In this document: piece by piece, positions 1-64,000 of the stretch
Layout: the number at the start of each line of letters is the position of its first letter
Position numbering within the stretch: position 1 is the first letter of the stretch
Origin: Heteronotia binoei
Lineage: Eukaryota
Assembly (NCBI RefSeq): GCF_032191835.1
Contig: NC_083233.1
Coordinates: 60,760,001-60,824,000, forward strand
Length of the DNA stretch: 64,000 nt
Direction: 5' to 3'
Position numbers and translations under genes: made by a program
The notes under the pieces: model-generated
The model's database searches: none
Told to the model about the DNA's origin: nothing
Seen by the model: only the letters and a program-made list of their open reading frames with translations

Positions 1-1259
1 ACATGGGGGAAGAATTCAAACCATATAAAACCAGGAGGGAGGAACTAGCAGCCCACAAAGGGTGCCTATTATGGGGAAGCAGGGTGGTGGTCCCGCCCCC
101 GCTACAAAAGCGCGTTCTGGAGTCTCTACATGAGACCCACCCCGGCATAGTCAGAATGAAGGCCTTAGCCAGGAGCTACGTCTGGTGGCCGGGGATGGAT
201 GCGGAGATCAAGAACTAGGTCCGGAGGTGCCAGGAGTGTCAGGAGTCATGCCCCAAACCTCCCAGTGCCCCCGCCACATGGTGGGAGTCCACCAGGAAGC
301 CGTGGTCGAGACTCCACCTCGACTTCGCGGGGCCATTCCAGGGGCAGACCTTCCTGATAATGGTGGACGCCTACACCAAATGGCTGGAGGTCTTTCCCGT
401 AGCGTCCACATCTTCCGCCTCCGCAATCTGAGCACTGCGCAGGGCATTATGCACCCACGGCATCCCAGACACCATTGTCTCGGACAACGGAGCGGCCTTC
501 ACCTCTGGAGAATTCCAGGCATTCCTCCAGAGGTACCTGATCAAACACATAAGGTCCGCCCCGTTCCATCCGGCCACCAACAGACAGGCAGAGCGCATGG
601 TGCGCACTACAAAAGAAGCCCTTAGCCGAATCATATAGGGGGATTGGGAACACCGACTAGCGGCCTTCCTGTTCGACAACCGAGTGATTCCCAACCCTGT
701 CACGGGGGTAAGCCCGGCTGAACTCCTCATGGGGCGGAAGCTCATAACCAGACTTGACAGGCTACACCCCGACAGGGCTTCAGACATTCATGGGAACCCC
801 GAGGTCCGGGACGCGACCAGGGGTTTCTTTGCGGGAGACCTGGTATACGCCCGGAACTATGCTAGGGGCCCCAAATGGGTGGCGGGCCGAGTGCTGCGGG
901 TAACAGGGTCCCGCCACTATGATGTATCTACCGAGGGGGGCCAGGTCGTACGGCGGCACATAGACCAGCTACGCCGCCACACGCTTCCGGAAGAGCCGGC
1001 GGACACAGATGAAGCAAGACCTGGGGAAGAGCCAACCAGGGGCCGTCCAGAGGACGCGGCCCCAACGCCCAGTCTACCGACGCATGAAGCGCCCGGGCCG
1101 GCGGAGCTCGAAAGACCCGCTGAGCCAGACCAGCCGCCTCCGGCCGCACCACTGCCCACAGACGTGCCAGCAGCAGAAGCCGCGCCTCCCCAGGACAACT
1201 TAAGGCGGTCAACCAGGGAGCGCCGACCTCCCGCATACCTCAGGGACTATGTACAATAA
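1..1259 (+). mobile_element. Ty3/Gypsy LTR retrotransposon pol 3' part (RNase H end and integrase), inactivated by premature stops; runs off the 5' edge
   Basis: One continuous frame gives HETHPG...C-x2-C (HHCC zinc finger), LHLDFAGPF, IVSDNG and QAERMVRT (D,D35E), then SPAELLMGR, with three in-frame stops (the first is TAG 216-218). Ends with a Pro-rich tail and TAA at 1257-1259. Confidence 0.93.
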
Positions 1260-1274
1260 CCAGGGGGGGAGGGG

Positions 1275-1577
1275 TGTAGTGTATCGTCATAACGATACAT
1301 CGGAACAACGCAATAGCACACAACCAAGCTATACGCGCCCATGCGCAGAGGCGACTGGGCTGTCCCAGGCGCCCAGCACAGGGCGCGGAAGCCCCTGCCA
1401 ATCACCAGCTGTGGCGGGAAGTTTAACAGGTCAGGATTGGGCTGACCTGTCCAGAAGGCTGGACCGGGGATTGTACATAAACGGGACCCGGCCCGCGTGT
1501 TCGCTCTCTTGTAACGTGCCTCCATTAAAGCATGTTGCCCTACCAACGTCTCCTGTCTTAGTACGTTACACTTTACA
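1275..1577 (+). mobile_element. 3' LTR of the Gypsy element
   Basis: Polypurine tract AGGGGGGGAGGGG (1262-1274) directly before TGTAGTG; ends ...CACTTTACA; ATTAAA at 1524-1529. Confidence 0.8.
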
Positions 1578-1705
1578 ACTGGATTTTGCTGTGTGAACTT
1601 GTTGGAAACAAGTTGGCAAGTGCAATGAAAGTGGATTGAATGTGCATTATTTGGTGTGTGTGATCGCAGCCAGGGTGTTGGACAGGATGGGCCATTGGCC
1701 TGATC

Positions 1706-1865
1706 NNNNNNNNNNNNNNNNNNNNNNNNNNNNNNNNNNNNNNNNNNNNNNNNNNNNNNNNNNNNNNNNNNNNNNNNNNNNNNNNNNNNNNNNNNNNNNN
1801 NNNNNNNNNNNNNNNNNNNNNNNNNNNNNNNNNNNNNNNNNNNNNNNNNNNNNNNNNNNNNNNNN
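1706..1865. other. Assembly gap (160 N)
   Basis: Run of N. Confidence 1.
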
Positions 1866-2836
1866 AGTATTACTGTTATTTACAGTGTTTATTAATGAAA
1901 TAAATTCTTGGAGCACTTTGCATATTTAAATACTATGTATTCATGTATCTTCAGAGCACTTTGCATATTTAAATACTATGTATTCATGTATCTTCACTGG
2001 ATAACAAGAGAGAATATGACAGCTGCAAGGGATGAAATCTACATTTGCTTTCAAAATGTCCCTTCAGTGATGATGGAAACAGGCTGTTCTTGCTTGATAG
2101 GCAATATTTATTTTTATTTCTGGTTGGGAGAAGCTCAGAAGATTTCCACAGAGCCAAGTGAAAAATGACTTCCTTGATGCAGCTTGCAGTTGTTTTTTTT
2201 TCAGACAGAAAAGAGTACATGACAGGTATTTGTAGTGCAAATAAATATTTTGGTCAATCACTGAGGGAATGAAATGTTCCTCAATGCATTTCTGGCTATT
2301 GTTTTCCAGTGAAATAGTTTTATATTTAGCATTGGATCCCTGCCTACACATTGTAATCCAGTCCTTCCCACAAAGAATTCAAGGCAGCGTACATAGTCTC
2401 TCCCTCGAATTTATCCTCACAAGAAGCCTGGGATGGAGTTTAGGCTGAGACACTGTGACTGGCCAAGGTCTTGAACTGACCAACACTTTGAACTCTGGGC
2501 TCTCAGGTTTTGGTCCCTGTAACCACTGCACCACACTGGTCATCTCATGATTTCGTAGTCCACCAGAGCAAATATTTAACCATTTATATACAAATGTAAG
2601 GGAAATTATGCTTAAGGCCTTTGGCATGATCCAACTTAGGTTAATACCTAACTAAGGGTTATGACTACCTTTATCAACAACAAATGGTTGACAGCCTAGT
2701 CAGTGGAATTTTTTTTGTATGTGGAGCTAGTTTGTTAGCCAAATTGCCCTCAAAAGAGGCTTGGGGAATTAGTTAGTGGGCAATCAGGCTTTAGCGAGAT
2801 TAAGGATCTATGTATACAGAAGATATCTCCCAGAGA

Positions 2837-3189
2837 TGTCACCCAATAACGAGGAGATGTTGGCTATAATCAATGGTTTTTATTGTAAAATACAAGGGTA
2901 TAAAATCATTCAATCACACATACAGGCCTAGGAAAACAGCATGGAAAAATACAGGAGTTACACAAGGGATTGACAAACAAGTCAATTTACTGGTCGTAGT
3001 CTTCAACGAAAGCTCCAATGGCGACATAAAGGGAATGGGGGAAAGGATCCTAAAAATTATCAGGTTTTGGGGGCGTATCTAGACAGCAAGGTGGGGGTAC
3101 TGCTAGATGCACACCTTGGGACCATGGGTTGGTGGTTTTAAGGACTACTTTGAGCCCTTAGGGAAAGAGAGGTCCAAGGACCTGTGACA
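2837..3189 (-). mobile_element. LTR-like segment
   Basis: Termini TGTCAC...GTGACA are an inverted pair; AATAAA on the minus strand near the left end; no TSD or PPT found. Confidence 0.4.
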
Positions 3190-3956
3190 CGGGGTCAGGT
3201 GGGACATGATGCTGGGACATGTGGTACATGACCTCAGAAAAGGGGAGGCTCCAGTGTAACTATTGGACAGAATTTGGGATGAGGGGATTAACACAAGCTA
3301 CACAAATGTATCTAAAGTGACAATAGAGAGCTGAATTGATATCTAAGGTGGCACCCCATTTACACAATAGCTGTGGCTCAGCATTAAGTCTGGACTTCCT
3401 CTTCTGGATGACATCGTCTTTTGTTGAACATTCCATTGACAAAAACTTGGGCTGTCGGGCAGGATACACACCCAAGATAAGCTTGATGGCCTTATGCAGA
3501 TGTTTGAGGCAACTCCTGGATACGTGGGCTTCCCGCTTCTCCCTAATGGCATCTGGAAGGGCATGAAGATGATCGCTGGTGGTGTTAGCCTTAGAAATGG
3601 CTTCCATTGCAAGAGAGTTGAAAACCACTTGACTGGACAGCTCATGGCAGCACAATTTCTTCTACTGCAACAACCGAGATGATGCATGCAACAGGGAGAT
3701 TGGGAGGCTGTTTAACTCTAGTTAGCCCTCATATGAAGCAGGGCAACTATAGAGGTGAGGCAAACAACATTCATAAAAGTCTGTAGTAAAATGGCAGTCC
3801 AAAACCTAAGTTTCAGTGCAGATGTGTGCGAGTCAGAACTCCAGGCTTCTGGCAACCAAGCCAGTGATCACAATGTCTACATATAACAAAACTAGGAGGT
3901 TTTGGTACACAAGTTCTCTGTGACTAAGAAAGTTCAGGTTGTTGCCTCAGCTCTTT

Positions 3957-4170
3957 TGAACGTAAGAACGTAAGAGAAGTCATGTTGGATCAGGCCAATG
4001 GCCCATCCAGTCCAACACTCTGTGTCACACAGTGGCCAAAAAACTAAGTACCATCAGGAGGTCCACCAGTGGGGCTAGAAGCCCCCCCACTGTGCCTCCC
4101 CCAAGCACCAAGAATACAGAGCATCACTGCCCCAGACTGAGAGTTCCAACAATAGGCTGTGGCTAATACC
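3957..4170 (-). mobile_element. CR1 LINE 3' fragment
   Basis: TAAGAAC tail repeat, then sequence matching the 3' UTR of the CR1 at 43538-44045. Confidence 0.75.
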
Positions 4171-7100
4171 TTTTGGATTTGCTTAGGTTACTCGCAGATC
4201 ACTAAGTGTCTCTAGAGAATTCTTCATTCTACCTACCTCAACATAATATTGTGACATTCCTTTTCTGCAATGGCTAAGGGAAGGTAAGAAAATATCACAT
4301 GGTAAAATGTCCTGTGTTTTCACCAATCAGTGATGAGAATTTGCTGTACTTTAATTTCCAAACCCTCCTGAAGTATGAGGCTGATCACAGCAATCCACCT
4401 CATTCACACACCTGTTTTGATTTTCAGATTAAAAACCTCCATTTTGAACAGGGCAGGTACATAGTCTATCTTGACAGTCAGGCAAAGTGGATATTTAAAT
4501 GCAGAAAGGGGATTTGTTAGGAAGTGTCATTCTTACACACCTGGACTTCAAAAATAGTTATTTCCTCTGCGCTTGTAGTTTTTGTCCCCAAGGGAAACTG
4601 TTTATCTGAAAAGATGTTCAACTTACTCAGGCTGAAAAAAGTTTTAAAAATGTTTCATCAAATTGTAGTTATCAAAAGGACCTATTTACAGTTCTTGTTA
4701 CATGATAGGCAGTCCTGACACGCACATGATGTTGTTCACCATGGCCAGGAGGTAGCACTGTTGCCTAACGTTCACTTTTTTTTAACACAATTTTCTGTTG
4801 TGATTTTATTTTTCAGCACGTGGAGGTGGGGAAGGGTGACAAGAAGACCAAAGAAGAACTCCAGGGGTCCTGCAGCAGGCAGGCAATGAGTGAAAGTTAA
4901 TATAAGGGGGAGAAATGGGTGGGAGAAACTGCAGGTGGCTTGTTTTCTGTGTCAGCAGTTGACTTGATCTGAAAGCAGAGGAAGACCTTTATATACAGAC
5001 AAGAGCAAGGAAACGGTGCCCCAAGCAAAGGGGAGTGATTTGTGAGGGCTTTCCATTCCTTTTGCATGGACGTGTCCACCTGCCCACTTGCTTGTATATG
5101 GACATGCCTGCGAGGGTTGGCAACTCTGGCTTAGGAGATTCCTGGAGATTGGTGTGTGTGCGTCTGGGGATATTCTGCTGGGATGTGATGCCGGAAGAGT
5201 CTGCTTTCCAAAGCTGTCATTTCCTCCAGGGGAGAATGTCAGGCCCTGCTTTGAGATTGATAATGCTAACACCAATGTGTGTTCTCTCTCTCCTGAGACC
5301 CACAGGAATCTCAGACCGGTTTTCTCTCTCTCTCTCTCATGCACATTCCACCCCTTTGGTTTGGGACAGCAATCCATTTTGAGCATTCCTGAAACAATTC
5401 AGGGGCTTAAATACTGTGCTGGATTCCCTGCTCCCCATCATGACCACAGACCCGGGGTGGGTGGGAGTGGTGGTAGATGCAGAATCTGAGTATTGTTACT
5501 GCAGCTGTCTTGGCTGCTCTTTCAAACTCTGTCTTACAGGCTCAACACAGGGATATGGACACTGACATTAACCGTTAAGATCACTTCAGCTGAGTATGAG
5601 AAAATGATTTATTTGTAGCCACCAATGGGCCATACAGTGATAGGCCAATATATCTTTAATTATATCTTTTTGAACTGATAGATTTGAAGGACAGCTGTTA
5701 TTGCTGTCAAGTTAAGATTTGGGGAGGTGCTATAACTTAGTCATAGGGAACATGGTGCAGAAAATCTTGACTTCAAGTCTGCCACTTGTATTTATGCATT
5801 AACTTCATTTATACTCTGCTTATACTCCCATGGGAACCCAAAGCAGCTCATATCCTTCTCCTCTCCATTTTATCTTCACAATAACCCTGTGAGGTGGGTT
5901 AGGTTGATGGTGTGTGACTGGCTGTAGGTCATCCAGTGAACTTCCACAGCAGAGTGGAGATTCAAAGCTGGGTATCTCAGATCCTATTGTGGCCATCTAG
6001 CCACTACAGCATAGTGACTTGCAGGACTTAATGAGTCTTGAGAGCTTCTGCAAAAGAAACTGGAGAGCAGTGTTTCCTCTAGGCTGAGTTAGTGTGAGCT
6101 AGCTCACAGTTTTTTAGCTTCCTGTTCACACATTTTTGTCTTTGCTCAGGAAAAGTGGCCCCAGAGCAAACCAATTTATGCAGTAGCTCACAACTTTAAT
6201 GGCAGTAGCTCACAAAGTAGAATTTTTGCTCACAAGACTCCACAGCTTAGAGGGAGTATTATGGAGCTCTAATGACATTTGGGCTTGAACTAAATGCCCT
6301 GAGGGCCTGAAGGCAGCTTTATGTGTACCTAGAAATGCCACCCTCCCCCTTCTCAATCCAGAGCTATGAGTTTCTTTCCCCTTGTGTTTGAGACTGAATC
6401 ATTTCATGGGAAGTGATTTTATCTGAAGCCAACGTTGTCCCATCTCCCTACCATGGCCCAGGTTCTTCCTGTCATCCTTATCCTGTTCACTTTGATGTTC
6501 CTTTCCAGGGGATTAGTAAATGGATGGATTACTCTTTAGATTGGCTCTTGCTTAAACAAGCATATCTCCCCCCTCAGTTGTTTGCAGTCTTTAATATATA
6601 TTCACCAGCTTTATTGATGCTGACCTTGTGCAAATTTTGTTAGCCTCTAAAGTGCCATTGGACTCCTGCTTTGCCACTACAGACTAACACAGCTACCCTT
6701 CTGGAATTTCCCTCCACTGTCACTAGTGTTACATTCACAATCCTAAATAGCAGGTCTTGTGAGATGAGAGGCCTTCTCATGGATCCTCTTTTGAGCCAGT
6801 TCTTGTGGTTGCACATCACTAAGAATACACATTTTATTTTGTTATATCAGCAGTTAGATGGTCTCAGCATCATCACAGCCTGGTATTTCCCCCTTTGTTT
6901 TCCTCTAGGATGAATAGGAAGAGGATGGTACCAACTTGGTTCCCTCTGCAGAATCAGAGGTAGGCATGATATAGCACAGGGATTGTGTGGCTCTTGAAAC
7001 CCCTACTACTTTGTCAGTCGGCTTGGAGAAAGCATTTGTCCCTTTAAGTCACTTCTCCAAGCCAAACCAGCTGGGGACTTGGAGAATGTATCTAAAGTTA

Positions 7101-7387
7101 AAGTTGTTCTCTTTCCACCTCTCCCTCCCCATCTATTACTTTCTTTCCACCTTTCCTTCCTTTCTTGCGGCTGTCAAATGTCTGACATTCATGTCTTGCA
7201 GCTCTCAAACATCTGTGGCTCTTATGTTAAGCAAGTTTGGCCACCCCTGATATAGCACCTCAGTTGCCAGTAAGTGGCTCTTATGTCTCACCATTACCAT
7301 GTATTTTCTTTTGTAAACTTCTGTAATGCTGCTGCACTGCATTTAGAGGAACAAAGTGAATAGAAGGATCATTGAAGGACTCAGGAT

Positions 7388-7581
7388 CAGTGTTCCCTCT
7401 AAGCTGAGTTAGGTGAGCTAGCTCACAGTTATTTTAGCCTCTGGCTCACACATTTTTGTGTTAGCTCCGGAAAAATGGCCCCAGAGCACACTAATTTATG
7501 CAGTAGCTCACAACTTTAATGCCAGTAGCTCACAAAGCAGAATTTTTGCTCACAAGACACCACAGCTTAGACGGAGTATTG
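7388..7581 (+). mobile_element. hAT-type MITE (CAGTGTTCCCTCTAAGCTG family); further copies about 6068-6261, 16130-16250, 31406-31575, 49368-49559, 51885-52068
   Basis: Recurrent ~190-bp unit with terminal inverted repeats; the 49368-49559 copy has a near-perfect 8-bp TSD (CTCACAAC/CCCACAAC). Confidence 0.8.
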
Positions 7582-8765
7582 CTTGGGATGCTGCTGAATT
7601 TCTTAGGTTTGCCTGGTTCAGATCAAATATGACTGTTTCAGTTTCATTTTTCCTTTTGGTGACTCACTCCGCCCCCCTCTGAGACCCAGGCAGTCGTAGT
7701 CCAGGTTGGGGCCTCCATATCATTGCTACCTCACTTCTGCTCTCCCCTCAATGACAGGACCACAGGAAAAAATGAGAGAATCTTTGAGTGCAAGATGTCA
7801 TCATCTTGGGCTTTCCTTCCTCCTCCTTACACTTCTAAAATGAGAAGTTCAGTGGCTGAATCATAGATCTGAAACCCTGATCTTTATGCAAGGTGCTTTG
7901 GATTATATGTGCTAGCTGAATAGTTTGGGGGGAAAAGCTCTGCAAATGTTCGATACCTACTCTTCTGCTTTAAGAGTTTTGTGCACTCTTGGACTGAACC
8001 CCGGAGGACTGAAAATAGGTTCTGGGGCTTAGCCGTGGACTGAACCATTTTAAATACTGCTCTGGTCTCCACCTTGAATCTGGGAGTTTGTCATTGAGGC
8101 TGACCTTGTTGACCCATGAGACCTTGAGATCAGTGACATGGTGCTTTGACAAACAGGATCCATCTGCTTTTCCTCATGTTGTCCTACTGCCCCTCCTGGA
8201 CCTTAAGAAGAAGTTAAAGCATGTCAAGGCCAGTGAAAGGGCTACAGTGAACAGTTATAATGATTGGAGTGTTGGGCTAGAATTGGGGAGACCCAACCTC
8301 TAGGTAGGGTCTGGAGATCTATCAGAATTACAACCAATCTCTAGACACCAGAGATCACTTCTCTTGGAGAAAATAGCTGCTCCAGACGGTGGGTTCTATG
8401 CCATTATGCCACACTGAGGTTCGTTTCCTCCCCAGATCGTGGCTTCCACAGGCTGTGAAGAATGTGGTCATTGTTAGAGATTGTGGAGGAGAAGCCGATA
8501 GAAACGGTTCCAAGAAATTCCTCCATAAAGGATCTTGAGTTGCTGGGCTAGAAAATAATTCTGCTCAAGACCCTGGACGGGCACCCTTGGTGGAGCGGAT
8601 TATCTTAACTCTGCATAGCAGCTTTGTATTGGTTAATTGGAAAGTTCTCTGCAAAAAACAGCTCGGGGATACATGTGTGAGATCAAATTATTGAGAGGGA
8701 AGCTCTTGTTTTTATCTCATAAGTGGGGAAAGATTTTTAAACCACACCCAATGAACAGGAAGCAT

Positions 8766-8773
8766 GTTTGCAT
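8766..8773 (+). promoter_or_regulatory. Variant octamer (GTTTGCAT) of the V-A promoter
   Basis: One mismatch to ATTTGCAT, ~100 bp upstream of the leader ATG. Confidence 0.6.
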
Positions 8774-8871
8774 ATATCTGCATCTTCTCCCCTTGGGAGG
8801 CTTAAAAGTCAAGGGGAAGAGGAGCCCCTTCAGAGAAGTGTTTACTTCAGGAAGCCAACTTTCTCCTTAAC

Positions 8872-9396
8872 ATGGCCCAGATTTCTCTTCTCCTCATCCT
8901 TGTCACTTCCTGCACTGGTAGTGGAGAACATTTTATACAAAACTTTTATCCCTTTTTTCCTCCTAGTGATAAAGTTTTTATTTGACAATGCTTCTCACCC
9001 TTATACTTCCTTTGCTTTCCCCCACCTTGTGAGATTTCAGCTTTCATGACAAGAGCCTGTCTGTTTTTTGGACTTTCTTCTAGGTGCACTTTCCCAGTTC
9101 ATATTGGCTCAGCCACCTTCCTCATTGGTATCCCCTGGAGAAACAGTGAAGATCCCCTGTACCAGGAGCAGTGGTGGTATCAGAGACAGCTACATATCCT
9201 GGTACCAACAGAAACCTGGCACTGCTCCCAAACTACTGATATATCGATTCAGCAACAGATACACGGGAATCCCAGACCGGTTCTCTGGCTCTACGGACAC
9301 TTCTGCCAATTCTGCCACTTTAACCATCTCCAATGTTCAAGCAGAGGATGAGGCTGATTATTACTGTTTATCTTATGTTGGTGGTGGTAGTCAATG
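8872..9396 (+). CDS. IGLV: Ig lambda V segment A (IGLV6/8-like), open; leader 8872-8917, V exon 9084-9396
   Basis: Leader [15 protein letters not shown]|G with GT/AG intron; QFILAQPPS...IPC...WYQQKPG...EDEADYYC with Cys23, Trp41 and Cys104 intact. Confidence 0.95.
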
Positions 9397-9436
9397 CACA
9401 GTGGTACAACCTCATGGGGGAAGTGAGACAAAAACC
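9397..9436 (+). other. RSS of V-A, 24-nt spacer
   Basis: CACAGTG 9397-9403, spacer 9404-9427, ACAAAAACC 9428-9436. Confidence 0.93.
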
Positions 9437-10414
9437 TCCTTTAGCAATTGGCTGTGGGTCACAGTTGGTTGAGTTAAAAGTTGGGGTTATACAATAGCTC
9501 TGTAAAATTCCTTTCAACAACGCTTTTATTATAACCACAATCCTAAGTAAGTGATCTTCAAAAAACAGTTTCACTTCCATGTTTAACTTTTCTATTTAGC
9601 TGTTTCTGTACAATTCTGACATATTTATTTGCTTCATCATCCCCCCTGGAATTACATCCAAACAATAGTGACCTTCTAAATTTAGTTTGTTATTTCTCTT
9701 TGCATCTGTCACAACATCTTCATTAGATTGTATGCTAGTTTGCTGTTCAACCTCTGCCTCATATGTATGGACTGGTAAATTCCATTTCACTGTTATCTGA
9801 GGAAGTGTGCACATGAAAGCTCATACCTTGAATAAATCTTTATTGGTCTTAAAGGTGCCCCCTAGACTCGAACTTTGCTATCCAGCAAAGGGAATTTGGA
9901 GAGGAGAAAAAGGGACCAAGTTCAGTCTGATGTGGACCACCAGTGGCCAGTAGGTGTTATTCATTAATGTCATATATTTGACTTTTTAGCAAAGACAGGC
10001 AAAATGTGCTGCTTTGAAGACATCTCAGCAACTTTACTTTGCATTTGGTTTGGAGGCATAGGATGGAGTTCTGCTACTGACTAGTGCTGGGGGCAAACTT
10101 TGGAAATGGGGATAGAGGGGAAGAATATAAACTGCCTGGGTTTGGAAATCCATTCCCACCCCCACCCCCCCTCCACAAATACAAGCCATGCACAAATTTA
10201 TCTGGGAATTCTCACTGTTGCCACGAGCCAGCCCTCTCTGGTTATTCCTGCTGTCCTTCCAAACAATCTTGGAGAGCAGACATTGTGGCTTTGATTGTTC
10301 TAGATGGGACTGTTTAATCTTTACACCATTTAGAAGGGACTGTTTAATCTTCACACCATATAGCTATCTGCTTTTTGCTACCATCAAGTAAGGTTCACAG
10401 TGAGTTGGTGTGGT

Positions 10415-10600
10415 CAGGGCTTTTTTTTGTAGAAAAAGCCCAGCGGGAACTCATTTGCATATTAAGCCACACACCCCTGATGTCACCATTTTTTCCCATA
10501 GGGCTTTTTAAATAGAAAAAGTCCAACAGTAACTCATTTGCATATTAGGCCAAGCCAGTTGGAACTGTGTTCCTGTGCATTCCTGCTCAAAAAAGGCCTG
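10415..10600 (+). mobile_element. hAT-type MITE (CAGGGCTTTTTT family) carrying ATTTGCAT octamers; further copies about 17065-17170, 38860-39057, 39106-39223, 40127-40230, 42376-42560, 54765-54900, 56003-56220, 62870-63030
   Basis: TIR CAGGGCTTTTT/AAAAAGCCCTG; perfect 8-bp TSD GTAGTACA around 39106-39223; octamers at 10453-10460 and 10536-10543. Confidence 0.85.
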
Positions 10601-10870
10601 AGTGTAGTAATTGGAGAATCAGACTAGGATTGGGGAGAACTGGGTTCAAATCCCCACACCCATCAAGGTCAATATGGAAATTTGTATATGTGGGTGGGGG
10701 TTCAATATGGGTTTGAAAATACTGGTTTAAGACACTGTGTTTTAGCAGTTTTTTAAAAATAAAAATTAGGAATGGGGTATAAATGAATTAAATATATATT
10801 TTAAAAATCCTCAGGCTAACCTACCTCACAGGGTTGTTGTGAGGATAAAATGGAGAGGAGAATGATGTCA

Positions 10871-11160
10871 GCCTTTCAGGATCCAGAAGCACCCTCTCAT
10901 AAGGAGAGGCCACCTACTGAAGACAGAAGATGGCAAGGTCAGTAACTTTGCCTTTCAGGATCCAGAAGTACCCTCTCATAATGAGAGGTCATGTGTTGAA
11001 GAGAGAAGATGGCGTGGTGAGTAATTTTGCCTTTCAGGATCTAGAAGCACCCTCAGATAAGGAAAGGCTACTTGTTGAAAACAGAAGGCAATGAGGTGAA
11101 CAGCTTTGCCTTTCAGGATCCAGAAGCCACCACTCATAAGAAGAGATCACCTACCGAAAA
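10871..11160 (+). repeat. 79-bp tandem repeat, ~3.7 diverged copies
   Basis: GCCTTTCAGGAT recurs at 10871, 10950, 11029 and 11108. Confidence 0.95.
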
Positions 11161-11508
11161 GACATCTTCAAGTACATGAAGGGCTGTCATATAGAGGATG
11201 CTGCAGAATTGTTTTCTGTGGTCACAGAAGGTAGGACCAGAGCCAATAGGTTGAAATCAAATCAGAAGAGTTTCCGGCTCAACATTAGGAAGAACTTCCT
11301 GACAGAGTGGTTCCTCAGTGGAATGGGCTTCCTTGGGAGGTGGTAAGCTCTCCTTCCTTGGAGGTGTTTAAACAGAAGCTAGATGGCCATCTGACAGCAA
11401 TGCTGATAATGAGAATTTAGGGGGAGGTGTTTGTGAATTTCCTGCATTGTGCAGGGGGTTGGACTAGATGACCCTGGAGGTCCCTTTCAGCTCTGTGATT
11501 CTATGATT
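11160..11508 (+). mobile_element. CR1 LINE 3' fragment
   Basis: Decayed CR1 ORF2 C-terminus (FKYMKG...GRTR...RLNIRKNF), then 3' UTR ending in GATTCTATGATT. Confidence 0.9.
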
Positions 11509-13005
11509 ACAGACTCAGGAGCATTGGAACAACATGGGGGTCGATCCTAGAACATGGAGCGACCTTTCTGCTACTCAATAAATATGTCCCTCAGCCCACC
11601 TGCTGGAGGAACCATCCAGGAGTGACAAATATTACTTTGGTATCACAAGGTATCATTATATCATTATCACAAGGGAGGCTGCAGCTTAATGGTACCAATT
11701 TAACACCTGGGGCGAGCCTGGGCCTTCCGTATTGTGTCTCAACCCCCCAGACCCCTGAAGGGGGCCCCACACAGACCCGTCTCCCCCAGAAAGATCCACC
11801 CAAATGTGCAAATCCACCAGCTGTGACAGCAAAGCAAAATAATGCAGAAAACCTCTAAACACGGGGAGGGTGGGTGGGGATCCAATGAAAATCATGCTGC
11901 CAGACCCCACTGGCAGTGCTGCTTAAGTTATCCTAGGTGGGTTCTATGTCACCGCTGCATAGAGCCCACCAGAATTCAAAATACCCAATCCAGCTGCCCC
12001 CCCCCCAACCCGGCAGATGTGGAGCCAGGCAGCATGCTTACCAAAGGCTCCCGCTTCTGCTGGCTGCCAGCCCAATGGGTGGTGGTGGTGGTGGTGGTGA
12101 GAAGGCCTCCCTCAAATCTCTCCTGTCATGTGGCAACCTGGACTTTGCAGATTAGTCTCAGCCGTGTTTCTCAATAGTCTGAGTATCCACAGTGTCTTAC
12201 TGTATTTTCCAGCATTATGCGTTATGGCGTCATTATATCTGGAATTCATGCCCAGGCATGCTTCTTTTCAGGCAGTACCCAGCTGCTGTTTCATTTGCAG
12301 CCTGAGAAGGAGAGGAAGAAAATAGGAAAGTGTTTTCTAATGTATATGGCATAGTTTCCTTCTAGGGTTGCCAACTCTGTGTTGGGAAATTCCTGGAGAA
12401 CTATGGCTTTTCTTTTCTCACAACACAATGTTTAGCACATACGATCCCCCCCCCCACTTTCCCCTTCCTTTTTGGACTAATGGCAAGAAAGTGATAGACC
12501 TGATGGGACAGTAACTACTGGACTCGCTCTGAATCCCTGGATATGCACAATGAGATACACTGTTCCCCATTAGGTGTTCCCTAGGTGTGCAGTAGAGCAG
12601 GTGTATAGTGGGGAAATGACAAGAGGAGGGGAAAAGCAGGTAAGAGAATCACTAGGTTCCTTGTCTCCCAGGTTAGCAAGAGATTTTAAAAGAAATTTTT
12701 GGGCTGGAATCTGGGAACCCAAGCCAGCTGAAGTAGACTTAAAGTTCCTTGCAGTTATTAGTGTCTAAAATGAGAGGTTTCAGGACAGAAGTCACAGAGT
12801 GGTGTTTTATGCTCTTATTATCAGTTTGTCATGTGTGTTGGATGATGGTAGTTTTAGCAGTGAGGAAAAGATGCTCTGCATATATTCTGTATTAGGGCTT
12901 TCACTATTCCTATTGATCTCTGGGATTAAAAACAGGATCTGGAGCAATACTCCCTCTAAACTGTGGAGTCCTGTGAGCAAAAATTCTACTTCCTGAGCTA
13001 CTGGA

Positions 13006-13680
13006 GCCTTCATTATCAATGGAGGCACAGATAGCGGCTGCTGCCAAGTCCGTGTTTTTTCATCTTCGATGGGCGAAGCAGTTGGCCCCCTTCCTGGAGC
13101 GCCGCGACCTAGCAACGGTGATCCATGCTACGGTCACCTCGAGATTGGATTACTGCAACGCCCTCTACATGGGGCTGCCCTTGTGCCGAACTCGGCGGCT
13201 GCAGCTGGTGCAGAACGCGGCGGCTAGGCTACTGTTGGGGCTCCCAAGGTGGGAGCACATACAGCCGGGGCTACGCAGACTGCACTGGCTGCCAGTGGTA
13301 TACCGAGTTCGTTACAAAGTGCTGGTTATCACCTTTAAAGACCTATATGGCCGAGGACCTGCCTACCTGAGGGACCGTCTCTCCCCATATGAGCCCCAGA
13401 GAGCACTGAGGTCAGCTGGAAAAAACCAGCTGAATATCCCTGGGCCAAGGGAGGCCAGATTGAAGGCCACCCGGGATCGGGCCTTCTCTATTGCAGCTCC
13501 ACTGCTGTGGAATCAACTCCCGGAGGAGGTACGGGCCCTACGATGCTTAGATCAATTCCGCAGGGCCTGTAAGACCTACCTCTTCAAAATAGCCTTCAAC
13601 TAATGACAAGCTAAGAAAGTGCTGCTGGAAATGCTTTTAGTTACTGAATCCTATTGAAGATTTAATGTTTATAGCACCAT
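13006..13680 (+). mobile_element. 5'-truncated L2 LINE, ORF2 C-terminus still open (13019-13603)
   Basis: SRLDYCNALYMGLP...LQLVQNAAAR...LHWLPV...RAFSIAAPLLWNQLP; CpG-rich, so relatively young. Confidence 0.93.
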
Positions 13681-14910
13681 AATGTTAATTTTAACCCCCC
13701 TTTTTGCAGCACTGGTTGCACTCGGTGGCAGGTGTGATTCTGACTTCCTCACCTCTTTTTTTAAAATCCAAAAGTCTACATTTTGATTGCAATAATCCTG
13801 CTGGTGATTCCTTATTTTTGCATTATTTTCAATCCCCAGCACCAAATTTCTTTTGTTAAATGTGCCTGTTTTCTAATGTTATTTGTACATTAATAAATAA
13901 GCATTATATATATTATCTCTTATTTTCTAATAATGAAGTCTGGATATCTTTGGATACTTAAATCAGGAGACTGGAGCTGTAAAAGGGGCAAGACAGATCT
14001 TCCTACAAACCCAAAAAAGGGCCCCAGGTTTGCAGAAAAATGTGAAATCTACAAAAAATACACTGGGCAGTTTTAAAAAACCAGAAATGATAAAAAGGAG
14101 CTCCCGTAGCTTTAAGCAATGGACTCCCTCAGTGGCTATTGCCATGTAGGGATGCCAGCCTCCAGGTGGGACCTGGGGACCCCCCAGAATTACAACTCAT
14201 CTACAAAGATCAGTTCCCCTGGAGAAAATGGATGATTGGAGGGGAGTGGATCCTGTGGCATTAAACACTCATCCATACAAACATACTTCTCCACTGGTAT
14301 ATATTGTACTAATAAAGTAACCACAATGCCTTTCTGTAACACAAACCCTTTAAAGAGTATAATCACAGAATGGAGGGAGTTGTGGTTTTAGAATTACTCC
14401 AAGAAGATCTGTACGCATTCAGCAACAATTTGCTATCTGAATAGGTCTCTCCTCCCCTATCTTGAGATTTAACCACTTTAGTTTAAGAATAGGAGGCTAA
14501 AATGTCAAGTATGGAAACCTGAACCATGTTTTCTAAAAGTTCTCCAAAATCTCCCTCCACCCTGAAGGCAACAATTCTTTACGGAGGACATGGACTGCAA
14601 AAGGGTAATAAACAGAAAGGGAATGGGTGTTCCTAAAATGGACAGATTATAGTGGAGCTAAAATCTGGCGACCTCTGTTGGAATGAAGCCTTGTGCAAAA
14701 GTGTTTTCAGGATCAGGGCTCCCCATTTAAACCTCTGGGGGAGAAATCACAGGGGAGATTGCAAGGGTAAGGGCAGTGGCTTCAGTTTTGCAATGCCCTT
14801 GTGTCAGAAGCTCCACAAACGTCCTATCTTGGGCAATCACTGGGAGTACTTTGCAGTGCATCTTGCTGTGTGCAGGAGCAGACTAAATAAGGAGGCTGTA
14901 TTACAGCACG

Positions 14911-17900
14911 ATGGTGAGTAGAAGAGAAGGGAAAGGGTCTGGGAGAGGCAGATGGGGCTGCTTTCAAGGCCGAATTGTTTTGAGTGTGGAGAGTGTTGCT
15001 CTGCCACAACTAACCATGTGGCTTAATTTGTAATAAATCTTCTCAGGGTTTAGCCTGAGAACCTGTTTCCAGTGCTTGTCTGTTGAGTATGTGTAGCTGT
15101 AAAAAAAAAGGGGGATGCCTCTCTGAGTATGTGCAGAGTGTTTTCTACATTGGGAAAAAAATTGCTATCCCTTGCAATCTAAGAGTGAGGGTTTACTTCT
15201 CATCAGGAAAGCTGGCGGTGTGTATGTTGTGTGATTGTGTGTGTAATCCTGCCTGGGAAATATACTTTTTGCTGTGGAAGTCTACTGTCTCCCTTAGGCT
15301 AAGAAAGTGATTACATCTTCTGGGCCTGCTTCTTGGTTTACAAAGGACTGAGTAAGGACTGTCAGTCAGAGCGGGGCTTTCAAGCATGCCTGAACTCAAG
15401 GGTCTCTTCTTTACAACTTAGCCTTAAAGAAGTTGCTGCTACAAAGATCTCTCCCCTCCTCCCACCATTGCAGTGCAAGCTATACTTAACTGCCTGTAAA
15501 ATTAGATTCAGGTGAGTAACCTTGTTGGTCTGAAGCAACAGAACAAAGCTTGATTCTAGTGGCTGAGACCAAGGAAGGGATGTAAGCATGCAGACGTCTT
15601 CAGATCAGGGTTGCCAATCCCCAGTTGGAATACAGTATAACCAGGGAGAATCACGGGGAGATAGCAAAACCAAAAGATACCGTGATAGAATAACAAATGC
15701 TATTATTTCAACTCTTATAAATAGCTTATTATATTAGTATTTTTACATCCCATCAATGAAATATATTTCCACCATTAGTAGTGCATGAATATAAACAACC
15801 ACTTCTGGATTTTAGTGGACAGTGGCTGGAATGTTAGGCTGTGCCCGTTTCAGTCTCCACTTAGCCTTAGGTTTGCCACTCTTTGTCAGCCTAACCTACC
15901 TCACAGGGTTGTGAGTATAAAAAGAGGGTGGGGAACCAGCTATGCTACTCTTGGCTCTTTGGAAGATTGGGATATGCAGTGAGGTACACAATGTAAACTT
16001 GTCCTCATCATCTAGAAGATACTGTGCATTTTCCCAGTCTTGTTGTAGTAGTTAAAAACAGCTGGTAAAGGGATTTCTTCAGTCCTAACCAGTCTACAGA
16101 TTTCTTCTTTTTTGTTTGTGGGGAAATTTTCTCTTAGCTCAGGAAAAATGGCCCCAGAGCAAACTAATTTATGCTGTAGCCTACAACTTTAATGCCAGTA
16201 GCTCACAAATTAGAATTTTTGCTCTCAAGACTCCACCTTTTAGTGGGAGTATTGGTTATAAGTGCTCTTGGGATTACTTAGCTGTTGAAAAGTTTGCAAT
16301 GGGTACTTTGGAAAGCTCTCAGCACACAAGGCCCCTCCCCAGGGACATAGTTAAGATCAGCTGCATTCCTTTCATCCTCATGTGATTGGCTCCCATGACC
16401 AAGTCTGCTCTTGTAAGTGCATTAATGTTTGAACTGGTGCCATAAAAGAGAAGGGTTAGAACAATGCCCTGACTCCTGCCACTTGTTTCCTCTGCACCAG
16501 AGAGACAATTGCTTAAGATGCAAGGCCAGGTCAGTATGCTTGTGAAATAGGGGATGAATCAACCAACCAATGTTCTTTATTTTAACCCTGTTTTAGTAAA
16601 ATAAGGCCAGAATATTTGAAAGGCCTCCTACCTTGCAGACAACTAACAAAAACCCAGGGTCAGTTTTGCTTCAGAGTGTTTAGTATTCAAACCCAGCTTG
16701 TGTCTCCAAGGAGTGAATCTGAATACATGGAGATTTTCCTTATTCCCTGTCCCAGTATGCTCCACACCCAGTACCCTTTTTCAGACATGGGCCCTTTTTA
16801 ATTCCTGCCTGCACCCCAGAAAAGATGGAAATATAACACTATGGAATTACTATCTTGCTTGATGAACAAAATAGGAGTCGATTGCACTTTTAAGACCACA
16901 CTTAGTTTTATTCAGAACTTGTCTTAAAGGTGCAATCAACTCCTATTTTGTTCTACTACTTCAGACCAACACGGCTGCCTACTTGGATATATCTTGCTTG
17001 CTGTGAAGGAAATGGTGTGTGCCAGAACAATGGTAATGCTGGTGGTAGTTTCATTGGTGGAAATCAGGGCTTTTTTTGAGCAGGAACAGTTCTGGCTGGC
17101 TTGCTGAGCTTTTTCTACAAAAAAGCCCTGTGTGAAACAATAGTGATGTCAGGGGTATGTGGCCTAAAGTATAAATGAAGCAACTCATTTACCTCAGGGA
17201 GATATTTACTATAAATGGAGGAAAGTTTCTGAGCCGCACATAATTTACAGACTAACAGTTCATCGATTTTAAGATTTTATTCCTATGCATCTCCCAAGTG
17301 GGGCATCAAAGAAGTGAAACTGTAATCAAAGCCACTTATGATCTCATGTGGAGTAACTGGAGGCCTCGTTTTACATTGAGCAAGCAAGGTGTTTTTTTTA
17401 AAGTAGCGATTTGTTTCTATCGTGAAACATTCTTCAAAAAACTTTGGGGTGGGGGCGCACTGGGAAATCAATGAAAGTAAGTATTCAGTAGAGACTTGCT
17501 CTCAACAAATCAGGACCATCTGATTTTTAACATGTATTCTTTTCCTCCCTTATGTTCCCGGACTATAACAAGTTGGTGCTTGTGATAGGAGACCTTCACA
17601 TCCCGCATCGATGTGCCAACCTCCCATCCAAGTTCAAGAAGCTCCTGGTCCCAGGGAAAATCCAGCATATCCTCTGCACGGGAAATCTCTGCACCAAGGA
17701 CAGTTATGATTACCTAAAGACACTGGCGGGGGATGTTCATGTTGTCAGAGGGGACTTCGATGAGGTAGAGGCACTTCTGTACATAGCTGTGGTGGCAATC
17801 TAGCTGGGTGGAATGATAGACATTTCTGAATGCTCCTTAACTGTGAGGCTGTAGCTCAGTAGAGGCTGCAGGGGCAAAGGGCTTTCATACAGAAGGTATC

Positions 17901-20070
17901 AGGTTTGGTCCTTGACATCCTGAGTCCAAGATCCTGGCTATACGGGCTAGGAAAAGACCAGATCTCAGGGAGCCCCTGCCAGTTAGAATGGAGCTGTGGA
18001 CAAGTAGTGTGACTTGGTTTCCTATGTTAAAATATGCTGAAAAGGGGAAGTGAGCTGCAACTGTTGCTCATTGGTTCGTATCATGCATGCAAGTTTATCT
18101 CTTGACGATTAGAACCTGACGTAAGCATAAGAAGACCCCTTGTGGATTGGAGCAATGGTCCATCTAATCTGGCATCCTGTTCCCCACAATGGCCAATGAA
18201 ATGCCTCTAAAAGATAGACAAGATACAAGAATACCATAGCTGATCCTAGTTATTGCCCCCAGTAATTGGTACACAGATATATACTCCTGCAGAACACAGC
18301 CATTGATGGGCCTCTCCTCTATAAATTTGCCTAGCTGCCCTTTAAAGCTCTCTAGGCACTTGGCCAGTATCTTGTGGCAAGAAGTTCCACGAGTTAATTA
18401 TGTGCTTTCTATGAAGAAGCCCATTTTGTCTCTTGAATCTACTGTTCCTTGTTTTCACTAGGCGGCCCTAAATTCTGGTATTCTTTGCAGACAAGATTAA
18501 TCTGTCTCTGCATCATTCATAAGTTTATAAACTGTTAACACGTTCTCCTCCCCCATTCCTTCTGGCCTGCATGTGTGAAATTGCCCACTCCAGAGGATGT
18601 CTGCAAATCTCACAAGGATGCACACTGTGGAATACTGTGCTTGGAGACATCTCCACTTATTCTGCTGGGCACAACTGTGACTGATTCTCTACTAGCTTTG
18701 TCCCAGTCTCACACTCCTCTGTGGGGCTTCCATCCAATTTCGCACAAGTTGCCCTGGGGCTGCAACTTGTTCTGCCTCTTTTGCACAGCAAGCAGAAACC
18801 AGTTTTTGGAGGATTTTGCTTGCTGTGTGAAAGAGGCAGAGTGAATTGCAGCCCCAGGGCAGCTTGTGTGAAATTGGACGGAAGGCCCACGGAGAAGAGG
18901 AACGCGAGACTGGGACAAGGCTAGTGGGGAATTGGTCTGAATGTGAGTTGACTTCCATAATATCAGTATGGAGAAGCTATTGCCAGCCAGCTCAGTGCCC
19001 TATGGAACCAGGTAGGAGATCTGGTTTACTATAAAACTGCATGGGGCAAAACTTTCTCTTCTATTTAACTTTTATAGACACAGGAGTCTGAACTTGGCAA
19101 CCCAAAGATGTTTCTTATAATGTAGCCTGGCAGTGCAAATGATAAACTCAGCAATTAGAAGTGGCTGAATGTTGTTGGCAGTAGAGCTATGCCTAGTATT
19201 GATGATCAGATATTCTTTTCCCTCCCCTTCTTAGGGCCTGAGTTACCCAGAGCAAAAAATTGTGACCGTTGGGCATTTCAAAATTGGTCTGATCCATGGC
19301 CATCAAGTTATCCCTTGGGGCGATATGGCCAGCTTGGCGGTTCTGCAGAGGCAACTGAATGTGGACATCCTCATTTCGGGGCACACACACAAATTTGAGG
19401 CTTTTGAGCATGAAAAGAAGTTCTTCATCAACCCTGGATCTGCCACAGGAGCCTACAATGCCCTGGATAGGTGAGACCAATGTTCTTGGAAGTATACCTG
19501 GACACAGAATTTTGGGAACATTGTTCCTTTTGGCTCTGGGGGAAGGGTGCAGGGGAAGGACATGTTTCTAGACCTCATTCCTACAGGAAGATATAAATGA
19601 TAGTTCTCCTGTAATCTTCCATGATGATGTTTTCATGTCATGTGCCCAATATGGACTTCAACATAGCTTCATCTTTGCTCGCACCCCTACAAAATGCATA
19701 CACCCAACTAGAACATGCAGTGCAAGTTCTGTATATCCATTCTCTTGAGTGTAATTTTAATGATAGTTTGATAGGTGTATATAAAAATGCAGAATTGAAG
19801 AACCCTTCTGTTGAGTTCCATATTCCTTAGTTCAACCTGAGGATGTGTTTGAGAGACCAAAACAATTTCATCCAGTAAGGCTACCGGCTTACAGATCAGC
19901 TGTCAGCCTGAGTCGTGGTTTAATATCTGCCATACATTCTAAATCTTTACAGAAACGTCACTCCTTCCTTCGTTCTGATGGACATCCAGGCCTCCACAGT
20001 TGTCACTTACGTGTACCACCTTATCAAAGATGAAGTGAAGGTGGAAAGGATTGAATATAAGAAGTCTTAA
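14911..20070 (+). CDS. VPS29: VPS29 retromer-subunit family gene (probable VPS29-like paralog), 182 aa; exons 14911-14913 (ATG only, inferred), 17573-17764, 19235-19470, 19953-20070
   Basis: [14 protein letters not shown]...GNLCTK...RGDFDE|GLSYPEQK...[11 protein letters not shown]...SGHTHKF...NPGSATGAY|...[11 protein letters not shown]...[10 protein letters not shown]. Exons of 3+192+236+118 nt with GT/AG boundaries give 549 nt. The ATG-only exon (GCACGATG|GTGAGT) is a prediction. Confidence 0.93.
16868..16990. mobile_element. Inverted terminal fragment of a probable Penelope-like element
   Basis: Arms 16868-16896 and 16921-16949 are reverse complements; related pieces at about 9815-9880 and 15500-15565. 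The family assignment is from memory. Confidence 0.45.
18691..18925. repeat. ~235-bp imperfect hairpin (palindromic MITE) in a VPS29 intron
   Basis: ACTAGCTTTGTCCCAGTCTC... pairs with ...GAGACTGGGACAAGGCTAGT, and pairing continues inward to a short loop near 18805. Confidence 0.9.
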
Positions 20071-20387
20071 TCCAAGTTCCCTTACTGGAAATGCTTTACG
20101 ATTTTGATGTCTCCATGGATTTGGCTGTATATGCACATGCACTGTAATTCACCTGCAGCACAGAAATACACACCAGGATCATAGGGAGGGGTATGCTGTG
20201 CTCATTCCTCCTTGGGATCTTATTGTAAACTTCACTGTTTCTGGAATTTTGCTATTGGAAAAAGTGCTGTAAAAATAATCTAAGTTTATAAATATCAAAA
20301 CCTCAGCTAATTAGAAAAAAAAAACTGCTGTGAAGAACATGGAACTGATGGATTACAATGTGCAAAACTGTTCTAAATCCTATTTAA

Positions 20388-20393
20388 AATAAA
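20388..20393 (+). terminator. Probable polyadenylation signal of the VPS29-family gene
   Basis: AATAAA ~320 nt after the stop codon. Confidence 0.6.
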
Positions 20394-20776
20394 GCCTTTC
20401 CTCTCTGAAATACATGATAGCAGGAGTGGATGTACTTCCCCTCCCCTGCCGCCATGAAAGCTATCAGGCAGAGGTTGAGAGGGAGCATGCAGGCTAATTA
20501 GTGAGAGCTTTTAGCATATGATCTGCTGCTCAGGAAATCTGCAGGGGGTGTAGTTGCCTCCTTTACTGTTGTCCAACACAGATGTCCAACTGAAGGATGA
20601 GACAGTGCATTACTGTGATGCAAGCCATGGCCAATACAGCACCGTTGTGTATCTCACATGTACAGGAGGACTTCTTTCCTCTTTCAAATTATTTCCTCAG
20701 ACCTGCTTCTTTTTCAGAAGACACTCTTAGTATTCATAGAATCATAGAGTTGGAAGGGACCTCCAGGATCATCTAG

Positions 20777-21255
20777 AATTAGATTCAATTAGATTTATAT
20801 CCCACCCTCCCTGCCGAAGCAGGCTCAGGGCGGCTCACAATTACAGAAACGATAGATTACAGTAAAACATCAATACAACACTTCCAGCAATTAAAACAGT
20901 TTAAAACAATAAGAACAATTTGGTGCTAGTATCAGGTTAATTTTTGATGGCATTCCATGCTCTTAGGTGTCCTTTGTATCGCTATATTGGCAGTTTAATT
21001 AAAGGCTAGCCAGAATAATATTATCTTGCAGGCCTTGTGGAACTGGGCAAGGTCCTGCAAGACTCTGAGCTCCTCTGGCAGTTGGTTCCACCAATAGGGG
21101 GTGGTGATTGAAAAAGCTCTATCTCTAGTGGTTTTCAATCATGCCTCCCTCAGACCGGGGATTGATAGAAGATTTTGTGTTCCAGATCTAAGTACCCTCT
21201 GGGGAACATGTGGGAAGAGATGGTCCCTAAGGTAGACAGGTCCTCGGCCATATAG
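20777..21255 (-). mobile_element. Truncated L2 LINE nested in a CR1 3' fragment (about 20734-20776 and 21253-21400)
   Basis: Minus strand reads RGPVYLRDHLFPHVPQRVLRSG...; the host CR1 ...CATCTAG|TCCAACCCC is split at the insertion. Confidence 0.85.
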
Positions 21256-23812
21256 TCCAACCCCTCCTGCACAATGCAGGGAATTCACAAATACTTCCCC
21301 CCAATCCCAGTGACCCCTGCTCCATGCCCAGAAGATGGCAAAAACAAAAACACCCTCCAGAATCCCTAGCAAAAATGGCCTGGAGCAAGGGTCAGTTGGA
21401 TCTGGTAGTTGACTGAAATAAAATTGAGTTGCGCTGAACTGGCCCAGAGAAAAATGGCTGCCTGTCCCCAAAGAGGTGACCAGCATTTCCTGAATCTTCA
21501 TTTGGACTCATTAAATACCTTCCCATTAACAGGACCATCTCAACTGTACAATAAAAATGATGTAATTCCAATTTATAGGGCCATCTTTTCTGACTTTTTA
21601 TTTAAATTCCAACTTTATTGCTCCTGAAATAAATTTTATATTATTTATTTCTGCCTATGGAGCTCAAGGTGGCTTACAATATTAATAAAGCAAGACCGAG
21701 TGCATGTCCCTGGAGAGGTTGTTCCATAAATGTGGGACTGCCATTGAATAGACCCCCTCTCCTGTACCCAACAATTGATCAATGGGGCAGTCAAGAGAGC
21801 CTCCGCTGTGGTTTCCACCAACGTTTATGATTCTTGTTTATTTACAGGAGTCACAATTGTGTGGGTTTTTTAGTCCATCTAGAAACGCAGAAACCATTTG
21901 AAGAGCTTCTTTCATGAGCTCAAGACAAAATGAGTTTTCTAGATGAATTTTCTGGGGTCTCAAGTAGTTTTGCAGTTCAATAGATTCCTCTAATGTTATC
22001 TGCGGGACTGCAATCCTGGGAGTGAATCCCTTTGAATGTCCAGCCTCAGATCTGTTATGATTTTTATTTGATTAGATTTCTGATGATGATCATTGCAACT
22101 ATTGACATCCACCTCTGTGGAAATTTGGCACTGAAATACCAAGATTAAATCTACAAATCTTGAACACAAATTCTCAGATATCAAATTAAACTGGAGAAGG
22201 ATTTTTTTAATAGCTCCAGAATATTTGCAAAGAATTTGTGGGCAATGTGAGAGCTGAATTTCCACATTACATGGCCATGGCTTTTGTGATGAATGTGCAT
22301 AAGTCAGCATTCATGTGAACGCTAATCCTTCATATAAATGCCAGTTTGTGAATGTGTGAAATTCTTTACTGCATACCTGGGCCTTTGGCACTTTGAGGGC
22401 CTTTTAGTGCCACCTCAAACCCTTTGCCAAATCCTGATCTTCCAGACTGCCAGTCTTTTCACCCTGGATACGAAGCTTAATGCAGGAGAACTATTTTCCT
22501 TCTCAAGATGTGATTCTTTGTTTTTCATACACACAGACAGTTTAACTGTTTGTTCACTGATTCCTCCAGAGCCTCTTCTGTATGCCAAGCCACTCCACAC
22601 TGGCTCTGAAACAGACTCTGGTTTATTAAATGTTTCTCACATTAGAGTGTCTCAAGCAATCACTCCCTTCTCCATCCACTCACCAACTCCTTCAGCTCTC
22701 TACCTAACTGTCCCTCTCCTTTTTGACAGTTAGCAGAAGTTCCCCCAATCAGAGTGAGTTTCATTAGCTGTCAGTCATGCCAGTCAACTCCCTCTCATCC
22801 AAGGTAGCCTTGCTTCCAAGCATACAATTGCTTGCTGTCTGTCACAGCTGTTTTTATTGCTAGTGTATCCCCAGGGGGTTTAGATTAGTATACCCAGGGG
22901 TAGCCAAAGGTAGCTCTGCAGATGTTTCTTGCCTACAACTCCCATCAGCCCCAGCCATCAGCCATGCTGGCTGGGGCTGATGGGAGTTGTAGGCAAAAAA
23001 CATCTGGAGAGCTACCATTGACCACCCCTGGTATACACTAAACAGGGGTAGAGTGTGGTGGAAATAATTTAAATGCATATTCGCAGCCCCATAAACAATA
23101 AATGTGTTGAAAAAAACTTCTTCCATCTTTTAGAAAACTGCATCTTCTCTGTTATGCTAAATGTTGTCTTAGGACAAAACTACAAGTTACCTTGGCAAAA
23201 GAAGTGCATTTCCAAAAATTTGTTGGCTGCAATACAAATATGGGACCAGTGAAGGCTTTTGCAGGCGAGTAATAATGGAGGAGTGGGAAAGAGTTCTTAA
23301 CCCTTCTTTTATCCACCAATTGCCTCCTCCCCACAGGTATTCAATATTTTATTCTCAGTCAGCTATGAGACCAGAAATATATAGGGTGAAAAAAAAGGAC
23401 TTGGAGCAGGGTAGGCTGGAGAAAATAATCAGAGGTACATCCCTTCCTGCCCACTGTGCAAATTCTGCCAAGTTGTTAGGTATGAGAAGGGGTAAATATT
23501 TTCCCCTCCTAACCATCAATTATTTCCAGCAAATTCCTCCAGCCCCACCTTATTGTTAATTAACAAATGAGTCTCTGCCAAGGTAACATGTAGTTCTTCA
23601 CTCAGTTCGTGCTTAGTTTTTTAAAAAAATCATTGTGAGTTAAGTTAGTGCTACATCTTTTTGTAAGTGAGTACCAAATGAAGAAATTTCCCTCTTCGTT
23701 CTAAGAATCCTCCTTTCACGTTAATTTGTTTTTTGGTCATTGGTCTAGCTAGTATGCTGCAGCTCCTTATTAGAAGTTTGCCATTTCTAGCAAAACCAAT
23801 GGATGGAATGAA

Positions 23813-23820
23813 ATTTGCAT
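23813..23820 (+). promoter_or_regulatory. Ig octamer of the V-B promoter
   Basis: ATTTGCAT ~95 bp upstream of the ATG, with a TATA-like element between them. Confidence 0.9.
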
Positions 23821-23908
23821 GACCCGCCCGTTCTGTGGATATTTAGGCATATAAGAGAGAATGGGGGAAGGTCTCTTGGAGACATAGAACCACCATTTGA
23901 CCCTCAGC

Positions 23909-24413
23909 ATGGCCTGGGCCCTGTATCTCCTCACAGTTATCAGTTACTACTCAGGTAAATGTGGGGTAGATGAACTTTTCTTAGCCCAGGGTGTGGGGGG
24001 AGCCCATGTCTATTTTGTGTATGTATCATAAAACATAGTAATAATTCTTTGGTGATATTTGAGGGCGCAGAAAATGTTCTAAATCTTGCTTGCTCATTTT
24101 TTTTTCTTTTGGTCAAGGTGTCAGGTCACAGCCTTGGACTCAGCCTGCGTCAGTATCTGTGTCCCTGGGAGGGACAGCAAAACTATCCTGCACAACAGAC
24201 AGTGAAAATTACAGCATTTATTGGTATCAACAGAAAGCTGGCCAGGTCCCCCGCTATGTCCACTATGCAGGAGGCAGCAGGGGAGAAGGGATCCCGGATC
24301 GGTTCACTGCTTCTGTCTCTGGGATCACTGGCTATTTAACCATCGCTAATGTCCAGACTGATGATGAGGCAGATTTCTACTGTGTTAAATGGTACAAGAG
24401 TGGTAACCAGTTC
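23909..24413 (+). CDS. IGLV: Ig lambda V segment B, open; leader 23909-23954, V exon 24118-24413
   Basis: MAWALYLLTVISYYS|G; QPWTQPAS...LSC...WYQQKAG...DDEADFYC. Confidence 0.94.
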
Positions 24414-24452
24414 CACAGTGATAAAAGCTAATGAGGAACTGAGACAAAAACC
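24414..24452 (+). other. Canonical 23-RSS of V-B
   Basis: CACAGTG, 23 nt, ACAAAAACC. Confidence 0.95.
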
Positions 24453-27400
24453 TTCACTCTTTCTCCCTAGAGTGAAGGATTTAGAAGCATTTCAAGTTTA
24501 ATTTGATCAGTGCTTGTCGTGAGAACCGTGGACAAGCCAGGAGCTCTAAGAACATGCAGTCAAAAAGAACCATGACCTAAATCAAACTGTGCCCATTTGG
24601 AAATACAATAAACATTCTGAATTGGCACAGAGCTATTGCACACATTTGTGAGAAACCTTCCTGTTTTCCAGGGAGGGGGAAGCAAGAAAGGCATCACAAG
24701 AAGATGACTCAGCAGACATATGTATAACAGGGATGTTGGGAGGATGTCTTCTAAGCATGGTGCAAGGGTCACTGGGGGTGTGTGCGGGGAGGTATTTGTG
24801 AATTTCCTACATTGTACAGAAATGACCTTGGAGGTCCCTTCCAACTCTATGATTCTAATCAGTGTAAGCGTGGATTTTGTATTTGCATAACTTTATTTCA
24901 TTCTCTAGGCAGTGGTATTGTTTGCTGATACTTCAGGCAGGCAGGAAAAAAGTCTTTCAGTAGCTATTCTGCCCTATATGGGAGGAAGGCAAAGGTATAT
25001 ACTGGTGAGTCAGAAGGGTATTAGAGACCAGGAAATGAATGTAGGTAATGTTTGTTCCTTCCCTTGAGGCATGCACCCCACCTGTCCCTGAGACTTGAGA
25101 GGGATAGAAGCAGAGACTCCACACAACAGACACACTTTACTTAGCAGACATGAGAAAGACCAGTGATGGAGAAAGACCTCAGCCGTTATCACTTTTGTTT
25201 CACTTAAGAAATGGACACAACTTGAGATACCTGCTGAAATAAACCACAGACTTCATCCAATACCATGATCATTTCTGTTTCTTTGAGATTCCTCAAGTTA
25301 GGATGGCTTTTTAACCATCACTAACATTCAGTTGGAGGACAAGGATGGCTACTGCTGTCTTATAAAAGATTCTGAGATGTAGACTATGGAAGGGACAGAT
25401 GAGGAAATCAGATAAAAATCAGGGATGCCATGAGCTTTGCCAGAAATGAGTTTGTTGGGCAAATGTACCATATTCCATGTCAGTGAACTCCTTATAAACT
25501 AGTTGGTGTCTGCATAGTCATTTTTTTTTTTGCTGGTATAGTGTATGGTTGATCTATGGGTATAATTAACAGATGATGATGATATTGGATTTATATCCCG
25601 CCCTATACTCTGAATCTCAGAGCAGTCACTATCTCCTTTACCTCCCCCCCCCCCCCCACAACAGACACCCTGTGAGGTAGGTGAGACTGAGAGGGTTCTT
25701 ACAGCAGCTGCCCTTTCAAGGACAACTCCTATGAAACTTGCAAGTGGAGGAGTGGGAAATCAAACCTGGTTCTCTCAGATAAGAGTCCGTGCACTTAACC
25801 ACTACATCAAACTGGCTCTCAGTGCTCAAACTGGACCCAGTGCTTTGGTGAACCAAATTGTTCTGATTTCAGGAGGGGCAGTGTGTGAAATGGAGCCCTG
25901 GAACACCATGCTTATGCACATTTGCGTATGTGCTGAGCCAAATGTAAAAAAAAAAAGATTTTTGGCTGCAGTGGCATAGGCAAAGTATCAGGGAATATTT
26001 TTGTTTGCAAAAAACCCACCCACACACAGAGTGTTTATTCAGAGGGCATGATAAGTTCTTTCTCAGTGGCTACCCCAAGACCAATTTTCTGAAGTACCAG
26101 GTTGTGTGGGATGTGTGAGTGAATGGGGGAGGGGAGAAAAATACTATTGATAAACAGTGATGTTGCTAACTAGTAACAGCTTGATGGTCCTTTATGAAAC
26201 TTTATGAAGTGTGCTACACACAGCATGCATACTCAGAAGCCAATCATGCACACATATGTGCTGTTGTGCTAGATGTGCAGTCCCCCAGGGGACTCAAAAA
26301 ATTCAGTCTGCAAACACTCGATCTGATTATCAGTCAATTGAGAGGATATTTGCAACTGGTGTTTGCAATGTGATCCAAATCCTCAGAAGACTCGGTGTCC
26401 CTACTAAAACCCAGTCTTCTCTGTGTTTACCCTGCCCAGATTCACCATGCATGATTGGGGTCTATTGCTGCAGCTGGCCTGCTGTTGCAGCATCTAGATA
26501 TCTTTCAACATGTTACATGTGATAATAAAGACATTCTGGCTTGTATTCCCAGCAATCTAATCTCAAAAAAGGGATCAGCGGCTGAGTCCCCCTGAACTAT
26601 GGATTGTTTTCTGACTTGAGGTGTACCGTATTTATTTACTTAGTCATACACTGTTTTGGTCTTTCATTCGTCTGGATCTCACAATTTATTTATTTATTTT
26701 TGTCTACTGTCTGTCTACTAGCAGTGGTGCTTTCCTTAGGAACAAGAAGGGTGATTTGGTTCAGGAGTTTCCTGTTGTTCAAGGGCAGGAGTGGCCAAAT
26801 TTGCTTAATGTAAGAGCCAATTAGAATAAACATCAGATGTGTGAGAGCTGCAAGACATGAATGTCAGGTTTTGAGAGCTGCAAGGCAGGCAGGCAAATAG
26901 ATGGGGGAAGGAGAGGTGGAAATAAAGTAACTTTAACTTTAAACGCATTCTCCAAGTTGCTGGCTGGCTTGGCTTGGCAAAGTGATTTAAACAGACAAAT
27001 CCCTTCTCCAAACTGACCAACGGGCTGGTGGGGGCTTTGAGAGCCACACAACATGTGTGACAGAACCACTCTACATCACCTAATTCCTGCCCTTACTACA
27101 GTCCCCATCCCATGTGGCTTTTGCCCATATAGGTCCCATAAACTCTGTCATAGCCTTGGTGGTCAAAGTCCGCTCCCCCCACCACAGCTTTTTTTTTTCC
27201 AAGTAGAAAAACTGGCTTGATCCAACCCTTCATGTTGAACTAAATTAAAAGGTGTTTGTTGTCTGATATAAAAATACTAGAAACCATAGATCTTCATGAT
27301 TTTTATATGGGGTTACCCAAAATACATTGGAAGGCTGCATATCACATCCATGTCCACATATTGCACACACAAAAAGCATGGGTCCAGTGCTTTGTGCTCT

Positions 27401-28837
27401 CTAGGAGTTGGCTTCTAATCTCACCCACCCCCTATCACTGGGGAAGGTTGAAACACAGCAAAGTTAGAGATCATTCTGAACCCACCAATCTATAACTTTA
27501 TTTTTGTTTTTCCACCTTCCCCAAATGCAGAAATGGGGAGTGGATTAGAAACCCGAGTTCAATGCTGGCGGAAGCTGGGTTTGGGTAGCTGGCTCAAGAT
27601 TGACTCAGTCTTCCATCCTTTTGAGGTTGGTCAAATGAGTCCCCAGCTTGCTGGGGGTAAAGTGTAAATGACTGCGGAAGACAATGGCAAACCACCCTGA
27701 AAAAATTCTGCCATGAAAATGTCATGATGCGACATCACCCCAATGTCAGAAATGACTGGTGCTTTACCTTTTACCTAGATAGGATTTCTAATCTACCCTT
27801 CCCATGACACTAACAGTTGGCAGTCAGTTTGAATTGGCAACATCTTTGTGCATTAAAATACCCATTGCAAACCAGTTCACCTGGCATTTGTGGCTGTTCA
27901 GTGGCAAAATTCATCTGCTGAGGCCATGTGACATTCTGCCCACAGTCAGCTTTTCTTATTGTGAGTTATGCACCAGCTCCATCTATTTCGTTGGGGACAA
28001 AGCAAGGCAACTACTTTCCTCTTTTTAAAAAGTTCTCTTCGTTTAGTGCTTTTGTTTTGGCCAGATTAGGCCCATGCCCTTTTAGGAGGTGTTCCATTTC
28101 TAGTAGAACCAATGGGAATGAAGACATTTCCAAACAAAAGACCCACTACCAAAATAAACCCCACAACTTCTTTTCAGAAAACTATAAAAGGTTGCAATAG
28201 TTAAACTTAGGCCTTAAATTCAGCAGGAGCTCACAGGAGCACAGCTCCTGAACCTTTCTGATGGTCCCCCCTCCTCCTACCTACTTTGTCCATTGAATAG
28301 TAGGTGCAGCTGCATAACAATCCCTGGACAGGGCCAAATCTTGGGGGGGGGGGGGCAGAGGCAGGTGCTTGCCCCGGGCGCCGATGGGGGGGGGGCGCCA
28401 AGTTGGGTATGGAGTCCATTGTATTCTACGGGACCATAAGACAGAATGGTCCATTAGGGGGTGCCATTTTTTAATTTTGCCCCTCCCCCTCAAAAAACAT
28501 GTAGATCCGGTCCTGTCCCTGGATGAGCTCCACCACCTATTTTTCTACAAAACGACCCCTGGTTAAACTGGTTTCAAACCTCTCTCCACTGGAAGTGCAG
28601 ACGTTCTCAGAATATTGTGCCAAGCATAATATGAGAGGGTTGCTTAAAACTTAGTGTGTGTGTGTGTGTGTGTGCATGTGGATTTGCTGTATTGATTCAC
28701 ATGCGCTTCAGAGGAGGGGCCAGGTACAGCAACAACCAATTACTTGGCAGCAAGTTTGCCTGTGCTTTAGCTATAAAAGGGTAAAGATGCAGAGGGACCT
28801 TCATCTCAAGGAGCAGAGCCCATCTGGAATTGAAAAC

Positions 28838-29372
28838 ATGACCCGGCCTTGGCTGTGCCTTCTGCTCTCCTGTTACTGGACTGGTAAGTTTCAATGCATT
28901 CTTCTCTGGGCCAACTCATGTATTTGTCCCTGCAGCTTGAAATCCTCCCAATGAACTCCGCAGCAGAATTCCCAACAAGGGTTGTATTTAAGCCAGTATA
29001 AAGGGTGCTATTTAAGCCATTCTCATTCTCTCTTTTGTCAGGTTCTCTTGCCCAGTTCTCGCTGATTCAGCCACCCTCAATTTCAGCATCTCTTGGAGGC
29101 ACAGCAAAACTCTCCTGTACGCACGGTAGTAGTGGCGGCACATTAGGAACGGTTGGCTGGTACAAGCAAACGGTTGGAAAGAGCCCAAGCTACTTACTGT
29201 TGTACAACACAGACTCGGACAAGCATCAGGGCTCTGGCGTTCCTGATCGTTTCTCTGCCTCCAAGGATTCCTCCAGGAGAAATTGCTATTTAACCATCAC
29301 CAACATTCAGGCAGAGGACGAGGGAGATTATTACTGTCTTGCATTTAGAGTCACATCAGAAGCGACTGTGTA
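28838..29372 (+). CDS. IGLV: Ig lambda V segment C (IGLV5/VpreB-like, long CDR2, extra FR3 Cys), open; leader 28838-28883, V exon 29042-29372
   Basis: MTRPWLCLLLSCYWT|G; QFSLIQPPS...LSC...WYKQ...YNTDSDKHQGSGVPDRFSASKDSSRRNCYLTI...EDEGDYYC. Confidence 0.9.
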
Positions 29373-29411
29373 CACTGAGATACAGTCCAATGAAGAAGTC
29401 AGCCAAAAACC
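29373..29411 (+). other. Degenerate 23-RSS of V-C
   Basis: CACTGAG, 23 nt, CCAAAAACC. Confidence 0.8.
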
Positions 29412-30949
29412 AACATCCTTCCTCTGTTGCCTGCCCAAGTTCCTCCTGCAGGCTTTAAAAGTGATGCTTCTTGCAGCTGCTAGTGAATAGAGGGGAAGCC
29501 AGATGGGTTTGGGAAAACCTGACCCAGTTAGCTTAAACATGTATTTATTTATTGTGTCAATTTATATTCTGCTCTCCCCCCAGTGAGTGGGCTAAGGGTG
29601 GATTACAACAATGTTGTCGGATCCCGTAGTGCTACATCAACATATCTGACATGATACATGCTATTCTGTCTTTGGTCTAATGTTGGTCTACCATTCATAT
29701 GTTTGATAGGAAAAGAAATCACCATACTTCTCCAAATTGCAACGATGGCATGCAGAGAAACACTAAAGTCATTAAGGTTTTTTTTTTCTTGGTCCTTCCT
29801 GCTCATGCATGAGATCAAACTACAGTCCTAAGTAAGCTGGCATCTAGTTGGGTCATGCTCTGTCTCTGTGCTCCTCTGCTACAACACAATGCTTCCTCCA
29901 ACCCCTGTCTAGTCTTCCCTGTTCTGCCTATAGAGCTTATATCCAGGGTTGAGTGTATTCCATATGTTTTCCCCAGGAGATATCTACTCTATTTAAATTG
30001 TGATTGAGCACCAAGTACTCCAGCTTGGCTTGGGAACTTCTGGCGCTGGCATATAAACATCTATTCTGAACTCTTTATATGAAGCAAGCTTGTTCTGCTC
30101 AAGTGATTAGAGTTTATGAAGCATCTGACCACCAGGGCACATTCAGTGCTGCAAAAGTTTTGCAGTGGAATAAAAAACTTTGTTTCCCAGACTCCCAAGA
30201 CTTCAGATATGAAGCCACAAACTGGAAAGGGGAGAATGATTGAGGAGCTGGAAACCATTTGCAAAAGGATAGCATGCAGGCCATCTGCATCTTACAAGAC
30301 CATCCCATTGATGAAGATGTTAGGCTGAGTCATCATTTCAGCTGTGCTTCATAGTGTTTACAGATGCCAAGCCTTGCTTTTAAAGTAAAAGACGCAGGAG
30401 ACATTTGCAAGAGCAAAGGAGCTGATAGGTACCCAGCCCAAGGGGGAAAAGCCAAGAAGGGTTATATAAACCCAGCCTTCCACCTGGTCTGAGACCTCTG
30501 GGCGCAACCTTGGGGTTGCAATTCAGGGGTAAGGGGGATGGTAAGCCCAGGGGAGGAGCCACCACCAGCGTTGGGGTGCGACAATGAGAATCCCAGCATC
30601 AAAGTCCAAATAGAGAGTCTTGTGGGTTCGCTGTAATTACAGTCTGTAAACCAGCTCAAAGTGGCAGACGGCTGAAGTCAATAGACAGCAAGGGCACCCC
30701 GAAGAAAGCAGCCAGAAGCAAGCAGCAAACTCTAGATAAACTCTGTTTCAGCTTTATTTCTTCTTCAAGCCACTTCTTCCTCATCTAGCTGGACCTCAAG
30801 CCTCATAGCTCCAGCGATTTCCAGGTTCTGAGATCTAAAGCTATGTAATGAAATATAATTTACCCTCCGATGCTGCATAATATAAAGACATTTTAAACTT
30901 ACCCCAAGTCTGCTATTCCAGTTATTACTCAGCAGCAAACAGTAACTGT

Positions 30950-31214
30950 GACCGTTTTCACACACAGCTTACCACGGGGTCACGTTCCTGTTCTCTCCGC
31001 AGCATCCGTCGGATTTCCCATTAACTGCCCCTAAGTTACAGGAAGTGCCGTGGCTTTTGCTTAGCAAACGTAAACCGCTAAAACCCAGTTTACGTTTGCT
31101 ACGCAAAAGCCGTGGCACTTCCTGTAACTCCGGTGCAGATAATGGGAAATCCGACCAGATGCTGCGGAGAGAACAGGAACGTGACCGCATTGTAAGCTGT
31201 GTGAGAAAACAGTC
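30950..31214. mobile_element. ~265-bp CpG-rich palindromic MITE
   Basis: GACCGTTTTCACACACAGCTTAC... pairs with ...GTAAGCTGTGTGAGAAAACAGTC over nearly the whole length. Confidence 0.85.
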
Positions 31215-31715
31215 TAAAATTTTAGCATACAGTGTCACAAAGTTCATCAACAATACTTACAATCTGATAATGTTTATACAACAAAGTGCCAGATTAGAAA
31301 GAGCTGTTTCACAAACATTGATCGAAAGAAATAAAACCTTTACACTGACACACATATTAAAGTGGTACTGCACATATCTAGAAAAAATAGGTACAACCAA
31401 CCAATACTCCCTCTAAGCTGTGGAGTCTTATGAGCAAAAATTCTACTTTGTGAGCTATTGTCAATAAAGTTGTGAGCTACTGCATAAATTGGTTTGCTCT
31501 GGGGCCATTTTTCATGAGCAAAGACAAAATGTGTGAGCTGTAGGCTAAAAAACTGTGAGCTAGCTCACACTAACTCACACTAATGCTGCCTGCTTCTGGC
31601 TGTCCCTGCTGTTTATTGTCTTCAGCTATCTGCTACTTTGAGCTGGTTTATGGTGAATCCACAGGACTCTCTATTTGGACTTTTGATGCTGGGATTCTCA
31701 TGCTGGAGAACTGGA

Positions 31716-31995
31716 GAGCCAGTTTGGTGTAGTGGTTAAGTGTGCGGACTCTTATCTGGGAGAACCGGGTTTGATTCCCCACTCCTCCACTTGCACCTGC
31801 TAGCATGGCCTTGGGTCAGCCATAGCCCTGGCAGAGGTTGTCTTTGAAAGGGCAGCTGCTGTGAGAGCCCTCTCCAGCCCCACCCACCTCACAGGGTGTC
31901 TGTTGTGGGGGAAGAAGGTAAAGGAGATTGTGAGCCGCTCTGAGCCGCTTCGGAGTGGAGGGTGGGATATAAATCCAATATCTTCTCCTTCTTAT
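31716..31995 (+). mobile_element. tRNA-derived SINE (GCCAGTTTGGTGTAGTGGTTAAG family); copies about 25583-25822(-), 34572-34790(-), 59150-59380(-), 63340-63612(+)
   Basis: Pol III A/B-box-like head, shared body, L2-like 3' tail and a TTC-repeat end. Confidence 0.85.
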
Positions 31996-33487
31996 CAAGC
32001 ATGTTTGCTGTGCTGTTAGTAATTACTGAAATTAGTTGACTAAATAACTACTGAAATAACTACAAAATAAATACTGAAATTAGTTGACTGGAATGAAACA
32101 CAGGAATGTAAATGTGTATCCTGCAAGACCATCAGATTTGTGAAGAATTCCTCTGACACAATATTTAGCACAGGCTGCTGTGGTTTGCCTATGGAACCTG
32201 TCCAGAACCCCACAGGGGAGGAGGGAGTACGGGGGACTTTGGGCAGCTGAATGGATTGAAAGCACCCCTGTGCACCTGCTCTTCTGCCTTTGGCCTGAAG
32301 GGGGAGGTGTTGCTCCATCTTCCCCACATTTCTTAGCATTAAACTATGGCAGAGCCCTGGCCCAGCCTGCACCCGATGGGGGAAGCTGTTCAAAGGAAGT
32401 GTCTTTTCTAGTCTCTCCTGTACACTGATGTGGAAGAATAAGCCCCAGCAGTCTTTGGCAGATGTGCACCTCTCTAAGCGTAGCCTTTCTGTGTGCCATT
32501 ATTCTCATTTCCTTCCTCTAAGCTAATCAGTCTGATACTCCCCGCTTTCTGCAGTTCTCAGCCCGGCAGTGTTATTTCCCCCTGTCCAGTTTTGCTTGCT
32601 CTTCAATCCAGCATCTTTATTCTTTAAGCACAGATGGCTGCCAACTGACTAGAATAAAAATAGTGCTGTAAGGAGTGCCAACTGACTAGAAACAAACTAA
32701 ATGGAGCTGTTTTTCTTCTTTTGGGCTAGCAGCTTAATTTTGTTGCATTTCAGAGCTGTTTGCAAGGATTTATTTTCAAGTGAAGACTCAGCCTAACATC
32801 TTCATCAATGGGATGGTCTTGTAAAGCTGAAATTATTTTATGAACAATTGAGGTTTTGAGGAAGGTACAGATCACATTTCCAGAGCCAGAGTCTGTGTCT
32901 TGAAATACAGATGCACGACTTTGATCCCAGCCAGCTGTGAGAGTGAAACAGTAAGAAAAACAAGAAGGGGGTAGTGCTGCCAAACTCTTGCCTGGGAACT
33001 GTTTCTTCTGCCCATTTCTACAATGAAGTTTCCATGAAACTGACCAGACCTTTTTCTGTAGGCCTGTTAACATTCTGACATGGTGTAGCTGCATGGGAAC
33101 TTCTGGAGAAAACAGGCCCCAAAAAACCAGAAGAGGCATTTCCCCACTGCATGTTCCTTCCCAGTGTGGGCTATTGGATGGCTTAAGCATTGTTCCGCTT
33201 ACTTCTAGTGCTTCCCTGCAACCTCATCCATCCTCCTATGATTAGAAAGGGAATCCCACCTTTGCTGTGGTAATGGATTTCTTTTGACGATTTCCCTGCT
33301 TAGCTTGCCCTGCTGTGAATTTTGGTAGACCTTTGTTGGGTCTTTCTTCATTCCATGAAAGGAAACCTCTCTTGTTTGACAAAAGAGCTCTTCACAGAGA
33401 TGGGTACTCTAGTCAGGGGCTTGGCTACACTCGACCGATTTGCCGAGGAGGTGTAGCCTTTTGGGAGAATCCAGTGGGCGTAGATGT

Positions 33488-33495
33488 ATTTGCAT
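33488..33495 (+). promoter_or_regulatory. Ig octamer of the V-D promoter
   Basis: ATTTGCAT ~110 bp upstream of the ATG. Confidence 0.9.
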
Positions 33496-33599
33496 GAGGG
33501 GCCTGTCTTCAGATTCTGGGAGATTTAAGAAGGAAATGGGAGGCCTTTAGCTAAACAACCTCCAACTTCACAAATCCAGACTCCTTTTGGTTTTCCACC

Positions 33600-34037
33600 A
33601 TGGCCTGGCCCCTGTTTCTCTTCACGTTCCTCAGCTATAGCTCCGGTAAAGTGAAAAAAAGAAAGCAATGCTGTCACTATGTCTGGTGAGCTCAGAAATA
33701 AAATCAAGCTCATGATTTTTCCTTTGTCTCCTTTCTTGTCAAGGTGCCAGTTCGCAGCCTACCTTGACTCAGCCTCCCTCACAGTCTGGCTCTCTTGGAC
33801 AAACAATAAAACTCTCCTGCACGGTCAGTGGTAACAAAAATCCCTTTGGCTGGCTTCAACAAACTCCTGGGCAGCCCCCTCGGTTTCTCTTCTATGGCAG
33901 CAACAGGGGAACCGGGGTTTCCAATCGGTTCAGCATTTCTGAAGCAGGCAACACTGGCTATTTAAGCATTGGTAATCTCCAGGCTGAAGATGAGGCTGCT
34001 TATTACTGTTACCTGTGGTTTACATGGGAACCGGTTC
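33600..34037 (+). CDS. IGLV: Ig lambda V segment D, open; leader 33600-33645, V exon 33744-34037
   Basis: [15 protein letters not shown]|G; QPTLTQPPS...LSC...WLQQTPG...EDEAAYYC. Confidence 0.94.
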
Positions 34038-34076
34038 CACGGTGGTAAAATCTCATGGGGAACTGAGACAAAAACC
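34038..34076 (+). other. 23-RSS of V-D
   Basis: CACGGTG, 23 nt, ACAAAAACC. Confidence 0.93.
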
Positions 34077-36770
34077 AGCACAGTTCCTTTCCAGAATGCA
34101 GAGTCAAGAATAACTGCATGGCTAAATACAATGTGAGATGCAGGATATCTGAATTGCAATGTTTAAAGAAACAGAATGTATCTACAGTTCCCCACCCCCT
34201 TCTCCAAGCAGAAGTACCGGTTTCCCAGTGCCAAGTTGATAGACATGGTCACTTATTTTCACACTTTAGCTTGCATTGCCAACCCAAAGGCACATCAAGA
34301 AATCATATTTTACGTTCAGAATCACATCAGAATATGGGAGACATATTGATTAGGCATAAAGCATATCTGTACTAGAGTTCATTTTCCATATGTAATTCCA
34401 GCTGGATTATTGAAACTTGCTTCCTGATGTTGACAGCAGCCAGCACTCTCTTGTTTGACTCTCTTGCTGCAGGAACTGTTAGATAGGATATTTCAAGAAG
34501 CAAGCAAAACGTGAGAAGAGGACAAAGGAATGTGCCATCTGGAATCTGCAAGCAAAGTTACATTTTAGAGGATATTGGATTTATATCCTGCCCTATTCTC
34601 TGAATCTCAGAGTCTCAGAGCTGTCACAATCTCCTTTACCTTCCCTCCTCCCCTCACAACAGACACCCTGTGAAGTAGGTGGGGCTGAGAGAGCTCTCAC
34701 AGAAGCTGCCCTTTCAAGGACAACTCCTATGAGAGCTATGGCTGACCCAAGGCCATTCTGGCAGCTGCAAGTGGAGGAGTGGGCAATCAAAAATGTAAGA
34801 GAGGCATCTTGAATTTGCAAGCCAAAAAACTTCTAGATGCATGTGTATTTTAAGAGAACTTTAAAATTCTGAAAAATGCAAGAGAGACATTTTCACCTCC
34901 GCTCAAGTAGCCTGAGGGGAACTTATCCAAAAAGATAGAGACAGGTCATCAGGTCAGGCACCTGGTGGATCAATTATAACTCTTTTGTATAATTATGGGT
35001 GATGTCGTTTAGGTATAAAATGACCTGCACTTCCTGTATTCCTCAGAGAACTGTTGGCTCCTGAGGGTCTTTATCCCTCTGTACAGTTTCTCTCTAATTA
35101 ATTAATTAGAGAGGTGAATAGCATCTCAATATGTGTGTCTGGGTGTCATATGAAAACACTCAGAGGGCACTTCTGTAAGCCTCCACCAAATCTGGAGGCT
35201 GCCGGTGGCAGTGAAACCCTGCCTGTTGGCACAGTGCAGAACTGACCAGGACACCTTTACCAACCTAGTGTTCTTTCCAGGGAGGCAATAAAGGGTTGCC
35301 AACTCTGGGTTGAAAAGGTGCTTGAGATTCTGAGGTGGAGATTGGGGAGCACATAGTCTGCGGAGCTGAGAGACCTCAGAGAGGTATCATACCATAGACT
35401 CCATCCTCTATTTTCTGTAGGGGATTCTCTGGAGGTCATTTGTAATTCTGGAAGACCACAGGGCTGGCAAACCTAAGGCAGGATGTGGTGATTCACTTCC
35501 CGTAGCCCCCCTAAAGGCTCAGTCTGGGCAAGTGTTCCCAGGATGAACTTTCCAAGGACTTTGGCTTTTATATTCAAGTGCAATGAGCTGTCCATGGTCC
35601 TGATAATCAAGGGATGCCTTTTATTCTTGGTTGGCTTGCGGATTCTTCCTAAGACCCCAGAAAAGCCTGTTCACTCACAGAAGCGAAAGCAAATTACTTC
35701 CCTTGGTCCCCTGCAAGGCCTCATTATTGGTTTTTGGTGTTGCCTGCCTATTGGGGTAAGACAAAAATACTTCAGTACTGTTACTCCTTATTTCCCCTGC
35801 ATTATAGTGGACATAGGAGCCTGCTTGAATGCACCTCCAGGGAACACAGTTCTTGAGCACTCCAGATATGTGGCTGTATGAAAAGCCCTCTCAAAGACAG
35901 CAAGGCAGAACAGCAGGGATTGGTGGAAAACGAGAAACTTCTGATTGGCCAGTTATTCTTGTGCCTTCTTCTGTATCTTCTCATTCCATTTTCCTGGGCA
36001 GTGGAAGGCAGGAGGATCTGGTGCAGAGACTCAGCATAAATAGACCCATGCATCAGCACTGAGAATAATTGTTTGAACTCCCAGAGATGTAAACTTTAAT
36101 GATTCATGGAATAAGCATTAGTAGGAACTTAGATTCCTTGTTGTGTTGTTAGTTATAGTGTGATATTTAAAATACATTAAAGACTCTGTATGTTGCAATG
36201 GAATAATTAAGATGCACACACAAAGACATGCAGTATTTTTTTTTTTAAAAAAAAACCCTAAGTGTCCATAGTGATTAGCATAAATATTAAAATTTATATT
36301 ATTACCCTTTGGAAGATGTTGAGGATTGTAGATAATTTTGAACTGTTTTCAAAACTCCTGATTAATGATCTTATTTTGGTCAGTTGCTTTGAATGAAGAC
36401 CCTGACTTCCATACACACTCAGTCCAGTGAAAATTTGGCAGTGGGACAAAAACTGGATTTCCTAAAATCCAAGATTTCAGATATCAAATTTCAGATATCA
36501 AACTGGGAAAGTGGAAAAGCTGACATTTTGTTCTTTATTTATTTAAAACATTTTTAGACTTCCACCCTTGTGGAACTCAAAATGGCTTACACTATAAATA
36601 AAGTATTTATAATAGAAAAACAAACACAATAAAAACAACCATGAGAAAACCCCTAAAAGTACCTGCATTTTCATTCAGGATTGACTTAGAATCTTAAAAT
36701 CACAGAGATGGAAGAGCCCTTACAGGTCATCTAGTCCAACCCCCTGTGCAATGCAGTTATCAGCCTAGAG

Positions 36771-36905
36771 CAGGGGTGGCCAACGGTAGCTCTCCAGATG
36801 TTTTTTGCCTACAACTCCCATCAGCCCCAGCCAGCATGGCCAGTGGCTGGGGCTGATGGAAGTTGTAGGCAAAAAAATCTGGAGAGCTACCATTGGCCAC
36901 CCCTG
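36771..36905. mobile_element. hAT-type hairpin MITE (CAGGGGTGGCCAA family); another copy at 22895-23030
   Basis: Palindromic body with a perfect 8-bp TSD GCCTAGAG. Confidence 0.9.
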
Positions 36906-38072
36906 GCCTAGAGTATCTGAAAAGCTGACATGTTGCCTAGAACTTCTGAAAAGCTGGCATGTAAGCGCAGGAATATAAATTTGCATGCTGCAAGACCATC
37001 AGATTTGTGAAGAATTCCTCTGACACAACATTTAGCATAGGCTGCTGTGCTTTGTCCATGGAACCTGTCCAGAGCCCCACTGGGGAGGAGGGATGAGGAC
37101 AGGGTTCTTGGGGCAACTGAATGGATTGAGAACAGCCCTGTTCACCTGCCTTTCTGCCTTTGGCCTGAAGGGGGAGGTGTTGCTCCATCTTCCTCACATT
37201 TCTTAGCATTAAATTATAGCAGAACTCAGGCCCAGCCTACACCTGGAGGGAGGAAGCTGTTCAAAGGAAGTGTCTCTTCTAGTCTCTCCTGATGCAGAAG
37301 AATAAGCCCCAGCAGTCCTTGGCAGATGTGCATTTCTCTAAGCCCAGCCTTTCTGTGTGCCATTATTCCCAATTCCTTCACCCTCCCTCAGTCTGATACT
37401 CCCTGCTTTCTGCTGCCCTCAGACTAGTGGTGTTATTTCCCCAGTCCAGTTTTGCTTGCTCTGCATTTCCCACCTTCCCTTCAATCCAGTTTCTTTAGTC
37501 TCTGAGCACAGAAGGATGCCAACTGGCTTGAATAAAAATAGCGATATAAGTATCCCCCCCTCCAGTTTTGGACTAGCCAGTTGAATTTCTCTGTCATTTT
37601 TTGCAAGACACAGATCAAATGTACAGGGCCGAAACATGTGGCTCGTCAACACTAAAACTACTTTTGCTGCTGCTGGTTGTGAGACTGGGAGGGCAAGGTG
37701 AGAACCGCAAGGATTGCCAGCTGCCTGGTGAACGAAATGCTCTCTCTTTCCATAGAGCCTGAATGGGCTGTCCTTGACCAGGTGATGGTAGTTCCTGCCA
37801 TGCCACGAAAAGTTTCAAGGGACAGGGCATTTTTCTCCAGGCCTGCTGGCATCCCTACCATGGTCTACAGGAATTACAGGAGAAAAACTGGCTGGAAAAA
37901 AAAGTAACGCCCCCCCCCCCCCCCCGTAAATTCTTTCAGATTGTTGGATATTGGATGGATTAAGCATTCTTGCTGTTACTCAGATGGGTTATCTAGTCAT
38001 GGGCTTGGCTGCAGTGGGCTGTCTCTCCAGAGGAGGTGTGACCTTTCAGGAGAAACCGGTGGGCGTGGATGT

Positions 38073-38080
38073 ATTTGCAT
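38073..38080 (+). promoter_or_regulatory. Ig octamer of the V-E promoter
   Basis: ATTTGCAT ~110 bp upstream of the ATG. Confidence 0.9.
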
Positions 38081-38183
38081 GAGCAGCCCTTCTTTAGGTT
38101 CTGGGGGGTTAAAGAAAGAAATGAGAGGGCTTCGCTAGACCACTTCTAGCTTCACAAATTCAAACTCCTTTTGGTTTCCCACC

Positions 38184-38636
38184 ATGGTCTGGAGCCTGTT
38201 TCTCTTCACGCTCCTCAGCTATTGCTCAGGTAAGGTGACAGAAAGAAAGCAGTGCTATTTCTGGCATGTAATCACAATGTCTGGTGAGCTCAGAAATAGA
38301 GTCAAGCTCATGCTTTTGCTTTTGTTTCTTTCTTGTCAAGGTGCCAGTGCACAGCAGACCCTGACTCAGCCTCCCTCACAGTCTGGCTCTCTTGGACAAA
38401 CAACAAAACTCTCCTGCACTGTCAGCAGTAACAAGAATCCCTTTGGCTGGGTTCAACAGACACCTGGTCAGGCCCCTCGGTTTCTCTTCTATGGCAGCAG
38501 CAGGGGAACCGGGGTCTCCGATCGGTTCAGCGTTTCTGAATCAGGCAACACTGGCTATTTAAGCATCAGTAATCTCCAGACTGGAGATGAGGCCGCTTAT
38601 TACTGTTACATGTGGCCCAGCGGGGGTAGCCAGTGC
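38184..38636 (+). CDS. IGLV: Ig lambda V segment E (paralog of V-D), open; leader 38184-38229, V exon 38341-38636
   Basis: [15 protein letters not shown]|G; QQTLTQPPS...LSC...WVQQTPG...GDEAAYYC. Confidence 0.94.
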
Positions 38637-38675
38637 CACGGTGGTAAAATCTCATCGGGAACTCAGTCAAAAACC
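38637..38675 (+). other. 23-RSS of V-E
   Basis: CACGGTG, 23 nt, TCAAAAACC. Confidence 0.92.
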
Positions 38676-41626
38676 TGCACTCTTCCTCCCCAGAGAGGGG
38701 AAGCAGAGAGTGACTGCAGAAATGAAATGTGATGTGAGCCAGATATTATGTGAAGAGCTGTTGGCATGTCCAGAAAGGCCATGGAATCCTCCCTCCTTCT
38801 CCAAGGCAGGAGCATCCATCTCTGCCCCAAATGTATCTCTCTACATAATCCACCACACACAGGACTTTTTTGTAGAAAAAAAGCCCAGCAGGAACTCATT
38901 TACATATTAGACCACACCCCCTGGTGGCACCATTGTTTAACACAGGGTCTTTTTGTAGAAAAAGCTCAACAGGAACTCATTTGCATATTAGGCCACACCC
39001 CTCACACCAAGCCAGCTGGAACTGCGTTCCTGTGTGTTCTTTTTCAAAAAAGCCCTGACCACACTGATGCCACAGTGTGATGCTAGAAAGCATCTGGGTA
39101 GTACACAGGGCATTTTTTGAGCAGGAACGCACAAGAACACAGTCCCGGCCGGCTAGGCATCAAGTGGTGAGGCCTAATATGCAAATGAGTTCCTGCTGGG
39201 CTTTTCCTACAAAAAAAGCCCTGGTAGTACACAACTCCAAGAGCACCCTGGAATATCTCATGTCTCCACACTGTCTTGTCTATACCAAAATGTTAAACAT
39301 GGGAGAGAATCCGCTGAAATGCTTGCTGAGTCAAGATGCCAGAAAGTGACTTGAGAAATTTTGCTCCAGCTCAGAATCTCATCTTCCATTTTTGCAAAAG
39401 TGCAAGAAGCTGCAAAACAACTTGGAATTTGAGGGCATCCACTCTGACAACCTGTTTTATTGGCTACTTTTGTATAGGTCTCTTCCTATAGCACCCTCAT
39501 CCCTCCCAGGGTATAGCTCCCTGTATCATTTATGAAAGCATATGTTTTCTTTTATGTTCTTGTCCTACCCAACCAACATTTTAGCCTCACAACAGTTCTG
39601 TGAGGGGGATAAGTAAGGAATTATAAATAGGGACACATTGTTTTGAACTTGAAATAAAGTTTGTATTCATGATGCTAACAATTCATAGACTATTACAATA
39701 CACATCGATTCTTAGGGTTTGTGGCGAGTTATGAAAATTCAGTAAAGTGGCTTTGAGGAAATCTTTGATAGTTCTTCTGTTCTTTAAAACTCCTCCTAAA
39801 TATATCAGCCTCATGTACAAAGGAAGGCTGGCTAGGGTACCACCCTGACTTCAACGACTGCTTGTTGAACGCATGGCTGATTGAATGAAGTCTTGGTGTC
39901 GAATTAACTATGCAGCACTGATCCAGTGCTTTAAAAAAAAAATGTTTGGGCATGTGATCTGGCCAAAGTGAAGCGCTTTTAAGTCTGAACAGGAGAACCT
40001 TAATAATGTGTTGGATCCAAGGACTCTCTTATGCCAAGTTCTTCTATTTGGAAATGATTATCTCTGTTGTAAAATGGCCGCCTTTTCCCATCAGAAAGCA
40101 TAAGAAAAATCCTGCTGGATCAGACCCAGGGCTTTTTTTTTGAGCAGGAACACAGTTCCAGCTGGCTTGGCATTGGGGGTGTGGCCTAACATGTAAGTTC
40201 CTGCTGGGCTTTTGTAGAAAAAAGCCCTGATCAGCTCAGCACCAAGGTCTATCTAGTCCAGCTTCCTGTTTCACACAGTGGTCAAGCTGTTGCCTGGAGA
40301 CCCAAGAAACAGGGCATAGAGGCCAAGGCCTTCCTTTGAAACTGCCTCTTAGCACTGGTGTCCAGATATTTGCTGCCTTTGAATCTAGAGGTTGCCTCAT
40401 CATGGCAATTCATTGGATCCAGCTACTGAGGTTCAACTCTCCTCTTGAATTATGCAGTAATTACAGATGTTTAATATTTTGCAGTCTCTTGTCTTCTAAA
40501 TTGTGCTGAGTCACATGTTGTTCCAGTTTCTCCATAGTGGTAGGATTACATTTGCACAAGACCTTTCCCTTGCCTCTGGGACTTAAAGTGAGGCAGAAGC
40601 AAGGTCAGTATGCACAGTTCCTCTTTCTGGGTTTTCCAGTTCACTCTTCACTGAGATTCTGATAAGCATCCTTCTCTGCCCAAGAGTATAACCTGGGGAC
40701 TGAACTACATATTATGGACACCTTTGTGTCAACTGCAAGGATTTTCAAATGCTGCATTGCAAGTTTTCAACTGGAAACACACCTCCAAGGTGTATGAGGC
40801 TCTATTTGGATTGAAAATATGGTACATGGGGGGAGAGAAACTGAAGCCCCCCCTGCCATTTTTTTTCCTGATTGGAATTAGATTAGGGGAGCTGCTCTTT
40901 GCCCTGCTGGGTACTGCACATGTTGTTCATTGGTTTGCCTACCATTTATACTCCTCTGCTACTCACTCCCAGTTCTAGCTATTGGGTTGTGCAGGACAGT
41001 CAGCTGCTAACAGGGGGGCTTACTTATGGTTGCCATCTGTATTAGTGGAGATCTCCCACTAATACAATAGATTTCCACGTGGCAGAGATCAGTTCACCTG
41101 GAGAAAATGGCTGTTTGGGAAGCCAGACTCTCTGGCATTTGAGGCCCATTAACATTCTTCCACTCCTCAAACCCTGCCCTCCTCAAGCTCCCCCCTGAAA
41201 TCTCTAAGTGTTCCCCAAACTTGAGCTAGCAACCCTATTGAGGGTGTAGAAAAGTATTTATTAGCAGGCGGAAGGATCATGGAGGCTATTTCTGGGGTGA
41301 TGTGACCATCTACACAGCTGGATTTGGATCCTCTGTCACCAGTTGTTTATTCCTTCCCTAACTCAACAGATTCATCTGCTGGGCCTGTGTCACTGAGAAT
41401 TTTAATTCATTTATTTTGTTTATGAGTATGTAAATAGTATTCCCATTTGTTAAAAAAGCTTGTTGCTCAGATGCAGAAAGTGGGAGGTACCAGCAGCAGC
41501 CAATCAGCGGGGCCAACATTTGTATAAAGGGTGTGAATTCTTCTACATTCTTGATACTTAAGAGAGAACAGGAAAATTCTGGCCATTTATCTTTCAGGGC
41601 CTCTGACTTGATCTACATTCCTCAAG

Positions 41627-42210
41627 ATGGTCTGGGCTCTTCTTCTCCTCTTGTTGGTCACTTCTTCTTCAGGTGGGAAGGGGGCAACAACACTTTTATT
41701 AAAAATGCATATTTAATATGGAAATGTTAAATACTTATCCCCCCCCCCCCAATGAGTGGTCAGGATCTTGTTTTCAATGACTATACACTGTGACGGACTA
41801 CTGTCATTTAATACACCTTCTGGGGCACATTTAATGCTGTATAAAACATTGCATAAGTTGGTGCCAGAAGAACCCATTAATTGAAATCTGTCTTACAGGT
41901 GCAAATTCACAGCCTATCCTGACTCAGCCACCTTCAGCATCAGTCTCCCTCGGGAATTCAATAAGGCTTTCCTGCACTTTGAGCAGCGAGCACAGTAACT
42001 ATTATGTTGGGTGGTATCAACAGAGAGCACAAGAGGCTCCACGTTTCGTATGGTATGGTGACAGCACCCGGGGAGCCGGGATCCCGGATCGATTCACCGG
42101 CTCCAAGTCTGGTGGCACTCGCTATTTGACCATCACTGGCATCAAGGTTGAAGATGAAGCTGATTATTACTGTGGTGCAGACTATAGGATTGGTGGTGTC
42201 TACGGTTACT
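41627..42210 (+). CDS. IGLV: Ig lambda V segment F (IGLV4/9-like), open; leader 41627-41672, V exon 41899-42210
   Basis: MVWALLLLLLVTSSS|G; QPILTQPPS...LSCTLSSEHSNYYVGWYQQ...RYLTI...[11 protein letters not shown]. Confidence 0.95.
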
Positions 42211-42249
42211 CACAGTGACACATTTACAAGAGGAACTGAGACAAAAACC
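42211..42249 (+). other. Canonical 23-RSS of V-F
   Basis: CACAGTG, 23 nt, ACAAAAACC. Confidence 0.95.
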
Positions 42250-43537
42250 TTTTTCCTTCCCTTTCAGAGCCTGGAGTTCAGCAGTTGCTTTCACTGAAGC
42301 AAAGAAAACTGAGGCTTTGAAATGAGATCAAAATTAGGATCGCACCTCTTCAGGAAAATCTTGTGATATTTCTATTCAGGGCTTTTTTTGAGCAGGAATG
42401 CACAGGAATGCAGTTCCGGCTGGCTTGGTGCCAGGGGGTGTGGCCTAAGATGCAAATAAGTTCCTGCTGGGCTTTTTCTACTAAAAAGCCCTATGTGAAA
42501 CAATGGTGCCATCAGGGGGTTCCTGCTGGGCTTTTTCTGCAAAAAGAGCCCTGTTTCCATTCATTCCCTTCTTTCTGCTCTTTGGCAAGATAGAGCTGTT
42601 TGCCCTATAATTTACACACCATCTGTGGGTAGAGCCAAGCAACGTGATTATTTGACAAACAGAAAACAAGATGTATTAACTCCCATTGGGCTGAGGACAC
42701 TAGTCCAAAATATTCCTACCCTCTTAACTTGAGAGATTGTTTCAGACATTTGGTTACATATCTGATTCTCAACAATTGAAAAGCAGCATATACTTCCAAA
42801 TGCAGGAGACCATATAGAACAAAAGTAGACTGAGATGTGGTCATTCAGTGGAGGTGTCTCCTTGACTTTGATCATTGGCTTGTTGGATACACCTGATCTG
42901 GTGTTTGGCTACTGTGTCTTGTTCCTTGGTCTCTGGTCAGATAACCATGATGCTGGCCTTGGTACTGATGAGGTGATAAATCTGGCTCTCTCCCTCCCTG
43001 CCATGTGATGGTGATTTCAGGTAATGTCATATGCTTGAAGTTCAGTGGGTGACATATTGCCATCTGGGAGCAGAAGATGGGCCCCAGATCTGGAAAGGCT
43101 GAAGACCATTGCTTTAAATAGGATTTAAAGTATTCATGATTTCATTGGTTAAAAATAGCTCTTTGGAAAACAAATTGTGAGCCACTGGAGATCTTGCAGC
43201 ACGGGGATAGTAGGTTAATGCTCTTAATAATGCTCTTGGTGCAGCTTTTTGGAGAAGTGGAAGTTTCTGTATCGTAATGAATGAAATCTGGAGGGCACGT
43301 CGAAGTAATCAAAGCATAATGTGGTTAGACAAAGGACAAGGCTGGCATGCCAACTGAAGTCAGTAGCAAAAACTTTGAGCCACAGAATCCACTTTGGCCA
43401 GTCTAAGATACTCCTCATGCTGCAGACATGACACTTTAGGTGGAATGAAATCTACACAGAAGAGGCCAGTCACTGGGAAGAGGCCAATCCTGGGAAACTG
43501 AGAAGGGATACTGCAAATTTCACCACAAACATGGTTG

Positions 43538-44045
43538 ACATAAGAGCAGCCATGTTGAATCAGGCCAATGGCCCATCCAGTTCAACATTCTGTTTCACTC
43601 AATGGCCAAACAACAACAACTACTAAGTGCCATCATGAGGTCCATCAATGGGGCCAGGACACTAGAAGCCCTCCCATTGTCCCCCTTTCCCAAGCACAGA
43701 ACATCACTGCCCCAGAGAGTTCCATCAATACTCTGTGGCTAATAACCACTGATGGATCTCTGCTCCATATGTTTATCAACCCCCTCTTGAAGCTGGCTAT
43801 CTTGTAGCTACCACCACCCCCTGTGGCAAATGCAGTGAATTCCATGTGTCAATCACCCTTTGGGTGAAGAAGTACTTCCTTTTATCCATTCTAACCCAAC
43901 TGCTCAGCAATTTCATCGGGTACCCACGAGTTTTTGTATTGTGAGAAAGGGAGAAAAGTACTTTTTTCTCTACCTTCTCTATCCCAAGCATAATCTTGTA
44001 AACTTCAATCATGTCACCTCTCAGTTGACGTTTCTCCAAGCTAAA
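43538..44045 (-). mobile_element. 5'-truncated CR1 LINE
   Basis: FSLEKRQLRGDMIEVYKI...TRG...RKYFFTQRVIDTWNSL followed by the CR1 3' UTR. Confidence 0.92.
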
Positions 44046-44958
44046 GACTCGGTTGATCTTCACATGTTGGAAGTGTTAAACAGATGGCAGCCTATCACCC
44101 AACCTGTTTGGTTCATGCTGAACAGTTGTGAATGTCTACCAAACAGGTTTGCATTCGGTTTTTGCAAGAGTGTGCAAAGACATTGCTGATGCAGACCAAT
44201 CTGCAATCTTCAGTACCAAGAGGGACAAAGTGGATGAATATTGAATTGTAAGGGCTTATTAAAACACAACATTTATTCATTGCTGATTTATATGATTTGT
44301 GACTGATTTGATTACTTAAGGAGCAGTCTGTTGAGTGGAGCATTTGCACAGAAATGCTGGAGGTATAGTTGGACTCAATTGGGCTGCCTGACAATGTACA
44401 TATTTGTACATGTAGGAAAATCCAGTTACACTGTACTGCATGGTTAGGAGCAGTCAGTAATAGGTTGAAGAATGGTTGAAATGATAATAGAAAAATGATA
44501 AGAGAAAAATCATGACCCTGTTTATGACAGGTGGGGAGGACACAAGGTGAGCAGGCCAGTGTCTGAGCATCCTGACCCTGGAGGGAGTTTCATTTTATTA
44601 GACCACACCCATGTGATTACTATTTCCCGATATCTGACCAAGCCACAAAGTACAATTTTCTCTGTGAGCAGAAGGTATTATTTTTCCTGCAGTCCTCTGA
44701 CTCTGAAAGCCCTTGGATCATAACTCCTGGTTCAAACACACACTTAAAAAAAGACATGTCTACCTTTGCTATGCCGAGTTACTCCATCCTTGTACTAAGT
44801 GGGAATATATTTAATTTTTTTCTTCGAACGGGATGAAATAAATGCTCAGCAATATTGCTTGATGGAAAGAAATGCCACCGTTTAAACAGTTTTACCCTTC
44901 TGAAACAAAAAAGGGGAGGACCTTTCGGGAGCTCTTGCAACCAATGAGCAAGCAAAGA

Positions 44959-44966
44959 ATTTGCAT
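44959..44966 (+). promoter_or_regulatory. Ig octamer of the V-G promoter
   Basis: ATTTGCAT ~115 bp upstream of the ATG. Confidence 0.9.
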
Positions 44967-45074
44967 AGAAGGCAGATCAATCCTGAATCATCTTAAGATC
45001 AGTTTAAGAAAGAGAGGATGTTTATCAGAGCTTCATTTCTAAAGGAAGCCCAAGTGCTCTCCACACTTCCTATC

Positions 45075-45510
45075 ATGCTGTGGGCCATTCTCCTTCCATA
45101 TCTCTCTCACTGCTCAGGTGTGTGGAAAAGACTTTCTTTCTACAGCTTTAAAATGCAATTCCAGGCCTGTTATTAACACCTATCTTTATATCTGCAGATG
45201 TCAGCTCTCAGCCTACCCTGACCCAACTCCCATCAGTGTCTGTGACTCCTGGAAAGGAAGTGAGACTCTCTGCCCATCTGAGCAGTGGATATGAGAGCTA
45301 TATTGTGGCATGGTATCAGCAGAGAGAGGGGCAGGCACCTCGGCCTCTGCTGTACTATGACAGCACCAGAGCCAGCGGGATCCCCGATCGATTCTCTGGT
45401 TCCAAATCAGGCCTAGATCGCTATCTGACCATCACTGGAGTGCAGCCAGAAGATGAGGCGACATATTACTGTAGTTGTAATCATGGCGATGACAGGAATT
45501 ATGTGTAACC
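45075..45510 (+). CDS. IGLV: Ig lambda V segment G, open, Cys23->Ala, YYCSC; leader 45075-45117, V exon 45198-45510
   Basis: [14 protein letters not shown]|D; ...[21 protein letters not shown]...[19 protein letters not shown]; TAA (45506-45508) lies 2 nt before the heptamer. Confidence 0.92.
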
Positions 45511-45549
45511 CACAGTGATGCATTTAGAAGAGGAACTGAGACAAAAAAA
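45511..45549 (+). other. 23-RSS of V-G with a slipped nonamer
   Basis: CACAGTG, 23 nt, ACAAAAAAA(CCC). Confidence 0.88.
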
Positions 45550-47029
45550 CCCTGCTAAGGGACAGGAAGGAGGCGTTTGCTGCCTCAGTCCTCTCTCCTG
45601 TCATTACGTATTTGTGTACTTTGATCAAGATCTCAGAATATAGGCTTGCATCTGTATGCTACAGAAAAAAAATACTATAGGAAGGATTTCCCTGTACTTC
45701 TAGGTTTTTTTTTTAAATGAACACTAATTTTGGACTGACAAATATCTAATTGAAAAGTTCTCAGATATCATATTGCAACCTGGAAATGGCCCAAAAAAAC
45801 AACCTAGGGAAACCATCTGTAGTGCACATATGCACTCGCACGCAAACACACACAGAATGACATGCATTCAGATTTGCACCTTGAATGACCTATACATCTA
45901 TAACAAATATTGTAAATTCTTTCCTGACGTGGTCAATGCTTTGTTCAACTGCCAGTCTGTATGACTGAAATGCTTCATGCACTTTGTGCTGCCGGCTCTT
46001 CCGCCTTGGGCCAGCAGGGGGAAATGTTGGTTTACCTTCTTCACATTTGCTAGAACGAATGAATTTCAAGGAGCCTTCCCCCAGTCTCCACCTGCACAAC
46101 AGGAAATAGTTCAGTGAGAGTAGATTCTCTTTGGGGGTCTTTCCTGCTCGCTCAGGCACAGAGACTGAAACTCAGTCAGTCTTAGGCAAGTTTGTACCTG
46201 ATCAAACTTTGCTTGCAACCTAACTAGACCTGACTATCACCAAAGGGATAGTGTAACTGCTAGTTCTTGATGGCAACTGATGACTAAATGTGCAGCTGGA
46301 TCCAGTTGGGGCCCGGAATGCTGAAGAGGAGAAGGAGGAGTTCCTGCCTTCTCGCCCGTGTTGTTCTGGTCAGCTGAAACACCACAGGAGCCATGGGGAG
46401 AGCAGTGCTCCTGAGGCTGATCCTGAGCATTTTTTCAGGTTACAGGATCCAAGCGGAGGGACAGCCATGACAGCTGATGTGAAGAAGGGGGATGAAATGG
46501 CCCCCTCCCTTAAGCAGAGCTGCAGCTGCCAAAGAGGAAGGGTATGATGTTTCAAGGCTTTGCTGCTTCCAACTTCAGCCCACAACCGGGGATCCATGCA
46601 GCTATTCCTCCACACGGTGACCATGAGACTGAGCTTTCCAGGAGTTGTAGCAATGCAAAACAACACAGGAAAATGACAAACCCAACACTGAGTGGTAAGA
46701 TAAGCGCCCAGTCATATGATGTGGAGACAGAATTCTCCTCAACGAATCATAACCAGCTGAGTGCTTCCTCTATGGCTAATATACACTCATTTGTTAGTAG
46801 CCTTCGTGGGCAGAAAGGTGAGATAATCATTTTGTGAAATAAATTGTTGTAGCCCTTTCGAAGTCATCTTCTTCAGCACACATCACCTTGTGTTACATCT
46901 TCCCCATGCAGCAAAGCAGAGAGTCTAAAACTGACACATGCCAATCTTTTGCTCTCCCCAGCCATTTCTCTTCTGGAAGACGAACAGGCAATGCTGGATG
47001 CAGTTGACTAGAGACCTCTCTTGAGCTCC

Positions 47030-47480
47030 CAGGTCCTTGGCTTAAAAGCAGAATAATTCCTGCTCTACAGAGGAGTGTGGTTTATTGAGTTAATGTGCAA
47101 GAGTTGCATCCTCATGGTTCTTTCATGCTGACGGATACCCATAGTTTGCATGTACTCAGTATTCAGACATGATGCTAAAATGGAAAGGATTGTATTAGGA
47201 GAGGCGTCGTTAAATTTGTATTCGGTATGCTCAAGCTCCAGATTCCTTGGCTTAAACTGATAATAATTTGGTGGCCACAAAGTCTGTTCTGTTGAGGAGA
47301 GTGGCTTTCTTATGAGAGTTCGCATGGTTATTTCACACTGATAGACATCATTGACATGGACCAAGTATTCAGACATAACACTCAAGCGGAAAGGATTGCA
47401 TTGAGTAAAGACGTCACTCCATTTGTGTTCTGTGTGCTTGAAAGTACGAGTATTGGGATATGATAATGCTGACCTTCAAG
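47030..47480. repeat. Diverged ~206-bp tandem repeat, ~2.2 copies
   Basis: AGTATTCAGACAT at 47158 and 47364; TCCTTGGCTTAAA near 47035 and 47243. Confidence 0.65.
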
Positions 47481-47869
47481 TCCAGTGGCAAGAATTACAG
47501 GACGTTGACTGGCTCAAGTCATCTGTCCCAACCATAGAAAGGCTCCTCTTCTCCCTCCTTCCTGGCCAGGCAGACCTTAGGAGTGAAAGAATACTGCTAT
47601 AATTTTCTTTGCAAGATGTTCCTCTAATATTATTGTCCCACTAATATTATTGTAAGGACAGAATGAAGCCAGTCTCCAAGCCCAGGATTGCAAATTGCAT
47701 TGGGGGTGGTGGTGTAAAGTATTAAAGTATTTGAAAACCCTTGTAAGATACCAACCCCAACATTGTGCCGAGTGGAATACATTTAATTCTTCTCAAACCC
47801 TGTCTTGTTTTCTGGAACAAAAAGGAGAGGGCCTTCCAGCAGGTTTTGTAACCAATGAGCAAGCAGTGA

Positions 47870-47877
47870 ATTTGCAT
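47870..47877 (+). promoter_or_regulatory. Ig octamer of the V-H promoter
   Basis: ATTTGCAT ~105 bp upstream of the ATG. Confidence 0.9.
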
Positions 47878-47977
47878 AAAGATTGGATCGGAAGTCCTGG
47901 ATCAGCTTAAGAAAGAGAGGACACTAAGCAGATCGACATTTCTACAGGGAACCCAAGTGCCCTTGATGTTTCCCATC

Positions 47978-48413
47978 ATGCTGTGGGCCATTCTTATTCC
48001 ACTCCTCTTTCACTGCTCAGGTGTGTGGAGAAGACTTTCTTTCTACACCTTTAAAATGCAATTCCAGGCCAGTTATTAACACCTATCATTCTATCTGCAG
48101 GTGTCCACTCTCAGCCTACCCTGACCCAGCTCCCCTCAGAGTCTGTGGCTCTTGGAAAGACAGTGAGACTCTCTGCCCGTCTGAGCAGTGGGTATGAGCG
48201 CTATGTTGTGGAGTGGTATCAGCAGAGAGAGGGGCAGGCACCCCAGCTTCTGCTGTACAGTGACAGCAGCAGAGCCAGTGGAATCTCTGATCGATTCTCT
48301 GGTTCCAAATCAGGCCTAGATCGCTATTTGACGATCACTGGGGTGCAGCCAGAAGATGAGGCGACGTATTACTGTGGCTGTTATCATGGCAGTGGCAGTA
48401 GCTCTGTGTAACC
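47978..48413 (+). CDS. IGLV: Ig lambda V segment H, open, Cys23->Ala, YYCGC; leader 47978-48020, V exon 48101-48413
   Basis: MLWAILIPLLFHCS|G; ...VRLSARLSSGYERYVVEWYQQ...[19 protein letters not shown]; TAA at 48409-48411. Confidence 0.92.
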
Positions 48414-48452
48414 CACAGTGATAGATTTAGAAGGGGAACTGAGACAAAAACC
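48414..48452 (+). other. Canonical 23-RSS of V-H
   Basis: CACAGTG, 23 nt, ACAAAAACC. Confidence 0.95.
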
Positions 48453-48678
48453 TCTGCTAAGGGAAGGCAGAAAAGCTTTCACTTTCTCACTCCTCTCTCT
48501 TCATTCATCACCTACTTTCAGAGCCTTCCCCTGGGTTAACTGAGGACAGTTTCAGTGCAATCCTTTGCATGTGTTCTCAGACACCAATTCCATCGAGTTC
48601 AAAAGACCTTATACTTAGGATTTTGGCCTTGGAGAGGCAAGGAACTCGCAGATGAAATTCTGTAAGCTTGAAAACATG

Positions 48679-48983
48679 GAAAAGGAAAGGTCCCCTGTGC
48701 AAGCACCAGTCGTTTCCGACTCTGGGGTGACGTTGCTTTCACAACGTTTTCACGGCAGACTTTTTTTTTTACAAGGTGGTTTGCCATTGCCTTTCCCAGT
48801 CTTTTACACTTTTCCCCCAGCAAGCTGGGTACTCATTTTACCGACATCGGAAGGATGGAAGGCTGAGTCAACCTTGGGCCAGCTACCTGAATCCAGCTTC
48901 CGCCGGAATCGAACTCAGGTCGTGAGCAGAGAGTTCAGACCACAGTACTGCTGCTTTACCACTCTGCACCACAGGGCCGCTTC
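48679..48983 (-). mobile_element. Sauria SINE, full length
   Basis: tRNA-like head and ACCTTT-type tail; 15-bp TSD AAGCTTGAAAACATG (48664-48678 and 48984-48998). Confidence 0.9.
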
Positions 48984-50370
48984 AAGCTTGAAAACATGAA
49001 CTTAAGTCAATTTGAACCAGAGACATGACACAATTTGAACCAGAGGCATGACACAAGAGTGTAAAGAATTAGATTTGATAGAGAGATCACCAAACCTCTC
49101 TTCAGTATGTTTGAAAATATGAGCATTGGGATATTATAATGCTTAAAATACAACAGCAAGCATTACAGGATCAAGTCACCCAACAATGTGGGGGCAGCAG
49201 CTGCAGGAAGGGCAGTATTTAAATCTGCATAGCTAGACAGATCTCTGGTGGCTAACCAGAAATCCCACTGGGTAAGGGCCTTGAATGGCCACACCCACTT
49301 TCAGAAAAATACTTGATAGGTACCAGGAAAGGTGTTGCTGGGCACCGAGTTGGGGACCCCTCACAACTAGTGTTCCCTCTAAGCTGAGTTAGCGTGAGCT
49401 AGCTCACAGATTTTTAGCCTCCAGCTCACACATTTTTGTCTTTGCGCAGGAAGGATGGCCCCAGAGCAAACTAATTTATACAGTAGCTCACAAATTTAAT
49501 GCCAGTAGCTCACAAAGTAGAAGTTTTGCTCATAAGACTGCAGCTTAGAGGGAACATTGCCCACAACCTGAAAAGGTTTCTCTTCTTCCTCCTCCACAGC
49601 CAGGAAGAGCTCAAGGAGAAAAGAGAATTGCTGTAATAAAGTGGGTTCAATGCAAGGAGGAGACATGGTTGCAGTGATCATAGCTCTCTTTATTAATTAC
49701 AGCATGGTAGCTACTGAACTAGAAGACTGCTTTACTGGGTCAATGGGGCCAACTATATACAGTTCAAGGTTCCTGTGCCAGCATGGTATTGGGCCATTTG
49801 AACTGTGATTGGACCACGGAAGCAGGGATTTGGATCCCTGATGGCTATTGTTCCCAGTCCCCAAGCTCAGTCCTCAAGACTCTGATGAGCCAGACAGGAG
49901 TGAAACATGAAGTCCCATATTTAGTCCATATATACAACAATTGCCACAATTTCCTTTGCAAAATGGACCAGAATTCTGCCTCCGCTCTTTTCCTTTCAGC
50001 ATTCTATCAGAGGGAGAACTGACCCTTCTGGCACAAATATGCCATTCTGATATTAACAGATGGAGGGAATAAACTCTATCTCCAAGCAGATGATTGCAGA
50101 TTGCATTGGGTAGTAATGTCTTTGAAAGCTTTTGGAACAGACTTCCATATCTTCCTGTACATATACACCCATTTCTGTGATTATCCCCCCCCCCCATCTG
50201 TTTTCTAAATGGAAGAACATTTAAATATTCTTTTTAGGAAATGTGATGATGTAAATGCTCTCCGGTATTGCTTGATAGGAAAAAATCCAGTTCTTTTGAT
50301 AGCCTTGCAATTCTGGAACAGAAAGGGGAGGGCCTTCCAGCAGCATTTGTAAGCTACGCACAAGCAAAGG

Positions 50371-50378
50371 ATTTGCAT
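50371..50378 (+). promoter_or_regulatory. Ig octamer of the pseudo-V-I promoter
   Basis: ATTTGCAT ~120 bp upstream of the ATG. Confidence 0.85.
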
Positions 50379-50493
50379 AGGGGGCAGATCTTAAGGGGAT
50401 CATCTTAAGAAAGGAAGAAGGAAGGAAAGAGAGGACAGACTAACCAGAGCTACTTTTCCACAGGAAGTCCAAGTGCTCTTGATGTCCCTCACC

Positions 50494-50952
50494 ATGCTGC
50501 GGACCATTCTCCTTCCACTTCTCTCTCACTGCTCAGGTGAGCAGAGAAGAGCTTCATCCTATAGCTTTAAAATCTAAAAGCCAGGACTATTATTAACACC
50601 TATCTATTTCTGCAGGTGTTAGCTCTCAGCCTACCCTGACCCAGCTCTCCTCAATATCTTGAAAGGAAGTGAAACTCTCTGCCTGTCTGAGCAGTGGGTA
50701 TAAGAGCTATGTTGTGGCATAGTATCAGCTGAGAGAGGGGCAGGCGCCTCGGCTCCTGCTATTAAATGACAGCACCGGACAAACTGCGACTCCAGATCGA
50801 TTCTCTGGTTCCATATCAGGCCTAGATAGCTATTTGACCATCACTGGGGTGCAGCCAGACGAAGAGGTGACATATTACTGTGGTTCAGCTCATGGCAGTG
50901 TCTTTACTAGCGTTGTGTAACCACAGTGAGAAGGGAAACTGTGACAAAAACC
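50494..50952 (+). pseudogene. IGLV: Ig lambda V pseudogene I (Ala23 family); leader 50494-50536, V exon 50616-50921, defective RSS 50922-50952
   Basis: In-frame TGA 50660-50662 and TAG 50720-50722 (Trp41), an FR1 deletion, and an RSS spacer of only 15 nt. Confidence 0.93.
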
Positions 50953-51026
50953 TCTGCTGAGAGAAAGAAGGAAAATGTTTGCTGACTAACTGAGAACAAC
51001 TGCAATTGAACGCTGTGCATCAGAAG

Positions 51027-51555
51027 TAGGGTTGCCAAGTCCAATAAAAGAAATATCTGAGGACTTTGGGGGTGGAGCCAGGAGACTTTGGGGTGGAGCC
51101 AGGAGACATTAGGGGTGGAACCAAGATCAAGGCTGTGACAAGCATAATTGAACTCCAAAGGGCTCTGGCCATCACATTTAAAGGGACAGCACATCTTTTC
51201 AATTCCTTCCTTCCATAGGAAATAATGAAGGATAGGGACACCTTCTTTTGGGGCTCATAGAATTGGACCCCCTGGTCCAATCGTTTTGAAACTTGGGGGG
51301 TATGTTGGGGAGAGACACTAGATGCTATACTGAAAATTTGGTGCCTCTATCCCAAAAAACAGGGGCCCCCCAGAGCCCCAGATACCCGCAGATCAATTCT
51401 CCATGATTTTCTATGGGAATAAATCTCCATACGGAATAATAGAGTTCCCAGCAGACATTTCCCTCCCCTCCCCCTGCTTTCTGATGACCCTGAAGCGGGG
51501 GGAGGGTCTCCAAACCGGGGGATCCCCTGACCCCACCTGGGGATTGGCAACCCTA
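51027..51555. mobile_element. 529-bp non-autonomous hAT element (TAGGGTTGCCAA family; many shorter relatives in the window)
   Basis: TIR TAGGGTTGCCAA/TTGGCAACCCTA; perfect 8-bp TSD ATCAGAAG. Confidence 0.92.
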
Positions 51556-53297
51556 ATCAGAAGCAACTCCCGTGGGGTTCACCGGGACTTAGTAAGACTG
51601 CACAGCATTGTGGCCCTGGTGTCATGAAAAGCGGTGGACGCTATGTCTAAGCTCCAATGATACTATGAGGCCTACTGCTGCTTCCATAGAATTTTGAAAT
51701 GCATCCACAGGGTCTTGGAGCTATATTGTGGCTGCTAGTTGATGGTGGCAGTTTATGAATAAATGTGAATCTGGGCCAAGTCAAACTCTGGGCCACTGCA
51801 TAGGAGAAGGAGGAATTTCTGCCTTCTCTGCTGTGCTGCGTATGGCAACTGAAACACACCTTGAGGAGCCTTGAGGACAATGTTCCCTCTAAGCTGCAGT
51901 CTTGTGAGCAAAAATTCTACTTTGTGAGTTACTGGCATTAAAGGTGCGAGCTACTGCATAAATTATGGTGCTCTGGGGTCATCCTTCCTGAGCTAAGACA
52001 GAAATGCATGAGCTGGAAGCTAAAACTCTGTGAGCTAGCCCTTGCTAACTCAGCTTAGAGGGAACACTGCTTGAGGGGAGTGGGGGGAGAACTACTGAGG
52101 TTGCAGGATTGATGCAGAAGAGCGGCCATGTCAGTTGGTATTAGGGTAACCGATAGGGTGGCCATAATATCTGCAGGCCAGCCAGGGACACCTTGAGGGG
52201 GGAAGGAATGTGTGTGCGCGTGTGCAGAGCACACGCGCGCCGCCGGAAACAGGAAGTGACATCACTTCCTGTGACATCATTTCCCCCAAATGACATCATT
52301 TCCCCCAAATGCCACTGCCAGAAACAGGAAGTGACTTCACAGCACTTCCTGTGACGTCCCCAAAAATCCCCCAAATATCACTGCCGGAAACAATTTTGTT
52401 CTCAAATCCTGTATATACTTCATCAGTATATGGGATAAGGCACTTTCTCAACTGTGCTGCATAATGCAGCCTATTTATTTTGTCCTGTTTGCTCTGTTGG
52501 CTCTATCTGCGCCACCTTCATCACTTTCGGGGTGTGGATCCCCCAGTGGGGTGGTCTCCCGACTCCCTCCGCCGGCTGTTTCTGATAGCCCTGCGCCCCC
52601 TCTTTCATTTGATATGTGTCCCGTGCGGGTGCCACCTTCCCGCCGGGAGATGCCGCAAAATGAGCCCCCTTGAGGCTTATGGCGGCAGGGCTTGGGGGAA
52701 GCGAGCTAGACTGCTGTTCTTTTGAGGGGTTATAGAGTGTTTCGAGCCCGTCCCCGTGGCTTTTAAAAATGTTAAAAAGAGATGACACCATGAGGAAGAA
52801 CTAGGAAGTTGATTGTAATTTTTTTTTCAGAGAAGGTGAAATATACATAAGGTAATTCACATCTGTTATTCACTGCAGCATCTTGCACAAATTGATATTT
52901 TTCCAATACTTTGCAAGATGTGCCAGAATCTGCTCCCACCTTGCTATCAGCATTCCATGAGAGGGAGAACTGAGCATTCTTGCACAAATACTATCTTCTA
53001 ATATTATTGGAAGGAGGGAAGAAAGCCAGTCTCCAAGTATATCTGTGGGAACATGTTCGAATGTCTCCTTGTTTATATTCACACGCTGAAAAAAAAAAAG
53101 ACATTTCATTATTTGCTATGATGAACAGCTCCATCCCTGTGTTAAATGGGAATGCGTTAAAATAAGTGGGGTAAGAAAATGCTCTGCAATATTGTTTGAT
53201 GGAATGAAACCCAGTACTTTTTTTGATAGCTGCCCTCTTCCAGAGCAAAAAAGGGAGGGCTTCCCAGAAGCTTTGGTACCCAGTGAGCAAGCAATTC

Positions 53298-53305
53298 ATT
53301 TGCAT
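53298..53305 (+). promoter_or_regulatory. Ig octamer of the V-J promoter
   Basis: ATTTGCAT ~115 bp upstream of the ATG. Confidence 0.9.
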
Positions 53306-53417
53306 AGAGGGTGCATCTCAAGTCCTGGATCAGCTTAAGAAAGAAAGAAAGAAAGAGAGGATGCTAAACAGATTGACATTTCCACAGAGAATCAAAGCAC
53401 TCTCGACATTTCCCAGC

Positions 53418-53858
53418 ATGCTGTGGGCCATTCTCCTTCCACTTCTCTCTCATTGCTCAGGTGTGCAGAGATTTTTTTTTCTTACAGCTTTAAAATGCAT
53501 TTCCAGTCCTGTTATTAACACACTGGGCCCTGTTATTAACACATATCTTTCTATCTTTAGGTGTTAGCTCTCTCCCTGCAGTGACCCAGCCACCCTCAGA
53601 ATCTGTGGCTGTTGGAACGACAGTGAGGCTCTCTGCCCATATGAGCAGTGGGTATGACAACTATGGTACAGAGTGGTATCAGCAGAGAGATGGGCAGGCT
53701 CCTCGGCTTCTACTGTATGGTGACAGCAACAGAGCCAGTGGGATCCCAGATCGATTCTCTGGTTCCAAATCAGGCAGCAACCGCTATTTGACCATCACTG
53801 GGGTACAGCCGGAAGATGAGGCTACATATTACTTTGGTGTAGGTGATAACGAGTAAGC
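53418..53858 (+). CDS. IGLV: Ig lambda V segment J, open, both canonical cysteines absent (Ala23, Phe104); leader 53418-53460, V exon 53561-53858
   Basis: [14 protein letters not shown]|G; ...[21 protein letters not shown]...[14 protein letters not shown]; TAA at 53854-53856. Confidence 0.9.
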
Positions 53859-53897
53859 CACAGTGATACATCTGCAAGGGGAACTGAGACAAAAACC
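53859..53897 (+). other. Canonical 23-RSS of V-J
   Basis: CACAGTG, 23 nt, ACAAAAACC. Confidence 0.95.
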
Positions 53898-54257
53898 TCT
53901 GCTAAGCGAAGGAAAGGAAGCTGTTGCTTGATTGGTTCTCTTTGTTCTTCCATCAACTATTTTAAGAGTATCTCTCAGTGTTAACAGAGAGCCCTTGAGA
54001 GCCTTCGTGTGGATGGTCACCAGACTGTAAGCTCTCAGCAATGGCATACTTTTGCTTCCTGTTAATGTATTTATGCTGTGAAGTTAGAAACAGCAGCTAA
54101 CTGCCTCCTCGTTCAAGTAGCTTTTTGTGTGGTGTCAGTGGATCGGAGCAGCACAAGACACATCAACACAGAAGAAGGAGACTCAGTTCTCAGGCACATA
54201 TATGGACTGTAAAGGAGTGTCACCCCTATTTATATCTGCCTAAGAAAGTAACTAGAA

Positions 54258-55835
54258 GAGCCCCATGGCGTGGAGTGGTAAAGCTGCAGTACTGCAGTCA
54301 GAGCCCTCTGCTCACGACCTGAGTTTGATTCCAGCGGAAGCTGGCTCGAGGTTGACTCAGCCTTCCATCTTTCTGAGGTCGGTAAAATGAGCAACCAGCT
54401 TGCTGGGAGGAAAGCGTATATGACTGGGGAAGGCAATGGCAAACCACCCCGTGAAAAGTCTGCCGTGAAAGATTGTGAAAGCAACGTCACCCCAAACAAC
54501 TGGTGCTTGCACGGGGGACTACCTTTTCATTTTTAAAGAAAGTAACTAGGGAAGGCAATGGCAAACCACCCTGCAAAAAGTCTGCCAAGAAAGCGTCATG
54601 ATGTGATGTCACCCCATGGGGCGGTAACGACTCGGTGCTTGCACATTGGACTACCTTTACATTTTTAAGAAAGTAAGATCATCTACAGAGGCATTCTTCG
54701 GGTGCCCCTGGTTTTAGAAGTAGAGTGGGCAGCCACACAAGAAAGGGCTTTTTTCTTTGGTGGTACCAGGACTCTTTTTGTAGCAGGAACTCCTTTGCAT
54801 ATTATGCCACACACCCCTGATGTAGCCAATCCTCCTGGAGCTTAAAGTAGGCCTTGTACTAAGAGCCCTGTAAGCTCTTGGAGGATTGGCTACATCAGGG
54901 AGGTCCCACTCCAAAAAAATCCCTGGGTAGCACCCATGAGTTGCACACTCTCTCCTCAGCTGTTTACCTGTTACCTGAACTGTTCATTTCCGGGTGCCAG
55001 GCCAAGACTTTTCTGTTTATCCATAGCTTTGTGGGGGTTTTTTCTTTCTGTAAATTGGTTGATTGTTATTGTATGTTGACTTTATGTCTGTTCCGCTATG
55101 TCATTCTTGTATTTAATTGATTATAAAATGGTGATTTTTTTTTTTTTTGTATTTGGTCTGTATGATTCACAAAGCTACATGGATAAATTCTTAGGTACTA
55201 TGGTCTATAGAAAGCCCCATGGCGCAGAGTGGTAAAGCTGCAGTACTGCAGTCCGAGCCCTCTGCTCACAACCTGAGTTCGATTCTGGCGGAAGCTGGGT
55301 TCAGGTAGCCGGATATAGGTTGACTCAGTCTTCCATCCTTCTGAGGTCGGTCAAATGAGTACCCAGCTTGCTGGGGGGGAAAGTGTAGATGAGTGGGGAA
55401 GGCAATGGCAAACCACCCTGTAAAAAAAGTCTGCTGTGAAAACGTTTTGAAGCAACATCACCCCAGCGTTGGAAACAACTGGTGCTTGCACAGGGGACTA
55501 CCTTTAACTTTTACTATGGTCTATACTACTGTATAGCGAGCCCTGTGGTGCACAGTGGTAAAGCTGCAGTACTGCAGTCCTAAGCTCTGCTCACAACCTG
55601 AGTTTGATTCCGGTGGAAGCTGGGTTCAGGTAGCCGGCCCCAGGTTGACTCAGCCTTCCATCCTTCCGAGGTTGGTAAAATGAGTACCCAGCTTGCTGGG
55701 GGGAAAGTGTAGATGACTGGGGAAGACAATGGCAAACCACCCCATAAAAAGTCTGCTGCGAAAACATTGTGAAAGCAACGTCACGCCAGATTCGGAAACG
55801 ACTGGTGCTTGCACAGGGGACTACATTTTTTTTTT
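54258..55835 (+). mobile_element. Cluster of Sauria SINEs (about 54258-54530, 54550-54665 partial, 55211-55511, 55538-55835)
   Basis: Shared GCCCCATGGCGCAGAGTGGTAAAGCTGCAG head and ACCTTT tail; TSDs TACTATGGTCTATA (55196/55512) and ATACTACTGTATA (55523/55840). Confidence 0.9.
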
Positions 55836-55970
55836 TTAAATACTACTGTATATAGTTTATGGTAAGTTGCAGCCTACTATGTAATTTTAAATAAATACAT
55901 TTGTTTCATTTAATATGTCATGTTAACAATTCATTTTGCTTCAGTTCTGTTTTTATATTTCTGGTCAGTT

Positions 55971-56169
55971 CTACAATCCAAATCTTCTCTCACACATGTA
56001 CCCAGGGCTTTTTTTTAGCAGGAATGCACAGGAATGCAGTTCCGGCTGGTGTGGCATTAGGAGGTGTGGCCTACAATCCAAATCTTCTCTCACACATGTA
56101 CCCAGGGCTTTTTTTAGCAGGAATGCACAGGAATGCAGTTCCGGCTGGTGTGGCATTAGGAGGTGTGGC
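55971..56169. repeat. ~100-bp near-identical tandem duplication
   Basis: CTACAATCCAAATC at 55971 and 56071; the copies differ by one T. Confidence 0.9.
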
Positions 56170-57137
56170 CTAATGTGCAATGAGTTCCTGCTGGGCTTTT
56201 TCTACAAAAAAAGCCCTGCATGTACCCTATAAATCACTGACCACTGTTCATATCATTATGCATCTTTGCCTTAGCACCAGGGTTAGTAAATACAGCTCCT
56301 ATGAGAGCTATGAAACTAAGGAGGGAATCCTGTGCCACCCTCTTTAATTTCATCCCTCCGTCCAGTGTCTCCCTTGGTTCTTGTGCTCTCTTTCCCAGTT
56401 CTAAATCTTCAGGTGACCTCTATGATGGAGGAGAACTTGCAAGCCTGCCTATTTCCCTCCCTTCCCCGCCTCACACACAGAAATAATCACCTACTTATGG
56501 GTCAGTGCTCAGAGGCTGACTGAGGTCTCAATAGTAAGCACACTTACTCAAGAGTGAGCCTGCATTAAGTTCCACCTCAACCTCCTGGAACCACACAATA
56601 TGTGTGAAAGAGCTTCATGTGGCTCCCAAACCACAGTTTGACCACCCCTGGGAGACACCATATTTAAAACGATGTCTTGTCACAAGCTGACCAAAATCTC
56701 ATGGCCTGAACAAGAATTCTCTTTCACTGTTTACTAGATGTTCCATCCTGGTTGATTTTACTGGCTCATTCTTTGTAATCCATTTGAATCTCAGTGAGGA
56801 AGGTGGGTTATTATAAATAACGTAAACAGATGTATATATTAAAAAATCTGCCAAACAACTGCAAACAATTGACTGACCCTCAGAAATACACAGCCAGAAG
56901 ATGAATGTCCACAGCCAAACTTATGGAAATGAAGATGAATGAGAATGGAGGAATCCGGCAGCCCTTTCCTTCCTGAACATGGAGCTTGATTCTGTGGCAG
57001 GGGAGCAAATGATGTTAGAACTTAGAGGGTGGGTCACAATCTTTCAGAAAGTTCTAGAAGGGCTATGTTGATGTGGCAGTTGGAAGCTAGGATCTCTGAG
57101 GGCAGCAGCTCAGACAGAGCTCCTTGTGGACGCAGAG

Positions 57138-60100
57138 ATGGCGTACCCTGACCGAGGGGTGTCCAAAGCAGCCATGAGGCACTACTTGACAGAAAGTGCT
57201 CGAATAGCAATTGAAGCTATGGAACCAGAGGAGGGTGTGGTGGAAGTGAGTTCTGGAGGATAAATGAAAGCAGAAAATGGGATGTGTGTGGGGGGGGGGG
57301 GGGTGGGGGGAGATGTAGAAAGAAACTTTAATGGGAAGCATCTCCCAAATCCTGCCCTTGGGGCAACCAGCAATGCAAGTAGGAGCAAGGCACATCTTTA
57401 TGGTGGTGATGGGAAAACAGCCCAGTTCTCCAGTTATGGTGCAGAAATAGTAGGTGAAGCTTCCTCTGGGGCTATGTGCAAATCCTCTTCCAGCATTCTA
57501 TGTGGGTAGAATGAAATTACAAATACATGGAGGATCACTGCAGAAATTCTACCTAATGTGCTTGCATTAATTGTAATGCCAATATAGAGCCTGTTCATAA
57601 ACAGGAAACCTTTATTCACTGTTAAATCACTGTATGTTCCCTTGGTACTACATTATATGTTCAAAGGCCTCAAATATATACGATCACCTGCCTTGGGAAG
57701 AGATAGACAGATCATCTGTCTTGGGAAGAGTTAGACTATAAGCCCAGTTAAATAAAGCATTCATCTCCCTTCTTATATTTATGATGCTACAAGAAGGGGA
57801 AATAATCCTGGATACACTGCTGCTTGGGCGCACTGTGAACACATCAGATGCCTTACCTGGAGTCAGGCCATTAGTGTACAGGATCTCTGGCACAGAAAGG
57901 TATGGTTGCCATCCTCCTGGTGGGGCCTGGAGATCTCCTGCTTTTACAACTGATCTCCAGCTGGTAGAGATCAGCTCCCCACAGTGCCGGATTAAACCCT
58001 GTGGAGGTCCCTAGGCAGTCAAAAAAATTTCAGGCCCCTCACAAATAATCTCAGAATCTGAGAGTCCACCCCACCACCCATGCCCCCCACTGCAGCCTGC
58101 AGGCACCTTCTTAAAAGGCCCTTTTACTAAGCTGCAGAGGAGGGGCAGAGAGAGGCAAACTTGGCAACAATGCCAGCAGCAGCCGCACTAGGCAAGTCGG
58201 GCAAAGAGCAGCTTAGTTGCTGGCTGCATGTGTAGGCTGGGAGGGCTGCAAGCGGGGGGAGGAATGGGGGGGGGAGGGAAAGCCAGCCTGGGACCCCTAA
58301 AGGTGTGGGGGTCCATAGGCCAGTGCCTCCTTGGCCTAATTGTTAATCTGGCACTGACTACCCTGCAGAAAATGGCTGCTTTGAAGGGTGGACTCTATGG
58401 CACTGTTCCAGGTTGAGGCTCCTCCCCTCCCCAAACGCTGCCATCTCCTGGATCCACCCCCAAAGTCTCCAGGTATTTTCCAAGACAGACCTGGCAACCC
58501 TACAGAAAGGTCGTTCCCTATTATCAGAGATCCTTTAATGGAAAATGCCAAGGATGGAACCTTGAGCGTTCAGAACAAGGGCTGTCAGCTCCAGGCTGGG
58601 AAATTACTGAAGAGGGCAAGGTTTGGGAGGAGAGGAAAGGGACTTCAGCAGCATAAAATGCCATAGAGTGCACTCTCCAAAGCTGCCATTTTGTCAAGGA
58701 GAACTGAGCTAGGTAATCTGGAGATCAGTTGTCATTCCAGAAGATTTCCAGGCCCCACATGGAGACTGGCAACTCCATAAGAGCAGGTGATGTATCATGG
58801 AGCTACAGGGTCTCCCAATGGGACCGTATATCTGTTCACCCCAGAGAATCCAGAGCCTGACAGGAGTTCTGATGTGTGCTGTTTCTTTCCTAGCTGGGCC
58901 CTGGGAAGCAGATGCCAGCAGTGGGTCCCAACCAGCTCCTGGACATGCCTCTGTTCTGCAAGACCCCTTTCTTGCCAGGCTCCAACACCTTGTTCTACAC
59001 AACAAAAGTGGGAGAAAAGGTAAACTGTGAACAATATTCAAAAGCATCCCTTTGCCTTGTCTGTATCATGTTTTGATGGTGCTGTTTTGATGGTGCCTTC
59101 TTATGAGAACACAGAATTGTAAGAAAGGACTGTGGGGGTTAGCTAGAAGAAGAAGACCATAGATTTATACCCCGCCCAGTGGCTTACAATCTCCTTTATC
59201 TTCTTCCCCCACAACAGACACCCTGTGAAGTAGGTGGGGCTGAGAGAGCGCTCACAGAAGCTGCTCTTTCAAGGACAACTCTGTGAGAGCTATGGCTGAC
59301 CCAAGAGCATTCCAGCAGCTGCAAGTGGAGGAATGGGGGATCAAACCCGGTTCTCTGCACACTCAACCACTACACCAAATTGGTCTCTATATGGTAGACC
59401 CACTAATGCACTTAGGAAAACCTTGATATATTTGATAGAAGTTTCCATTCAAAATATTTGCAACCCATCCTTCCTTTTTATGGGTCCTACATTGCAGCTA
59501 ACAAATCCAAGTTTAAAAGGAAGCTAGGAGAAGCAACAACAAGAGAATGCAAAGCCAAATAGCAGGAGTGCCTCTATCCAGAGGAGTAAGCAATGAGAAG
59601 CACTAAAGGAGAAGCTATGGCAAACATTAAATGACATAGGCCCTGTGACTGTATATGGCATATCCTTAACAATAAGCCGAAAAGCTGAGAGAGAGACAGA
59701 GAAAGTTTGGAGATAATTTATTTATTTAATGGACTTATATCCCGCCCTTCTCACCGAAGTGTCTCAGGGCGGCTGTGTGTTGTGCGTAGGGCTGCCAGAC
59801 TCCAGATGGTATGTTGCAATAATACACATTCTGATGTATAGACAAAGTCTATAATGCACTGGAAAATAAATTTAACATATATTGTGCAAGAAATAAAATA
59901 CAATTCAGTATACAGTATCAGTTCTCTTGGAACGCCATGGCTGTTTTTTTAACACAACTCAATGTTCAGTCATCAAAATGTCCATCTCATGCAGTTCATA
60001 ATACAGTCAATTGTGCTAATATTCAAAATGTCCATGTTATGCAATTCATAATACAGTCAATTGTGCTAATATTTATATTTCTATAATATATTTATTTTCT

Positions 60101-61545
60101 GGAGCATTTTTTATTGTATATACTTAGCCTCCAGGTGGTAACTGGTGATCTGTTATCACAACTGATCTCCAGGCAACAGAGATAAGTTCAACTGGAGAAA
60201 ATGGCTGCTTTGGAAGGTGGACTCAGTGGCATGATTCCCCCTTGAAGTCCCTCTCCTCCCTCTGTCCCTCCTTCCTCAGGCTCCACCCAACCACCCCCCA
60301 AATCTCCAGATATTTCCCAACATAGATCTGGCAATGCTAGTTGGAGGCAGAAACTGATACGTGGCCCATCCCTTCTCTGGTGCTTCTTGGTTCTAAATTT
60401 CCTCATCTTGGAACAACTTGAAGCTCCTTAGGTGTTTGTTGGTAACATGCAATTAGCTGTTTATGTATTAAATAATAATGGTGTGATACCCAGGCAATGA
60501 CATGCCCAAATTACTTTTGAAAGTTAATACTCTGAAACCGGATCAAAGGGATGCAATCCTTTCAATGCTTCTTCTCGCCCACCACCAGCTTTATCACCCA
60601 TCTCCTACTTTTGACCTGAACGATCCGTATTGTAAAATCATGGCACCAAAATACAACAGTCTCCATGATCCACACTTGCGTGCCTTTTACAAGAGGAAAG
60701 ACAATCTACAGAGACTGAAAAAGTCCGGCTTTGTCACTGACAAAAACAAAGTAGGTGAAACCAAGGAAAGTTGGAAAAAGGGTGGTGGTTGTGACAGCAC
60801 AGGAAGGGTTTGGGGATGTTTTGACTCTTAGAGGAATCCATGAGAGGCAGGGACACTTTTCTCTCTTCCCCTCTTCCCCATAATCTTAGAATTTGTGTCT
60901 GAGCTCAAGAATGTTTTCCCTTGGCCCCTCAATAGCACAAATTTGCAACCAAATTCATAGAATACAAGTGCAGAGAAAAGTTTACCAACCCACCTGCTTA
61001 TACCCAAGCGTGCTAGCCAATTCCCATCTAAAAGTTGGCACGGGGGAGCATGTGTTAATGAAGCTTCTCTGCCTGGACCCCAAGATGGAAGCTGCAGGTG
61101 ATCAAGGCAAGGGTTATTCATTCATACAATGGCGTTTCTACCTTTTGTCGCCTAGGTTGTGTGCTCCCTGAAAGAATTCAATGAATACCGACAGTACTTG
61201 ACTTCCCTCAAGCTGGAGTTTGAAAAGCATTATTTACAAGAACAAGTAAGACTTACAGGAAGTAATAGGTGGGAGGTAGTTGGGTGCCCATCTTCTGAGA
61301 ATATTATTAATAAGTCTAATGATACTTGAACATGGATAGGCCCAACAACCCTATGGCAATTTATCAAGCCAACCCTTGAAATATCCATTTTGTTTCCCTT
61401 TTTAGAAAATGATTGAAAAACAAGTCACAAAGCTACAAGGGACTCCGCTTCTTCCTGAAGCTGCTGACACCTCCAAATACCGAGACTGGCTGCTGAAGGA
61501 AGAAAGACCAACAATAGAGGAACAAGAGAACGTGATGAGGAACCG
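57138..61545 (+). CDS. FSIP2: FSIP2-like (fibrous sheath-interacting protein 2) gene, 5' part; exons 57138-57245 (inferred first exon), 58894-59019, 60589-60750, 61156-61245, 61406-61545; continues beyond the window
   Basis: Phase-compatible GT/AG exons join to ...VGPNQLLDMPLFCKTPFLPGSNTLFYTTKVGEK|LYHPSPTFDLNDPYCKIMAPKYNSLHDPHLRAFYKRKDNLQRLKKSGFVTDKNK|VVCSLKEFNEYRQYLTSLKLEFEKHYLQEQ|KMIEKQ...WLLKEE...MRNR, collinear with the FSIP2 N-terminus as I recall it. Orthology is not established. Confidence 0.85.
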
Positions 61546-61703
61546 GTGTGGATTTCACATAGCTTCTTTGTCTTTCTCTCTGCTGTCTTTCCAATGATAA
61601 AATAGATCTTGCTTCCATCAACTTGGAATGTGAAAATCAAACATAAATTGCCCAGAAAGTTTCTTCCCAGAAGAAATGCCTCCCCTTTGCTTTCTGGTTT
61701 AAC

Positions 61704-62205
61704 TTCCCATTTGCCTGCCCTCAGCAGACAACCCCACCCTTGAGAAACTGAGGGAGGAAAATGGCCACAAATGGCTGCCAGTGTGGTTATTTAGGAATTC
61801 ACCCATGTCTCTAAGGACCTTTACTGTAAAATAACAGAAAATTCTTAGACCATCCGGAAGTGGCATCACATCGTCTCCAAATTCCACTATCCCCAGGTCC
61901 TGCCCTCAAAATCTCCCTGTATTTGCTGAGGTAGTTCTGGCAACCCTATTTCTCTTCCCATTTGCCTGCCCTCAGCAGACAACCCCACCCTTGAGAAACT
62001 GAGGGAGGAAAATGGCCACAAATGGCTGCCAGTGTGGTTATCTAGGAATTCACCCATGTCTCTAAGGACCTTTACTGTAAAATAACAGAAAATTCCTAGA
62101 CCATCTGGAAGTGGCATCACATCGTCTCCAAATTCCACTATCCCCAGGTCCTGCCCTCAAAATCTCCCTGTATTTGCTGAGGTAGTTCTGGCAACCCTAT
62201 TTCTC
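61704..62205. repeat. 251-bp near-identical tandem duplication in an FSIP2-like intron
   Basis: TTCCCATTTGCCTGCCCTC at 61704 and 61955; about three substitutions between copies. Confidence 0.92.
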
Positions 62206-64000
62206 TTCTACAAGGATTACAATCAGAACCTATTCATAGCATACAAGAGGTAGGAAGATGACTTGAGTGGAGAGTTGCCAACTGGCCTAGGTTACACCTT
62301 AATATTTCACAGCAGCTCAATATTTAGGCATCTGTGTGTGAAATTGCCACCAGTAGCCATTGAGTTTGATAGCTAAATGGAAGCTTTGGCTTCTGAGCCT
62401 GAGGTGGGGCCTTCTGGGAATATCTGGTTGGTCACTGCAGGAATAAAGATGCTTTGACTAGATATATCTTTAGTCTTATTCAGCAGGGTTCTATTGGTCT
62501 TCTTTTTGGAACAGGAAGGTGAAACTTTTAACTGAGCAGAGAGGAGCATGGTCATTTGCTAATGCCAGCCAATTAGGTTGCTTGTTAAATTTCAGAAGGC
62601 AGAAGACAGTTAAAAAAACTGTCAGCCTGTAGAACATTCAGGATCATCATCATTGTCATCACCATGACATTTGCATAGGATTTTAAGTTTCTGAGGCATT
62701 TCACATCTATTATTGCAGTAATTCTTAGAATAGCCCTGTAAGGTGGGCCAGTATTATTAACTCCCTGCTGCAGATGAGAAAGAGTGAGTAAGGCCACCTA
62801 ATGAGATTCTGACTGAAGGAAAATTAGAACTGAAGACCTTCTTCATCACAGCTCGGTCATTCTGTTACTCAGGGCTTTTTTTCTGGAAGAAAAGGTGCTG
62901 ATACTCTCAAGAGGAAAATGAAGGAGAAACACATGGGTGCCCCTCATGAACTTTTAGACTTTTTTTAGAGTTTTATTTCCTCAAAAAGGCTCTGGAACTC
63001 TGTTCTGCTGTGTTCCCCCAGAAAAAAAGCCATGCTGCTACCTCATCTTTTGCTCTGGGGAACCTACCTCAGATTTTGTACTGACAGTCAGTGCATTTTA
63101 TACTAATCTAAGCAGCTTCATTTAGCTGACTTGTACACAAAGGTCAGACCTTGGTTTTAGGGCTTTTTTTTTGGGGGGGGGGGAGACTAGTTCACTAGTG
63201 CTTCACTCTGTATGAGCCCTACAATGGACTGAGGCTAGGGATCTACAAAAAGTTTTTAAAATATATACTTTTGCTTCAAAAAACCCTTTTTGTCATGTTC
63301 ATCACTGTTCTCATTCACTTGTGTTAATATATTTGCTTTCAGTTTGGTGTAGTGGTTAAGTGCATGGACTCTCATCTGGGAAAATCGGGTTTGATTCCCC
63401 ACTCCTTCACTTGCACCTACTGGAATGGCCTTGGGTCAGCCATAGCTCTTGCAGTGTTGTCCTTGAAAGGGCAGCTGCTGTGAAAGCCCTCTCAGCCCCA
63501 CCCACCTCACAGGGTGTCTGTTGTGGGGGGAGAAGATATAGGAGATTGTAAGCCGCTCTGAGTCTCTGATTCAGAGAGAAGGGAAGGGTATAAATCTGCA
63601 ATTCTTCTTCTTCATTTCCATTGCTTCCATGGGAAATACAACTATTTCATCTCTTCTGATTCTCTCCCTCTTTCTATGACCCCCTCTCTTGAACTATTTC
63701 TGTTGCAAGATCTGGTTGACTTTCTTGACTGCTTGTAAAAGCTTGGGTCTTAGATCTTCATATCTCCAGCTCTAGGATGATCCCCTCAACTTTCTTGAAC
63801 TCATGAAAGACTATCAGGGGCCAGAAACAATCAGGAGTGAAGAGGAGGGAGCTGGTTGTATTCAAGGTAGCTTAGCTTGTAGTCTTTCCAGGGCATCTGG
63901 TTTGCTGCTGGCCTCCCAGCATTCATCCATTTTTATTCTTCTTAAATGAAATTAATGAGGGAGCCTGCACTGCTTTACTTTCATCTTTCATTTAGAAATG

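What the first reader, a model, noticed from the sequence alone, without database searches (positions are those of the whole stretch)
45075..53897. A tandem IGLV family that has abandoned the canonical Cys23-Cys104 disulfide
Seen: all four members (G, H, pseudo-I, J) have GCC (Ala) at the Cys23 position (45272, 48175, 50681, 53635). This is a two-base change from TGC, so it arose once before the family expanded. G, H and J still keep open frames, Trp41, leaders, splice sites, perfect octamers and 23-RSSs. G and H differ at about 20 of 99 residues, concentrated in FR1 and the CDRs, while the DRFSG...YYC stretch of FR3 is identical, which is the pattern of selected V genes. Known: this disulfide is nearly invariant in rearranging V domains; exceptions are isolated (e.g. 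the ABPC48 myeloma VH) or in non-rearranging V-set proteins such as CD2 and CEACAM N domains. Annotation pipelines that require both Cys would discard these genes. Inference: a germline-encoded class of disulfide-free or alternatively bonded light chains.
Basis: partly seen in the sequence, partly recalled or inferred. Interest (0 to 1): 0.88.

Follow-up and report, generated by a model that had tools for sequence, protein, structure and literature searches.

The report
Gecko antibody light-chain genes without the core disulfide
A family of gecko lambda light-chain V genes has replaced the first cysteine of the nearly universal internal disulfide with alanine (one member has lost both cysteines), yet the genes are conserved, under protein-level selection and transcribed, so geckos probably make antibody light chains that fold without that bond.

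Summary
Four tandem IGLV genes (G, H, pseudo-I, J) carry GCC (Ala) at IMGT position 23. Five other IGLV genes in the window keep Cys.

- J has also lost Cys104 (TTT, Phe).
- G and H carry an extra Cys106.
- All four have an in-frame TAA two bases before the heptamer, which V-J joining must trim off.

The genes look functional, not decaying:
- **Orthologs:** GCC-23 genes are intact in Gekko kuhli and Paroedura picta, and Ala23 domains occur in Sphaerodactylus. J and H have syntenic orthologs; J's, in Paroedura, has Leu104.
- **Selection:** framework dN/dS is 0.15-0.33 in four ortholog pairs (pooled 0.24, P=2e-12), like the canonical neighbour F. Pseudogene I is relaxed (0.65-0.87).
- **RNA:** contigs show H's leader precisely spliced to its V exon with Ala23 intact, and a V-J joined transcript of this family in a related species.

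Anolis has a related gene with Thr23 (ACC). Anguimorphs and snakes keep TGC.

I found no paper describing this, and VgenExtractor discards such genes by design. Protein-level proof, heavy-chain pairing and J's expression are untested.

The parts
44959..45549 (+). IGLV gene G. Octamer 44959-44966, leader exon 45075-45117, intron 45118-45197, V exon 45198-45510. Ala23 GCC at 45272-45274, Cys104 TGT at 45470-45472, extra Cys106 TGT at 45476-45478, in-frame TAA at 45506-45508. 23-RSS 45511-45549 with nonamer ACAAAAAAA.
   Evidence: Pfam V-set 57 bits. Groups with G. kuhli gene L004:17839 (94/76). Framework dN/dS 0.33 against it.
47870..48452 (+). IGLV gene H. Octamer 47870-47877, leader exon 47978-48020, intron 48021-48100, V exon 48101-48413. 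Ala23 GCC at 48175-48177, Cys104 at 48373-48375, Cys106 at 48379-48381, TAA at 48409-48411. Perfect 23-RSS 48414-48452.
   Evidence: Syntenic ortholog K in G. kuhli, L001:10127-10432. Framework dN/dS 0.15, P=1.4e-4. RNA contigs in runs X1 and X2 join 48020 to 48101 and keep GCC.
50371..50952 (+). Pseudogene I. Octamer 50371, leader exon 50494-50536, V exon 50616-50921. GCC at 50681-50683 followed by TGT (Cys24). 9-bp FR1 deletion, TGA at 50660-50662, TAG replacing Trp41 at 50720-50722. Heptamer at 50922 with only a 15-nt spacer.
   Evidence: Framework dN/dS 0.65-0.87, not significant, against G, H, J and K. No RNA depth in four runs.
53298..53897 (+). IGLV gene J, with no cysteine in the V region. 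Octamer 53298-53305, leader exon 53418-53460, intron 53461-53560, V exon 53561-53858. Ala23 GCC at 53635-53637, Phe104 TTT at 53833-53835, TAA at 53854-53856. Perfect 23-RSS 53859-53897.
   Evidence: Last V before FSIP2, like Paroedura d3 (Ala23, Leu104 TTG). They are sisters at 100/98. Framework dN/dS 0.15, P=1e-5; CDR1/2 0.07. AF2 model pLDDT 87.7, best matches lambda V domains. No RNA holder found.
41627..42249 (+). IGLV gene F, the nearest canonical neighbour, used as control. TGC Cys23, TGT Cys104, no stop before the heptamer at 42211.
   Evidence: Orthologs in G. kuhli and Paroedura. Framework dN/dS 0.22-0.34. dS against the Ala family is saturated.
58863..61585 (+). FSIP2 exons (58863-59042, 60557-60829, 61027-61307, 61334-61585). 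They mark the end of the V cluster just after J.
   Evidence: 85-93% identity to the FSIP2 gene called in Paroedura locus L003.

Best explanation
G, H and J are working, rearranging lambda V genes of an old gecko-wide IGLV subfamily. Its founder changed Cys23 (TGC) to Ala (GCC).

How it most likely works:
1. Each gene is transcribed from an octamer promoter and its leader intron is spliced out.
2. It joins a J-lambda segment through its 23-RSS.
3. Joining trims off the TAA that sits 2 nt before the heptamer.
4. The product is a lambda chain whose V domain folds as a normal V-set sandwich with no B-F strand disulfide.

In G and H, Cys104 is left as an unpaired thiol, probably buried. In the J lineage Cys104 was also replaced, by Phe or Leu, which together with Ala23 would fill the core.

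Shown: the gene anatomy, the cross-species conservation, the protein-level selection, H's splicing, and one V-J joint in this family. Inferred: secretion, heavy-chain pairing, and folding stability without the bond.
For: **The change is old and shared**
- GCC at codon 23 in all 4 window genes and in 5 intact genes of Gekko kuhli and Paroedura picta. Ala23 domains also occur in Sphaerodactylus townsendi.
- Synteny pairs H with K and J with Paroedura d3. The tree pairs J with d3 at 100/98, H with K, and G with Gk_836d2.

**Selection acts on the protein**
- Framework dN/dS: H-K 0.15, J-d3 0.15, G-836d2 0.33, Pp_d2-836d1 0.31. Pooled 0.24, P=2e-12.
- This equals the Cys-bearing control F (0.22-0.34).
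- Paralog pairs G/H/J give 0.29-0.32, so constraint continued after the cysteine was lost.
- The one real pseudogene, I, gives 0.65-0.87, not significant.

**Regulatory parts are kept**
- Octamers, splice sites, heptamers and nonamers are retained in orthologs, while flanks are only 74-80% identical.

**RNA**
- Contigs in two RNA runs join 48020 to 48101 exactly and keep GCC.
- One contig matches 48244-48409 with no mismatch, then diverges at the V end.
- In a related species, high-depth contigs keep GCC, and one reads ...GSSYV then WIFG, a V-J joint with the TAA removed.

**Fold**
- Pfam V-set 55-59 bits. The AF2 model of the cysteine-free J has pLDDT 87.7 and TM 0.85-0.89 to lambda V domains.
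Against: - No protein-level data exist for these chains.
- Spliced leader-V RNA can come from sterile germline transcripts.
- The clear V-J joint comes from another species and from a run whose RNA status is a guess. It lies on the G-like part, which does not cover codon 23. In the window's own species the only sign of joining is a contig that stops matching at the V end.
- No RNA holder was found for J.
- No J-C cluster is in the window. FSIP2 follows J directly, so how these V genes reach a J segment is unknown.
- AlphaFold says nothing about stability without the disulfide.
- dN/dS rests on about 100 codons per gene.
Confidence: 0.75

Rival explanations
1. The genes are non-functional 'ORF' V genes. 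They are transcribed and perhaps rearranged, but they are never used in secreted antibody, because the domain misfolds and B cells carrying them are counter-selected. Their similarity would reflect recent duplication or gene conversion.
For: Missing 1st-CYS is the classic reason to class a V gene as ORF. An in-frame TAA sits before each heptamer. One of the four copies is already dead. No protein data exist and J has no RNA holder.
Against: Four ortholog pairs across genera show framework dN/dS of 0.15-0.33 at dS of 0.25-0.34. That equals the canonical control, while pseudogene I is relaxed. RSS, octamer and splice sites are conserved against 74-80% flank identity. The TAA is a subfamily trait also present in the Cys23-bearing Elgaria gene, and it is trimmed in the observed V-J joint.
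Confidence: 0.12
2. The genes serve mainly as sequence donors for gene conversion into Cys-bearing lambda genes, as chicken pseudo-V genes do. They would not be light chains in their own right.
For: They are tandem, closely related V copies. The extra Cys106 is shared by G and H but not by their orthologs, which hints at exchange between paralogs.
Against: Donor pseudo-V genes need no leader, promoter, splice sites or RSS, yet all are conserved here. H is transcribed and spliced with Ala23. No Cys-bearing member of this subfamily exists in the window or in the gecko loci to receive the tracts.
Confidence: 0.03
3. At least the J lineage has left the ordinary repertoire for a fixed, germline-encoded role. 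It could be an invariant or innate-like light chain, or a partner of particular gecko heavy chains.
For: Between the window and Paroedura, J's CDR1 and CDR2 are as conserved as its frameworks (dN/dS 0.07). In the other pairs CDR dN/dS is 0.8-1.4. Both cysteines are gone in both species. J holds a fixed position as the last V before FSIP2. Geckos have extra IgM genes reported to lack the H-L disulfide (bioRxiv 10.64898/2026.02.13.705754).
Against: It keeps a perfect 23-RSS like an ordinary V gene. The CDR estimate rests on 10 codons. No transcript was found. The link to the IgM genes is only a co-occurrence.
Confidence: 0.1

Closest known systems
Neighbouring canonical IGLV gene F and its relatives in tuatara, turtles and mammals (P0003, P0004, P0006; the RYLTI / ...DHGSGSSFV type, which I recall as resembling human IGLV9/IGLV4, not tested here)
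   Same: Same gene layout, leader, FR2/FR3 motifs (WYQQR, GIPDRF.GS.SG..RYLTI, EDEA.YYC), CDR3 germline motif and 23-RSS.
   Different: These all keep TGC/TGT Cys23 and Cys104. dS between F and the Ala family is saturated, so the split is old.
Anolis lambda V gene with Thr23 (A. carolinensis XP_062814715.1 / UniRef H9G6N0; A. sagrei P0100, P0104)
   Same: Same squamate subfamily. Cys23 is lost, Cys104 is kept, a TAA lies before the heptamer, and NCBI models it as a V-J-C light chain.
   Different: The codon is ACC (Thr), not GCC (Ala), and residue 22 is also Thr. It is a single copy among 19 V genes in the 100-kb locus. Whether the loss is shared with geckos or independent is unresolved.
Same subfamily in anguimorphs and snakes (Elgaria P0107, Varanus P0005, Candoia P0109, Liasis P0110)
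   Same: Closest framework relatives outside geckos and anoles. In the Elgaria gene at L005:22946 the frame also ends in a stop where the V exon ends.
   Different: They keep TGC Cys23.
Mouse myeloma antibody ABPC48 VH, and engineered disulfide-free scFv and intrabodies
   Same: These are V domains that fold and bind without the canonical disulfide (PMC5734687).
   Different: They are single somatic or engineered cases, mostly in VH. They are not a germline-encoded, multi-gene family conserved across species.
Non-rearranging V-set domains without the disulfide (for example CD2 domain 1; from my own knowledge, not tested)
   Same: A V-type sandwich that is stable without the B-F disulfide.
   Different: They have no RSS and no rearrangement and are not antigen receptors. 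The genes here keep 23-RSS and show a V-J joint.

Membership tests
Rearranging immunoglobulin lambda V gene (IGLV) | Split leader: leader exon, short intron, V exon with GT..AG | tested here: met
   For H, RNA contigs use exactly these splice sites.
Rearranging immunoglobulin lambda V gene (IGLV) | Octamer promoter element upstream of the ATG | tested here: met
   ATTTGCAT at 44959, 47870, 50371 and 53298, which is 108-123 nt before each ATG.
Rearranging immunoglobulin lambda V gene (IGLV) | RSS with heptamer, 23-nt spacer and nonamer abutting the V exon | tested here: met
   H and J are perfect. G's nonamer matches 7 of 9. I fails, with a 15-nt spacer.
Rearranging immunoglobulin lambda V gene (IGLV) | V-set fold | tested here: met
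   Pfam PF07686 at 55-59 bits against a cut-off of 26. The AF2 model of J has pLDDT 87.7 and TM 0.85-0.89 to solved lambda V domains.
Rearranging immunoglobulin lambda V gene (IGLV) | 1st-CYS at IMGT 23 | tested here: not met
   GCC (Ala) in G, H, I and J.
Rearranging immunoglobulin lambda V gene (IGLV) | CONSERVED-TRP 41 and a hydrophobic residue at 89 | tested here: met
   WYQQ and RYLTI are present in G, H and J. I has TAG in place of Trp41.
Rearranging immunoglobulin lambda V gene (IGLV) | 2nd-CYS at IMGT 104 | tested here: inconclusive
   Met in G and H (TGT). Not met in J (TTT, Phe) or in its Paroedura ortholog (TTG, Leu).
Rearranging immunoglobulin lambda V gene (IGLV) | Found joined to J (and C) in transcripts | tested here: inconclusive
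   A V-J joint (..GSSYV then WIFG) was seen in a related species. In the near-identical run X1 a contig stops matching at the V end. Spliced leader-V RNA was seen for H. No full V-J-C read and nothing for J.
V pseudogene | Internal stop, frameshift, or defective splice site or RSS | tested here: not met
   G, H and J have none, apart from the trimmable TAA at the coding end that the whole subfamily shares. I meets this test.
Gene-conversion donor pseudo-V (chicken type) | Lacks leader, promoter and RSS | tested here: not met
   All three are present and conserved in orthologs.
Surrogate light chain VpreB | V-like gene with no RSS and a unique non-Ig tail | tested here: not met
   A 23-RSS directly follows the V exon and there is no tail. 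VpreB appears only as one of many fold matches (rank 28).

The most novel reading that the evidence does not exclude
Geckos maintain a germline-encoded class of light chains whose V domain has no intradomain disulfide. One lineage, J and its Paroedura ortholog, is wholly cysteine-free and has conserved CDRs, and serves a fixed, specialised role. That role could be an invariant light chain or a dedicated partner for the gecko-specific IgM isotypes that lack the H-L disulfide. The loss of Cys23 in Anolis would be either shared or convergent within the same subfamily, which would point to a framework unusually able to do without the bond.
Probability: 0.15. Interest if true: 0.9.

Novelty: new variant of a known kind. 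Interest (0 to 1): 0.78.

Why it matters
The Cys23-Cys104 disulfide is treated as a defining feature of antigen-receptor V domains. It is written into annotation rules, and VgenExtractor requires both cysteines.

**For immunology.** A multi-gene V subfamily that lost the bond, stayed under protein-level selection across gecko genera and is transcribed would show that vertebrate antibodies can do without it naturally. Current reptile V-gene catalogues would then be missing part of the repertoire.

**For protein engineering.** These are natural frameworks that may fold without a disulfide. One has the core pair Ala23/Phe104. Such frameworks are what intrabody and cytoplasmic antibody work has tried to build.

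**For evolution.** The parallel in Anolis (Thr23), with Cys kept in snakes and anguimorphs, gives a comparative system for asking which framework residues make the bond dispensable.

Tried and rejected
- **Protein search with a 49-residue FR1-FR2 query of H**, meant to catch short transcript-derived fragments: no candidates.
- **RNA run search for J:** no RNA holder. J's expression stays open.
- **J-lambda or C-lambda in the window:** none.
- **One loss of Cys23 or two (geckos, Anolis):** the 96-column tree is unresolved. It needs at least 2 state changes, and the AU test does not reject a single no-Cys clade (p = 0.23). I leave this open.
- **A compensating cysteine elsewhere in FR1 or CDR1:** none. 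The only other cysteines are in the cleaved leader and at position 106 of G and H. Their orthologs lack Cys106, so it cannot be the family's solution.
- **Assembly or sequencing error:** rejected. The same codon occurs in four paralogs, three other assemblies and RNA contigs.
- **The pre-heptamer TAA as a sign of decay:** rejected. It is shared by the Anolis gene and by one Cys23-bearing Elgaria gene (L005:22946).
- **Literature:** six searches found no description of Cys23-less squamate IGLV genes. The library lacks many subscription papers, for example the 2010 Anolis light-chain study, so prior mention cannot be excluded.
- **Not run:** The search of protein representatives (its 50% identity clusters would merge all lambda V genes) and complex prediction (no binding claim is made).


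Full report
**1. What is in the sequence**

The region holds four tandem lambda V gene units on the + strand. Each has:
- an exact ATTTGCAT octamer (44959, 47870, 50371, 53298);
- a 43-nt leader exon (ATG at 45075, 47978, 50494, 53418);
- a short GT..AG intron (80, 80, 79 and 100 nt);
- a V exon.

In all four, the codon 13 codons upstream of Trp41 (IMGT position 23) is GCC, at 45272, 48175, 50681 and 53635. The five other IGLV genes in the window keep Cys23. The closest neighbour, F (41627-42249), uses TGC.

G, H and J are open and carry CACAGTG, a 23-nt spacer and a nonamer. The nonamer is perfect in H and J, and ACAAAAAAA in G.

I is a true pseudogene. It has a 9-bp FR1 deletion, a TGA at 50660, TAG in place of Trp41 at 50720, and a 15-nt RSS spacer.

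- J has also lost Cys104 (TTT, Phe, at 53833), so its V region has no cysteine.
- G and H carry an extra Cys106 (YYCSC, YYCGC).
- All four end ...TAA NN | CACAGTG. The TAA is in frame and must be removed by coding-end trimming.

Pfam scores G, H and J as V-set at 55-59 bits, the same as F.

**2. Relatives elsewhere**

*Geckos.* The best database hit to G is a Gekko kuhli protein with RLSARLSGGY, that is, Ala23. I fetched four loci: two from G. kuhli (L001, L004), one from Paroedura picta (L003) and one from Anolis carolinensis (L002). They show:
- Three intact Ala23 genes in G. kuhli and two in Paroedura, all with GCC at codon 23, octamers, RSS and the pre-heptamer TAA.
- Two Ala23 domains in a Sphaerodactylus townsendi protein model.

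*Synteny.*
- The G. kuhli gene K is flanked by sequence matching window 45717-47622 and 48453-48668, so it is the positional ortholog of H.
- In Paroedura the order is E, F, d2, d3, FSIP2. In the window it is E, F, G, H, I, J, FSIP2 (FSIP2 exons at 58863-61585). So J and d3 are both the last V gene before FSIP2.
- Paroedura d3 has Ala23 and Leu104 (TTG). The cysteine-free state is therefore shared, and position 104 has moved on (Phe in one species, Leu in the other).

*Tree.* A maximum-likelihood tree groups all ten gecko Ala23 domains (91/88). It pairs J with d3 (100/98), H with K (95/76), and G with the second G. kuhli gene of model P0102 (94/76). The family had therefore already split into at least these lineages before the genera diverged.

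*Outside geckos.*
- Anolis carolinensis has one gene of the same subfamily with Thr23 (ACC), among 19 V genes in 100 kb. NCBI models it as a V-J-C 'immunoglobulin lambda-1 light chain-like' protein.
- A. sagrei has two such domains.
- Elgaria, Varanus, Candoia and Liasis members of the subfamily keep Cys23; the codon, read in the Elgaria and Candoia DNA, is TGC.
- With column 23 removed, the tree does not resolve these groups. At least two state changes are needed, and a single no-Cys clade is not rejected (p-AU 0.23). GCC and ACC are one step apart and share possible intermediates from TGC. One loss or two remains open.

**3. Are they under selection?**

I used Nei-Gojobori counts on the V exons.

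| Comparison | Framework dN/dS | P |
|---|---|---|
| H vs K (ortholog) | 0.15 | 1.4e-4 |
| J vs Paroedura d3 (ortholog) | 0.15 | 1e-5 |
| G vs Gk_836d2 (ortholog) | 0.33 | 0.005 |
| Pp_d2 vs Gk_836d1 (ortholog) | 0.31 | 0.002 |
| Four ortholog pairs pooled | 0.24 | 2e-12 |
| F orthologs (canonical control) | 0.22-0.34 | |
| Paralogs G-H, G-J, H-J | 0.29-0.32 | <0.01 |
| Pseudogene I vs the others | 0.65-0.87 | not significant |

- dS in the ortholog pairs is 0.25-0.34.
- All paralogs already carry Ala23, so the constraint between them acted after the cysteine was lost.
- CDR dN/dS is about 0.8-2 in most pairs, the usual V-gene pattern.
- In J vs d3, CDR1/2 are also conserved (0.07), but this rests on only 10 codons.
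- Flanking DNA between species is 74-80% identical, and the paralogs' flanks barely align. Exons, intron, promoter and RSS are kept.

**4. Expression**

A run search with H found RNA runs holding up to 0.49 of its sampled words. A run search with J found none on record as RNA. I laid contigs of four runs on window 45050-51049.

- In RNA runs X1 and X2, contigs of 203 nt and 175 nt cross a joint that skips 48021-48100 (GT..AG). This is the predicted leader intron of H. They run on through codon 23 with no change there. X1 differs at 48179, which gives R24H.
- A further X1 contig matches 48244-48409 with no mismatch. Its last 8 letters do not align. It leaves the germline sequence at the T of the TAA, as a V-J joint would.
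- In run X4 (another species, 94-97% identical, depth 105-211 in a 77-Mb run, RNA status a guess), contigs over 48098-48251 keep GCC.
- One X4 contig, lying on the G V exon (45363-45486), continues TAGTGGCAGTAGCTATGTG TGGATTTTCGG. That reads ...GSSYV followed by WIFG, a J-lambda start, with the TAA removed.
- No run shows depth in the intron, in the flanks or over pseudogene I.

Caveats:
- Spliced leader-V RNA alone could be a sterile germline transcript.
- The clean V-J joint is from a different species and does not span codon 23.
- No single read links Ala23 to J-C.

**5. Structure**

AlphaFold2, run with the family alignment, gives a confident V-type sandwich for the cysteine-free J exon (mean pLDDT 87.7). 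It does the same for the Anolis Thr23 V-J domain (84.3). The best solved matches for J are lambda V domains (TM 0.85-0.89). This confirms the fold class only. It says nothing about stability without the bond.

**6. Interpretation**

The most likely reading, at about 0.75, is a functional, rearranging V-lambda subfamily that has done without the canonical disulfide since before the gekkonid genera sampled here diverged. If the Sphaerodactylus models are right, the loss predates the Gekkonidae-Sphaerodactylidae split. I recall that split as roughly 100 million years old, and did not test the date here.

- In most members Cys104 remains as a lone thiol, presumably buried.
- In the J lineage the pair became Ala23/Phe104 or Ala23/Leu104, a small-plus-large pair that could fill the core.

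Rivals:
- ORF genes that are transcribed but never used (0.12).
- Gene-conversion donors (0.03).
- A specialised fixed role for J (0.10). This rival overlaps with the main reading.

**7. Comparison with what is known, and novelty**

IMGT lists C23, W41, hydrophobic 89 and C104 as the conserved V-domain positions (PMC7555362). Known exceptions:
- the ABPC48 VH and evolved or engineered disulfide-free scFv (PMC5734687);
- non-rearranging V-set proteins (my own knowledge).

VgenExtractor, the tool used for the reptile V-gene surveys, requires both cysteines (bioRxiv 10.1101/002618). It would therefore have skipped these genes.

Six literature searches found no description of Cys23-less squamate IGLV genes, though the library is incomplete. 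I rate this as a new variant of a known kind. They are ordinary IGLV genes in every tested respect except the defining disulfide. They are conserved as a family and have a parallel in anoles.

Noticed in passing
window 53561-53590: In J, the V exon contains CTCCCTGCAG|TGACCCAG, 21 nt inside the exon. This could act as an alternative in-frame splice acceptor that removes seven residues (GVSSLPA) at the leader/FR1 boundary. My first automatic parse picked it by mistake.
   Followed up: no
window 48690-48980; also 49369-49560 and 51877-52069: A tRNA-derived SINE-like element lies between H and I. It attracts very high RNA contig depth in all the runs laid (tens of thousands). A second repeat is present in inverted copies between H-I and I-J. 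Both also occur elsewhere in the window and in the G. kuhli locus.
   Followed up: partly
window 58863-61585: FSIP2 exons (85-93% identical to Paroedura) begin a few kb after the last V gene, on the same strand. No J-C cluster lies downstream of the V genes here, unlike the Anolis locus. The gecko V cluster must reach J-C by inversion or across FSIP2.
   Followed up: partly
In the Candoia aspera locus, a Metallophos_2 (VPS29-type) gene also sits just upstream of the lambda V genes, so the neighbourhood may be conserved in squamates.
   Followed up: no
window 45476-45478 and 48379-48381: G and H both have TGT (Cys) at IMGT 106. Their G. kuhli orthologs have Val or Leu there. This suggests parallel change, or gene conversion between the two paralogs in this species.
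   Followed up: no
L001 7849 / window 44581-45716: The 1.1-kb unit holding gene G has no counterpart at the syntenic place in G. kuhli. There, the gene that groups with G lies about 17 kb further on, after other V genes. The locus order has been reshuffled between the two geckos.
   Followed up: partly
L002 17835 (Anolis carolinensis): The Anolis Thr23 gene has heptamer CACAATG and nonamer ACAAAATCT, both one or two bases off consensus, yet NCBI models it as a V-J-C light chain. Its residue 22 is also Thr (RLTT).
   Followed up: no
window 1706-1865: A run of 160 N (assembly gap or masked). I left it untouched.
   Followed up: no
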